From positions 58,714,001 to 58,778,000 of the forward strand of contig JBNRSN020000016.1 in assembly GCA_051313645.2 (NCBI GenBank): a stretch of 64,000 nt of DNA, given 5' to 3'. Position numbers and translations under genes: made by a program. Source of the stretch: Centroscyllium fabricii (Eukaryota). The notes under the pieces are model-generated. The model was not told the DNA's origin and searched no databases. It saw only the letters and a program-made list of their open reading frames with translations. Positions 1 to 64,000 of the stretch are shown here, piece by piece; position 1 is the stretch's first letter; the number at the start of each line of letters is the position of its first letter.

Positions 1-1237
1 AAATCGTGCCTGACCAACCTGATAGAATTCTTTGAAGAGGTGACCAAGTGTGTGGACGAGGGAAAGGCGGTTGATGTCATATATATGGACTTCAGCAAGG
101 CGTTCGACAAGGTCCCGCACGGTCGACTCATGAAGAAAGTAAGGAGTTGCGGGGTAAACAACGAAGTGGTGGGATGGATTGAGAACTGGCTGGCTCAGAG
201 GAAGCAGAGGGTAGTGGTAGAGGGCCAATACTCGGGTTGGAGACCGGTCACCAGTGGGGTACCACAGGGGTCGGTGTTGGGGCCACTACTATTTGTAATC
301 TTGATCAATGACTTGGAGGGGACTGAGTGGTGGGTCAGCAAATTTGCGGATGACACAAAGATTGGGGGAGTAGTGGATGAGGAGGAAGGAAGTAGAAAGA
401 TTCAGAGGGATATAGATAGGATGCAGAGCTGGGCTGAAGAATGGCAAATGGAGTTCAACACGGGGAAATGCGAGGTGATGCACTTCGGTAGGGCAAATAG
501 GAAGAGGGAATATAGGGTCAACGGCAGGGTCCTGAGTGAAGCAGAGGAGCAAAGGGATCTGGGAGTATATGTACACAGATCATTGAAGGCTGCCACCCAG
601 GTGGACAAGGCAGTAAAAAAGGCCTATGGTGTATTGGCCTTCATCAACAGGGGAATAGAGTTTAAGAACCGGGAGGTCATGCTACAGCTGTACAGGTCAC
701 TGGTGAGACCACACTTGGAGTACTGTGTGCAGTTCTGGGCACCGTACTACAGGAGAGATGTGGAGGCGCTGGAGAGGGTGCAGAGGAGATTCACCAGGAT
801 GCTGCCGGGAATGGGGGGAAAGTCGTACGAGGAGAGGTTGAGGGAGCTGGGACTCTTCTCCCAGGAACGGAGAAGGAAGAGGGGGGACTTAATAGAGATG
901 TTTAAAATGATGAAGGGGATCGATAGAGTAAACGTGCAGAGACTGTTTCCCCGGGTGGGAAGAACGACAACAAGAGGGCACGAGCACAAGATTCAAGGAG
1001 GAAGATTCAGAAGGGATGGCAGGGGCAAGTTCTTTACGCAGAGAGTGGTCGGGGAATGGAATAGGCTACCATCTGAAATAGTAGATGTGGACAGTCTGGG
1101 TGCTTTTAAAAGGATGATAGATAGGTACATGGAGGGGAAGGAGGAGTAGGGGGGACAGGAAAAATCAGAGACGGACTAAGCGCGGCACTACATTGAGGGC
1201 TCAAGGGCCTGTACAGTGCTGTATGTTCTATGTTCTA
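1..1237 (+). mobile_element. CR1-type LINE 3' part (RT ORF2 open to stop at 1149, short 3' UTR, CTATGTT tail)
   Basis: [29 protein letters not shown] and [12 protein letters not shown] motifs. Confidence 0.93.
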
Positions 1238-2320
1238 TAGCTCTCTGGGGCAGCAAATTCCACAGCCGCACCACCCTCTGAGTAAAGAAGTTCCCCCTCA
1301 TCTCAGTTTTGAAATGGGAGCCCCTTATTTTAAGATTATGCCCCCTAGTCCTAGTCTCACCCACCATTGGGAACATCCTCATCGCATCCACCCGATCAAG
1401 CCCTCTCACAATCTTATATATTTCAATAAGATCGCCTCTCATTCTTCTGAACTCCAATGAGTAGAGGCCCAATCCACTCAGCCTCTCATCATATGTTAGC
1501 CCCCTCATCCCCGGAATTAACCTAGTGAATCTTCTCTGCACTGCCTCGAGAGCAAGTATGTCCTTTCTTAAATAGGGACACCAGAACTGCACGCAGTATT
1601 CCAGGTGTGGTCTCACCAATACCCTGTACAACTGCAGCAAGACCTCCCTGCTTTTATACTCAATCCCCTAGCAATAAAAGCCAACATTCCGTTGGCCTTC
1701 CTTACCACCTGCTGCACCTGCATATTAACTTTCTGTGTCCCCTGCACCAGGACCCCCAGATCCCTTTGCACTGAAGTACTTTCCAGTTCCTTTCCATTTA
1801 GATAATAACTCGCTCTATTATTTTTCCTGCCAAAGTGCATAACTTCACATTTTCCAGTATTATACTCCATCTGCCAAATCTCTGCCCACTCACTTAGCCT
1901 ATCTATGTCCTTTTGCAGGTTTTTAATCTCCTCCTCATTCATCACCCTCCCTCCCATTTTTGTGTCATCCGCAAACTTTGATATGTTGCACTTGGTCCCT
2001 TCTTCCAAATCGTTAATATAGATTGTAAAGAGTTGGGGTCCCAGCACCGACCCTTGCGGAACACCACTAGTGACTGACTGCCAGTCTGAGAACGAACCAT
2101 TTATCCCAACTCTCTGTTTTCTGTTAGAAAGCCAATCCTCCACCCATGCCAGAATATTACCCCCAACCCCGTGATTTTTATCTTGAGTAATAATCTTCTG
2201 TGGGGCACCTTGTCAAATGCCTTTTGGAAGTCCAAATACACCACATCCACTGGTTCCCCTTTATCCACCCTATATGTTATGTCCTCAAAGAACTCTAGCA
2301 AATTTGTCAAACATGACTTC
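1238..2320 (-). mobile_element. CR1 LINE RT fragment (frameshifted)
   Basis: Three consecutive minus-strand ORFs with CR1 RT motifs. Confidence 0.9.
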
Positions 2321-2322
2321 TG

Positions 2323-3491
2323 ACAAACAGGTTTCTGACCCGCTCACTCAAGGGCCTGGGAGGCTGACACAATTTTGCCTCAAGTGGCCAATTAAATCCC
2401 CACCTGTCAGAGCCGTTTTGAATACACACCTTACAGTCAGGAAGCGTGGGGCGTGCTTCCAGTTTGTGAACCACCAGCGGGCTTTTGATTAGACAACACC
2501 AGGTTATAATCCAACAGTTTTATTTTAAATCACAAGCTTTCGGAGCGCTGCTCCTTCCTCAGGTGAAGTGTCGAGATTCATTTAAACATAGCATATATAT
2601 ATATGCTATGTTTAAATGAATCTCGACATTTCACCTGAGGAAGAAGCAGCGCTCCGAAAGCTTGTGATTTAAAATAAAACTGTTGGACTATAACCTGGTG
2701 TTGTGTGACTTCTTGCATTTGTCCACCCCCGTCCAACACCGGCACCTCCACATCAGGGCTTTTGATTGACAGGCCTGAAGAGTTTCTATGCTGTGATTCA
2801 TAATGCAGTGTCAATAGCTCAGAAACCACAAAGTCTGATTGACAGTTGTGAAGTGGTTGTTTTCTTCCTGTTTTCACAGCATTATGATGTCATAATGCTA
2901 TGTAAACAGATGAAACCACAAATCTAAGAGTGACAGCTTTAACTAGGCTGGCTGTTTGTGGTTTCATTGGAATGTAAACAGAAACTGATCCCCTGGGTGA
3001 TTGACAGCTTGCTTCACAGACACAGCTCGCAGTGCGATGTCTGTGAATGACTGGGACACATCTGCAGGTAAGTGATTTTAAGTTCTTTGGGCATTGACGT
3101 TTGGCACCCTTGGGTGCCAGCTGCACCTCCAGCATGGTGGAGGCTAGCAAGCTGCTGTGTGGCTGCTGTACCCATGCCTTGAAGGTGGCAGTCACCCAGC
3201 CGATTGGGTGCACGTCAGCTTTCAACGGCGGTGTTCCCACCAGGCGGGTTTTAGGTGGGAAGAGGGTGAAAGTTGCAAGGGGCCCTTAAAATGGCATTAC
3301 CAATGCCAATTAAGGGCCCCTAATAAGCTTAACAAGCATCCCCGCCGATGCTGGGTGGGACTGATACGGGACAGTCAGTCCCGCCGGGTGAAACTGACAA
3401 ACGGGCGGGACGGGTCGCGGACCTCGCTTTTGCGATTTTTGTTGCAGTCCCTCCCAAAAACCCGCCCCACGGCCCGATGAAAATTCTGCCC
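2323..3491. mobile_element. Non-autonomous DNA transposon (Harbinger-like MITE), paralogue of 35826-36704, interrupted by a fold-back element
   Basis: Internal blocks shared in reverse orientation with 35826-36704; right end AAAATTCTGCCC. Confidence 0.55.
2491..2755 (+). mobile_element. Fold-back Penelope-like mini-element with hammerhead-like motif
   Basis: Near-perfect palindrome 2493-2704 plus single-copy tail; TSD GGGCTTTTGATT at 2479-2490 and 2756-2767; CTGAGGA..GAAA at 2635-2661. Confidence 0.8.
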
Positions 3492-4411
3492 AGAGAGTTT
3501 CATCACTCTAATATCTCAGAATGTACTACAGCCAATTCATCCACCCCAGCGCAAGAGGACAAGATTTTACAAGTTCTATGAACATTCATAACTACAAGCA
3601 TATAGACTTTATTCTATTCACTAGACTGGGTAACTGATGTTAATTTGTCAGCTATTTTAAGGTGTCTAATCCTAATCTGACCAATTTATAACAATTTCAG
3701 ACACCAATCTCAGCTGTAAATTTATAATCTAACGATGTGATGTAACTGAACTTCTTAAATGTGTTACTTTTTTAAAATCAATTCACCCTAATTAATTACA
3801 TACTCAATTTGAAGTGCTGCTAACTACGATTTTAAAGTGAATAAACAAATGTTAATTTAGAACCAAAATTGACAACACAGAAATAGTCCATTTGGCCCAC
3901 AGTCTGTGTTGGTGTTTATGTTCAACAAGCAGTCATCCTAATTCCATATGCCCACTCTCTTCTCCTATCCCTTTATTCCCCTTTCCTTCAATCACTTGTC
4001 TAACATATTCTTAAATGTTGACGGTCTTTGCTTCAATACTAACTGCAGTAGTGCATTCCACTTCTTTTTTGATAATGGTCAAGAAATGGTTAATTCTCTT
4101 ACTTAGTTTGTATGGAGCCTGTTGGGAAGTTGGTAGTGTAAATACTAATATAATCCGAACTGTTTGATGCAAGACAGTTCATCTAGCAAAATTTAGACAT
4201 CAATAACTCCTAGGCATAAACTGGGTGGTAAACCTGACGGTTCCTTGACAAGAAGTTACGGTGAAAGATTGAGGCTTCATCTAGTGCCCTTGAATAAATA
4301 TTCTTACCAGGATAACAATCAGTCTTCTTACACTCTCCTCTCCGCAACATAACTTTTAGCTCATCATGAGCAATAGCACAGGCAATCCACAACTTTCATT
4401 TATAAAGGAAG

Positions 4412-4750
4412 ACTTGCATTTATATAGTGCCTTTCACAACCTCAGGACGTTCCAAACTGCTTTACATTAAGTACTTTTAAAAAGTGTAATCACTGTTGCA
4501 ATGTAAGAAACATGGCAACCAATTTGCACACAGCAAGGTGATAATGACCAGATAATCTATTTTAGTAATGTTGGTTGAAGGATAAATATTGGCCAGGACA
4601 CTGGGGAGAACTTCCCTGGCAATTCTTCGAAATAGTACCATGGGATCTTTTATGTCTGTTTAAGAAAGCAGACATCTCATCCGAAAGACGGCACCTCAGA
4701 CAGTGCAGCACTCCTCAGCTCAGTACTGCACTGAAGTGTCAGCCTAGTGA
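4412..4750 (-). mobile_element. Deu-domain SINE (SacSINE1/AmnSINE1-like) with L2-type tail
   Basis: Reverse complement of the AAAGATCCCATGG...CCTGGCCAATATTTATCC block; tail AAGGCACTATATAAATGCAAG. Confidence 0.65.
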
Positions 4751-4986
4751 CTTTAATGTGAAGAATATCCCAATATGCTTTACAAATAGGTATAGTGAAA
4801 ACAGATGCTAAATCAGGGAGAGATTAGGAGTATGACTGGAAGACTAGTTGAAAATATGGATTTTGAAGATGGTGGGGGATAAATGGAAGAGGAATTGAAG
4901 GTATAATTCAGTCCCCATTTTAAAGTTAGAAATTCTGCCTTTATATTCATATTATAAACTCCTATGTCCACAATCATAATGGTAAC

Positions 4987-5295
4987 TGTGGTGAACTACT
5001 GTATTGCTCTGTATTGTATATAGTTACTTGTGGTGAACCACGGTATTGCTCTGTATTGTATATAGTTACTCTGTGGTGTATAAGTTACCTCTTGCCTACC
5101 TGAGATCTACCTGGGATGACTCAGCTGGCTCTGCCTCCTGGCTCCACCCACAGACTGCTGTATAAAGGTGGCAGCACTGCTGACCTCGTGGCATTTCAGG
5201 ACCAGATAGTGACAAGACCTGTACTCCAGTTCTTTGGTAATAAAAGCCTCAGTTATATTCTTAACCTCGTCTCGAGTATATTTGATCGTGCATCA
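4987..5295 (+). mobile_element. Solo LTR
   Basis: TG...CA ends, 5-bp TSD GTAAC, TATAAA at 5161, AATAAA at ~5239. Confidence 0.85.
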
Positions 5296-5513
5296 GTAAC
5301 CTGTCAAAGAGGTAGGTTTTAAGAAGCGTCTTACAGAGAGGCGGAGAGCCAATTCCAGAGCCTCGGGCCCAGGCAGCTGAAGGCATGGCCGCCAATGGTT
5401 GAGCGATTAAAATGGATACGTAAATAAACTTGTTGTGCTGTAATTGCAGAACCTTTGAGAGGTGTTGGCAGGAATTATACTCAGTGGTAGCACTTTCGCC
5501 TCTGAGTCAGAAG

Positions 5514-7055
5514 AACATAAGAAATTAGAGCAGGAATAGGCCACTTGGCCCCTCGAGCCTGGTCCACCATTCAATAAGGTCATGGCTGATCTAGGGCTCA
5601 AAGCCACTTCCCATCCCGCTCCCCATAACCCTTCACTCCCTTATCTTGCAAAACTTTGTCTATCTCCACTTTAAACGTAATAACCCAGCCTCCACAGCTC
5701 TCTGGGGCAAAGAATTCCACAAATTTACAATCCTCTGAGAAGATGTTCCTCATCTCAGTTCTAAAAGGGCGACCCTTTATTCTGAGACTGTGCCCCCGAG
5801 TTCTAGATTTCCCCATGAGGGGAAACATCCTCTCTGCATCTACCCTGTCGAGCCCCCTCAGCATTTTATAAGTTTCGATACAATCACCTCTCGTTCTTCT
5901 AAATTCCAATGAGTATAGGTTCAGCCTGCTCAAACTTTCTTCATAAGTCAACCCCCTCAGCTCAGGATTAGGGGTAATATACTGGCACGGGTGGAAGGTT
6001 GGCTATCTAACAGAAAGCAGAGTTGGGATAAATGGTTCATTCTCGGGCTAGCAATCAGTAACTAGTGGTGTTCCGCAGGGGTCAGTGCTGGGACCCCAAC
6101 TCTTTACAATCTAGATTAACGATTTGGAGGAAGGGACCAAGTGCAACATATCAAAGTTTGCAGACGATACAAATCTGGGAGGGAAAGTAATGAGTGAGGA
6201 CATAAAAAACCTTTCAAAGAGACATAGACAGGCTAAGTGAGTGGGCAGAGATTTGGCAGATGGAATATAATACTGGAAAGTGTGAGGTTATGCACTTTGG
6301 CAGGAAAAATCATAGAGCACGTTATTATCTTAATGGAAAGAAACTGCAAAGTACCACAGTACAAAGGGATCTGGGGGTCCTGGTGCATGAAACACAAAAA
6401 GTTAGTATGCAGATGCAGCAAGTGATCAGGAAGGCCAATGGAATATTGACTTTTATTGCTAATGGGATGAAGTATAAAAGCAGGGAGGTCTTGCTGCAGT
6501 TGTACAGGGTATTGGTGAGACCACACCTGGAATACTGCATACAGTTCTGGTGTCCATATTTAAAAGACATACTTGCTCTCGAGGCAGTACAGAGGTTCAC
6601 TTGGTTAATTCCGGGGATGAGGGGGTTGACATATGAGGAGATGTTGAGTAGATTGGGCCTCTACTCATTGGAGTTCAGAAGAATGAGAGGCGATCTTATT
6701 GAAACATAAGATTGTGAAGGGGCTTGATTGGGTCGATGCGGTGAGGATGTTTCCAATGATGGGTGAGACTAGGACTAGGGGGCATAATCTTAGAATAAGG
6801 GGCTGCCCTTTCAAAACTGAGATGAGGAGAAACTTCTTCACTCAGAGGGTGGTAAATCTGTGGAATTTGATACGCTAGAGAGCTGGAACATTAAATAAAT
6901 TTAAAACAGAGACAGTTTCCTAGAAGTAAAGGGTATTAGATGTTACGGGGAGCAGGCAGGGAAGTGGATGTGAGTCTAGGTTCGGATCGGCCATGGTCCT
7001 GTGGGTGGCGGAGCGGGCCCATGTGGCCTACTCCTACTTCTTGTGTTCTAATTCT
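5514..7055. mobile_element. Two CR1 3' fragments joined head-to-head (5514-5969 minus; 5970-7055 plus)
   Basis: CR1 RT C-terminal peptides on both strands, each ending in a CR1 3' tail. Confidence 0.85.
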
Positions 7056-7347
7056 ATGTTAGATGTCAGGAGATGGTTCCTTTCACAGGGAGTAGTGGAC
7101 CTCGGGAACAGGCTGCCAGCTGGGGCAGTGCATGATGATTCGCTGGAGTCCTTCAAGAGTAAATTGGGCCTGTTCCTGGCTGGGGTGGAGATCACCTCAA
7201 ACAGAAGGTAGGTACTGCAGGAAATTCAGGGCCGGAGTGATCTCCTGGACGAGTTTTGCTCGCCTAGATGGGTCGGAGAGGAATTTCCCAGATTTTCCCC
7301 CCAAATTGGCCTGGTTTTTTCACCTCTCCCGGGAGATCACATGGTTT

Positions 7348-7640
7348 CATAGAATCCCTACAGTGCAGATAGAGGCCATTTTGGCCCATCGAGCCTGCAC
7401 CGACACATATCCCACCCTATCCCCGTAACCCCCACATATTTAATCCCCCAACACTAAGGGTCAATTTATCATGGCCAATCAACCTAACCCGCACATCTTT
7501 GGACTGTGGGAGGAAACCGGAGGAAACCCACGCAGACACGGGGAGAATGTGCAAACTCCACACAGACAGTCACCTGAGGCTGGATTTGAACCCGGGCCCC
7601 TAGTGCTGTGAGGCAACAGTGCTAACCACTATGCCACCAT
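7348..7640 (-). mobile_element. tRNA-derived V-domain SINE (HE1-like)
   Basis: tRNA-like head (GGCATAGTGGTTAGCAC...GGTTCAAATCC) and V domain on the minus strand. Confidence 0.85.
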
Positions 7641-7764
7641 GTGTTTCGGGTGGGATGGAGAGTGAAAGTAGAGTTGAGGCTAAGATCAGATCAACCATGA
7701 TCTTACTGAATGGCGGAGCAGGCTCGAGGGGCCGATTGGCCTACACCTGCTCCTATTTCTTATG

Positions 7765-8100
7765 GAATTAACCTCGTGAATCATCTCTGAATTGCCTCCA
7801 ATGCAAGTATATCCTTCCTTAAATAAGGAGACCAAATCTGTACGCAGTACTCAAGGTGTGGTCTCATCAATACCCTGTACAGTTGTAGCAGGACTTCCCT
7901 GCTTTTATACTCCAACCCCCTTGAAATAAAGGCCAACATTCCATTTGCCTTTTTGATTACTTGCTGTACCTGCAGGCTAACTTTTTGTGTTTCATGCACA
8001 AGGACCTCCAGGTCCCTTTAACCTGTTGCATTTTGTAATCTTGATTACTTGCTGTACCTGCAGGCTAACTGTTTGTGTTTCATGCACAAGGACCCCCAAG
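7765..8100 (-). mobile_element. CR1 RT fragment with a local ~56 bp duplication
   Basis: [17 protein letters not shown]...RPHLEYCVQ; ~7952-8007 repeated at 8041-8096. Confidence 0.8.
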
Positions 8101-8495
8101 GTTGTGAGTTCAAGTCCCACTCCACAGACATGAGCACAAAAATCTAGGCTGACACTTCAGTGCAGTGCTGAGGGAGTGCTGGTCCGTCAGAGGTGGCGTC
8201 TTTCAGATGAGACATTAAACCGAGGTCCCATCTGCTCTCTCAGATGGGCGTAAAAGATCCCATGGCACTACTTTGAAGAGGAGCAGGGGAGTTATCCCTG
8301 GTGTACTGGCCAATATTTATCCCTCAATCAACAGCACTAAAACAGATTATCTGGTCCTCAATCTCACATTGCAGTTTGTGTGAGCTTGCTGTGTGCAATT
8401 GGTGCCACTTTACCTACATTACAACAGTGACTACACTTCAAAAGTACTTCATTGGCTTTAAAGCGCTTAAAGGTGCTATACAAATGGAAGTTGTG
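8100..8495 (+). mobile_element. Deu-domain SINE
   Basis: GTTCAAGTCCC B-box, TTAAACCGAGGTCC...AAAGATCCCATGGCAC Deu-like core, L2-like tail. Confidence 0.7.
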
Positions 8496-8695
8496 TTTAC
8501 CATTATGAATGTGGAGATAAGAATTTATAATATAAATATAGATCCAAGTCTTTCTTTTTCTTTTTAATGGGAAAAGAGGTATGTGCAGATATAAAATTTC
8601 AAGTATTAAAGAAATTCATAGTAAATAGCATAACTTACAGCAATCTGGGAAGCAAAGTTGATTGGAGCAGAGACGTTTTTTCAGTAAAAGCTAAT

Positions 8696-9461
8696 GGGGG
8701 TATTTTCCCAGAGGAGCGGGAAGCTGGCGGGGATTGTGCGGGTTGGGTTTCCGTCCCGCTCGCCCAAGGGCCTGGGAGCCCGCCAAAATTTTCCTTAATC
8801 AATTAAATCCCCGCATGCGGGGAGCCCCTGGTAATTGCCTCAATCGAGTCGGCAATCAGGGAGCTCCAGCGGGGATCGAGCAGCTTGACAGACAGTTCCA
8901 GGGACTGTTTGTTGACAGTCCCCATGGAAACACTCCACTGTGATGTCGGAAAGGCCAAGTGCTTTGACTGACAGGTGGACGGGCGGGCTGCAAATCTTTG
9001 ATAGTTAGGGAGCGTCTGTCAATGGAGCTGGCAAGGTAAGATTTTTACGTTTTTTTCCCCACAGCTGGTCTTCACTCAAGGGAGTCACTTACACCTCCAG
9101 GGTGTTGAAGGCCTGGAAAGCATTCTGCTCTAGGTCCTTCAAAACCTTGAAGGAGAAAGTGACCAAAGCCACTGTGCTCCCGCTGGGTTTCACCAACGAG
9201 GTTTCAGGATGGCGGGGTTTGGGTGGGAAGGAGCAGAAAATAGGCGAGGGCCCTTAAAATGGCATCGTGCAGACCAATTAAGGGCCCTCAATTACTTTAA
9301 CGAGCATCCCCACCGGCGAGTTTCGGGACGGCGGGACACGCCTGCTGAAACTTACAAGCCAGTGGCAATCTGGTGGTGGTGGGGGGGTCGCGATACCCCC
9401 CGGTTCCGTGATTTTAGGCCCCGCCCCATCGCCGCCCTCACGGACCGAGGAAAATTCCCCC
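8696..9461. mobile_element. Harbinger-like MITE
   Basis: Termini GGGGGTATTTTCC / GGAAAATTCCCCC; GC-rich subtermini. Confidence 0.6.
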
Positions 9462-9912
9462 CTGAGGAAGTGTTAAGATGCAAAACTAAAGCACTACAGC
9501 ACCACCACCAGCCGAGTTACAGCATGACAAGTTTGCATCTGCAGTTCTCATTATGCTATGATGGAAACAAGTTTAAACGAATGTGCATCAAAAATGTGAC
9601 AACAGGAAATAAAGTTTTGTGGACAGGAAGTGTACAGACATCAGATCTTTATTATATAAATTATACCCATTGTTATTTGAATATTGTGTAGCTAAATTTT
9701 CAAATCTCAGCTGAAAGGCAAGGGTAAACCAAAATATCGACACTGTAGATCTGTTTTGTTAGAATGGATGACCCTACATTTCTCTAAGAATTACTCCCAA
9801 CACTGGGACTGCTATAAAGTCTACTAGGTAAAAGGTCAGTCTGAAGCAGGGCAGTATCAATGAGAGCATGTTTACGATTCTGTTGCCGAGGGGACACATT
9901 CATGAACTCATT

Positions 9913-10986
9913 GGGCCATGTTTTCCTGTGGCCCGTTTGCCGCTGGTGCGCGCTCCCGAGCACCCGCGGCGCACGCGCACGTAATTTTTTTTTTCTGACG
10001 GCAATTTCCTGTGGGAAATGCCGTTTTTTTCCCAGCGGAGGGGTCTGGTTTTTTTTGGTGCGTGGTGCAAGCCACGCCCACTGAGGTCGGCTTTCCCCCC
10101 GCACAAAGCACAGAATCGGCCTGAGGATAAAGAATATCAGGTAGGGAAGCACCTTTTTTTTGGTTTTTTTAAGTTTCTAGGAAGCTGTTTTTTTTAAAGT
10201 ATCTGCCTTTTCTGCTGTTAGGATTTTTTTTGCTCCAGTGAAAAAAACACGTTTAAAGTTAAGTTTTTTTTTGATTCCTTTGCAGATATTTGTCTGTGGT
10301 CTTTCAGCTTGTAAATGGGTAGGGTTTTTTATTTTTTGGTGAAAGTGAAAAAAAAACGGGTTTCGAACGCGATGTCAGCAGCTGTGATGGCCATCTGAAC
10401 TCTAAAAAGAAACTCCGGTACCTGCACGCCTGACAATGTACTCTACTGTATGCATTTTGCATGTCATTTATTTATTTTTATTTGCACTACTCTCGGGAGA
10501 GTCGAGTCTTCGTCTCGTTGTATTGTACTAGTACTCTGCAATGACAATAAAACTTGAATTGAATTGAAAAAAAAGCTGCTGACATTGCGTTCAACACCCG
10601 TTTTTTTTTTCACTTTCACCAAAAAATAAAAAACCCTACCCATTTACAAGCTGAAAGACCACAGACAAATATCTGCAAAGGAATCAAAAAAAACTTAACT
10701 TTAAACGTGTTTTTTTCACTTCTCAAAGCTGCCTGCAGCCCTCTAAGACTGCTTTTTAAATGTGCAGCAAAAGAGAGACTTGCCCACATGATACACACGC
10801 ATTTTGAGCAGCTGCCACAGGAAATCTGCAGCTCAAAGTCTTCCTGGGTAGGAAGCTGAAGCCCCTTGCCCATCAGCACAGGAAATTCACGTTTCTGGTA
10901 ATCACCCGAGCTGCACCCCCCACGAGGCATTTCTGACCCCCCTTCGTGGGGGTGCAGCTCTTCTGGAGCACAGGAAAACAGGGCCC
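9913..10986. mobile_element. Harbinger-like MITE with internal inverted duplication
   Basis: TIR GGGCCATGTTTTCCTGTG / CACAGGAAAACAGGGCCC, 3-bp TSD ATT. Confidence 0.75.
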
Positions 10987-11208
10987 ATTAACTCCAAGGC
11001 ATCACTACAGAATAAGGCTCATAAGAGCTAGAAAAAAATGAAAATCCAATTAACCCGCTCCACTGGATCGGACTAGATTTAGTTACATCCTTCCATCTGT
11101 CATACTCCAGCTGGACTTAGCTGTTTTTTCTTTACAATTCAGAAAAACACAAACAAAATGACAGCTAATGATCTTGAAAAAGACGTCATCTACTTTAAAA
11201 AGTGAATA

Positions 11209-11904
11209 CAGGTTGAGCAGCGTTAATCCGCCACGGGCGGGACCAGGCCCGTGCCGGGAAATGGAAAAAACCGGGAGAAGGAGTTTGGACACTGCGCGTG
11301 CGCGCCATTCAAAATGGCCGCGCGCATGCGCGCAGCATTGCGATTGGCTGGCGCGCGCATGCGCAGATCGGGCCCGGGTCCGCCGTCCCTCTCCATCGCC
11401 TTTGGACAAATGCAAAAAGTCACACACCAGGTTTAAAGTCCAACGTTTTATTTTAAATCACAAGCTTTCGGAGCTCCGAAAGCTTGTGATTTAAAATAAA
11501 ACGTCGGACTTTAAACCTGGTGTTGTGTGACTTTTTGCATTTGTCCACCCCAGTCCAACACCGGCACCTCCGCATTATCGCCTTTGGGGTTGCTGCTGCC
11601 GCCGAGCGGGACTCAGGCTGACAGCTGTTGCCTAGTGACTGTCCGCCTCAGTCACGGGGCTCAGCTGTCGAGAAAATAACGGGCGGCCGTATTGAATTAT
11701 CTGCGCATGCGCTAACCGTCCGGTGACGCATGCGCAGATCATTCAAAACACCCGCAGCTGTTTTGAATGATCTGCGCATGCATCATTCGCTGAAGCCACG
11801 ATGGGGGCTGCCATTTTGCGCATGCGCAGTGCAGTTGGGGCAATTTGTGCCGGCAGACTGAAGCTGCCGGCTATTCGGGACGCGGATTAACGGTGCTCAA
11901 CCTG
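11209..11904. mobile_element. Tigger/pogo-like MITE (TA TSD) carrying a nested fold-back element
   Basis: TA|CAGGTTGAGCA..TTAATCCG ... CGGATTAACGGTGCTCAACCTG|TA; empty paralogue at 59891-60394. Confidence 0.85.
11404..11576 (+). mobile_element. Fold-back Penelope-like mini-element
   Basis: Palindrome centred on GGAGCTCC (~11470-11477) plus the shared tail; TSD ATCGCCTTTGG at 11395-11405 and 11577-11587. Confidence 0.8.
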
Positions 11905-11961
11905 TAATACATTTACAGATCTGATTACAGCTGGGGCAGAGAAAAACCGTCCTTTAATTAA

Positions 11962-12005
11962 TTTATTCAAACATACATCACCAAAATGGTCTTCAATGCT
12001 TTATT
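11962..12005 (-). terminator. Candidate NIP7 polyadenylation signals
   Basis: AATAAA on the minus strand at 12005-12000 and 11967-11962, about 770-810 nt after the stop. Confidence 0.45.
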
Positions 12006-12198
12006 AAAATATATGGAAATCAACTCTGAATGAACCGCATGCGTATCCGCATACATGCATCAGAGATACCTGATGACAATCCTATCTTGTTTCTGACCAA
12101 AACTATATTTCTTTAAAATAGATTGGAGTTCAGGGTTTTCAAATCAAGTCAAATCTACTAAATTAACCCATTATCTGAAATTTCAACATCATTTAAAC

Positions 12199-12457
12199 CA
12201 GCGGTCCCCAACCTTTTTTGGACCGTGGACCATTTTGGGCTAGTCAATTTTTTCACTGACCGGGGGGGGGGGGGGGGGGGGGGGTGCTGCCGGGGTTTTT
12301 TGACTGACCGGGGGGGGCGTCTTCCGTCTGTGCCTCGTTAAACGTCTTCCGAGGCACAGACGGAAGCGGTCCAAAAAAACATTTTTTAAAAAAGAGGCAC
12401 AGACCCTTCCTGCGGACCGGTGAAAATGTCCCGCGGACCGGCGGTTGGGGACCGCTG
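12199..12457. mobile_element. hAT (Charlie-like) MITE
   Basis: 15-bp TIR CAGCGGTCCCCAACC, perfect 8-bp TSD ATTTAAAC. Confidence 0.9.
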
Positions 12458-12773
12458 ATTTAAACCAACAAGTAAAACGGCCAAAAGTAACAGACTCACA
12501 ACAGTAACATTTTCCAAAAGGAAGTGCTCATGTGTACAATTTCTAAACAGTTCTGAAGTAACAACCTGCTAGGTTTACAAAAGATACCAACTTGCTATTA
12601 AATGTTAACAGTTCAGATGAAAGTTAGTTGAATTCACTTCCTGTCTCGATCAAATGGGTCGTGGTGCATTTCCTTGTGAGGATGTCGGAGGAAACGGTTT
12701 AGTAAAAGAGTGATCCCAGTTCATAATCTTCTTAGCTTGAGAACGAGTCTTTTTATGCGATCGGCAAGATGAA

Positions 12774-12893
12774 TTATGTCAGGGAGTCCTCGTTCCGAAT
12801 ATACTCACCAACATCAGCCTGGTGGAACACAACAATTGCCATAGGGTCTACTTTCCGACAGTCCTGAGTTGATTTTGCAGCAACTCCAAAGCC
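12774..12893 (-). CDS. NIP7: NIP7 coding exon 5 (stop)
   Basis: [42 protein letters not shown]. Confidence 0.95.
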
Positions 12894-15800
12894 CTGCGGA
12901 AATAAGTCAGGAACATTTTAAATGTTGTGGATTATGTAATTGAACTTCAGCTTAGTTTATCAGAGAAACTGAATCACACAACCTATGTTGAGAGACCTTC
13001 CCTAATATTCATTAACATGTATGGCTACTGCCGCCTTGTATGTGATATAATTAAGGTCATTCCACATTAATGCCAGTCGCTCATTTTATTGAATGGATAC
13101 ACTTACATTACAGCAGAGAATTTTTCCTACTTTACAACTTCTTTGGCTGTAAAGCGGTTTGGGATGCCCTGAGGTTGTGAAAGGCGCTATATAAATGCAA
13201 GTCTTTCTTTTTTTTTAAAGAGAAGGGATGGATGAGTGGTTCATGGAAAACAAAAACATACAAGATCCTCAAAATTCCCAAGAGACCCTTTTCAGGAATT
13301 CACATTGCTGATCTTGGTTCCTGTTGCTGCTCAAAAGCCAGAAACCAAGGATCAACAAATAAATGCCAACAATGTGAGCCATTACACTAAAGAGCCCTGA
13401 AGTTGATTAGTGCTGCATAAATAACTAAGCACTAAGGAAAATACTTTGCTCAGCCCCTTTAACTTGTGGGCAGAAGCAGGGCTGGGAGGGGGCAGAAATT
13501 AGGAGAAAAAAAATTAAACTAAAAAGAAACTACAGGAAACTCTCTTTTAACCGGCACCTAAATCTCTCTCTCTGGAAATCTCTCTTAACCAGCAAAATTC
13601 AGGAGTAGGTTCGGGTCAGTTTTACTATATATTAGTGGCCGTGTGACCGGGGCTCCTGCACAAGTGCCGTGTGAACAGGGTTCCGGCACCTGTGGCCGTG
13701 TACAGGGCTCTCGTAGCTTGGTAACTATACCTCTCTGTAATCCGGACTTTTTGATCAACCGGCACCACACATCGGTGTTGGATAAAAAAGAGTTTTCTGT
13801 AGTTTTAAGCTCAATGGGATATGGCAACTGTGTTTATGACCACTGATGACACAGAGGTAACTTAGTAGATTTCAGAGTGTAAAGCAAAGTCAAAATTAGT
13901 GTTAAATGTCATTACATCTGTTAAAATAGTAACGCCTCAAGAGTAAACCGTGATATATTATGGTCAGCGTTTGTCTATTCTTCCCCTCTAATAGAATGGT
14001 TTAAATTATATTTCAATAGTTAAAGGCCAAACAATCCTTTCTCTTACCAATGGAATGTCAGCCATGGAGTAGATCACTACACCTTGGTACTGGTTTGTGT
14101 TTTCTGTAATTCGACCCAAACCAGATTTCAATATATGGTTTCCATACAGGAAAGATTGTTCTGTTCCAGGTTTCACCCACACTTTGTGCTGAAATTAGAA
14201 AAAACAATGACCCTGTATATCTGAACAATGAGGTTCCACACTGTACCATTTAACAAACCCGATTCAAAATATTATGGAAAGAACATTAAAGGTACGCTTG
14301 TATTTTTAGATAATAATCAGCATTCTAATATTCATTAAAAACAGTTTGAACATTGTCCAGATTAAATTCCCATCCACTGTGAGCAGTGATGCTCCGACCT
14401 GTTGTCAGAACTTACCTTAGCATAAGGAGCAAGATAGTCGAGCGCTGTGATATGAAGTCGGAATTTTAAAGTTTTGGTGAATTTCCCAAAGCAGGTTCCT
14501 AGTGAAACAAGTTTATCTCGAGAAAAATTTGTTGCCAATTTCAGGATTTTCTCACTACAAGACAGCAAATGAATTTCAAATAAATCTCAAATTAGTTATT
14601 TTATAACAATACCCATTCCAGATACTGTACAAATAAACCTTTATTAAAATACCCTTAATAATAGCCACTACACAAATATACTTTCACAACTATTTATTCT
14701 GCTCTTCAGTAAAAACCTATACAAAAATTTATTAAACCTGACCCCCGATCTTCAACAGGATTATTTCCTCACCTCCCCCCCGCAAAAAAAATATACTTCA
14801 TCTGAAATCGTTCCCTCTCTCAAAGCCAGGGGCATAGGATGAAAAACTTGTTGCACTTCTTACCTGACGTAATAAATACGATCCTTGTGTAAACGGAAGC
14901 AATAGGTTCCATCGGGGCGATCCACCAGCAACTTAATGTTCTCTCCAATACTGAAAATAATCAAACATTATAAAATGACAGCAGAATTTAACATGCTCTT
15001 ACTTTTCCATCACCCAGTTAGTGTTCTATTTCTCAAAACAGTTCTTAAAGATGACCACACAATAACCAGAACTTAGCACAGAAACGCAATTGCCCAGTAA
15101 AATGACTAAAGTGATCAATAAGTTGTGAGATTGCTCACTATGACTATGAGAAATTTAAGACCAATGGAATCATACTAAAGAAAACTCTTAATACTGCATG
15201 TTGGGGAAGATTTTAAAAAAGGCAAACAGGGGCTTCAACCTAAAACAGTGCAGAGCAATTTTATGTCAACACTCATTCATTGAATTCGAGGTTCAATAAC
15301 TTTGGAAGACACTCACACTCTAGAAACACAAGTCACCAACAAATTACTTCTGGCATATGGAATGTTCCAAAGGCATTCAACACATTGCTATCATGACTTT
15401 TTAAGTGAAGTTTTGTGCTGGGAAAAGGAATATTTATCGTTTTAAGATCCAGTGTCAAAATTAAGCACTCCTAGATCAGGCATTGTGGTTAGTTACTGCG
15501 TACATCACTCTACTTTGCCCCCAGCAAGGTGCCTCAGTCCCAACTTTAGTTGTTTTAATATCCAGAAATTCCAGTCCCAACGCGCGAGTGCACGCTGGGT
15601 ACTCACCCGTAGGCCCATCCGAAGTGCCGGTTTTGTGCATGCACAGCGCATGCGCGCGAAACCGGCAATTTCGATCCCATGACAGAAGGGGTCAGGGGTT
15701 GGAACGTGTGCGCGGCAGCACGTGCGCAATGCATTGCGATATTTTTAAACAGGTCTGTGTGCGGCTAAGTATAGAAAAAGATACGGCTGATATTTTCATG

Positions 15801-18800
15801 CGCAAAGACTGGTTTTCAGAAGGTAAGCGGTGAATTCATTCAATTTAAAACATTTTTTCCCCCACAGGTTTTTATTTTTAAATACTTTAAAGAAAGGTAA
15901 GTTTATTTTTAGCCCCGTTCAAAACTGTAATTAATTTTCTCAAAAATTTTAATTCTTGTTTAAAATAGTTATTTAATGTAATTGATAGTTAAAAAGTGAT
16001 TTAAAAAAACATTTATTTGAAGATTTACTGAGGTTTTGGGGCTTGTAGTTTTCATAAGTTTGACAGGAAGACCTGTCTGTGCTCCGATTGGCTCTCCGTG
16101 GCCCACGCGATCCCTCGCACTATCTTCGCCGCTGGGATCCGGGAGCGAGGTGCGCCGGCATTTCAGGAAGGCCCCGCATCGGAATGCCATGCAGGGGCAC
16201 TGCTCAACGGCCGGCGCGCTAGGTAAGTGCAGGTTGGAGGCTTGCACTCGCGGGAAGCCTCCGACCCGAATTTCTGGCCCATTATGGATCAAATTTTTTT
16301 TAAGTGCGACCTGAACCAAAATATGAAATAACAGCAGAAAGTGCTGGAAACACTCAGTAGGTCAGGCAGCATCGAGGAAAGGAGAAACAGAGTCAACGTT
16401 TGGGGTTGAACCCTTCGTCAGAACTGGAAAAGGTTCGGGAGGAGAGATTTTAAAGCAGGGGCAGGGAGGGGCGGAAAGAACAAAGGGGAGGTCTGTGACA
16501 GGCTGAAAGGCCGGAGAGATTGACGGACAAAAGGGCTGATGGTGCGAGGCAAAAGGAGAGGTACTGGGACAAGTTAAGAAACAAAAGATGGCTCTAGATG
16601 ATGTGTGAATGATGATGGCAGCAACATTAACAGCTGCCATGTGAGGAAACAAGAGAAAAAAAAATAAAGAAATACAGGGGCCAATTTATAGTCTGAAATT
16701 GTTGAACTCGATGTTAAGTCCAGAAAGCTGTAAAGTACCTAATAGAAGGAGGTGCTGTTCCTTGAGCTTACGCTGAGCTTCACTGCAACAGTGTAAGAGG
16801 CCGAGGACGGAGAGATCAGAGTGGGAATGGAGCGGAGAATTAAAAGCGACAGGTGACCGGAAACTCAGGGTCACGCTTGCGGACTGAACGGGTGTTCCGC
16901 AAAGCGGTCACTCAATCTGCTGTAGAGGAGACCGCATCATTAGCAGTGAATACAGTATATTAAATTGCAAGAAGTACAAGCAAATCGCTGTTTCACCTGG
17001 AAGGAGTGTTTGGGGGCCCTGGACAGTGGGAAGGGAGGAGGTAGGGTTGGACAGGTTGGGTGATTGGGCAGATACATGGCAGATGCAATATAATGTGGAT
17101 AAATGCGAGGTTATCCACTTTGGTGTCAAAAACAGGAAGGCAGATCATTATCTGAATGGCAATAGATGGGGAGAAGGGGAAGTGCAACAAGACCTGGGTG
17201 TTCTTGTGCACCAGTCACTGAAGGTAAGCATGCAGGTGCAGCAGGTGGTTAAGAAGGCAAATGGTATACATCTCCAGTATTGTGTGCAGTTTTGGTCGCC
17301 TTATCTGAGGAAGGATATTCTTGCCATGGAGGGAGTGCAGCGAAGATTCACCAGGCTGATACCTGGGATGGCAGGAATGACGTATGAGGAGAGATTGGGT
17401 CGATTGGGCTTATACTCGCTGTAGTTTAGAAGAATGAGAGGTGATCTCATTGAAACTTATAAAATTCAAACAGGACTGGACAGACTAGATGCAGGAAGGT
17501 TGTTCCCGATGGTGGGGAGTCCAGAACCAGGGGGCACAGTCTAAGGATAATGGGTAAGCCATTTAGGACAGAGATGAGGAGGTGGAATTCTCCACCACAC
17601 AAGCCAATTCATTAAATATATTCAAGCAGCAGTTATCTTAAGGCTAAGGGGATCAAGGGATGTGGGGAGAAAGCAGGGACAGGGTACTGAACTTGGATGA
17701 TCAGCCATGATCTCATTGAATGGTGGAGCAGGCTCGAGGGGCCGAATGGCCTACTCCTCCTATCTTCTATAGCCGAAAAATTGGCACTCTAACGCCGACC
17801 GATTAGTGCCCGAAAATGGGCGCGAGGTTTTAGCGCTGAGCACTAAAAATTTTGCGCCGCGCCCAAAATTCGTCAAGCGATTAGCGCGCGCTACTTGGCT
17901 CGCCTGAATCCTTGCTGATATCCTGGTGCAGCGTCCACCCCCAGTGCTGCACCCGAAATTGACGAGCGGCCGCCTAACTAACGCCCAGCGCTGCCAACGC
18001 CAGCTTTCACAAATGCAGCTGAAGTGATGTGGAGCCGCTGGGGCGTTCTTTAAAGGGAGACACTTCCTCCCTTTCGTGCGGTGGCCATTGACGTATCGTC
18101 AATAATACTCGAAGACGAATAGTTACCTTAACTAAAGGCTTTTATTAACTATAAATGGAGCTGGTCTTCGGATGGGATCAGGATGGTGAGTGGATGGGAA
18201 ATGGTGAGCACCCACCAATGTACTCCGACCTGAGGGGAGGAGTTAGAGGTGGGGCCGTTCCTGTCATCAGGTATTTACAGATATGTACAGGTACAGGCTC
18301 AGTAATGCCGCCTGGCCATTACTGGTGTAAACATTATATAGTGGTACATATATGGTTACCACAGCCATTTTGTCGGAGATCAGAGACAGACAGAGGGATG
18401 TTAGGAGATTGAAAGACAGAGGGAGGTGAGATCGGAGACAGACACAGGGAGGTTAGGAGAGTTAGAGAGAGACAGAGGGAGGTGAGGGGAGATCGGAGAC
18501 AGACACAGGAAGGTGAGGAGAGATACAGAGAGAAGCAGGTGAGGAGAGAGAGAGAGGGAGGTGAGGAGACATCATATACTGTTTCCCCAGCCCCTTTAAG
18601 AGCTGACCGGCGCCGGCGTTGCTGGGAAGGCCAGGAGTGGCAGATGGAGCGCTGCGCCCGCGACTTAGCGCCTGAATATTGGCCGTTTGCACCTGTGCAA
18701 CGCTTGATTTTGCGCCGCAATTTGCGCTAAAGACAATATCGGGGGCTCCGGCGCTGCGCCGAGGTTAGCGCCCCAAAACGAGCGCTGACCAATTTTTCGG

Positions 18801-19203
18801 CCGATGTTTCTGTGTAAAAAGGGGCAGGTGTTGCATCTCCTGCGCTTGCACGGGAAGGTGCTGAAAGTCCAAGATTCAGCCACATTGTCAATCTCCGAGT
18901 TGGACAAAAGGCTCCACCAAGATCTCTACAAGTATGAAAATATAGGCACAACATAGGCTGGATTCCTCCTCCTCCCCGCGGGAGTTTTCGCACAGCCCCC
19001 CCCGGCCGGACCCAGGGAGATTGGGGCGCAACGTCAGCAGTGAAAGCAGAGCCGGCGGATCGCGGGAGAATGAACCGCCAGCCGCCCTCCCACTGCCTGC
19101 GGCCCAGTTGGCGGATCTCCTCCTCCTACCCCCGGTCCCTCACTCACTATTTGGCGAGTTTCTCGAACAGGAGCCGCGTCTCTTCGTCGGTCAGCGGCCG
19201 CAT
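12774..19203 (-). CDS. NIP7: NIP7, 60S ribosome subunit biogenesis protein (PUA domain); complete 5-exon gene, 180 aa
   Basis: Exons 19203-19148, 14950-14864, 14554-14416, 14188-14048 and 12893-12774 all have GT-AG boundaries and sum to 543 nt. Translation [58 protein letters not shown]...[17 protein letters not shown] is recognisably vertebrate NIP7. Confidence 0.97.
13533..13799. mobile_element. Tigger-like MITE in NIP7 intron 4
   Basis: TA|CAGGAAACTCT...AGAGTTTTCTG|TA; paralogue at 57262-57572. Confidence 0.75.
14048..14188 (-). CDS. NIP7: NIP7 coding exon 4
   Basis: [54 protein letters not shown] boundaries. Confidence 0.95.
14416..14554 (-). CDS. NIP7: NIP7 coding exon 3
   Basis: [53 protein letters not shown] boundaries. 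Confidence 0.95.
14864..14950 (-). CDS. NIP7: NIP7 coding exon 2
   Basis: ttttcag acceptor, [33 protein letters not shown] donor. Confidence 0.95.
15561..16280. mobile_element. Harbinger-like MITE
   Basis: CCAGAAATTC ... GAATTTCTGGCCC termini, AT-rich core; same architecture as 41665-42472. Confidence 0.6.
16325..17040 (-). mobile_element. Penelope-like element 3' fragment (GIY-YIG endonuclease remnant plus terminal repeat)
   Basis: [28 protein letters not shown] resembles the PLE C-terminus; degenerate hammerhead CTGACGAAGGG...CCCCAAAC on the minus strand ~16397-16421. Confidence 0.75.
17041..17770 (+). mobile_element. CR1 3' fragment
   Basis: [16 protein letters not shown]...; CR1 3' tail. 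Confidence 0.88.
17771..18802. mobile_element. Harbinger-like MITE containing a solo LTR
   Basis: GCCGAAAAATTGG / CCAATTTTTCGGC termini. Confidence 0.65.
18089..18363 (-). mobile_element. Solo LTR
   Basis: TG..CA ends, 5-bp TSD GCCAT, AATAAA on the minus strand; ends related to 4987-5295. Confidence 0.8.
19148..19203 (-). CDS. NIP7: NIP7 coding exon 1
   Basis: ATG at 19203-19201, [19 protein letters not shown], donor GTGAGT. Confidence 0.95.
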
Positions 19204-19738
19204 CTCCAGCACCACGCGCTCAGCGGAACCGGAACCGGAACCGGAACTCGGCCTCACCGGGGGAACGGGGAGGGCCGGCACCACTTCCCCCACATCCTTC
19301 AAAAAAAAAACTTCACCCCAGTCCATTCTCTTCAAAAGAAAAATAACATCTTTAATTTAAAACACTGGTGCTACAAATCGTGCTGCATTTTCGCACAGTG
19401 CAGAATAGTTTGATTTTTAGTTTAGGAGGGGGCGGGGAGTGATATATGAATTATAAATGACGCCGAACAAATTTGCTGTGAGGAATTAGTGCCGTGGAAT
19501 TAAAATTAAACATCCAATAAAAAGCAAGCTGTTAAAAAATGTGTGCGGGTGCCCGGAACAGGTTTAATGTCTGGTTCCCAGCCCCGCGCGGAACGGTTCT
19601 CTCGGTGTCCAGTTGCAGTACGGAGGGTTTATTTTTGCTGCCGCTCCATTTCCGGTTGTTTACCGTTGGTCCCGGTGACGGTTAATTTTGTTTTTTTAAA
19701 ACAATGTTTTAAATGTTAAACTTTTCACTCTTTGGGCA
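19204..19738. promoter_or_regulatory. Bidirectional promoter / CpG-island region between NIP7 and ZNF276
   Basis: Divergent ATGs 535 bp apart; CpG-rich ~18970-20010; tandem CGGAAC/CCGGAA ETS-like array 19224-19247, GC box ~19428-19437, CCAAT ~19515, TTCCGG ~19650. Confidence 0.8.
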
Positions 19739-19928
19739 ATGAAACGGAACAAACGCGGCCGCTTCGTGTCGGTGGCCATAGCGCAGAAGATGGAGAGGCT
19801 GTCGGAGGCTCAGCGGCAGCGCTGGGTCCGCACCCGCACCAGGGAGCCGCGGGCTGAGGGGGAGCCGGAGCCGGGCGCCCGGGCTGAGGCGGCGCTGACA
19901 GCAGGAGCCCGGCCCCGGCTTCACTCTG
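19739..19928 (+). CDS. ZNF276: ZNF276 coding exon 1
   Basis: [19 protein letters not shown]...; donor G|GTCAGT gives phase 1, matching exon 2. Confidence 0.8.
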
Positions 19929-22900
19929 GTCAGTGCCCGGCCCTTGGCCCGCTTCACTTTTTTTTAAAATGTTGCTGATGACGACCTGCTCCTCGCCCTT
20001 TGAAAGCCGCACTTGTTTGCCTGGGATCTGTCACTCGGGCTCCCTCCGCACTCATTCCCTGTGAGTGAGAACACAACCAGCACATCGGATATAATCGGTG
20101 CTTCACAGTGCAGTAAGAACAGAAGAAATAGGAGCAGGAGCAGGCCAATCGGCCCCTCGAGCCTGCCCCGCCATTCAATAAGATCATGGCTGATCTGATC
20201 CTAACATAGAAGATAGGAGCAGGAGTAGGCCATTCGGCCCTTCGAGCCTGCTCTGCCATTCAATGAGATCATAGCTGATCATCCAAACCCAGTACCCCGC
20301 CCCTGCCCTCTCCCCATATCCCTCGATCCCTATCGAGCCTGCACCGACACATATCCCACCCTATCCCCGTAACCCCACATATTCAATCCCCCTAACACTA
20401 ACGGTCAATTTATCCTGGCCAATCAACCTAACCCGCACATCTTTGGACTGTGGGAGGAAACCGGAGCATCCGGAGGAAACCCACGCAGACACGGAGAGAC
20501 TGTGCAAACTCCACACAGATAATACCCGGGGCTGAATTTGAACCCGGGTCTCCAGTGCTGTGAGGCAACAATGCTAACCACTGTGCCACCGTGCCGCCCC
20601 ACCAATCTACTATCACAGAAGCATCTCCTGAATCTAACAGAATTCGACACAGGAAATGGGAGCAGGATCAGGCTACACGGTCCCTGGGGCCGGCCCGCTC
20701 CACTACCCACAGGGCCATGACCGATCTGAACCTAGACTCATGTCCAAGTTCCTGCCCGCTCCCCGTAACCTTTAATCCCTTTTACTACTAGGAAACTGTG
20801 TATTTCTGTTTTAAATTTATGTAATGAAGTAGCTTCTACAGCTTTTTGGGGCAGCATGTTCCATGGACCTACCACCCTCTGAGTGAAGTAGTTTCACCTC
20901 ATCTCCGTTTTGAAAGAGCAGCCCCTTATTCTAAGTTTATGCCCCCTAGTTCTAGTTTCAGTACTGGGGCAGTGCTGCCTTGTCGGAGGCACCGTCTTTC
21001 TGATGACACATTAAACCTAAGCTCTGCCTGCCTGTTTGGGTGGATGTGCCTCTGTTACCTCTAGACTTGGCTATTCATAGAAACACAGAAGATAGGAGCA
21101 GGAGTAGGCCATTCGGCCCTTCGAGCCTGCTCCGCCATTCAATGAGATCATGGCTGATCATCCAAACCCAGCACCCCGTCCCTGCCTTGTCCCCATATCC
21201 CTCGATCCCTATCGAGCCTGCAACAACACATATCCCACCCTATCCCCGTAACCCCACATAGTCAATCCCCCTAACACTAAGGGTCAATTTATCATGGCCA
21301 ATCAACCTAACCCGCACATCTTTGGAAGATTCCAACGCACTCCTGGCTGGCCTCCCACATTCCACCCTACGTAAACTTGAGGGCATCCAAAACTCGCCTG
21401 CCCGTGTCCTAACTCGCATCAAGGCCCGTTCACCCATCATCCCTGTGCTCGCTGACCTACATTGGCTCCCGGTTAAGCAACGCCTTGATTTCAAAATTCT
21501 CATCCTTGTTTTCAAATCCCTCCATGGCCTCGCCCCTTCCTATCTCTGTAATCTCCTCCAGCCCCACAACCCTGATATTGGGTCAAAGGATCAAGATAGT
21601 GAAACAGTTTGGGTGGAGATAAGGAATAATAAAGGAAAAAGGTCACTAGTGGGCGTAGTCGATAGGCCTCCTAACGGTTGCAACTCTGTCGGTCGGAGTA
21701 TAAATCAGGAAATAATTGGTGCTTGTAATAAGGGAACGGCTATAATCATGGGGGATTTTAACTTTCATATTGACTGGACAAATCAAATTGGGCAGGGCAG
21801 CCTTGAGGAAGAGTTCATAGAGTGCATTAGATAAGGGAATAAGGGGTTACGGGGAACGGGCAGGGAAGTAGACATGAGTCTAAGTTCGGATCAGCCATAA
21901 TCCTATTGAATGGTGGGGCCGTATGGCCTACTCCTGCTCCTACTTCTTATGTTCTAACCTAACCCCCCTCCTCTCCCCGCAATATCTGTGCTTCTGTAAT
22001 TCTGCCCTCATCAGCATTCCTGATTATAATTCCTCAACCATTGGTGGCCTAGGCCGTAAACTCTGGAATTTTTTCCATAAACCTCTCTGCCACTCTACCT
22101 CTCTCCTCCTTTAAGACGCTCCTTAAAACCTATCTCTTTGACCAAGCTTTTGGTTATCTGTCCTAATATCTCCTTATGTGGCTTGGTGTCAAATTTGTGT
22201 CTTATTATACTCCTGTGAAGTGCCTCGAGATGTTTTACTACATTAAAGGTGCTAAGTAAATACAAGTTGTTGTTGAAAGATCCTGTGGCACTATTTGAAA
22301 AGCAGGGGAGTTCTTCTGCTGCCCTGTCATTATAGCTGCAACCAATGCTAACAAAAATAGATTTGTGATCTGATCATTTATCGTATTTGCTGATGTGGGA
22401 CCTTATGTGTCCAAATTGGCCTACAGAGCAATAATAACTACACTTCAAAAGTTAATTGTGAAGATAATGGATGTCCTGCAGATGTGAAAGGTACTTTATA
22501 GAGGAGGTCTACTAAATTCATTCCAGAACTAAGGGGACAAAGCTATGAGGGTTAGCTACCTGGGGAATTTTCTCCATTGAAAAAGAGACTTGATAGAAGT
22601 ATTTATGATTGAGGGGTTTGGAGCCAGATATGTTTTTCTGCCAAATTTCAGAACATTATACTCTGTTAAATTATCCCTGCCAAATCTTTTTAGATTTGTA
22701 CACATTAATCATTATTTGCCACTGTTCCCAGTTTGGTGTCATCTGTAAAGTTAGACACCTCTGATATGATTCCATTCTCCAAATCACTTCAAAACACTGA
22801 CTCCTGTGGCACACCGCTAACAACTGCCTGCTAACCAAATACCTCTCCACACAGCACAATTTACTGCTGTCTATTAGGTGGCCAAATTATAATTCAGTTC

Positions 22901-25900
22901 AACACATTGCTAACTGTCACATTGGCACAAGCCTTCTACAGTAGTACAGTGAAGCAGTGTCAAATGTCTCTGAAATCCAGCTATACAACATCCACAGTCT
23001 AATTTTTATCCACTAAATCCTTAAATTTCTCAAAGAAATCCAATAAATTATTAAACACAATCTGTCATAAATAGGGACGGGATCAGACAGAGTCAACATG
23101 GATTTACAAAAGGTAAATCGTGCTTGACTAATCTACTGGAATTCTTTGAGGAAGTAACTGGTAAAATAGATGGGGGAGAGCCAGTAGATGTGGTGTACCT
23201 TGACTTCCAGAAAGCCTTCGATAAGGTCCCACATAAAAGATTAGCATGCAAAATTAAGGCTCATGTGATTGGGGGCAAAGTATTGAAGTGGATAGAGAAC
23301 TGGCTGGCAGATAGAAAACAGAGAGTTGGAATAAACGGCTCGTTTTCTGAGTGGCAGGCGGTGACTAGTGGGGTGCCGCAGGGATCTGTCCTGGGACCCC
23401 AGCTGTTCACAATATATATTAATGATCTGGACCAGGGAATTGTATGCAACATCTCCAAATTTGCAGACAACACTAAACTTGGAGGGGGGGTCGGCTCTGA
23501 AGAGGATGTCAGGAAGCTCCAGTGCGATTCGGACAAGTTGGGGGAATGGGCAGATACATGGCAAATGCACTATAATGTGGATAAATGTGAGGTTATCCAC
23601 TTTGGGGGCAAAAACAGGAGGGCAGATTATTATTTAAATGGCAATAGATTGGGAGATGGGGAAGTGCAGAGAGACCTGGGTGTTCTTGTGCACCAGTCAC
23701 TGAGGGCGAGCATGCAGGTGCAACAGGCGGTTAAGAAGGCAAATGGTATGTTGGCCTTCATATCAAGAGGGTTCGAGTATAGGAATAAGGATACCTTACT
23801 ACAGCTGTACAAGGCACTGGTGAGACCACACCTTGAGTATTGTGGACAGTTTTGGTCGCCTCATCTGAGGAAGGATGTTCTTGCCATGGAAGGAGTGCAG
23901 CGGCGATTCACCAGGATGATACCTGGAATGGCAGGAATGACCTACGAGGAGAGATTGTGCAGTTTGGGCTTGTACTCACTGGAGTTTAGAAGATTGAGAG
24001 GGGATCTCATCGAAACATATACAATTCTGACAGGCCTGGACAGGTTAGATTCAGCAAGAATGTTTCCAATGGCGGGGGAGTCCAGAACCAGGGGCCACAG
24101 TCTAAGGATAAGGGGTAAACCATTTAGGACAGATATGAGGAAGAATTTCTTCACCCAGAGAGTAGTGAGACTGTGGAATTCCTTGCCACAGAGGGCAGTG
24201 GAGGCCAGTTCATTAAATATATTTAAGAGGGAATTGGAATTGGATATATTTCTTCAGGCTAAAGGGATTAAGGGTTACGGAGAGAAGGCGGGGACGGGGT
24301 ACTGAACTTGAAAGATCAGCCATGATCTCAGCCAAAGATCAGCCATGATCTCATTGAATGGCGGAGCAGGCTCGAAGGGCCGAATGGCCTACTCCTGTTT
24401 CCATTACAATAAAACCATACTACCTCTCTGTAATTAACTCCTGTCTCTCGATCATTTGGATTATCCTTTATCATAGTGTCAAAGCAATTTCCCAAGGAAA
24501 AGCTTTATAATTTGACAGTTCATTCTCTTTAAAAGTAGGAGTCAGATTTGCTACCAGGGTGCTACAAAAATGTTTTTTTCACTTGCCCAGTCGGGCAAGT
24601 GGTTTCTAAAACACTTGCCCGAACACAAATTTCACTTGCCCGAAATGTTTAAAGAAATAAATAAAGATTTTACATTTTTATTAAAATACTTCAATATAAA
24701 GCCATAGATTGTGATTGTGCCTTTAGTTGCATTGGCCCGGTTTCTGCCCCTCTCTGTCAGAGTCTCTCTCTCTCTGTCTCTCTCTCTACTCTGAACATTC
24801 TTCCCTCATTTACCAAACTTTCTGTGAAGCCTCCGCAGGCCGCGGGCTCCCTCACTCTCTTTCCTCACCTACCTTCGGCCAGCAGCCGCTCCGTTTTTTT
24901 CTCTCCCCCCTCAGCGGGTCGACGGCACCGACCAACTCTTGCCGCGCGCCACCAGCCCGCTCCACCTAACCCGACTGCTGCCCCATCTCCTGATTGACAC
25001 GCCGTCTCCTCCAATCCCCGCCGCGCCGCCCAGCCCTCCTGGCCAATCCGCACCGGCCTCCAGGGCGGGATCCACCCACCCATTCCCGTGGCCTCGATCA
25101 TCGAGCGGGCAAGCGGTTTTGTCGCGCACTGGACTTTCCCAAGATTCGGTCTCTGGGTGTCAGTGTCCCAGGATTCGGTCTCTGGGTGTCAGTGGCCCAG
25201 GATTCGGTCTCTGGGTGTCAGTGTCCCCGAGAGGAAGCTCGCTGTCACCTCATCCTAGTCCCTTCACTCACCATCTGTTCATCTTTTTCTCCGTTCTTTT
25301 TTGCAGCCTTTGTGGTTTTCTCCTCTTAATGAGGTGGGGGGTGGAGGGGCTGGACGAAGCGGGCCTTCTATATTTTTCTATTGACTCTATATTTCTCTCT
25401 CTCGATGCTGCCTGGTCTGCTCAGTTTTTCCAGCATTTTCTGTTGTCATTTCTTAGTGGCACTGCATCCCTTTGTACCTTTGATCTGCATCTGACAAATT
25501 TGAAGAAGACTTTACTGTTCTTTATGTTGGTGGCTATGTATTGCTTATGTTCCCTCTTAGCATCTCATTTCTTAGCATTTTGTGAACTATTTATAGTTTT
25601 TCTTTTTAACACCTTCCATAACTTTCTTAGTTCTTCATGCTTACTTTAATCTTTTATTTCATCCATTGCTTTCAGGGAAAATTTGCTTTTGCATCTTTAA
25701 AAATAAACCCTTTCAAAACTTAGATTTTTCCTTCCACCTTCTGTAATGTAAATTTTTCCTGCTGTTTTAATGTTTTCATGCATCCTTCATAACGCTCAAA
25801 GTTAGCGTGTCCAAAATGTATTTTCTTAATAGGCTTCCTTTTATGTTCTGTCCTCCAATCTCCCCATCCTGTTCTTTTTTGAAGTGTGTGTGTGTGTGCG

Positions 25901-28900
25901 CGTGTCCGTCCGTCCCTAGCAGTACAGTTGTGATGTTATGTAGGACCTGTGTGTGTGAGACACCCTAGCAGTACAGTTGTTATGTTATGTAGTGTGTGTG
26001 TGTACAGTTATGTTATGTAGGACCACGTAGCAGCGAACCACCTGTGAGCTTTAATGTCACATTCGACTGAGCACTTCCGACAACGACCTGCTGACTCGGA
26101 AGTGAGAGTTCTACCACTGAGTCAAGGCTGACACCTGCAACCTTCATTCCCCTCCACACTTGACTGTTCCAACACTTCATTTGCTGCCCACTCAAGCTGC
26201 ACCCTGCATATACCGCTGCTTGTCCAAAATTCAGTTGCCCATGTCCTGTCCCACCTAAGTCCTCGCCAACCTTCATTAATGCCCCAACCTCCAATGCATC
26301 AAAATTAAAATTCTACAAGTCTCTCTACAGATATGATCTGTACCTTTGCAGTTCGCAGATGACATGAAAATTGGTGGGGTGGCAGAGGGTGGTGGTTGAA
26401 GGTTGTTTTTGTAACTGGAAGCCTGTGTCCAGTGGGGTACCGCAGGGATTGGTGCTGGGACCCTTGCTGTTTGTAGTCTACATTAATGATTTGGATATGA
26501 ATGTAAAAGGTATGATCAGTAAGTTCGCCGATGACACGAAAATTAGTGGGGTGGTAAATAACGAGGAAACACAGAAACACAGAAGATAGGAGCAGGAGTA
26601 GGCCATTCAGCCCTTCGAGCCTGCTCTGCCATTTTGATGAGATCATGGCTGATCATCCAAACCCAGCACCCCCCTCCTACCCTCTCCCCATATCCCCCGA
26701 CACCCCCAACTCTCTCACACACATACTCATGGGCAATTTTTTTTAGTATCTCCAATTCACCTAACCTGCATGTCTTTGGGTGGTGGGAGGAAACCGGAGT
26801 ACCCGGAGGAAACCCACACGAACACGGGGAGAACATGCAAACTCCACGCAGGGAGGTCCCGGGCCAAGCAGGATTCAAACCCAGGAGCTCCTTATTGTGC
26901 CACCGTGTCATCCTGTAAGGAGGGAAGCCTCAGTCTGCAGGACGATATAGATGGGTTGGTCAGATGGGCGGAACAGTGGGAAATGGAATTTAACCCTGAA
27001 AAGTGTGAGGTGATGCATTTTGGAAGGACTAACAAGGCAAGGGAATACACAATAAATGGTAAGACCCTAGGAAAGACAGCGGATCAGAGGGACCTTGGTG
27101 TGCATGTACATAGATCCCTGAAGGCAGCAGGACAGGTGGATAAAGTGGTTAAAAAGTCATATGGGATACTTGCCTTCATTAGCCGAGGCATAGAATATAA
27201 GAGCAGGGAGGTTATGATGGAGCTGTACAAAACGCTAGTCAGGCCACAGCTGGAGTACTGTGTGCAGTTCTGGTCAGCGCACTATAGGAAGGATGTGATT
27301 ATTTTGGAGAGGGTGCAGAGGAGATTCACCAGGATGTTACCTGGGCTGGAGCGCTTCAGCTATGAAGAAAGACTGGGCAGGCTGGGGTTGTTTTCCTTAG
27401 AGCAGAGAAGGCTGAGGGGGGACCTGATTGAGGTGTACAAAATTATGAGGGGCATAGATAGGGTAGATAGAAAGGAACTTTTTCCCTTAGTAGAGGGGTC
27501 AATAACAAGGGCATAGTTTCAAGGTAAGGGGCAGGAGGTTTAGAGGGGATTTGAGGAAGAACTTTTTCACCCAGAGGGTAGTTGGAATCTGGAACTCACT
27601 GCCTGAAAGGGTGGTCAAAGCAGGAACCCTCACAACATTCAAGGAGCATTTAGATGAGCACTTGAAATGCCATAGCATACAAGGCTACGGACCAAATGCA
27701 GGAAAATGGGATTAGAATAGACAGGGCTTGGTGGACGTGATGGGCCGAAGAGCCTCTTTCTGTGGTGCATTACTCTATGACTCTAATCTCCTTTAGCCCT
27801 ACATGTCAACTTAGGCTATCCACTCTGCTGACTGGTGTTTTTTACATTTCCCCTCAATTTTGTTGAAATACCTCAAAGGTGTGATCTACATATCTTGAAA
27901 ACTTCTGAATCATCATATAGCAATTATAATGGACTCAAATTTATTACCGATGTGCTTGGCCAAAACCAATTTGTATTTGGACCAACAGAATAATTGAATC
28001 AGCAATAAATACTGTATCACGGTGGTTTTCATATTTTTCCATGTAGGGGTTCCCCTGTAAGTATGAACACAGTTCTACAAATTCCTTGTCTTAACTTCTG
28101 AAAGACAGTGTTAGGTATGTAAAAGAAAGTGCTACCATTCTAGAAAATCTTTTATTAGTACAGGTACACAATCCCTTAACCGCACATCTGAAAACCGAAA
28201 AGCTCCGAAAACCCGAGTTGCGCCAAACCTGACCCATTTTGAAAGCTAAATCATTATATTCGAGTGATAACAGTAATATTAGCAAGATAGTAGAGCTTAC
28301 CAATTTAAAAAAATGGACCCATGGGTCCAATTCCTCCCCGAGCCCACATCTCCTACCGTTTCAGCCTGCGCGCTGGGCCACCAACACGGCAATCAATGCG
28401 CATGTGATCTGCGCACTGGGCACCATCGGAAAACTGAAAAATCCCGAGACCTGTCCGGTCCCACGGGTTTCGGATAAGGGATTCTGTACCTGTATAAAGA
28501 AACCAAAATAACATGCTCGTAAGTAATGCAAATGCTGAAAATTTCTAAAATGTAATCACACGGACATAAATCTTGCCTTGAGGAACTCTTCACATCCCCT
28601 TGTAGACAAACTTCCACCAACAAATAACTCGATTTTGCAGCTTTTATTTCCTATAATAATTTATTTTAATGTTTATTAAATGCAACAATTTTTGCGGAAT
28701 TTGTTCACTAAAGTTTGTAAACATTGACTTTAGCACCGAATACAGGTTGAGCTTCGTTGATCCGGTACCCGAAAAACCGGCAGCTTCAGACGTCCGGCAC
28801 AGATATCCCCGACTGGCCTGCGCATGCGCAGCGGCGCTCTTCGACGCTTCCTGCGCTTTACAAAAAACCCCCGTGCCTGACATGAAGCTTGGGCCCCGTG

Positions 28901-31900
28901 AAGTGTTGGACCGGGCTCTGTCCCGGGGCCTTTCCCGAATGCACACTGGTCCTGACTGCGTGGCTTCAGCTGCACCCAAACATCCGGGGTGTGTCCCGAC
29001 GGCATGGCTGCAACTGCACCCGACCTTCTGGGGCGAGTCCACAACCATGCCTGACTTTCTGGGGCGTGTCCCCATCGAGTGCTCCAATCCGCTGAGGCCT
29101 CACAGACTGCTTTACCGGCGAGCGACAGAGCTCCATCTTGCAGAGTGCCCCCCCCCCCCGCCCCTGTACTCTGCTCTGTTCCACCCGTGAGTCGCGGGGA
29201 GTTGTACTGCTCCACCCAGAAATCGCCCTGTGCTCTGCCTCCACCCGCGCGCTGCGGCCACCTGCACTGGTCTGCGCGTGCTGCAGCCATTTCGAATGTT
29301 CTGCGCATGCTTCATTCGTTCGGGTTTTTCAGTATTCCGGCACGGGCCTGGCCCCGACCCTGCCGGATTAACGAAGTTCAACCTGTATTTGAAAATCCTT
29401 CTGAAAGGAATTGGGAAGGGTGTTGTATCCAGGATTGTTCACAATTTCTACTACCCAAGTGGAGAAATTTCAGATTTGGTTAATCAACCAAGTCAAGTCT
29501 CCCAGCTGACAGTGGCTTAAACGGTACACATGGTGGGCCTGTCTTTGCTGGCTCTCATTTTGTTTAGTCAAATGTGGTCCTGGATGACAATACCTATTCC
29601 GCTTTAAACCTACTACCCGAGTAGCTCTTTGTTGAAGAGACCCAATATCTGGAATTTCTCCCCTTGTGCAGATGTTTTCTGTTTTTTTTTGTTGGTTGTA
29701 ACAAATCCTATATTTGGGCGAGGGGAAATATTTTAAGTGGAAAGTGCTTCTACTTTCCCTGCGTACAATCGCATTCTTTTCTAAATTTGAGCCCTTTTGT
29801 AAGCTTTCGATGGATCTTCCATTTGATAACCTGTCCTGCAAGACACTCATTTTGGTTTGCCATCAGTAGACAAATAATATCGCATCATCTCCTGTATGCC
29901 ACAATAACACTGAAATGTACTTTTGATGTACTTGGGAACATTTGGACAGGTGGCTTTTGTCTGCTACCTGATGTGTTTTCCCTCGGGGTCCAGGATGATG
30001 GCGTTCCAGTACAGCGTGTTCCTGAATGTTCCAGGTACTGCACATACTTGCAGAATTTCTCAGCTGGTTGACCATGCTTCATTAACAAATAAATAGCTAT
30101 CTTATAGTAACTTTGATATTGTGTCTATTGTAGTTTAAAACAATAATATATTTGAAAATTAAACGGCCCTGAATTTCTGCAGGAGTTGTCACCGTTTCTC
30201 CAAGTGTTACACTGAAATGACAGCAGGAGATGGGGAGATACCCCCGTCAACATTCAGGGCCTAGTTTCACCAACCAAAAAACCCCTGCCTGATAATTGAC
30301 TTAATCGGTACTGAGTATGTTGGTCTGATATATAAATGGAATCTAATACTATCCAGAAACCTAAATACAAAAACCTCCCATGGGCGGAGGCCTGCGACCT
30401 GGAAAAATCTGTGGCCTCACCTGAGGGCTTCCGGGACGCGCACAATTACGATCCGGGGCCTCTCCAAACTCCAAGTGCGCAGGGCCCACGTATCCCAAAG
30501 GCGCAGGCAGTTCACCGCATCCCTAGGATCATGGGAGCCAATCACAAGGGAATCTCCCTTCATACACTTGACAGGGAGACCTGTCAAATATATGAATGGA
30601 GATCACCCCCAAAACAGTAAAACTTTAAATATTTTTTTTAAATCACATTTTTAAAATGACTTGAAATTACAATAAATTAAGTATTAACAAAAATTTTATT
30701 TTTTGAAAAAAAAAGTTTTTTACAGAGCTAAAAATAAACTTGCCTTTTTAAAAAATATTTTTAAATGATAAATCAGTGAAAAAAATGGGTTTCTTTAACT
30801 CTTTTTCAACTCTTTTCCTGGTAAAAGCAGGCCACACGCCTGCTTTTACTAGGCATAACAATTGTAAGGGTTTTCTGCGGGTGGAGGGTCTCCGCCCGCA
30901 GAGGCCCTTCTCCAGGGCAGCCGGAGGATCTGTCAAGAGCATTCTTGACCGATTGGAAATGCTGGTTTTCAAGCGTATGCGCTGTGCATGACTGAAATCG
31001 GCATTTCCAATGTCCCTACGGTTTGGTACACAGCTTGTACACACCCGTAGAGATCGGAATATCTGGGCCAATAAACCAATTTTGACTTTACTCTAGTTCT
31101 TCAGCTGGATAATGGCTGTATGTCCACTAGATAGGTTTCCAAATTGAAGTTCCTTGCTGGACCATAGCAGTCTTGAGAGAATCTTGAAGGGTCTGTGAAA
31201 TCAACATATTTCTTTATTTGTTAACTTCCACAACATTTCTACTGTATAACAAAAAGATGATCTTGTCAGCTGCCCAAAGCAAAACCATGCTATCAGAAGT
31301 CCGGATGAGAATATGCCCATTCTTGCAAGAGCCCTGATACAGAAAAGCTTAAAAACCACAAGAGTAGACAATAAATATATTTAATGGGATTTCTGTCCAT
31401 GGTCCCATGAGACTGACTTAAAAAAATCTCTCTTCAGTTGTGCCTTCGGTCTACTCCAGAAGTTCCTTATTCCATGCTCAGTGTTCACCTGTCTCCCTGT
31501 AAATTCTGAAGGAATGAGATTCCATGCTGTTAAAAAGAAATTTACTTCCACTGGAATGGACAAGCCCTAACTTTTTATATAATAGCAAAAGAAGGGTCCC
31601 AGACCTGAAACATTAACTGTTTCTCTCTCCACGGATGCTGCCTGGCTTGCTGAGTATTTCCAGAATTTTCTGCCTTAACTTTTTATGGCGTTTTTAGTTG
31701 TATTTAGAAACATAGAAACATAGAAGATAGGAGCAGGAGTAGGCCATTCGGCCCTTCGAGCCTGCTCCGCCATTCAATGAGATCATGGCTGATCATCCAA
31801 ACCCAGCACCCCGTCCCTACCTTGTCCCCAGATCCCTATCGAGCCTGCACCGACACATATCCCACCCTATCCCCGTAACCCCACATATTTAATCCCCCTA

Positions 31901-34900
31901 ACACTAAGGGTCAATTTATCCTGGCCAATCAACCTAACCCGCACATCTTTGGACTGTGGGAGGAAACCGGAGCACCCGGAGGAAACCCACGCAGACACTG
32001 GGAGAATGTGCAAACTCCACACAGATAGTACCCGAGGCTGGATTTGAACCCAGGTCTCTAGTGCTGCAAGGCAACAGTGCTAACCACTATGCCACCCAAG
32101 TACCCCGCAAGTATCACGCAAGTACCCTGTGTTTCCGGTCGCCGGAGGTTGCTGTCCGATTTACTCTTTAATAACGGTAAGCGCTGATAGCCACACCATT
32201 ATTCTTACTGCAAAATCTGGGTCAATATGTTGACGGACCAGAAAATGGGCAAGTGGAACACAATAATTGCGGCAGTTTTCAGCAAGTTGACGTTTATGCG
32301 GTGGAGTATGTATATTAAATAATGAGTGAAAAAGTGAAATTTTTCTTTTTGAAGATACAATTTGCATCTGAAAGAAAATATTACTTCTTCCTTTTATTCT
32401 CACTGTTAACTAATTTCAAGGCCAAATTCAGATTATCGTTGTGGTGTCTTTGCTGTACATTGTTTCAAAAAGCTTGAAGTGACTGAACCCTCTTTTTCCA
32501 CAGACGCAGAATTAAGTTGGTTGTGATTCTCTGCATATGGAGTAGTCAAACCCACCCTAGAATTTGATGTGATATTTGGGATTGGCATTGAAGAAATAGT
32601 GTAAAATTCTGGGTTTGGTAGAATCAGTGAATGATTTAAAATACCCTTCTGTGCAAACTAAACAGTTTGGGTTTTTCATAGGGATTGTAAAAATGATTGA
32701 ATTGAAATACTGTTTTCCAAAATTGGTTCTTCGCCTGACAGTGCAGTTTCCTTAAGTTATGCACTCTGTAAATAAATTTGCCCCCTGACAGATTTTTAAT
32801 TTCCACTGACTTTTGTATGTCTTGCATATCTTTCTTGTTGTATGTCGACTGCTTTTAGAATGGTTTCCACAATCTTATCTATTTTTGATTGTTACATAGT
32901 TTTTTCAATTTGTCATTTTTCTTTCATGTGTTTTACTGCTGAGAATATATTACCTTATGTAATTGAAGTGTAGTACAGTATATTATACATAAAACCAAAG
33001 TATCAGAAAAAAAAGAGTCACTTGGGGGAGAAAGAAACAAACTTTAGTTTAAACTTTGTATCACATAGAACTCTGATTTTCAAGATATGCCTTGTATTAT
33101 AAGGCATATCTTGAAAATCAGAGTTATGAAGTCCCTACAAGTGGGTACACACCTCGTACACATCCATAGTGATCGGAAAATACGAGCCGTTCTCTTCATT
33201 AATCACTTGAAAGTGATTCCTTTACAATGCTAAATCTAAAGTAGAAGAGAGCAACAAAACACTTTGTAAAATTTAGACAGTAAGTAAATCATTGAAGAAT
33301 GTGTAAAATGTAAACCCAGAATTATGAAAGCTGCCTGGACTGTGTCATGTTCTTTTAAATCCTATTTCAGGATTATTCATTAAAATAATGAGCTCTGAAA
33401 ATCATTACCAAGTAATTAGTGTTTTAAAAATTACAAGTTTACATCGGCGCATCATTTCCGATAGGAGGCTTCTTGCGTGCGGATGCCTCCTATCGGGGAA
33501 AAGATCTATGCCCTTACCTGAGGGCTCCCGAGGTGCAGCCATTTCTGATCCTGGGCCTCTCCACAGTTGAAATGCGCAGGGCCCACGTATCCCAGGGGCG
33601 CAGGCGGTTCGCAAGCGTCCCTGGGATCACGTGGGCCAGGCAATGAAAGAAGGGAATCCCCCTTCATACTTTTGACAGATAGACCTGTCAAATATATCAA
33701 TGGGGATCACTGAAAAAAGACATCAAAACATTAAATACATTTTTAAAAAACCATCACATTTTGAAAATGAGTTAAAATTACATTAAATTAAATATTTTAA
33801 ACAAATTCAATTTTTTGGAAAAAGAATTAAAGGGTTTTACGGGGCTAAAAATAAACTTTTAAAGTATTTTTAAATTCTATATGAGTGGGAAAAAAAATTC
33901 TGCTTTTTAAAAAACTTTTTTATGCTGGTAAAAGCAGGCCTGAAACCGGCATTTATGAAGTCCCTACAAGTGGGTACACACCTCGTACACATCCATAGTG
34001 ATCGGAAAATACGAGCCGTTCTCTTCATTAATCAAACCTTTGCTGTACAATCATAAGAAATCGTAAATATTAAGATGGCTCCATAGGTTCAATACTTCCT
34101 CTCAATCAACTTGCTTATATCTGATCAGCAAGAGGAGGGACAGTTGAGTGATCCGTAAAAACACATTTATATTTAACTTCCCAGGGTGCTACAAAAAATT
34201 TTTTTTTCACTTGCCCAGTTGGGCAAGTGGTTTCTAAAACACTTGCCCGAACACAAATTTCACTTGCCTGAAATTTTTTAAGAGTTTACATTTTTATTAA
34301 AATACTTCAATATAAAGCCATAGATTGTGATTGTGCCTTTAGTTGCATTGGCCCGGTTTCTGCCCCTCTCTGCCAGGGTGTCTCTACTCTGAACATTCTT
34401 CCCTCATTTACCAATCTTTCTGTGAAGCCTCCGCAGACCGCGGGCTCCCTCACTCTCTCTCCCCGCCTACCTTAGGCCAGCAGCCACTCCGGTTTTTTCT
34501 CTCCCCCCCTCAGCGGGTCGACGCCACCGACCCACTCTTGCCGCGCGCCACCAGCCCGCTCCACCTAACCCGACTGCTGCCCCATCCCCTGATTGACACG
34601 CTGCCTCCTCCAATCCTGCCGCGCCGCCTGGCTCCACCATCCACAGCTCTCAGTCCTTCATTAGTGAGGATGCTCTTAGTGCCAATAATCACCTTATTAA
34701 CCATAGACATGACGACAAAGAAAGCTGCGCCTGTACAGGTGATGGCCATTTCGTAGCCCTGACATTAGTTGAGCCCCTATTTCTCTGTTAACAATCTCCT
34801 GTTCTAAACTAGAATCTGACCACAGAGTAACTACTGCAGAGATTGACAAAATCCTGTCCTTCCTGTTCCTGTTCTCTCATTGATTCTAAAAGACGATACA

Positions 34901-37900
34901 TTGTCCCAACTCTTATAGCGAGCTAAACATGTTAACACCAATGCACAGACCTCAGGGATTCATCTCTTATGAGCCAATTATCATAACATAAGAAATAGGA
35001 GCAGGAGTAGGCCAATCGGCCCCTCGAGCCTGCTCCGCCATTCAACAAGATCATGGCTGATCTGATCCTAACCTCAATTTTACTTTTACTCTCCATCCCG
35101 CCCGAACCCATGTGATCTCCCAGGAGAGGCGAAAAAACAGATTAAAAAACCCAGTGGCCAATTTGGGAGAAAAAATCTGGGTCTAGGCGATCGAAAACTG
35201 GTCCAGGAGATCACCTGGCCGATCTGTACCTAGCCTCACGTCCACTTACCTGCCCGCTCACCATAACCCCTAATTCCCTTTACTCCTGGTACAAATATAC
35301 ACAGTTGTTGCAGTCTGAGATGGATTACCACCACAGACAGGCACTCTGAAAACCTTGGTCCCCGAGAAGAGATTAAAACACACATTTTATACAATCATAA
35401 ACACCAGCAATCACGAATAAACGACTGTAATTTGCACAGTATTTAAAGCCATTAACACATGGTACAGATGTGCTGAGAGAGAAGCAAAAGGCGGCTCACC
35501 TCATCCACTGTCCACTTGTGGGGTGCATCCGGGGCCCGCCATTCAACAGCAGCGCCTGGCCGAGCAACTGACCCGTGGCGGGGAATATCGGGCAGCCTCT
35601 CCATCGGCGCTCGCCGCCTGGCTGCGCGCGCACACCCTCAGCGCTATTGCCAGACCCAGCAACTCGGGTCATGTCTGCACATCTCACTTGCCCAGTCAGG
35701 CAAGTGAGATTTTCTTTTGCTTGCCCGACGGCGCATTTTGCTTGCCCCGGGCAAGTGGTTTTGTCGCGCCTTGTTTCCCTTTCTCTCTCGGCCTCTGGTA
35801 CTACTATTCTATAACTAGACATCAAGGCGGGGGATTTTAGGAGGTCCCTGAGTGCGGGTTTCTGGCGGGTCAGTTACTAAAATTCCAATCTGGCGAGTGG
35901 GAAGGCACCCCCGGCCATTTGGGATTTTCAGCGAGCAGGTTTTGCTGCCCGCCGCCGGCGGGGATACAGATTGAGATCGTTGAGGGCCCTTAATTGGATG
36001 GCTAATCTTATTTTAAGGGACCTCAGCTATTTTAACCCTCTTCCCACCCAAAACCCGCCTGGTGAAAATGGTGGTGGGAACCCAGGCGGCTGGGTGTCTA
36101 CCACCTTCAAGTCATGGTCACAGCACCCACACAGCAGCTTGCTAGCCTCCACCATGCTGGAGGTGCAGCTGCCACCCAAGGGTGAGAAACTTCAGAGCCC
36201 CAAAACATTGAAGTCACCCACCTTCAAATCGCTCATATTCAACAGAGATCGGCGTGCTGCGCTGTGTCTGTGAGCCCAGCTGTCAATCACCCAGGGGAAT
36301 CAGTTTCTGTTTACATTCCATTGAAACCACAAACAAACTGACTCACCACAAACAAACTGACTCACCTCAACTGTTTGTTTTGTGGTTTTAGTGTTCCTTT
36401 GATAGCCTCTGAGTCAGACTATGTAAGCATAGAAACAAAGGCAACACTTCAGATCTGTCAATCAGGCTTAGTGAGTTCTTACTACTCAGGCCTGTCAATC
36501 AACAGCCCGCCCAGCTCAAATTGTGAATGTAAAGGGCTGATTCCCGCCCATTAGTGTGTATTGGAAGCCCGACAGATTGGCGGGGATTTAATTGGCCACT
36601 TGAGCCAAAATCGCTCGGGCCTCCCAGGTCCTTGGGCGGGCGGGGCAGAAAACTGACTCGCCAAAACCCATCAGCTTCCCGCAGCTTTTTAAAAATTCCA
36701 CCCCAAGAATTACATGTATCTCATGATATTTTTCATTCTTTCTCTAGGTGGAAGAGCTTTCCATTTTGATGCAGTTAGGAACCCATGAGAATTAGCTGAG
36801 GCCCTTTATCCAACCACTCTTGATGCGCTGTGCCAGATTCCAATCATGCTGCACCACCAGCAAGATGGATTGTCTTCATTTTATTCCTAAATACTAAATC
36901 CTCACAATTAAGTCATGTGCTTTTTTAAAACCGAGCTCACAATTTTACCGAGTTTTCCATGATCTCATTGTATGGCGGAGCAGGCTCGAGGGGCCGATTG
37001 GCCTACTCCTGCTCCTATTTCTTATGTTCCTTGGAGTAACCATTGTATAGCTGCACATGTTAAATTTCACAAACGTTTATGGTTTTTTATCCTAAATGTA
37101 GCGCTAAGTGAAATGAATAACAGAAACTTGAATATTAGTTTCTACATAGAAACACAGAAACATAGAAGATAGGAGCAGGAGTAGGCCATTCGGCCCTTCG
37201 AGCCTGCTCCGCCATTCAATGGGATCATGGCTGATCATCCAAACCCAGTACCCCGCCCCTGCCTTGTCCCCATATCCCTCGATCCCTATCGAGCCTGCAC
37301 CGACACATATCCCACCCTATCCCCGTAACCCCACATATTCAATCCCCCTAACACTAAGGGTCAATTTATCATGGCCAATCAACCTAACCCGCACACCTTT
37401 GGACTGTGGGAGGAAACCGGAGCACCCAGAGGAAACCCACGCAGACACGGGGAGAATGTGCAAACTCCACACAGATAGTTCCCACAGTCCAAAGATGTGC
37501 GCGTTAGGTTGATTGGCCTACTCCTGCTCCTATCTTCTATGTTTCTATGTTTACCCGAGGCTGTATTTGAACCCGGGTCTCTAGTGCTGTGAGGCAACAG
37601 TGCTAACCTCTATGCCACCGTGCCGCCCCAAGTAAAACTGAGCATGCATAGTTTATGGTCACTGACAAAGTAGTTAACTCTTATATTTGTTTCCCCTTTC
37701 TCATTAGCTACACCTCTTGTTGTGACCACCAGCTACTGCCGTCTGTGCCATGGAAAGTTTTCCTCCAGGAGTCTACGTAATGTTTTTGCAAAAGTTCCTC
37801 TGATTGAGGCGAATCCAGAGAGGCAGCGCAGAGCACAACAGACGTTCTGTGCTGATTTTCAGAAGTTAGTTGGTGTTGTGGTGAGGCAGGATCCCACTTT

Positions 37901-40900
37901 GCCGCAATATATCTGTCGGAACTGTCATGCTCAGTTTTATAAATGTCGGAGTATCATGAGAACCTTCATTCAAAGAGTGAATAATTCACCAGTAGCTTCT
38001 GTACAGCGTGGACAAGAGGCTGGCAGGTACTTCAAATCACTGATTGAAAGATTACTGTATTCTACTGTCTAATGTTACCAAATGTAACATTGTTTATTAT
38101 ATGTAATAAACCTGAGTACCTGTTGTACTCAAAAAAATAAAAAATGCAAGATTAAAGTTATCAAGAAATATTACTTAGCAACTGTAGCCTATCTTTGTCA
38201 TCAGTTGGCTGGTGATTTGTGGTGACAACAATCTCTGTCAAGCTTGGTATTGGGCAACATCTTGGCGGTTTTTTGCAAAGCTCAAACTTTAATGTTGCCG
38301 TCGTCCTATCTCAACCCAAGATGTGTTTGGAGCGCAAGAGTTTGGGCCCTCCTTTGCATTATTTCTTTTGGTTAGATTAAGCAAAGCCTCAGGTTTAAAA
38401 TTCTTATCCTTGTTTTCAAATCTCTTCATGGCATCGTCCCTCCCTTATCTCGGTAACCTCCTCCAGCCCTACAATCCTCCAAGATATCTGTGCTCCTCCA
38501 ATTCTGGCCTCTTGCACATCCCCGATTTTAATTACTCCACCATTGGCGGCCGTGCCTTTAGCTGCCGAGGCCCTAAGCTCTGGAATTCCCTCCCTAAACC
38601 TGAGTCTCTACCTCTCTTTCCTCCTTTAAGACGCTCCTTAAAACCTATCTTTGACCACGTCTGCCCTAATAGCCCCTTATGTGGCTCGGTGCCAAAATTT
38701 GTTTAATGACACTCCTGTGAAGCGGCTTGAGATGTTTTACTATGTTAAAGGCGCTATATCAATTCAAGTTGTTGTAGATTCAGAAGGGACGATCCTGCCT
38801 GACCAACCACCTCCATTTCTTGGAGGAAGTGACCGCGTAAGTGGACTGTGGGAAGCCCTATGGCATGGTGTACCTAGACTTTTAAAAGACATTAGATAAA
38901 GCTCTACACAAAAAGGATAAATCCTTGAAATGAATAAGGAATGTCCTGAATGATAGGAAAGAACAAGTATGTTAGAAGAGTTATGTTAGAGTGGGCTTGC
39001 TCCAAGGATTGGTGCTGGGCCCATTACTCTTTCTAATTTGTGTCCGCCTTGGCTCCGTGGTAGCACTCTTGCCTTTCAAAAGGTTGTGGCTTCAGAGACT
39101 TGAGCACATGTTCTAACTTGAGACTTCAGTGCGCTGCTGAGGGAATGCTGCACTAGTGTAGATGCTGTCTTCCAGATGAGATGTTAAACTGAAGCCCTGT
39201 CTGCCCCCTCAAATGGATGTAAAATATTCCATGACACTATTTGAAGAGAGAGAGTTCTCTTGGTGCCTTTCACAACCTCGGGATGTCCCAAAGCATTTCG
39301 CAGCAAATGAAGTACTTTTGAAGTGCAGTCACTGTTGCAATGTAGGGAGATGCTGCAGACAATTTGCTTGGTCACTCCAAACAGCTATGAAATAAATGGC
39401 CAAATAATCTGTTTTAGTGGTGTTGGTTGAGGGACAAATGTAAGCCCGGACACTGGGAGAACTCCCCTTCTCCTTTGAATCGTGCCATGGGATCTTTTAC
39501 ACCCACCTGAAAGCGTGGATGGGGCCTCGGTTTCATCATTAAGAACAGTTGGATTATAGGATTTCTTTGGATGGATAGATTAAAATGAACAAATGCCCTT
39601 CCTCATCTGAATTATCATGATCTTCTGATCGGGTGCAGCCTGTCCATCATTCTTGTCGTCGCTCACTTCTTTTATTGGCTCCTTGACCCCCAATGCATCA
39701 AATTCAAAATCCTCATCCTCATTTACGAAATCCTTCATGGTGTTGCCCAACCCTGTGTCTGTAACCTTCTCGAGGCCTTTCGGTCTTGCCACTTTGGCCT
39801 CCTGTGCATTCTTTCCCGTCCTTTTCCCTGTTTCTCCATCCTCCCCCAGTCCATTCACTTCACCAACAGTCGGCAGAGGCCCATGCTACTCCTCCGTCTG
39901 TCGTTAAAACCTTTCTGAAATTTTTTTTTTTCATCCATGCTTTTGTTTTTCTCTCTGTGAAGCACCTTGGGATGTTTTCTATGTTTAAGGCACTTTATAA
40001 ATGCAAGTTGTTCAGATATCGTTAAATTACAGAAATTATGGATTGATGAAAAGTTGTATTACAGCAGGTTGAGGCCATGAGAAAGCAGTCTCTTTTTTGT
40101 TGTAACCCTGAATGTAAACATTGCAGCCCAGCATACACAGTTTATATTCAGGTATCTTGAAACAATTTTCTAGCTGTTCAAATGCAAAAGTCGAGGTGAA
40201 TTTCAGATTGAACTGGGTTTTGCCAAAGCTGTCCTGCTCCAAAATATGGCCGAGTGCTATAGGAAAGTCCACCTATGACATCAACAGATCTTCCCATTCT
40301 CCAAGCTAGCTGTTCCATATCTCTTTGGTTGGCAGGAGTGGTGTTTTTTATTTTCAATCTCAGTTGGATATAATGCTTTTATTTTTTATTTTATCGTTGT
40401 AGATGTGTTGCAGCAACCGAATCATCATCATCAATACAATCACTTTCACAATCTCCATTAGGCAGTTCTATCTCTGGTAAGTGAACCACACAATCGACTC
40501 TGCTTCAATTTACTGTGCATAGAATGGTTTCACTCGTGTGAGCAACAACAAAAACTTGCATTTATTTAGCGTCTTTTTAATGTCACAGAACGTCCCAAGG
40601 TGCTTCACAGGAGCGCAATCGGACAAAAATTGGCAGCGAGCCAGAGTTGGGCTTTTAAGGAGCATCTTCAAGGAGGAGAGGTGTAGGGGGGGGGGTGAAT
40701 TCCAGAGCTTAGGGCCTAGATGGCTCCAGGCATGGCTGCCAATGTTTGGGCAAAGTGGGCGATGCACAAGAGGCCAGAGTTGGAGGAAGGCAGAGTTCTC
40801 GGAAGGTTCCAGGGATAGGGAGGGGCTATGCCGTGGAGGGATTTGAACACTTAAGAATTTTAAACTCGTGGCGTTGATGGACCAGGAGCCAATGTAAGTC

Positions 40901-43900
40901 AGCGAGCATAGTGGTGAGCGGGACTTGGTGCGAGCTAGGATACGGGCACCAGAGTTTTGGATGAGCTCTAGTTTATGGAGGGTAGAAGATGGGAGGTCCG
41001 CCAGGGGAAGATTGGAATAGTTGAGTCTATGAACATGGGAACAGGGGTAGGCCATTCAATTAGATCATACTTGATCTGTACCTCAACCTCATTTACCTGC
41101 CTTTGACCAATATCCCTTGACACCCTTGCCCAACAAAAATCTATCTCTCTCAGTCTTCAAAGTGTCAATTCACCCAGTATTCACAGCCTTTTGGGGCAGA
41201 GAATTCCAGATTTCTACTACTCTCTTTGTGAAGAAGTGCATCCTGATTTCACCCTTGAATGGCCTGGCTCTAATTTTAAGGTTGTTCTTTTAGTCTGGAT
41301 TTCTCCACCAAAGAAAATAGATTCTCTTCATCTACCCTATCGAAATGACAGATTATATTTATTTTTAGATTCTGTCTTTATCCGCCATTGGGGGGGGAAA
41401 TATTTTTCCAGATAAGTCGAATTGCTTGTAGATTTGGCATGATGCATCGGCATGTAATACTTATGATGAAAATTCTTAAGTATGTTGAGTATTCCTTAAG
41501 AATTGGAGTGATTTACTCCTCCTCACACCCCCCCCCCCCCCTCAAACCATACTCTTAAAAAGCAGATGATGTATGTTATGGTTCTGGCCAGCTTTTCATG
41601 AATGTTAATACAATTTCAGTAATTTAAAAATTATGTTATAGATTTTTTTTTTCTAATTGACATTGGGCCAGAAATTCGGGTGCCTGGGAGTAGTTGCACC
41701 CGCACGGAGGGGTGCCAATATCGCACGGGGCATGCCCATGGATCGGAGCTTTCCGATGCTGAGGGAGAAGAGGCCTCAGCATGGAACGCACAAAAGAATT
41801 GCACCCAAAAATCCCGATGTTTTGGGTGTGATCCTGTGCGTGAATCTGTGGGCAACTGGGCCTAGGGCTGCACGAGAAAATATGAGTCGTAACCTGTGCG
41901 TTGGTGAGAGCAGTGCGTTCCTAAACACAGGTAATGGACTTTTTTACCTTTAATTTTAAGTTTTTAAAGTTTTTTGGAGTAATGTGGCCAGATTGCTATC
42001 ATTAAATTTTGCTGTTAAAGTTGTTTTTTTTTTAATTAAAAATCCAAATTTTAATTGCTATACCTATTCCAAATCGCTTATTTTTAAATTTAAAGTTCAG
42101 AAATTTTTAACTCTTTCCTTAATTTAAAAAACTAAGAGAAAAAATCTCTAAGACTTACCGACATTGAAAAGCTGCTCTGGCCGCGGTGCTCACTGCCGAG
42201 TCTGTGGGTGCAGCAGTGGGCGTGGTCCTAATAATGGCCTCACGTCCCTGGGGCGTTTTTAATTTAAATTAGGGATCTGTGGGCGGGGCATCACTGCTAC
42301 GCACGCACGACGGCAAGCCATATACTGCGCTCCTAGCGTGGCTGGACTGCCACGCAGCGCAGGAACGGGGCGGAGCCAACAGGAAGGTCTGGACGTAAAA
42401 AAAAGTGAGATGATGGTGCGATGCTATAGGTCCCTGCACCCGCACAAACCGGCACACTGGAATTTCTGGCACAATGTTTTATACATCCTGCACAGTTAAT
42501 TTTATCAGGCTTTTAGCAAACATAAATAATTTCCTGTCACTTTTAATCTTCTTCTCTTCTCTTCCAACCCCTACCTCAGGCATGCTGGGGACTGTGTGTA
42601 ATCTTTGTTTATACAACCTAGGGCAGATTCTCCAAACAAAAGTATAATACTGTGGATGCTGGAAATCTGAAATAAAAACAGAAAATGCTGGAAACACTCA
42701 GCAGGTCAGGCAGCTTCATGGAGAGAAAAACCGAGTTAACGTTTCTCCAATTGTTTTAATGTGCAAGAAGCAGGCACCTTATGAGGAAAAGTACCAGGCT
42801 TCCTGAGAAAGAAGAATTTAAGCAATTCCCTCCTCCCAGGGTCACTGGAATGAGTTTATACACATTGCCAAAATGGATCGGCTATTGCCGACGCCTCTTC
42901 TACAGTTCGAGACAAAGTTCAAGTATACATGGATAATGCTGCATGAACTGTCAGACTATTGCAGCAACTGGCTGTGCACCTTTGATGCTGGCACAGACAA
43001 CAATTCCCTGCTGCACCGATTTTACTGTCCAGTTGTGTAGGGTTATTTCAAAAAGTGTGTTCAAAAATTGTAAAACTTAAGAGGTTTAGTATATTGGTTA
43101 ACTGCTATCTGAATAATTTGAGAAATCCTTTTAGCGTTTTGTACCAGATTTAGTGTGTAGGTAGAGCTAATCATTGAGATTTTATTTTAAAAAATTAGGA
43201 TGTGTCCAAAAATTAAACATTAAACATTATTTGGTTTATAGTTCATCAATTCGAGAAGTGAATAGATTTCATTATTTAGTGAAAGGACATATCTAATGAT
43301 TATTTGGACCATTTATTAAAATAGTAACATTTTAAGCTTCCTTAATTATTATACAGGTTGAGCACCGTTAATCCGGCACGGGCGGGACCAGGCCCGTGCC
43401 GGGAAATGGAAAAAACCGGGAGAACGAGTTTGGACACTGCGCATGCGCACCAGTCAAAATGGCAGCGCGCATGCGCGCAACATTGCTATTGGCTGTCGCG
43501 CGCATGCGCAGATCGTCCAATATTGGCCGCCGCGAAGTTTTTTGATGGGCTCAGGCTTTTGTGGCTGTCGGGCAGCAGTGAAAGGCCGGTCTTGCGGGGG
43601 GAGGCAGGAGGGTGGCGCGGGTCGGGGAAGGAGGGTGGCGCGGCGCGGCGGGGGAAGGAGGAAGGCGCGGGTCCGGGGGGGGGAAAGGATTGTGGCGCGG
43701 GTCCGGGGGGGGGGTGTGGAAAGGAGGGTGGCGCGGGTCGGCGGGGGGGCAATTTATCCAATCCCGTTTTGCTTTCAATTGTAAGAGGTCACACGGCGCC
43801 AGGCTGTGGTTCAACGGTTTTAGTTGGGGTCACGGGCTTTCGGAGCGCCGCTTCCCCGTCAGGTGATGGGGGAGCGGCGCTCCGAAGGCTCGTGATTTCG

Positions 43901-46900
43901 AGTGGGACTTTTGCACTACAGCCTGGTGCTGTGTGGCTTCTTACAATTGTCCATCCCAGTCCAACACCAGCACCTCCACATCATGGCTTCAATTAGTTAT
44001 CGATAAAATAACCTTGAATTATCTGCGCATGCGCTAACCTTCCGGCGACGCATGCGCAGATCATTCAAAACACCCGCAGCTGTTTTGAATGATCTGCGCA
44101 TGCGCTCGGCGCATGCGCAGATCATTCGTTGAAGCCACGATGGCGGCTGCCATTTTGCGCATGCGCAGTGCAGTCGGGGCAATTTGTGCCGGCAGACTGA
44201 AGCTGCCGGCTATTCGGTTACCGGATTAACGGTGCTCAACCTGTACTGCCTTTTTAATTGCTTTTTAGATTAAGCCTGCAAAATCTTCAAACTATTTTAG
44301 TACTTTTACTGGTGACATCGTGCATCATTTCAAAAATAATTATTCTTGTCAAGTTCAAGAGAACTATATTGGACATTTATCATAAAATTTAAATGGATGG
44401 TTGTGTTGCATTGGATTTTGGTGTCTTGTTCCCTTATCGTACAGTTAATTTGGCAATTGGATTTTAGTGTGCTGTTTGTCAATTGTTTTTTGATATAAAA
44501 ATGCTATTCTGTATTGATAAGCACCTTTTGAGGTAAATACAAAAATATTAGCCAAGAGAGTAACTTCTATATCAAAAGTACTCCATTAATTGATTCCGTT
44601 TTAAAAGCCAAAGATTAAATAAATGCTCTTGGTAGGTTGAATGAGCATGCTATATATTGTGAGCATGGTACAGGTTGAGCACCAGTAATCCGTGACCCGA
44701 AACGCCGGCAACTTCACTCTTCCGGAACAAATTGCCCCGACTGCACTGCGCATGCGCAAAATGGCAGCCGCGATCGCGGCTTCGGCGAATGATCTGCGCA
44801 TGCGCCGCCGGACGGCGAGCGCATGCGCAGATCATTCAAAACGGCCGCTGGACGAGCCGGGCCTTCCGTGGCGTCGGGGCGTGGCGGCTCGCGCCGCGTT
44901 TTGAATGTGCGAGTCCCGAGTGCCCGCCATGGTGAAGCGCGCGGTTCCCCGGAGCAGCCTGCTGGCCGTCATCAGGAGGCACAAACCGCAGCTGAGACTC
45001 CGCAAGGACGTTCAGCGGCCATTTCCAATGTTGTGCGCATGCGCGCAGCCATTTTGAATGGTGTGCGTATGCGCACTGACCGACTTCATTCTGCCGGTTT
45101 GTTCACTTTCCCGGCACGGGCCTGGTCCCGCCTGTGTCGGATTTCCGGTGCTCAACCTGTACAACATTGTATATATATTTGAGACTATTTAGATCTAGTT
45201 CAGCAGAGGTCTACTGACTTTACTCCTGTGATAAACACTGGTTGATTAGCTGGAGAATTGGCGTATCCTGAGAAATGAAACTTGAATGAATTGGAATTTG
45301 CTTATATTTCCTGGTATCTTCATCTTGCATGGCGATTGATATCATTAGGAGCAATATCCATTTTACATTCTTTTTGTACAATTATTAAGGTATTACAAAA
45401 AAGTTTGAACATTTAACTCAAATGCACCACAATAATAAAGTTGTGTTGGTTTGAAATCTGTTTATAATTGCATTGTGCTGCAGATTGTTTTATAATTTTT
45501 TTTATTTTTAGATGATTTTCAACGGCTATTAAATGATGGTGTCTTAAGTGCAAGCCCACAATGTCTGCAAATTTTGGTCACTTGGGCTCATCATCATGGC
45601 AGCAACTGCGGGTCCCCACCAAACGTACAGAGCGTTTTATCTGCAGAGTATCGCGGAGTAGTCGGAGCTGTATGGGGGTGTCCGGAGGGACACAGTTACA
45701 TCCTGGACGTGCATTCAAATCACAACATTGTAATGAACGAGGGACCGTGCCCACGCAAAGAAAATAATGACTTAAAGAAAGAGGAAATTGTGGGGAGCAC
45801 ATTATCCCTATCACCTCAGAATGGAACAGGTACTGAAAATGGTGAGGGTGGTTCTGGCTCTAAGCTTCAATCCGGCCCAGTGTCACTTTGGTCATCCGAC
45901 TCTCAGCCCTGTACATACAGTGGAGTTGCTTCACAGCCAGCAGATGTTCACAGCTCAGAATGTCCGTTGAGCAAGGATATGATTTTGCGCTCAGATCCTG
46001 ATGGTACTGAATGCTCTTGGGAAAAAGTTCAGTTACAGGATGCCACTCAAGTATTAAATGCAAAAGGTAAGAAATTTGTTTTAATGCTAAATTATGAGGT
46101 GTAACTTTTGTATTACACAATTGAAATGTTTGTAATCTTGGTTATCATAGAGTGGTTACAGCGCAGAAGGAGACCATTCAGCCCATGCCGGCTCTCTGCA
46201 AGAGCACTTCAGCTAGTCCCACTCCCCTACCCTTTCCCTGTAGCCCTGAATTTTTTTTCCTTCAGGTACTTATCTATTTTTTTTTTGAAAGCCACGATTG
46301 AATCTGCCTCCACCAGCCTCTCCGGCCGTGCATTCCAGATCCTAACCACTCGCTGCGTAAAATGTTTTTCCTCCTGTCGCCTTTGGATCTTCTGCCAATC
46401 ACCTTCAATCTCTCTATTTACTGTCCAGACCTTTCATGATTTTGAACACCTCTATCAAAACTCCTCTCAACCTTCTCTGCTCCAAGGAGAACAACCCCAG
46501 CTTCTCCATGCAGGCTCTGACCATCATTTTCCAATCCTCTCTGGCTACAGGTGTTGTGCTGTGCTAATGTGGTACCGTTATTTTAAAAAGGAGAAAGGGA
46601 TAAACTGAGTGATTACAGACTCAGCCTAACCTTGGTGGTGGGAAAATTATTGGAAAAAATTCTGAGGGACAGGGTGGATCTTCATTTAGAAAGACACGGA
46701 TTACTTAAGGACAGTCAGCGTGGATTTGTTAAGGGGAGGTCGTATCTGACTAACTTGATTGAATTTTTTGAGGAGGTAACCAGGAGGGTCGATGAGGGTT
46801 GTGCATTTGATGTAGTGTATATGGATTTTAGCAAGGCTTTTTCTGGGGTCCCACATGGCAGACTGGTCATGGAAGTAAAAGCCCGTGGGATACAAGGCAA

Positions 46901-49900
46901 AGTGGCAAGTTGGATCCAAAATTGGCTCAGAAGGAGGAAGCAAAGGGTTATGGTCGATGGGTGTTTTTGTGACTGTGTAAGGCTGGTTCCAGTGGGGTTC
47001 CGCAGGGCTCAGTACTAGGTCCCTTGCTTTTTGTGGCATATATCAATGATTTAGACTTGAATGTAGGGGGTATAATTAAGAAGTTTGCAGATGATACAAA
47101 AATTGGCCGTGCAGTGGATAATGAAGAAGAAAGCTGCAGACTGCAGGAAGATATCAATGGACTGGTCAGGTATGCAGAACAGTGGCAAATGGAATTCAAT
47201 CCGGACAAGTGCGAGGTAATGCATTTGGAGAGGGCTAACAAGTCAAGGGAATAGACAATAAATGGTAGGACACTGATAAGTAGAGGGACCTTGGAGTGCA
47301 TGTCCACAGATCCCTGAAGGTTGCAGGACAGGTAGATAAGGTGGCTAAGAAGGCATACGGGATACTTGCCTTTATTAGCCAAGGCATAGAATATAAGAAC
47401 AGGGAGATTATTTCGAACTGTATGAAACACTAGTTAGGCCGCAGCTAGAATACTGCATACAGTTCTGGTCATCACATTACAGGAAGGATGTGATTGCACC
47501 AGAAAATTTGCTCATGGGATGTGGGCATCGCCGGCAAGGCCAGCATTTATTGCCCATCCCTAGTTGCCCTCGAGAAGGTGGTGGTGAGCCACCTTCTTGA
47601 ACCGCTGCAGTCCGTGTGGTGAAGGTACTCCAACAGTGCTGTTAGGTAGGGAGTTCCAGGATTTTGACCCAGCGACGATGAAGGATTGGCGATATACTTC
47701 TCAGTCAGGATGGTGTGTGACTTGGAGGGGAACTTGGAGGCGGTAGTGTTCCCATGAGCCTGCTGCCCTTGGTGGAAGAGGTCGCGGGTTTGGGAGGTGC
47801 TGCCGAAGAAGTCTTGGTGAGTTGCTGCAGTGCATCTTGTAGATTATACACACTGCAGCCACGGTACGCCGGTGGTGGAGAGAGTGAATGTTCAAGGTGG
47901 TGGATGGAATGCCAATCAAACGGGCTGCTTTGTCCTGGATGGTGTCGAGCTTCTTGAGTGTTCTTGGAGCTGCACTCATCCAGACAAGTGGAGAGTATTC
48001 CATCACACTCTTGACTTGTGCCTTGTAGATGGTGGAAAGGCTTTGGGGAGTCAGGAGGTGAAACACTCTCTGCAGAATACCCAGCCTCTGACCTGCTCTT
48101 GTTGCCACAGTATTTATGTGGCTGGTCAAATTAAGTTTCTGGTCAATGCTAACCCCCCCAGGATGTTGATGGTGGGGGATTTGGCAATGATAATGCAATT
48201 GAATGTCGAGGGGAGGTAGTTAGAATCTCGCTTGTTGGAGATAGTCATTGCCTGGAACTTCTGTGGCACAAATGTTAACTGCCACTTATCAGCCCAAGCC
48301 TGAACATCGTACAGGTCTTGTTGCATTTGGGCAAGGATGAATTCATTATCTGAGGAGTTGTGAATGGTACTGAACACTGTGCAGTCATCAGCGAAGATCC
48401 CCATTTCTGACCTTTTGGTGGAGGGAAGGTCATTGATGAAGCAGCTGAAGATGGTTGGGCCTAGGACACTGCCCTGAGGAACTCCTGCAGTGATGTCCTG
48501 GGGCTGTGATGATTGTCCTTCAAACACCACAACCATCTTCCTTTGTGCTAGGTATGACTCCAACCAGTGGAGTGTTTTCCCCCTGTTTCCCATTGACTTC
48601 AGTTTTACTAGGGTTCTTTGATGCCACACTCGGTCAAATGCTGCCTTGATGTCGAGGGCAATCACTCTCGCTTCACCGCTGGAATTCAGCTCCTTTGTCC
48701 CTGTTTGGACCAAGGCTGTAATGAGGTTGGGAGCCAAGTGGTCTTGGTGGACCCCAAACTGGGCATCAGTGAGCTAGTTATTGGTGAGTAAGTGCCGTTT
48801 GATAGCACTGTCGATGACACATAGAAACATAGAAGATAAGAGCAGGATTAGGCCATTCAGCCCTTCGAGCCTGCTCCGCCATTCAATGAGATCATGGCTG
48901 ATCATCCAAACCCAGTACCCTGTCCCCATATCCCTCGATCCCTATCACGGTAACCCCACATATTCAATCCCCCTAACACTAAGGGTCAATTTATCATGGC
49001 CAATCAAACAAACCCGCACATCTTTGGACTGTGGGAGGAAACCGGAGCACCCGGAGGAAACCCATGCAGACACGGGGAGAATGTGCAAACTCCACACAGA
49101 TAGTACCCGAGGCTGGATTTGAACCCGGGTCTCCAGTGCTGTAAGGCAACAGTGCTAACCACTATGCCACCGTGCCGCCTTCCATCGCTTTGCATCAATT
49201 TACGAGGATGTTGCCTGGGCTGGGCAATTTTAGCAATGAGGAAAGGTTGGATCGGCTGGGGTTGATTTCTTTGGAACAGAGGAGGGGAGACCTTATTGAG
49301 GTGTATAAAAATATGAGGGGCATAAAAATATGAGGGGCCTAGATAGAGTGGATAGGAAGGACCTATTTCCTTTAGCAGAGGGATAACCAGGAGGCATAAA
49401 TTTAAAGTAATTGGTCGGAGGTTTAGAGGGGATTTGAGGAAAAATGTTTTCACCCAGAGGGTGGTGGGGGTCTGGAACCCACTGCCTGAAAGGGTGGTAG
49501 AGGCAGAGATCACATTTACAAAGTACTTGTAGGTTATGGTACTTCAGGTGCATATTCAAGGCTACGGACCAAGTGCTGGAAAGTGAGATTAGGCTGGATC
49601 GCTCTTTTGTCGGCCGGCACGGACAAGATGGGCCGAATGGCCTCCTTCTGTGCTGTAAATTTCTATGATTGTATTCCAGTCTATCCACGCAACTGAAGTC
49701 CCTCATCCCTGGAACCATTCTTGTAAATCTTTTCTGCGCCCTTTCTAAGGCCTTCACATCCTTCCTAAAATGTGATGTCCAGAATTGGACACACTACTCC
49801 AGTTGAAGCCAAACCAGTATTTTATAAAGGTTCATTATAACTTCCTTGCTCTTGTACTCTCTGCCTCTGTTTATGAAGCCCAGGATCCCATAAGCTTTTT

Positions 49901-52173
49901 TAACTGCTTTCTCAACCTGCCCTGCCACCAACGATTTGTGCACATATCCCCCAGCTCTCACTGTTCATGCATCCCCTTTAGAATTGTACCCTTTAGTTTA
50001 TATTGCCTCTCCTCGTTCTTTCTACCAAAATGTATCACTTCGCACTTTCCTGCATTAAATTTCATCTGCCACATGCCAGCCCATTCTACCAGCCTGTCTA
50101 TGTCTTCGTGAAGTCTATCACTATCCTCGCTCTTCACTTTACAGGTTGAACTTCATTAATCCGGCACCCAAAAACCGGCAGCTTCAGTCGTTCGGCACAG
50201 ATTCTCCCGACTGCCCGGCGCATGCACAGACAATTCAAAATGACCGCCGTCGGGGCTGGGCTTCCCTTTCACCAAACATATATTCACTGGATCCCGGTTA
50301 AGTGACCGGATGGTGAATCCCAGGCCCAGAAAATGAGCAGTTGCCGCCTTTCGCAGGACGCGTTACAGCCAAAACTCGGCGCCCGGCTGCCGGAGGCTGC
50401 TGCGTGCTGACGTCACTGCATTCCGAAGCTGGCGTGCAGTGGCGTCACGTGAGCCAGGTTTGAGCCGCGCATTGGGCCTCAGGCCCGCTGGAGCCGTGCA
50501 GCCCGCTCCCTGATCCACCATGGGCAGCAGAATCGAGTGCGTCCTGTGAGTTCCACCCGACCCTAGGGCCGAAAATTACCTCCCAGGTACCAGCGGCGCA
50601 TGTATAGAGTATTAAAAATTTTCCAGTGGCCATTTTGAATGCTCTGCGCATGCGCCGCCGAAGCTTCAATCATTCGGCGTTTTCAATAATTTGGCAGGGT
50701 GCTGGTCCCGACCCTGCCGGATTAACGAACTTCATCCTGTACTTCCAAGTTTTGTGTCATCTGCAAATTTTGAAATTGTGCCCTCTACACCCAATCCTAA
50801 GTCATTAACATATATCAGGAAAAGCAGTGGTCCTAGTTCCGAGCCCTGGGGAACATCACCTTCCTCCAGTCCGAAAAACAACCGTTCACCACTACTCTCT
50901 GTTTCCTGTCACTTAGCCAATTTCGTATCCATGCTGCCACTGTCTCTTTTATTCCATGGGTTTCAATTTTGCTGGCAAGCCTATTATGTGGCACTTTATC
51001 AAATGCTTTTGGTCATCCATGTACACCACGTCAACCGCATTGCCCTCATCAAACCGCTGTTACCTCATCAAAAAACTCAATCGGATTAGTTAAACACGAT
51101 TTGCCTTTAACAAATCCGTGCTGACTTTTCTTAATTAATCTACACTTGTCCAAGTGACTGTTAATTTTGTCCCTGATTATCGTTTCTAAAAGCTTCCCCA
51201 CTACCGAGATTAAACTGACTGGCCTGTGATTGCTGGTTTTATCCTTGCACCCATTTTTGAACAAGGGTGTAACATTTGCAATTCTCCAGTCCTCTGGCAC
51301 CAGCCCCATATCCAAGGAGGATTGGAAGATTATGACCAGTGCCACCACAATGTACAGCTTTACTTCCCTCAGCATCCTAGGATGCTTCCCATCGGGTCCT
51401 GGTGACTTATCTACTTCAGTACAGCCAGCCTTCTAGTACCTCCTCCTTATCAATTTTTATCCCATATCTGAACTACCTCTTTCACTATGACTTTGGCAAC
51501 ATCATCTTCCTTGGTAAAGACAGATGCAAAATGCTCATATTTCGTACCTCAGCCATGCCCTCGGCCTCCATGCGTAGGTCTCCGATTTGGTCCCTAATCA
51601 ACCCCCCTCCCCGCCCCCCTTACTACTGGTTTACTATTTATATGCCTATAGTAGACTTTTGGATTCCCTTTTATGTTAGCTGCCAATCTCTCTTTGCCTC
51701 TCTTTTTTTCACTTCCTCTCTGAGCTTTCTATATTCAGCCTGGTTCTCACTTGTATTCTCAACCTGACATCTGTCATTCGCCCCCTTTTTCTGATTCATT
51801 ATACTCTATCTCTGTCATCCAGGGAGCTCCAACTTTGGTTGCCCTACCTTTCGCCCTTGTGGGAATGTACCTCGACTGTACCCGAACCATCTCCTCTTTA
51901 AAGGCAGCCCATTGTTTGATTACAGTTTTGCCTGCCAATCTTTGATTACAATTTACCTGGGCCCGATCAGTTCTCAACCCACTGTTACAGGAACATGGAA
52001 ATGAGTACTGGAAAGATTAGTATTAATCCCTAGATAAGTCACTGGTAGCAGCTCCATGGAACTCTACTCACTTTAGTGGAACAGATATGCTGGATGTTAA
52101 GAGACTCTATTGAAGTGTGTCAGTTTCTTAGCATTGCTAGTTGGCGGGGGGGGGGGGGGGGGGGGGGGGGGGT

Positions 52174-52205
<32 letters not shown>

Positions 52206-55200
52206 GGGGGGGTGTCTGTTTACAGATTGTGATGTGGAGGTGCCGGTGTTGGACAGGGGTGGACAAATGTAAGAAGTCACACAACACCAGGTTATAGTCC
52301 AACAGTTTTATTTGAAATCACAAGCTTTCGGAGCGCTGCTCCTTCCTCAGGTGTGAGAGAAATTAATTTAAACACAGCATATATAGCAATCTAATCTCTC
52401 CAACATCACACTTCAGCAGACACAGAGCAGACAAAGGTGTTTTAACGTATTTTAACATAGATGACGTAGAGTCATCCAGACTCGAGCCATCTTTGTCTTG
52501 TTCGCTGCGGCGTTCTCCAGTAAGGAAAATCCCCTTTTAAAAAAAAAAAAATCAGTGTGTTTTTACACAGAGACAAGACTGCAACATTTGACCCTTTGTG
52601 ACTGTACCTCATTGATCTCATGATCTGATGAATGTTAAAATATGTTAAAACACCTTTGTCTGCTCTGTGTCTGCTGAAGTGTGATGTTGGAGAGATTAGA
52701 TTGCTATATATGCTGTGTTTAAATTAACTTCTCTCACACCTGAGGAAGGAGCAGCGCTCCGAAAGCTTGTGATTTCAAATAAAACTGTTGGACTATAACC
52801 TGGTGTTGTGTGACTTCTTGCATTTGTTTACAGATTGATCTGGCTATCTTTTATTTATTTCAGCAGTCTGTATTGAGTATTTGCTATAGTTTCAAAAACT
52901 GGGATAATCATTCATTCTATTTCAAACTACTAATTTGGTGCGATACAGCAATACCTTTTTGTGTGGGGAATGTAAGGAAATGTGGCAGTCAATTTGTGCA
53001 CAGTAAGGTCCTACAAACAGCAATGAGATATATGACCAGATACTCTGTTTTAGTGATATTGATTGAGGGATAAATGTTGGCCAGGGCACTGGGAGAATTC
53101 TTGCTGATGGGTTTCTTGAGGATGTGTTAATGAAACTGATGGATTGTCTTCAGCCCTGTTTATACAGTTGGATTGGTCTTAATATACTGTAACAGGCACC
53201 GTGAGCAAGGCCATTGGTTTGTGGTTTTCACGGGAAAATAGAGAGGATCATGGAATCGCATCCCCAAAATACCAATAAACATCTCCATTCAATAAAAATG
53301 GAATTTGACTTCTTCAGCATAAACCAGAGTCCCAGCCACAAGAGTTGTGAGATTCGGAGCAACTGATCTGTATGTGGAACTGTTTTTTATCAGCCTTGGC
53401 TCAGTAATGGCACTCTTACCACGAGTCAGAAGATCGAGGATTCTAGCTCCACTCCAGAGACTCGAACACATCATCTAAAGTAACACCTCAGTCCAGCCCA
53501 GCGGGGCTGCGGCACTGCCCAGCGGGGCTGCGGCACTGCCCAGCGGGGCTGCGGCACTGCCCAGCGGGGCTGCGGCACTGCCCAGCGGGGCTGCGGCACT
53601 GCCCAGGTGCTGTTTTTTGGATGAGGTGTTATTCTTGCTATGTAGTAGGGAGGAGAAATGGCACAATCCAGAGAGACTTGGTTTTAGGAAGGGATCTATT
53701 ATCATCTTGGGGAGTACCAGGAACATAGGTACTTGTAAAATTGGGGTTGTAGGGTCTACAATACAGGATAAGATTAGGGAAGCCTAATTAGGGACAGTCG
53801 ATACGGATTTATAAAGAGCAGGGTGTGCTAGACTAATTTTTTTTTGTGGTTAAGATTACATTTGAAAAAGGCAGCTTATGGCAACCCAGAACGTTCAATG
53901 ACTGTGACCCAGGAGTGCAAATGCACAGATTTTAAGGGGGAGAAATTCGGATGCTTGTGCCTCCCGTTAGCGTCCTAAGAGGGCTGCTAATGGGGCGCAA
54001 GGCACTTAGCGCCTCCCGCGATATTCAGCGGGGCGCTGGCGGGGGCGGTAACCAGTAGCGCCCCGTGGTGCTGCGCTACCGCCGATGACGTCATTGCAAT
54101 GCGCAGTGCCCCGGCCCGGACTTCAGTCGCGCCCACTGCTGTACCGCCTGACGCTGTCACCGACAGGGTCAGGGAGGTGTACTTGCAGCATGGAGAGGGA
54201 TATTTAAAGGCAGAGGTGCCGGGCGGCCATTTCCCTTGCTGGCCGACTGCCAGCACCTGCCCCCTCTGCCGTCCCCGGCCTTCCCCGATGCCTCCCCGCG
54301 GAGTGCTGGCTGTGCTCCGTGAGCCCGGCACTTCCCTTGAGTGCCGAGCTCCTTTGGCGTCATTGCGATCCCCAGCAGTCCAACGGGGCTCCGGCCCGAG
54401 CCGCGCTAGGCCACTCCCCTTTAATTAGGGGAGGAAGGCCTGCAGTACCGTGACGCGGCACTCTGCAGAGCGTGGCGCAGCGCCCGAAATTGAGTGGTAG
54501 CACCTAAAGAAGGAGGTGGAGCGCCTGCAGTAGCACCCCACCTCCTACTTGGGGCGCTAAAACCCAATTTCAGGAGGAGCGGCGCCAACGTTTTCTGGGT
54601 GCTAAAAGTAGCGCCCCGCCGAGGGTAGCTACCGAACCTTTCCCCCAAAGTTTTTAAGTAGGAGGAGAAATTAAAAGTAAATGGAGAGGTGACAAATTTT
54701 GGAGAGGGTATTGATGCACTATCAATCACTAAGAAAGACTGGAAGTTAAGAGAGTAACAAACAGGCTTTTATTAGCTTAAAAAACGAGAGCATGCCTCTA
54801 GTGGTCGCCCGGTCCTGAATGCCAGGGAGTTGGAGAGCAGCCACCTTTATACCAGGGCATATGGGTGGAGCCAGGGGCGGGGCCAGCAGAGGCATGCACA
54901 GGCAGGTTATGTCAGGCAGGACAAGAGTGAACACAGAACAACAGTGGTTTACCACAGGTATATTGATATGAAATCTGGAATGACCTGTGTAAATGTATTG
55001 AGTATAGTTAATTGGAAGCTTCTCTTTTTGGGTGCTAGTGAAACATTTGCAACATGTTGAACTTTTAGAAATGTTATTGCTGAACTAATAGTATCCTCTG
55101 TAAAGATGGGCTTCCTTTTAGAAGTGAAGAGATCCACTCAAAGGTATAAAGCTACATTGGTAGAATATGCAGAAATGTAACCAGATGTTTGATGAATTAA

Positions 55201-58200
55201 AACATTTTTAATTGCCCGACTTTTAAAATGTCCCTGTCCATGCATCTGTGCTTAACACGTTCGAAATGAATCATCTCAAGAAAAACTTTGCAAATTATCA
55301 AAGCTTGTAAGAAAGTATCCAAGGGAATATACATCTTTAGTGTTAAAATCAGTTTCTTAACTACAAGTAGGTACTACTGTCACCAGCAATCGCAGTATTA
55401 CAGTACAGGTACCTTGTTTTAGTGAACACTGTGGCCGAAAAAGTACGCCTGCTTCAATTATGAATAGAATCCATGGCCTCAAGATAGCTGCCGTGATTTC
55501 TAGAAATCACAACAAGTAGAGAAAGTATTACTAAGTTTAACTAATTAAAGATGAGGAAGAAAATGTTACCTTGTTAAAGTCATGCTGATCACTGCATAAT
55601 AAAATTCATAATGGGTGAGACATTTTGTGCTGATTTTATACTGTTCTAGGGTCATTGACTACCCTTCCTGTTGCTGTAAGAATGTTTTTTTTTCACTTCC
55701 CATGCAGTAGATAAAATTAGCTGCAACGAAGCATCGTGTTCTGTAATGGATGGTGTTGCAGATGGGTTAGAGTCCAGTGATCTCTCTGACAGGTAGGGCT
55801 TCATTACAGTTAGTCCTATATGTTACTATTTGTGGTAGATCAGTGCTTAATTGAAATATTTCAAGCAGGACCCTGACTTAATTTTGTGATTTGTGGCAAT
55901 TGGGCACAAGCTCCAGAACATTGTTTGATTTAGTGTGCTGAGACTGCTAGAATCATAGACAATCTTTAATTAAACTGATTGTGTATAAACTGTGCTTTTT
56001 AATTCAAGGTTTTGCATTTAAGACAGTATAAATTGCAGTGTTCTGACAATTCAAACCTAAAACTGGGACTGGAATTAGAACTCTTAATGACAGTGGTCCA
56101 GTATGCTATACCAGCATTACCATAATGGAGCAAATTCTATATGGTTGCTTAAAATCTGGTAGGTGCTATGATTGTGCTTATTTTCCCTGTTGCTTTCATT
56201 CAACCATGGTTTGATTTGAAATGCTTTCATTTCATTTTGTCCCATTTTTATGTCGTCCTCTCGTAATTTTTTTTATATAGTACCGTTCCTGTTCTGACTT
56301 GGAAAACTTCAAACTGCTGCACTTTTAAAAACTTGTTTGATGTTCTCTACCTCTGTCCTCCTCCCCATTGCTTATTCTAGCCATTTTCTGTAATTTTGAT
56401 AATTAGAGCTGCCCTGTTCTGCGACCCAGTAAATTGAGCAATGATCAGAAGCTTACGAGTTCCAGTGCTAAGGCTGCTTGCCATTTGAACTTGTTTTGAT
56501 GGACAGGTTCTCATTGGGGCAACCGGATGAAACCGCATATGGAAATGAGGCCGTAGTCTACACATGGAGGGGAATGTAGCACATTGCATTGTTATCTTTG
56601 CCTTATCCTGTCAACTGTTATTTTAATGGTGATAACGAATCTTACTAATTCTGTTTTTTGTAGGTATTTGTCAAGTGAAGATGATGGGGTGAAAAAAGCT
56701 AAGAATGGCTCTTCAGATGAGTCTTTTCAGCCATACTGGGAGAAGAAGTGAGTCCCAGCAAACCTAATGAGCTTCACGAGGGTCTAACTTTTATTTGAAC
56801 AAACTGTAGCTTAGATTTGAACAAAGCAGCTCTGAGAGAGTATTTATCTATAGATTATTGTGTTGTAGTTATGCTTGGTTATTACTGGTAATTTGGCCTA
56901 AAGTGCTTTTAACCTGTACAAACAATCACTCAATATTTCAGTAGTTTTGATATGGCACCATCTTAACTATCTGTTTTATTTGGCTAATTTTAAAAGAGAT
57001 GTATTTCTCATTTATTTACTGGGTCATTACAGTTTAATTCTCTAAATTCAGCTGTCCTTACTGTCCATAATGGTTCTGGCTCTAATTGAGTAGTTGATGC
57101 AATAATTAACCTGCTGCATTTATCACTTTCAAATATTGCCTAGAAAATGGAGCCTTGCTACAGGAGGGCAAGAACACATTGAGCCCACTCACATTAAAAA
57201 TGGTGACAGTCTGCTCAAAAATAATAATTCTATTTGGCATATTGTTGATAGAATTACAATACAGGAAACTCTTTTTATCCGGGACTGGCGTGCCGGTTTA
57301 TCAAAATGTCCGGATTACAGAGCGGTATCGTTAAAAGGTATGATAGCCCCCATACACGGCAACAAATCCAAGCTTTCCTGTTGCTTAGCAACGAGTGCAA
57401 GAACCACTGCTACAAATCCAGGCTTCCCCATGTGCAGGAACCCTGGTTACACAGCCACACATGCAGGAACGGCCACTAATATGAAGTAAAACTTACCTGA
57501 ACCTACTCCTGAACTTTGTCGGTTAACAGAGATTTCCGGTTATTTAGGTGCTGGTAAATCGAGAGTTTCCTGTATTTGTGATTCTACCATGAAAAATCCC
57601 AAATTAAAGAAAATAGTTCCTCCAAAAATTAAATCTATGATTATAAAGAATCGTAGAATCCCTACAGTGCAGATAGAGGCCATTTCGGCCCATCGAGCTT
57701 GCACAGACACACATCCCACCCTATCCCCGTAACCCCACATATTTAATCCCCCTAACACTGAGGGTCAATTTATCATGGCCAATCAACCTAACCCGCACAT
57801 CTTTGGACTGTGGGAGGAAACCCACGCAGACACGGGGAGAATGTGCAAACTCCACACAGATAGTACCCGAGGCCGGATTTGAATCTGGGCAACAGTGCTA
57901 ACCACTATGCCACCGTGCCGCCTCGGGGCAATGCAAAAAAGTTATACAACAAAAATACGATATCCGTTTCTGGATTTATTTTCCGATCACTTACATAATT
58001 GTAATTTGATTAAGTTTATATTAAAGTGAAACTCAATCTTTGTAACGGTGTTGGAGCTTATGGTCTTTATGTCCTGATGTGTAAAAAGCATAAGAACATT
58101 TTCAAATTGGAAAAGGTCAGTAGGCTCAACAAGGCTGTCCGCATTCTTTGGATTGGATTGGAGCAGGAGATGGATTTTTTCCAGAAGCTGACAAATAAAG

Positions 58201-59612
58201 CTACAAATACTGTATTCCATAACTGGTCTTTGTAAGGAACTGAAGTTGGCAATGCTGTCAATTGGTGTTAAAAGATTTCTTGAATTTCCACTCCTGTAAC
58301 AGGTTTTCCATTAATCTTTGCCACAAGTAGTATAAATTGAATATGATTGCCAAAACAAGGAGCTGAATGTTTGTGACAGCCTTGCTACCTTCAGAGTATA
58401 AATTGAAGATGCAATATCATGGTCAGTCCTTATCAACAGATACTGACTTGATTTGTTCATGTACTGAAGATAACACACCACTGTCTGATTCTTTTATATC
58501 TGTGTGCAATGATTCTGACACAATGTAACTTTCAGATTCAGAGTTGAAGACTTTAATTAGACTTAAAAATCAGTGTAAATATGCAGACGTTACACATTTG
58601 ACTGTTTACAACGTCTGCTTTTTGTTCAATTTTTAAAAATTTCCACTCCGTTTGGCATAGTTAAAAAGAAACTGTTTGGAAGTTGAATTGTTTTTTTTTT
58701 CTCTTTTCAGTAAGGTACCAACTAAGAAATGCGATAGTAAGGATGTGAAGAAAACACCTGGACAAAAGCGTGGACGGAAACCAAAATCAAACTCTGAAAG
58801 GTACTAATGGTAATTCTTCTGGAAAGTGAAGGGGGCGAACCAATGTACTGTTTTACTACTGGACACTTACTCCATGTGACTGTCTAGTTTTTAGGCACCA
58901 CCAAAAGCACAAGTCTTCTGGTACAACTTGGAAGGCACTTTTGTAATTCGGTTGTGCTGTGGTTGATTTGTTTCAAGTAATTTATAACGTTAAATAAGAT
59001 TTGATTAATTTTCTTAAAGGTTCTATTGGTTTATTTTAGTCTGTTACAGTAACGTGAAGGTAATATGCAGAGTTAATTGATAAATCTGAAAGCTGCTTTG
59101 AAGTTGCTCATTGTTGAGACGCATGCTATAAATATTTATTTATCTTCAAACTATTAAGCTAGTTTGCTGTTTTGGGGGCTTGACCCCTTTTTTCCTTCTG
59201 TTACTAACCAAGCAGCATCATGGATTGAGGAAGAAAATAAGACAAATCAAGAAAGAGGCTTCAAATATTTGCTCGACTCTGGTTAGTAACAGGGACGGCC
59301 AATATAAATGGAAAGCTAACTAATTTGTTTCAGGATTATTTAAATAAAATATATGCCTCAACAACAAAACATTTTTCATTATGTAGCATGAAAATTACTG
59401 GGACACTAACAAAAATGAGGATAAGACCCCAAATAATTTCTGATTATTTGGAATACAAGAGTCCTGGATATTATTCAATATGGTTATTGGATACATAATT
59501 TGTGTGACTATGTAGTATACATTTGGTGTTTTTCAGGGAAGATTTTCCCACCATGTACCGATGTCAATACACGGGCTGCTGTGCTGTTTACAGAGGAGCT
59601 GATGGTCTGAAG
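19739..59612 (+). CDS. ZNF276: ZNF276 (ZAD-domain C2H2 zinc finger protein); coding exons 1-8, 3' part beyond the window
   Basis: Phase-consistent GT-AG exons 19739-19928, 37708-38026, 40403-40476, 45512-46066, 55708-55792, 56664-56747, 58711-58800 and 59537-59612. N-terminus [12 protein letters not shown] motif [14 protein letters not shown]...[19 protein letters not shown] and first finger [19 protein letters not shown] match ZNF276. Confidence 0.93.
20203..20597 (-). mobile_element. HE1-like V-SINE with appended CR1 tail
   Basis: tRNA head at ~20540-20597 (minus), V domain, CR1-like tail. Confidence 0.85.
21078..21322 (-). mobile_element. 5'-truncated HE1-like SINE
   Basis: Near-identical to 20203-20445. 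Confidence 0.8.
21325..22275 (+). mobile_element. L2 LINE 3' fragment interrupted by an internally deleted CR1 (21574-21956)
   Basis: L2 peptide [35 protein letters not shown]; CR1 endonuclease peptide ETVWVEIR...RPPN...IIMGDFNF joined to a CR1 tail. Confidence 0.8.
23071..24400 (+). mobile_element. CR1 LINE 3' part, RT ORF intact (393 aa)
   Basis: ORF 23124-24305 with the full set of CR1 RT motifs plus 3' tail. Confidence 0.93.
24555..25131. mobile_element. hAT-like non-autonomous element (paralogue 34182-35773)
   Basis: CAGGGTGCTACAAAA ... TTTTGTCGCGCACTG termini; repeated ACTTGCCC subterminal motifs; no TSD seen. Confidence 0.55.
25138..25227 (+). repeat. 29-bp minisatellite x3
   Basis: Unit CCCAGGATTCGGTCTCTGGGTGTCAGTGT. 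Confidence 0.9.
26380..27785 (+). mobile_element. CR1 RT fragment interrupted by a SINE (26567-26910, minus)
   Basis: SGVPQG...KFADDTK before the SINE; [20 protein letters not shown]... after it. Confidence 0.88.
28161..28492. mobile_element. Tigger-like MITE
   Basis: TA|CAGGTACACAATCCCTT ... AAGGGATTCTGTACCTG|TA. Confidence 0.8.
28743..29385. mobile_element. Tigger/pogo-like MITE
   Basis: TA|CAGGTTGAGCTTCGTT ... AACGAAGTTCAACCTG|TA. Confidence 0.85.
31708..32097 (-). mobile_element. HE1-like V-SINE
   Basis: Same sequence family as 20203-20597. Confidence 0.85.
34182..35773. mobile_element. hAT-like non-autonomous element with a nested CR1 3' tail (~34985-35285)
   Basis: First ~450 bp nearly identical to 24555-25030; right end TTTTGTCGCGCCTTG. 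Confidence 0.55.
35826..36704. mobile_element. Harbinger-like MITE
   Basis: GGCGGGGGATTTTA ... TAAAATTCCACCCC termini; paralogue of 2323-3491. Confidence 0.6.
37147..37628 (-). mobile_element. HE1-like V-SINE with an internal inverted self-copy
   Basis: Family sequence; 37481-37551 are inverted pieces of the same copy. Confidence 0.85.
37708..38026 (+). CDS. ZNF276: ZNF276 exon 2, zinc-finger-associated domain (ZAD)
   Basis: CxxC...CxxC ZAD pattern; polypyrimidine+TAG acceptor, AG|GTACTT donor. Confidence 0.95.
38385..38775 (+). mobile_element. L2 3' fragment
   Basis: ...[18 protein letters not shown]...[17 protein letters not shown]; L2 tail. Confidence 0.75.
40403..40476 (+). CDS. ZNF276: ZNF276 exon 3 (Ser-rich linker)
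   Basis: T-rich acceptor ttgtag, open frame [30 protein letters not shown] donor; bridges phase 2 to phase 1 as required. Confidence 0.75.
40540..41030 (-). mobile_element. L2 3' fragment
   Basis: [31 protein letters not shown]; tail at ~40545. Confidence 0.75.
41665..42472. mobile_element. Harbinger-like MITE
   Basis: GGGCCAGAAATTC ... GAATTTCTGGCAC termini. Confidence 0.65.
43354..44243. mobile_element. Tigger/pogo-like MITE with G-rich repeats and a nested hypermutated fold-back element
   Basis: TA|CAGGTTGAGCACCGTTAATCCGG ... CCGGATTAACGGTGCTCAACCTG|TA. Confidence 0.88.
43781..43983 (+). mobile_element. Fold-back Penelope-like mini-element, A>G hypermutated
   Basis: Hairpin 43777-43948 plus tail ...CACCTCCACATCA; imperfect TSD TGCTTTCAATT/TGGCTTCAATT. 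Confidence 0.75.
44671..45159. mobile_element. Tigger/pogo-like MITE
   Basis: TA|CAGGTTGAGCACC ... GGTGCTCAACCTG|TA. Confidence 0.85.
45512..46066 (+). CDS. ZNF276: ZNF276 exon 4
   Basis: [20 protein letters not shown]...[23 protein letters not shown] is conserved in ZNF276; GTAAGA donor. Confidence 0.93.
46590..49670 (+). mobile_element. CR1 RT fragment split by an antisense CR1/L2-group LINE (~47505-48818) and a SINE (48820-49178)
   Basis: RT motifs at 46632-47500 resume at ~49195; the nested minus ORFs carry [27 protein letters not shown]. Confidence 0.85.
49672..51985 (-). mobile_element. Decayed CR1 fragment with nested Tigger-like MITE (50142-50739)
   Basis: [15 protein letters not shown]...[14 protein letters not shown]...[13 protein letters not shown]; MITE with TA|CAGGTTGAAC ends. 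Confidence 0.82.
52146..52212 (+). repeat. Poly-G tract
   Basis: ~65 nt of G with two T interruptions. Confidence 0.85.
52230..52824 (-). mobile_element. Fold-back Penelope-like element with ~190 bp arms and hammerhead-like motif
   Basis: Arms ~52265-52458 and ~52632-52825; 13-bp TSD TGTTTACAGATTG (52217-52229, 52825-52837); motif at 52324-52350 (-) and 52740-52766 (+). Confidence 0.82.
53496..53606 (+). repeat. 21-bp perfect minisatellite x5 inside a decayed Deu-type SINE
   Basis: Unit GCCCAGCGGGGCTGCGGCACT. Confidence 0.92.
53936..54645. mobile_element. Harbinger-like MITE (GC-rich)
   Basis: GGGGGAGAAATTCGG ... CCGAACCTTTCCCCC termini; related fragment at ~60835-61180. Confidence 0.65.
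54712..54956 (-). mobile_element. Solo LTR
   Basis: TG..CA ends, TSD GGTAT, TATAAA and AATAAA on the minus strand; related to 4987-5295. Confidence 0.85.
55708..55792 (+). CDS. ZNF276: ZNF276 exon 5
   Basis: [27 protein letters not shown]; CAGTAG tandem acceptor, GTAGGG donor. Confidence 0.8.
56664..56747 (+). CDS. ZNF276: ZNF276 exon 6
   Basis: [27 protein letters not shown], similar to the SSDESFEPY segment of ZNF276. Confidence 0.9.
57262..57572. mobile_element. Tigger-like MITE
   Basis: TA|CAGGAAACTCT ... GAGAGTTTCCTG|TA. Confidence 0.78.
57650..57922 (-). mobile_element. HE1-like V-SINE (short-tail subfamily)
   Basis: Same tail as 7348-7640. Confidence 0.83.
58711..58800 (+). CDS. 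ZNF276: ZNF276 exon 7 (basic, NLS-like)
   Basis: [29 protein letters not shown]; strong polypyrimidine acceptor. Confidence 0.87.
59537..59612 (+). CDS. ZNF276: ZNF276 exon 8, start of first C2H2 finger
   Basis: [29 protein letters not shown] boundaries. Confidence 0.93.
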
Positions 59613-59890
59613 GTAAAATTATGCTCAAGACTAATTGGTCAAGTGCAGATTTTAAAACTTCAGGCTTTTTGAGTGTCAGCTTGGCTCACTTCGTAGCTCA
59701 CTTGCCTCTCAATCAAAGGTTTCAAGCCCCACAGCAGGATCTGAACACATAATCTAGACTCCTCGAAGGGCTGCAAATGGTCGCCATTAGCAGAAACCCA
59801 CTGCTCGTTGATTTGGTCAGGGGTGTGGCCTGTCTTGTGGGAGAGGCTGGCTTCCTGCGCGATATTTTTAAAACCAGCATGAAACATCTA

Positions 59891-60394
59891 CAGGTTGTGC
59901 ACCATTAATCCAGGCCCGTGCCGGGAAACAGAAAAAACCGGGAGAACGAGGTTGGACACTGCGCATGCGCACCATTCAAAATGGCCACGCGCATGCGCAC
60001 AACATTGAGATTGGCTGCCGCGCGCATGCACAGATCGGGCCCGGGTCCGCCTTCCCTCTCCATCGCCTTTTGGGTTGCTGCTGCCGCCGAGCCGGACTCA
60101 GGCTGACAGCTGTTGCCTAGTGACTGTCCGCCTCAGTCACAGGGCTCAGCTGTCGAGAAAATAACCAGCGGCCGTATTGAATTATCTGCGCATGCGCTAA
60201 CCGTCCGGCGATGCATGTGCAGATCATTCAAAACACCCGGCAGCTGTTTTGAATGATCTGCGCATGCGCAGATCATTCGCTGAAGCCACGATGGCGGCGG
60301 CCATCTTGCGCATGCGCAGTGCAGTCGGGGCAATTTGTGCCGGCAGACTGAAGCTGCCGGCTATTCGGGACACGGATTTTCGGTGCACAACCTG
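59891..60394. mobile_element. Tigger/pogo-like MITE
   Basis: TA|CAGGTTGTGCACC ... GGTGCACAACCTG|TA. Confidence 0.87.
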
Positions 60395-61799
60395 TATTTG
60401 CGCTTGAAATTCCTCGATCTTTTACGCTGGTTTGGCTGTTGTCGGGCGAATTGCTGGTTTTAGTGGAAGCTCTACCCCAGATAGTCATCAATCACAGATT
60501 CAGAACCATAGTGAGTACATTGTTGGAACTTATTTTATGTGGTTTCTACAATTAAGTGGGTGTGACCACTGATAACACTGTAGAAAGTACTTTAGAGAGT
60601 TGAATTTAAAGAATTCACTATGCTGTTGTATCAGTCAAGCATGCTCCTGCTGAGCCTGATGGATCACAAGAACAAAATCCAAAATGAGAAACCACGCTGT
60701 AGTTAATTGTTCTCCTCCACATTTCATGAGTGTTGTGCTTTCAAAATATAGATTATTCTTCTGGGCCAGGAGAGACAAAATTCAGAGGGGTGCTTATCCT
60801 TGCTGGAAAAAGTCTTCGAAGCAGATCTCAAAATGGGAAAAGTTCAGTTGTTTGGGCCTCCCATTAGCACCTTAAGAGGGTGCAAATGGGGCGTGAAGCA
60901 ACTAGCGCCTGGGTACGGCGATGTTTGCGCCACTTGCGAAATTGACCAGACATTTTGCAGCGGCGCTAAACACTACCGCCACGATCTCCTGCGCCGGCAG
61001 ATGGTGACATCATTTGAGTATGCAGTGCCCCGGACCGGATATTGAGTGGCGCCCCCTGCCTTACCGCCTGCCGCTAGCAACGACAGATTGAGAGGAGCGT
61101 CCTGCAGTCAGAAAGGGACTGGGGGAGCGCTATTTAAAGGTGACTGCTTCCTGCCTTTTTTTGTCGCCGACATTTTTGCGCTACGCATTCTGAGAGAGAC
61201 TTCTGGAGAGATTCAACACTGTGTGAAGGAGTTTTGGGTACTGAGCAGCACTTTGCAGGGCCATTTTGATTTGACCATGTTAGATTCGAATTCGGAGAAA
61301 CTCTAGACGGAGACAGAATTGAATGTAAAGTAAAAGTTTTATTAGAAATGGCCAGATAAAACCTGTGCACAAAGAGAGACCAGGCTCCTCAGACTTTGAC
61401 CTATCCCCTCAAAGAAAATACAGCAGACAAACATAGATATACCTTTTGATAGGCACCGCCCATGGGTTACAAACAGCGTCACTACCGTTACTCCCTTATT
61501 GGTTAGTGTGTTTAGTCGCTCAACATTAGGAGCCGCCCTGAGTTGTTGGATGATGTTTAACATAACATCTGTGTTTTCAGACACTGGGCCTCCATCTTAT
61601 CTTGTGAACAAGGTCATCTCCGACTCTGCACAAAAGTCTGTACTAAGCTTATGGCTTCCCTCCCTCATCCCAAACGCTTCATTACTTTCTTGGGAAAAGC
61701 TTTACTGTGATAAACAATGCTAGCTTCTAAGGTCGAGCAAACATTCCAAAGAGAAGTAAAGGATTTTAAACCAAGGTAGTAAGGGCCTGTTTATCAACC

Positions 61800-62948
61800 T
61801 TACAAAAGGTAAATCGTGCTTGACTAATCTATTGGAATTCTTCGAGGATGTAACCGATAAAATAGATAGGGGAGAGCCAGTAGATGTGGTTTATCTGGAC
61901 TTCCAGAAAGCCTTTGACAAGGTCCCTCATAGGAGATTGGCAGGCAAAATTAAGGCTCATGGGATTGGGGGCAAGGTATTGGCGTGGATAGAGAACTGGT
62001 TGGCAGATAGAAAACAGAGAGTTGGGATAAACGGGTCGTTTTCTGATTGGCGGGCAGAGACTAGTGGGGTACCACAGGGGTCAGTACTGGGACCCCAGCT
62101 GTTCACAATATATATTAATGACCTGGATGAGGGAATTGGATGTAACATCTCCAAATTCGCAGATGACACTAAGCTTGGAGGGGGAGTATGCTCTGAGGAG
62201 GATGTCGGGAAGCTCCAGAGCGACCTGGACAGATTGGGGGATTGGGCGAACACATGGCAAATGCACTATAATGTGGATAAATGTGAGGTTATCCACTTTG
62301 GTAGCAAAAACAGAAAGGCAGAGTATTATTTGAACGGCAATAGATTGGGAGATGGGGAAGTGCAAAGAGATCTGGGTGTTCTTGTGCACCAGTCACTGAA
62401 GGTGAGCATGCAGGTGCAGCAGGCGGTCAAAAAGGCAAATGGTATGTTGGCCTTTATATCAAGAGGGTTTGAGTATAGGAATAGGGATGTCTTGCTGCAG
62501 CTGGACAGGGTCTTGGTGAGGCCACACCTTGAGTATTGTGTGCAGTTTTGGTCGCCGCATCTGAGGAAGGATGTTCTTGCCATGGAGGGAGTACAGCGAC
62601 GATTCACCAGGCTGATACCTGGGATGGCAGGAATGACTTATGAGGAGAGATTGTGTAGTCTGGGCTTATACTCGCTGGAGTTTAGAAGATTAAGAGGGGA
62701 TCTCATCGAGACTTATAAAATTCTGTCAGGCGTGGACAGGTTAGATGCAGAAAGGATGTTTCCGATGGCCGGGGAGTCGAGAACCAGGGGGCATAGTCTA
62801 AGGATAAGGGGTAAGCCTTGTAGGACTGAGATGAGGAGGAGATTCTTCACACAGAGTGGTGAACCTGTGGAATTCCTTGCCACAGAGGGCGGTGGAGGCC
62901 GGTTCATTGAATATATTCAAGAGGGAACTAGATATATTTCTTCAGGCG
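61800..62948 (+). mobile_element. CR1 RT 3' part (close paralogue of 23071-24400)
   Basis: ORF starting at 61820 with CR1 RT motifs. Confidence 0.92.
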
Positions 62949-63986
62949 GCTTACGGCTGATATGAACATCCTGTCAAGCTACCTGACAAACTGGCGCCTT
63001 AAGCTCTCCGTGGCCAAGACCATGTCTTCCGCATACCATCTAAACAACCGAGAGGCAAGCCACGAGCTCAACATCATGGTTGACAACAACAGACTCCAGT
63101 TCCAGGCTGCCCCGACGTACCTCGGGGTCAAGCTTGACCGCACGCTGACGTTTCGCCAACACCTGGAAAACTTGTCCGCCAAGACATCGGCCCGCGTCGC
63201 CCTAATACGCCGCCTAGCTGGTACCACCTGGGGTGCCTCGACCAAGACACTGCGCATCTCCACCCAGGCATTGGTCTTCTCCGCCGCCGAGTACTGCTCC
63301 CCAGTCTGGTGCAGGAGCTCCCACACCAAGAAGCTGGACACAACGCTCAACACCGCCTTACGCACAGTCTCTGGCTGCCTGCGCGCCACGCCGGTCAACC
63401 AACTACCGATACTCGCTGGCATCGCACCACCAACCCTGCGCCGTGAAGCAGCTGTCCTTGCACTGTCCCGAAAAGCCACCAACGATGAGGACCACCTTCT
63501 CCACAAGTTCGTCACAGAGATCCCTCCACGAGCTCGCCTGAAGTCACGACGCCCATTCGCGGAGCACGCCCACCAGCTCCTGCATTCAACACCCGGTGAT
63601 GTCACAAAACGAACCTGGCTCAAACGCCGCTGGACGAAGGAATGGCAGGCAGCAGATCAATCAAGGCTGCACAGATTTGTGGAGGAGCCGGATGAACTAC
63701 TGGGCATGGACCTCCCTCGCCGGCAGTGGACAATGCTCAACCGCCTCAGGACTGGTGTCGGCCGTTTCGCCGCGACCATGAAAGGATGGGGACTCAGGGA
63801 CTCGGCTGTCTGCGACTGTGGTCACCCTGAACAGACAGTCGATCACATCATCGAGTCATGTCTAAAACATCGACCACCCAACGGCGAAGCCGGCATAGCT
63901 GCTCTAGACGACGAAACGCTAGCATGGCTTTCCTCAACCGAGCTGGTGATCTGACAACGGGATACTGAAGCAAACGAAAGAAGAAG
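62949..63986 (+). mobile_element. 5'-truncated Vingi/Ingi-like (I-group) LINE inserted in a CR1
   Basis: ORF 62962-63954: YLGVKLDRTLTF, RRLAGTTWGAS, AEYCSPVW, LNRLRTGVG, C-terminal CDCG..QTVDHIIESC; GAA-rich tail; CR1 sequence resumes at ~63987. Confidence 0.8.
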
Positions 63987-64000
63987 GCTTAAGGGATATG

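What the first reader, a model, noticed from the sequence alone, without database searches (positions are those of the whole stretch)
43777..43983. Genomic fossil of ADAR hyper-editing in a fold-back retro-element
Seen: aligning the left arm with the reverse complement of the right arm gives about 20 mismatches. Nearly all are G.T pairs caused by plus-strand A>G relative to the three sister copies (e.g. CACAACACC>CACGGCGCC, TTTGAAATCACAAG>GTTGGGGTCACGGG, CAAATAAAAC>CGAGTGGGAC). The single-stranded tail (43949-43983) shows no A>G changes. Several further positions are converted to G-C in both arms (GGTTAT>GGCTGT, GCTGC>GCCGC). Established: ADAR deaminates A to I in dsRNA, and reverse transcriptase copies I as G. 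Inference: the hairpin RNA was hyper-edited before reverse transcription. The compensated pairs suggest an earlier editing round copied into the other arm, or hairpin mismatch repair. The edits also destroy the hammerhead core (GAAA>GAAG), which hints at ADAR acting as a host restriction on these elements.
Basis: partly seen in the sequence, partly recalled or inferred. Interest (0 to 1): 0.8.

Follow-up and report, generated by a model that had tools for sequence, protein, structure and literature searches.

The report
RNA-editing fossil multiplied by a transposon
A small hairpin from a jumping gene carries dozens of A-to-G changes that were likely made by the RNA-editing enzyme ADAR before the RNA was copied into DNA; a DNA transposon carries it at over 2,300 places, and many separately changed copies exist, so RNA edits likely enter this animal's inherited DNA repeatedly.

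Summary
Observation confirmed. The hairpin (43777-43948) has 20 mismatches in 84 pairs, 17 of them G·T. Against unedited Penelope ends, 22 of 45 paired A are G, 0 of 9 in the tail and 0 of 81 in the flanking MITE. The copy is not unique: it rides in an 890-bp TA-flanked MITE, with 2,327 exact matches genome-wide.

ADAR followed by reverse transcription is strongly supported by independent cases. Two motif searches found 81 and 95 edited loci, against 92,567 unedited ends. Unselected arms show A>G 375/1042 versus T>C 33/899, with 5'G disfavoured. One retroposed family has 13 of 13 different edit patterns. One edited copy has an unedited parent, with edits in the arms (62/164) but not the loop (1/139). 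SINEs are hyper-edited too.

The founder likely had 8 compensated pairs, 4 each way. An earlier opposite-strand editing round fits best (about 55%); ongoing DNA repair was not seen. Hammerhead-targeted restriction is unsupported. Known in avian retroviruses; no germline-wide record turned up in 10 literature searches.

The parts
43354..44243 (.). Non-autonomous DNA transposon (MITE), 890 bp, carrier of the hairpin
   Evidence: 23-bp terminal inverted repeats, TA on both sides in 30 of 30 copies with different flanks
43354..43376 (+). MITE left terminal inverted repeat (TA at 43352-43353)
44221..44243 (-). MITE right terminal inverted repeat (TA at 44244-44245)
43774..43780 (+). Left copy of a probable 7-bp target-site duplication (TTCAATT); overlaps the first bases of the left arm
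   Evidence: sequence; no empty site found to confirm it
43777..43860 (-). Left arm: Penelope pseudo-LTR end in antisense, tail-less; 12 plus-strand A>G and 3 T>C in non-polymorphic columns
43861..43864 (.). Fold-back junction and loop; the arms overlap at a TGA microhomology
   Evidence: the same junction type is seen in independent copies L044, L047, L131
43865..43948 (+). Right arm: Penelope pseudo-LTR end in sense with a truncated, edited minimal hammerhead; 10 A>G and 3 T>C in non-polymorphic columns
   Evidence: hammerhead layout read from the sequence and compared with PMC4209133 passages
43949..43983 (+). Penelope optional tail, no partner in the hairpin, unedited
   Evidence: 0 of 9 A changed; tail concept in PMC11167929 and PMC3846280
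43988..43994 (+). Right copy of the probable target-site duplication
43796..43929 (.). Compensated G-C pairs: 43804/43921, 43849/43876, 43855/43870, 43856/43869 (left T>C, right A>G); 43796/43929, 43806/43919, 43834/43891 (left A>G, right T>C); 43835/43890 is compensated in most copies but G·T in the window
   Evidence: 43849/43876 lies in a polymorphic column and was read from the sequence

Best explanation
The hairpin is a fold-back end of a Penelope-like retrotransposon whose RNA was likely hyper-edited by ADAR and then reverse transcribed, and a TA-flanked MITE carries it at over 2,300 places. Shown: A>G on one strand in both arms, sparing tail and MITE; near-identical copies in MITEs with different flanks; many independent loci with the same signature. 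Inferred steps: (1) an inverted Penelope end was transcribed as one RNA and folded into an 84-bp duplex; (2) ADAR deaminated about half of its adenosines; (3) reverse transcription fixed inosine as G, either by Penelope inserting the hairpin into a MITE copy or by CR1/SINE machinery retroposing a read-through RNA that held it (about even odds); (4) that one MITE copy multiplied as DNA, freezing the pattern. The 8 compensated pairs most likely (about 55%) record an earlier round on the opposite strand. That round would leave A·C mismatches in the second-round RNA, and ADAR prefers such sites. The editing looks like general dsRNA editing of germline transcripts, not a defence aimed at the ribozyme.
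For: Focal spectrum. Independent loci: 81 sense-arm matches, 78 of them with further A>G among 10 optional sites; 95 antisense-arm matches; 92,567 unedited ends. In 46 fold-backs the unselected left arms have A>G 375/1042, T>C 33/899, G>A 16/604, C>T 17/754; unpartnered tails 6/192. Editing by 5' neighbour: T 74/135, A 195/426, C 137/514, G 80/322; 3' G 187/461. This largely matches the ADAR profile in PMC3091650. The reverse selection gives right arms A>G 95/319 versus T>C 6/364. Retroposed carrier family: hairpin A>G 189/528, T>C 1/518, unique flank 4/1273, spacer 2/556, 13 of 13 patterns distinct, and one copy (L214) unedited. Parent-daughter pair L365/L364: arms 36/93 and 26/71, loop 1/139. 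Edits are confined to self-paired parts in long copies: L119 46/143 versus 0/129, L326 22/88 versus 5/236. A·C preference: T>C lies opposite an edited A in 24/745 pairs versus 6/1046 opposite an unedited A, p 2e-5; the focal founder's 8/24 exceeds that, p 2e-6. Either strand can serve as template: the edited strand of L326 is antisense to the Penelope reading frame.
Against: No RNA-level evidence: the run search gave only contigs, with RNA holders at small share from other organisms. No unedited or empty precursor of this MITE was found, so the order of events is inferred. In the focal copy alone the neighbour preference is weak (5'G 3/9, A 11/16, C 5/12, T 3/6). In the population, 3' T (76/176) is as high as 3' G, whereas PMC3091650 reports T as not preferred downstream. 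Tails are also spared in copies with no partner arm (6/107) and where scored as paired (3/58, noisy alignments), so tail sparing is not pure proof of pairing. 31 of 77 edited loci had no partner arm within 1.2 kb; of 19 such loci re-fetched at 10 kb only 2 showed an edited partner arm. Solo copies edited on the antisense strand and fold-backs edited in one arm only do not follow from a single hairpin RNA. No intermediate of the proposed first round was found. ADAR genes were not looked for in this genome; their presence in vertebrates is recalled.
Confidence: 0.88

Rival explanations
1. One ADAR round only; the compensated pairs come from DNA-level repair or arm-to-arm copying of the cDNA hairpin when the founder integrated. 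This keeps the ADAR core and replaces only the earlier round.
For: Three copies carry the same edits in both arms (L052, L124, L135), so arm copying happens. The three compensated pairs nearest the loop form a patch.
Against: In 90 MITE copies T>C opposite G is 7/1411 versus 9/1935 opposite A, so nothing ongoing. Fourteen single-round retrocopies show T>C 1/518. In the focal hairpin compensated and uncompensated sites alternate within 1-3 bases and run in both directions. By my reading of the sequence only 2 of the 8 changed T's are in TpG, so a TDG/MBD4-type glycosylase (preference recalled) fits poorly.
Confidence: 0.3
2. ADAR deaminated the cDNA strand (and the RNA) in the RNA:DNA hybrid during reverse transcription, so no hairpin RNA was needed.
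For: [quoted passage not shown] It would explain solo antisense-edited copies such as L210, L203 and L212.
Against: Edits stop where the intramolecular partner stops: loops 0/129, 5/236 and 1/139, whereas a hybrid would span them. Unpartnered antisense tails 0/52. The carrier family is edited in the hairpin, not along the whole copied RNA.
Confidence: 0.05
3. ADAR acts as a host restriction on Penelope by destroying the hammerhead core.
For: Core positions are changed in both arms. The terminal part of edited SINEs is less edited (14/223 versus 87/599), which hints that edits in a recognition end may be selected against.
Against: The right-arm ribozyme was truncated at the junction and is buried in a long duplex. 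Hammerhead mutants did not affect insertion in vitro (PMC11167929). 13 of 15 carrier copies are edited, one is unedited and one has lost most of the hairpin, so edited RNA integrates. Ribozyme-free SINEs are edited alike.
Confidence: 0.1
4. Ordinary divergence: a Penelope subfamily variant or random mutation, with no editing.
For: All copies of this MITE share the pattern.
Against: The G's break the pairing between the two arms of one insertion. The motif with one compensated pair on an otherwise unedited background occurs only 4 times against 92,567 normal ends. Background A>G is 15/669. Strand, duplex and neighbour specificity hold in independent loci.
Confidence: 0.02
5. Sequencing or assembly artefact of a hairpin.
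For: Hairpins are hard to sequence (general knowledge).
Against: 2,327 exact matches on both strands. Public-run contigs cover the hairpin with no variant listed. Unedited fold-backs in the same assembly are clean.
Confidence: 0.01

Closest known systems
ADAR-hypermutated avian retroviruses (Rous-associated virus U3; avian leukosis virus inverted repeat, Hajjar and Linial 1995), as summarised in PMC12925331
   Same: A-to-G at nearly half of the adenosines in an inverted repeat, carried through reverse transcription (passage seen; the original paper was not held).
   Different: Those are single retroviral variants. Here the record is germline, in non-LTR elements and read-through retrocopies, at more than a hundred loci, and one copy was multiplied by a DNA transposon.
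APOBEC editing fossils in retrotransposons (PMC2873906, passages)
   Same: Clusters of one substitution type left in genomic copies by a host deaminase during the retroelement cycle.
   Different: APOBEC gives G>A through cDNA. Here the change is A>G, confined to RNA duplexes and shared by both arms on one strand.
Endonuclease-bearing Penelope-like elements with inverted pseudo-LTRs, optional tail and minimal hammerhead (PMC3846280, PMC11167929, PMC4209133)
   Same: Inverted pseudo-LTR ends with or without a 30-40 base tail, minimal hammerhead, RT followed by a GIY-YIG-like domain in a long relative; the probable target duplication ends in ATT, the preferred cut motif of the lizard enzyme.
   Different: The focal piece is a non-coding fold-back, hyper-edited, and now moves as MITE cargo. 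A search for 'editing' found nothing in PMC3846280 and only non-scientific uses in the 2026 retrozyme preprint; the other two papers were not searched for that word.
A-to-I editing of inverted Alu repeats (PMC3091650, passages)
   Same: Duplex dependence, 5' T favoured and 5' G disfavoured, preference for A opposite C.
   Different: That is seen in RNA; here the same signature stands in genomic DNA.
Tc1/mariner-pogo-type MITEs (label recalled, from no call)
   Same: Short terminal inverted repeats, TA duplication, no coding capacity seen, many near-identical copies.
   Different: Carries a retroelement hairpin as frozen cargo; the partner transposase was not looked for.

Membership tests
ADAR hyper-editing signature | A>G far above all other changes on one strand | tested here: met
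   22/45 focal; 375/1042 versus T>C 33/899 in unselected arms
ADAR hyper-editing signature | Confined to double-stranded regions | tested here: met
   loop 1/139 versus arms 62/164; 0/129 versus 46/143; flank 4/1273 versus hairpin 189/528
ADAR hyper-editing signature | 5' G disfavoured, 5' T and A favoured | tested here: met
   5' T 74/135, A 195/426, C 137/514, G 80/322; weak in the focal copy alone
ADAR hyper-editing signature | 3' G favoured, 3' T not | tested here: inconclusive
   3' G 187/461 is above A and C, but 3' T is 76/176
ADAR hyper-editing signature | Each RNA molecule edited differently | tested here: met
   13 of 13 distinct patterns in retrocopies of one transcript
ADAR hyper-editing signature | Preference for A opposite C | tested here: met
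   24 of 30 A opposite a T>C site are G versus 721 of 1761 opposite T; repair could give the same counts
ADAR hyper-editing signature | Inosine or A>G in RNA of unedited loci | not testable with these tools
   no raw RNA reads were offered
Penelope-like element (endonuclease-bearing) | Reading frame with RT followed by GIY-YIG endonuclease upstream of the pseudo-LTR | tested here: met
   in relative L326, not in the focal fragment: RVT_1 E 0.00035, below Pfam cut-off; downstream frame 0.97 to GIY-YIG clusters (no Pfam hit)
Penelope-like element (endonuclease-bearing) | Pseudo-LTR in inverted arrangement with optional 30-40 base tail | tested here: met
   arms end either near column 87 or at column 124 in many copies
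Penelope-like element (endonuclease-bearing) | Minimal hammerhead in the pseudo-LTR | tested here: inconclusive
   core motifs and helix layout read by eye in unedited sisters; Rfam reported no hammerhead in the window at E up to 1; activity untested
MITE (TA-targeting DNA transposon) | Terminal inverted repeats, TA duplication, dispersed near-identical copies | tested here: met
   30 of 30 copies; 2,327 and 2,477 motif matches
MITE (TA-targeting DNA transposon) | Matching autonomous transposase | not tested
   no search made

The most novel reading that the evidence does not exclude
This genome holds a readable fossil record of germline ADAR activity, and the strand of the edits reports which RNA each retro-insertion was copied from. 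Read that way, the focal hairpin passed through ADAR twice on opposite strands. Solo antisense-edited ends, one-arm-edited fold-backs and the antisense-edited long copy L326 then show that Penelope uses antisense RNA as a direct template to build its inverted ends, as proposed in PMC3846280, whose authors left it for future experiments.
Probability: 0.3. Interest if true: 0.85.

Novelty: new variant of a known kind. Interest (0 to 1): 0.7.

Why it matters
RNA editing is usually treated as non-heritable. Here ADAR-type edits stand in the genome at more than a hundred independent Penelope ends and dozens of SINEs, and one edited molecule reached thousands of copies as MITE cargo. That gives a DNA-only readout of ADAR specificity and level in the germline (about 36% of duplex A). 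It also gives a tracer for which RNA strand and structure each retrocopy came from, which bears on the open question of how Penelope inverted ends arise. A simple A>G cluster scan, the mirror of published APOBEC scans, can test how general this is across animals.

Tried and rejected
Empty MITE site: 0 matches. Unedited hairpin in the MITE: none among 90 copies picked by the right flank, 7 of them partial. Source subfamily for a compensated pair: only 4 matches, with different flanks. DNA-level G·T to G-C conversion within the MITE lineage: suspected, rejected. My early inference that Penelope alone re-mobilises hairpins precisely at both ends was dropped. The parent L365 shows that the target duplication can be inherited inside a longer retrocopy. 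Also, 18 of 81 edited ends have a sense SINE/CR1 end within 1,150 bases downstream, versus 1 of 81 in the mirror control and 0 of 30 unedited. Rfam gave only chance microRNA-type hairpin hits below gathering scores and nothing at the focal site. Contigs laid on a single-copy edited locus did not span it (inconclusive). One search used a yardstick contaminated by edited copies and missed five cases; it was redone, where the self-pairing call is too short for L056, L042 and L187. Two Fisher tests had hand-entered denominators (tail 10 instead of 9; a guessed total for compensation) and are not used. Rows dropped: 4 of 81 as duplicates; 3 whole-arm copies more; 8 of 30 as duplicates or already counted. 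One of the 20 regions (L321) was a fold-back picked by mistake. Three look-ups in earlier findings returned nothing. Ten literature searches listed no report of germline ADAR fossils in non-LTR elements; most subscription papers are not covered and supplements were not opened.
Full report
Observation. The stretch 43777-43948 is a fold-back of 84 pairs: 64 Watson-Crick, 17 G·T and 3 other; it folds at -150.8 kcal/mol, z -15.9. I built a per-column yardstick from 48 unedited copies of the same element end. Against it the paired arms show plus-strand A>G at 22 of 45 A, T>C at 6 of 45 T with each one opposite an A>G, and five other changes; the tail shows 0 of 9. The flanking MITE shows A>G 0/36 and 0/45. 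Background A>G in the panel is 15/669.

What the element is. The arms are the pseudo-LTR end of a Penelope-like retrotransposon. A long relative (L326) carries an RT-like frame followed by a GIY-YIG-like frame upstream of the same end (the Pfam RT hit is below cut-off). Copies end either with or without a tail of about 35 bases, as described in PMC3846280 (passages and Discussion read) and explained by two internal RT start sites in PMC11167929 (parts 1-2 of 4 read). The exact unedited 35-base motif occurs 92,567 times. The repeat content looks like that of a cartilaginous fish (recalled impression; not determined). The 7.2-Gb assembly holds some duplicated loci (for example L106/L107 and L162/L163), so counts may be somewhat inflated.

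The copy is a passenger. The hairpin lies in an 890-bp element with 23-bp terminal inverted repeats and TA on both sides in 30 of 30 copies. A 38-base edited motif has 2,327 exact matches and a right-flank motif 2,477. Of 90 copies picked by the flank, 83 hold the whole hairpin and 7 are partial; the edited letters are the commonest at every column, and all 30 viewed carry the edited form. No empty site was found. Contigs of public runs X19 and X20 cover the hairpin with no variant listed, while X23 and X24 cover only the tail region; the first two may be the assembled sample.

Independent events. A motif requiring two A>G, and excluding the MITE form, found 81 loci; 78 carry further A>G among 10 optional sites. 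The mirror search on the antisense arm found 95. By hand comparison 18 loci are on both lists, which suggests a few hundred in all; this is rough, as the second list includes about 17 copies of one duplicated locus. After dropping 4 duplicates, 46 of 77 are fold-backs. Their unselected left arms have A>G 375/1042, T>C 33/899, G>A 16/604 and C>T 17/754, and unpartnered tails 6/192. Editing follows the 5' neighbour in the order T, A, C, G (0.55, 0.46, 0.27, 0.25), as in PMC3091650 (passages); 3' G is high (0.41) but so is 3' T (0.43), which departs from that paper. Selecting on the left arm gives right arms 95/319 versus T>C 6/364 (30 of the 95 fetched, 8 dropped).

Two natural controls place the change in RNA. 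First, 15 dispersed copies of one composite sequence, most ending in a SINE tail, with ragged 5' ends, share one hairpin. One is unedited; in the other 14 the hairpin has A>G 189/528 and T>C 1/518, the unique flank 4/1273, and 13 of 13 edited patterns differ. Second, the junction of edited copy L119 occurs once more in the genome, unedited, on another contig. The two share about 2 kb including flanks; the daughter has A>G 36/93 and 26/71 in the arms and 1/139 in the loop. Other long copies agree. This also argues against editing of cDNA in an RNA:DNA hybrid (possible in vitro, PMC5389660 passages), which would span the loop.

Generality and mobiliser. SINE copies are hyper-edited as well: 46 on the sense and 12 on the antisense strand (27 viewed). 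18 of 81 edited Penelope ends have a sense SINE/CR1 end just downstream, versus 0 of 30 unedited. So editing hits any duplex in retroposed RNA, and the enzyme that copied the focal hairpin may have been Penelope or CR1. The probable target duplication ends in ATT, the cut motif of the lizard Penelope protein, but L365 shows such a duplication can be inherited from a parent locus.

Compensated pairs. Position 43890 is C in 81 of 82 copies, so the founder likely had 8 compensated pairs, 4 in each direction. In 43 other fold-backs T>C stands opposite an edited A in 24/745 pairs and opposite an unedited A in 6/1046; the focal 8/24 is an outlier, and chance T>C is excluded (p about 2e-6). Ongoing DNA conversion was not seen in the MITE lineage (7/1411 versus 9/1935), and single-round retrocopies show almost none. 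A palindrome offers a sense end on both strands, and L326 shows an edited RNA antisense to the reading frame. An earlier round on the other strand would leave A·C mismatches; at the observed rate of 24/30, editing all eight has probability 0.17. I put this at about 55% and one-time DNA repair or arm copying at about 30%. No intermediate was found.

Restriction. Not supported. The sense-arm hammerhead was already cut at the junction, hammerhead mutants still insert in vitro, edited RNAs integrated readily, and ribozyme-free SINEs are edited alike. A cost of editing cannot be excluded from genomic survivors.

Left unexplained. Solo ends edited on the antisense strand (L210 with its own target duplication; L203, L212, L198) and fold-backs edited in one arm only (L195, L202, L188, L197; L114, L141) do not follow from one hairpin RNA. 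They may reflect template jumps to antisense RNA, as proposed in PMC3846280, or loss of one arm. L211 looked one-armed but is edited along its longer paired region (53/135).

Comparison with what is known. ADAR hypermutation carried through reverse transcription is known from avian retroviruses (passage in PMC12925331; original not held), and APOBEC fossils from retrotransposons (PMC2873906 passages). PMC4209133 (passages) describes the minimal hammerheads. The 2026 retrozyme preprint was word-searched only and does not mention ADAR. Ten searches listed no germline-wide ADAR record in non-LTR elements; other papers were seen as listings only, no supplements were opened, and subscription papers are mostly absent. 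Verdict: real, a new variant of a known kind, interest 0.7.

Noticed in passing
window 11209-11906: A sister MITE with its own, unedited Penelope fold-back (about 11401-11575) between short direct repeats; window 59890-60396 looks like the same MITE without it. Penelope ends appear to have entered this MITE family at least twice.
   Followed up: partly
L213-L226, L189 (for example G000:C1044:340891900-340901899): Family of about 15 retrocopies of one read-through transcript ending in a SINE, nearly all ADAR-edited, each differently; source locus not identified.
   Followed up: yes
L364 and L365: Edited retrocopy and its unedited parent sharing about 2 kb; small A>G clusters also in the flanks (7/52 and 9/206).
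   Followed up: yes
L337-L351, L213-L226: In hyper-edited SINEs the last part, next to the tail, is edited less (14/223 versus 87/599 in the carrier family), perhaps protection by, or selection for, the RT recognition end.
   Followed up: partly
L352, L353, L362: SINEs with an inverted 5' part that is A>G edited on the antisense strand, joined to a little-edited sense 3' end.
   Followed up: no
L210, L203, L212, L198; L195, L202, L188, L197: Solo Penelope ends edited on the antisense strand, and fold-backs edited in one arm only; unexplained.
   Followed up: partly
L052, L124, L135: Fold-backs whose two arms carry the same few edits, as if both arms were copied from one edited sense template.
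   Followed up: partly
L197, L199, L201 and about 14 more matches: A second edited arm multiplied with the same edits, next to a tandem repeat; probably duplicated as DNA.
   Followed up: no
L329 2580-4988 (minus strand): An LTR-retrotransposon-like pol region (RT, RNase H, integrase by eye) lying between the two arms of an edited fold-back.
   Followed up: no
L016 near 983 and 1966: A copy of the MITE that has itself inserted at a TA inside a Penelope end.
   Followed up: no
window 2493-2755 and 52230-52827: Unedited Penelope fold-backs with longer arms (106 and 196 bases, 97-98% complementary); the weak Rfam microRNA hits near 2506-2690 and 11401-11549 are such hairpins.
   Followed up: partly
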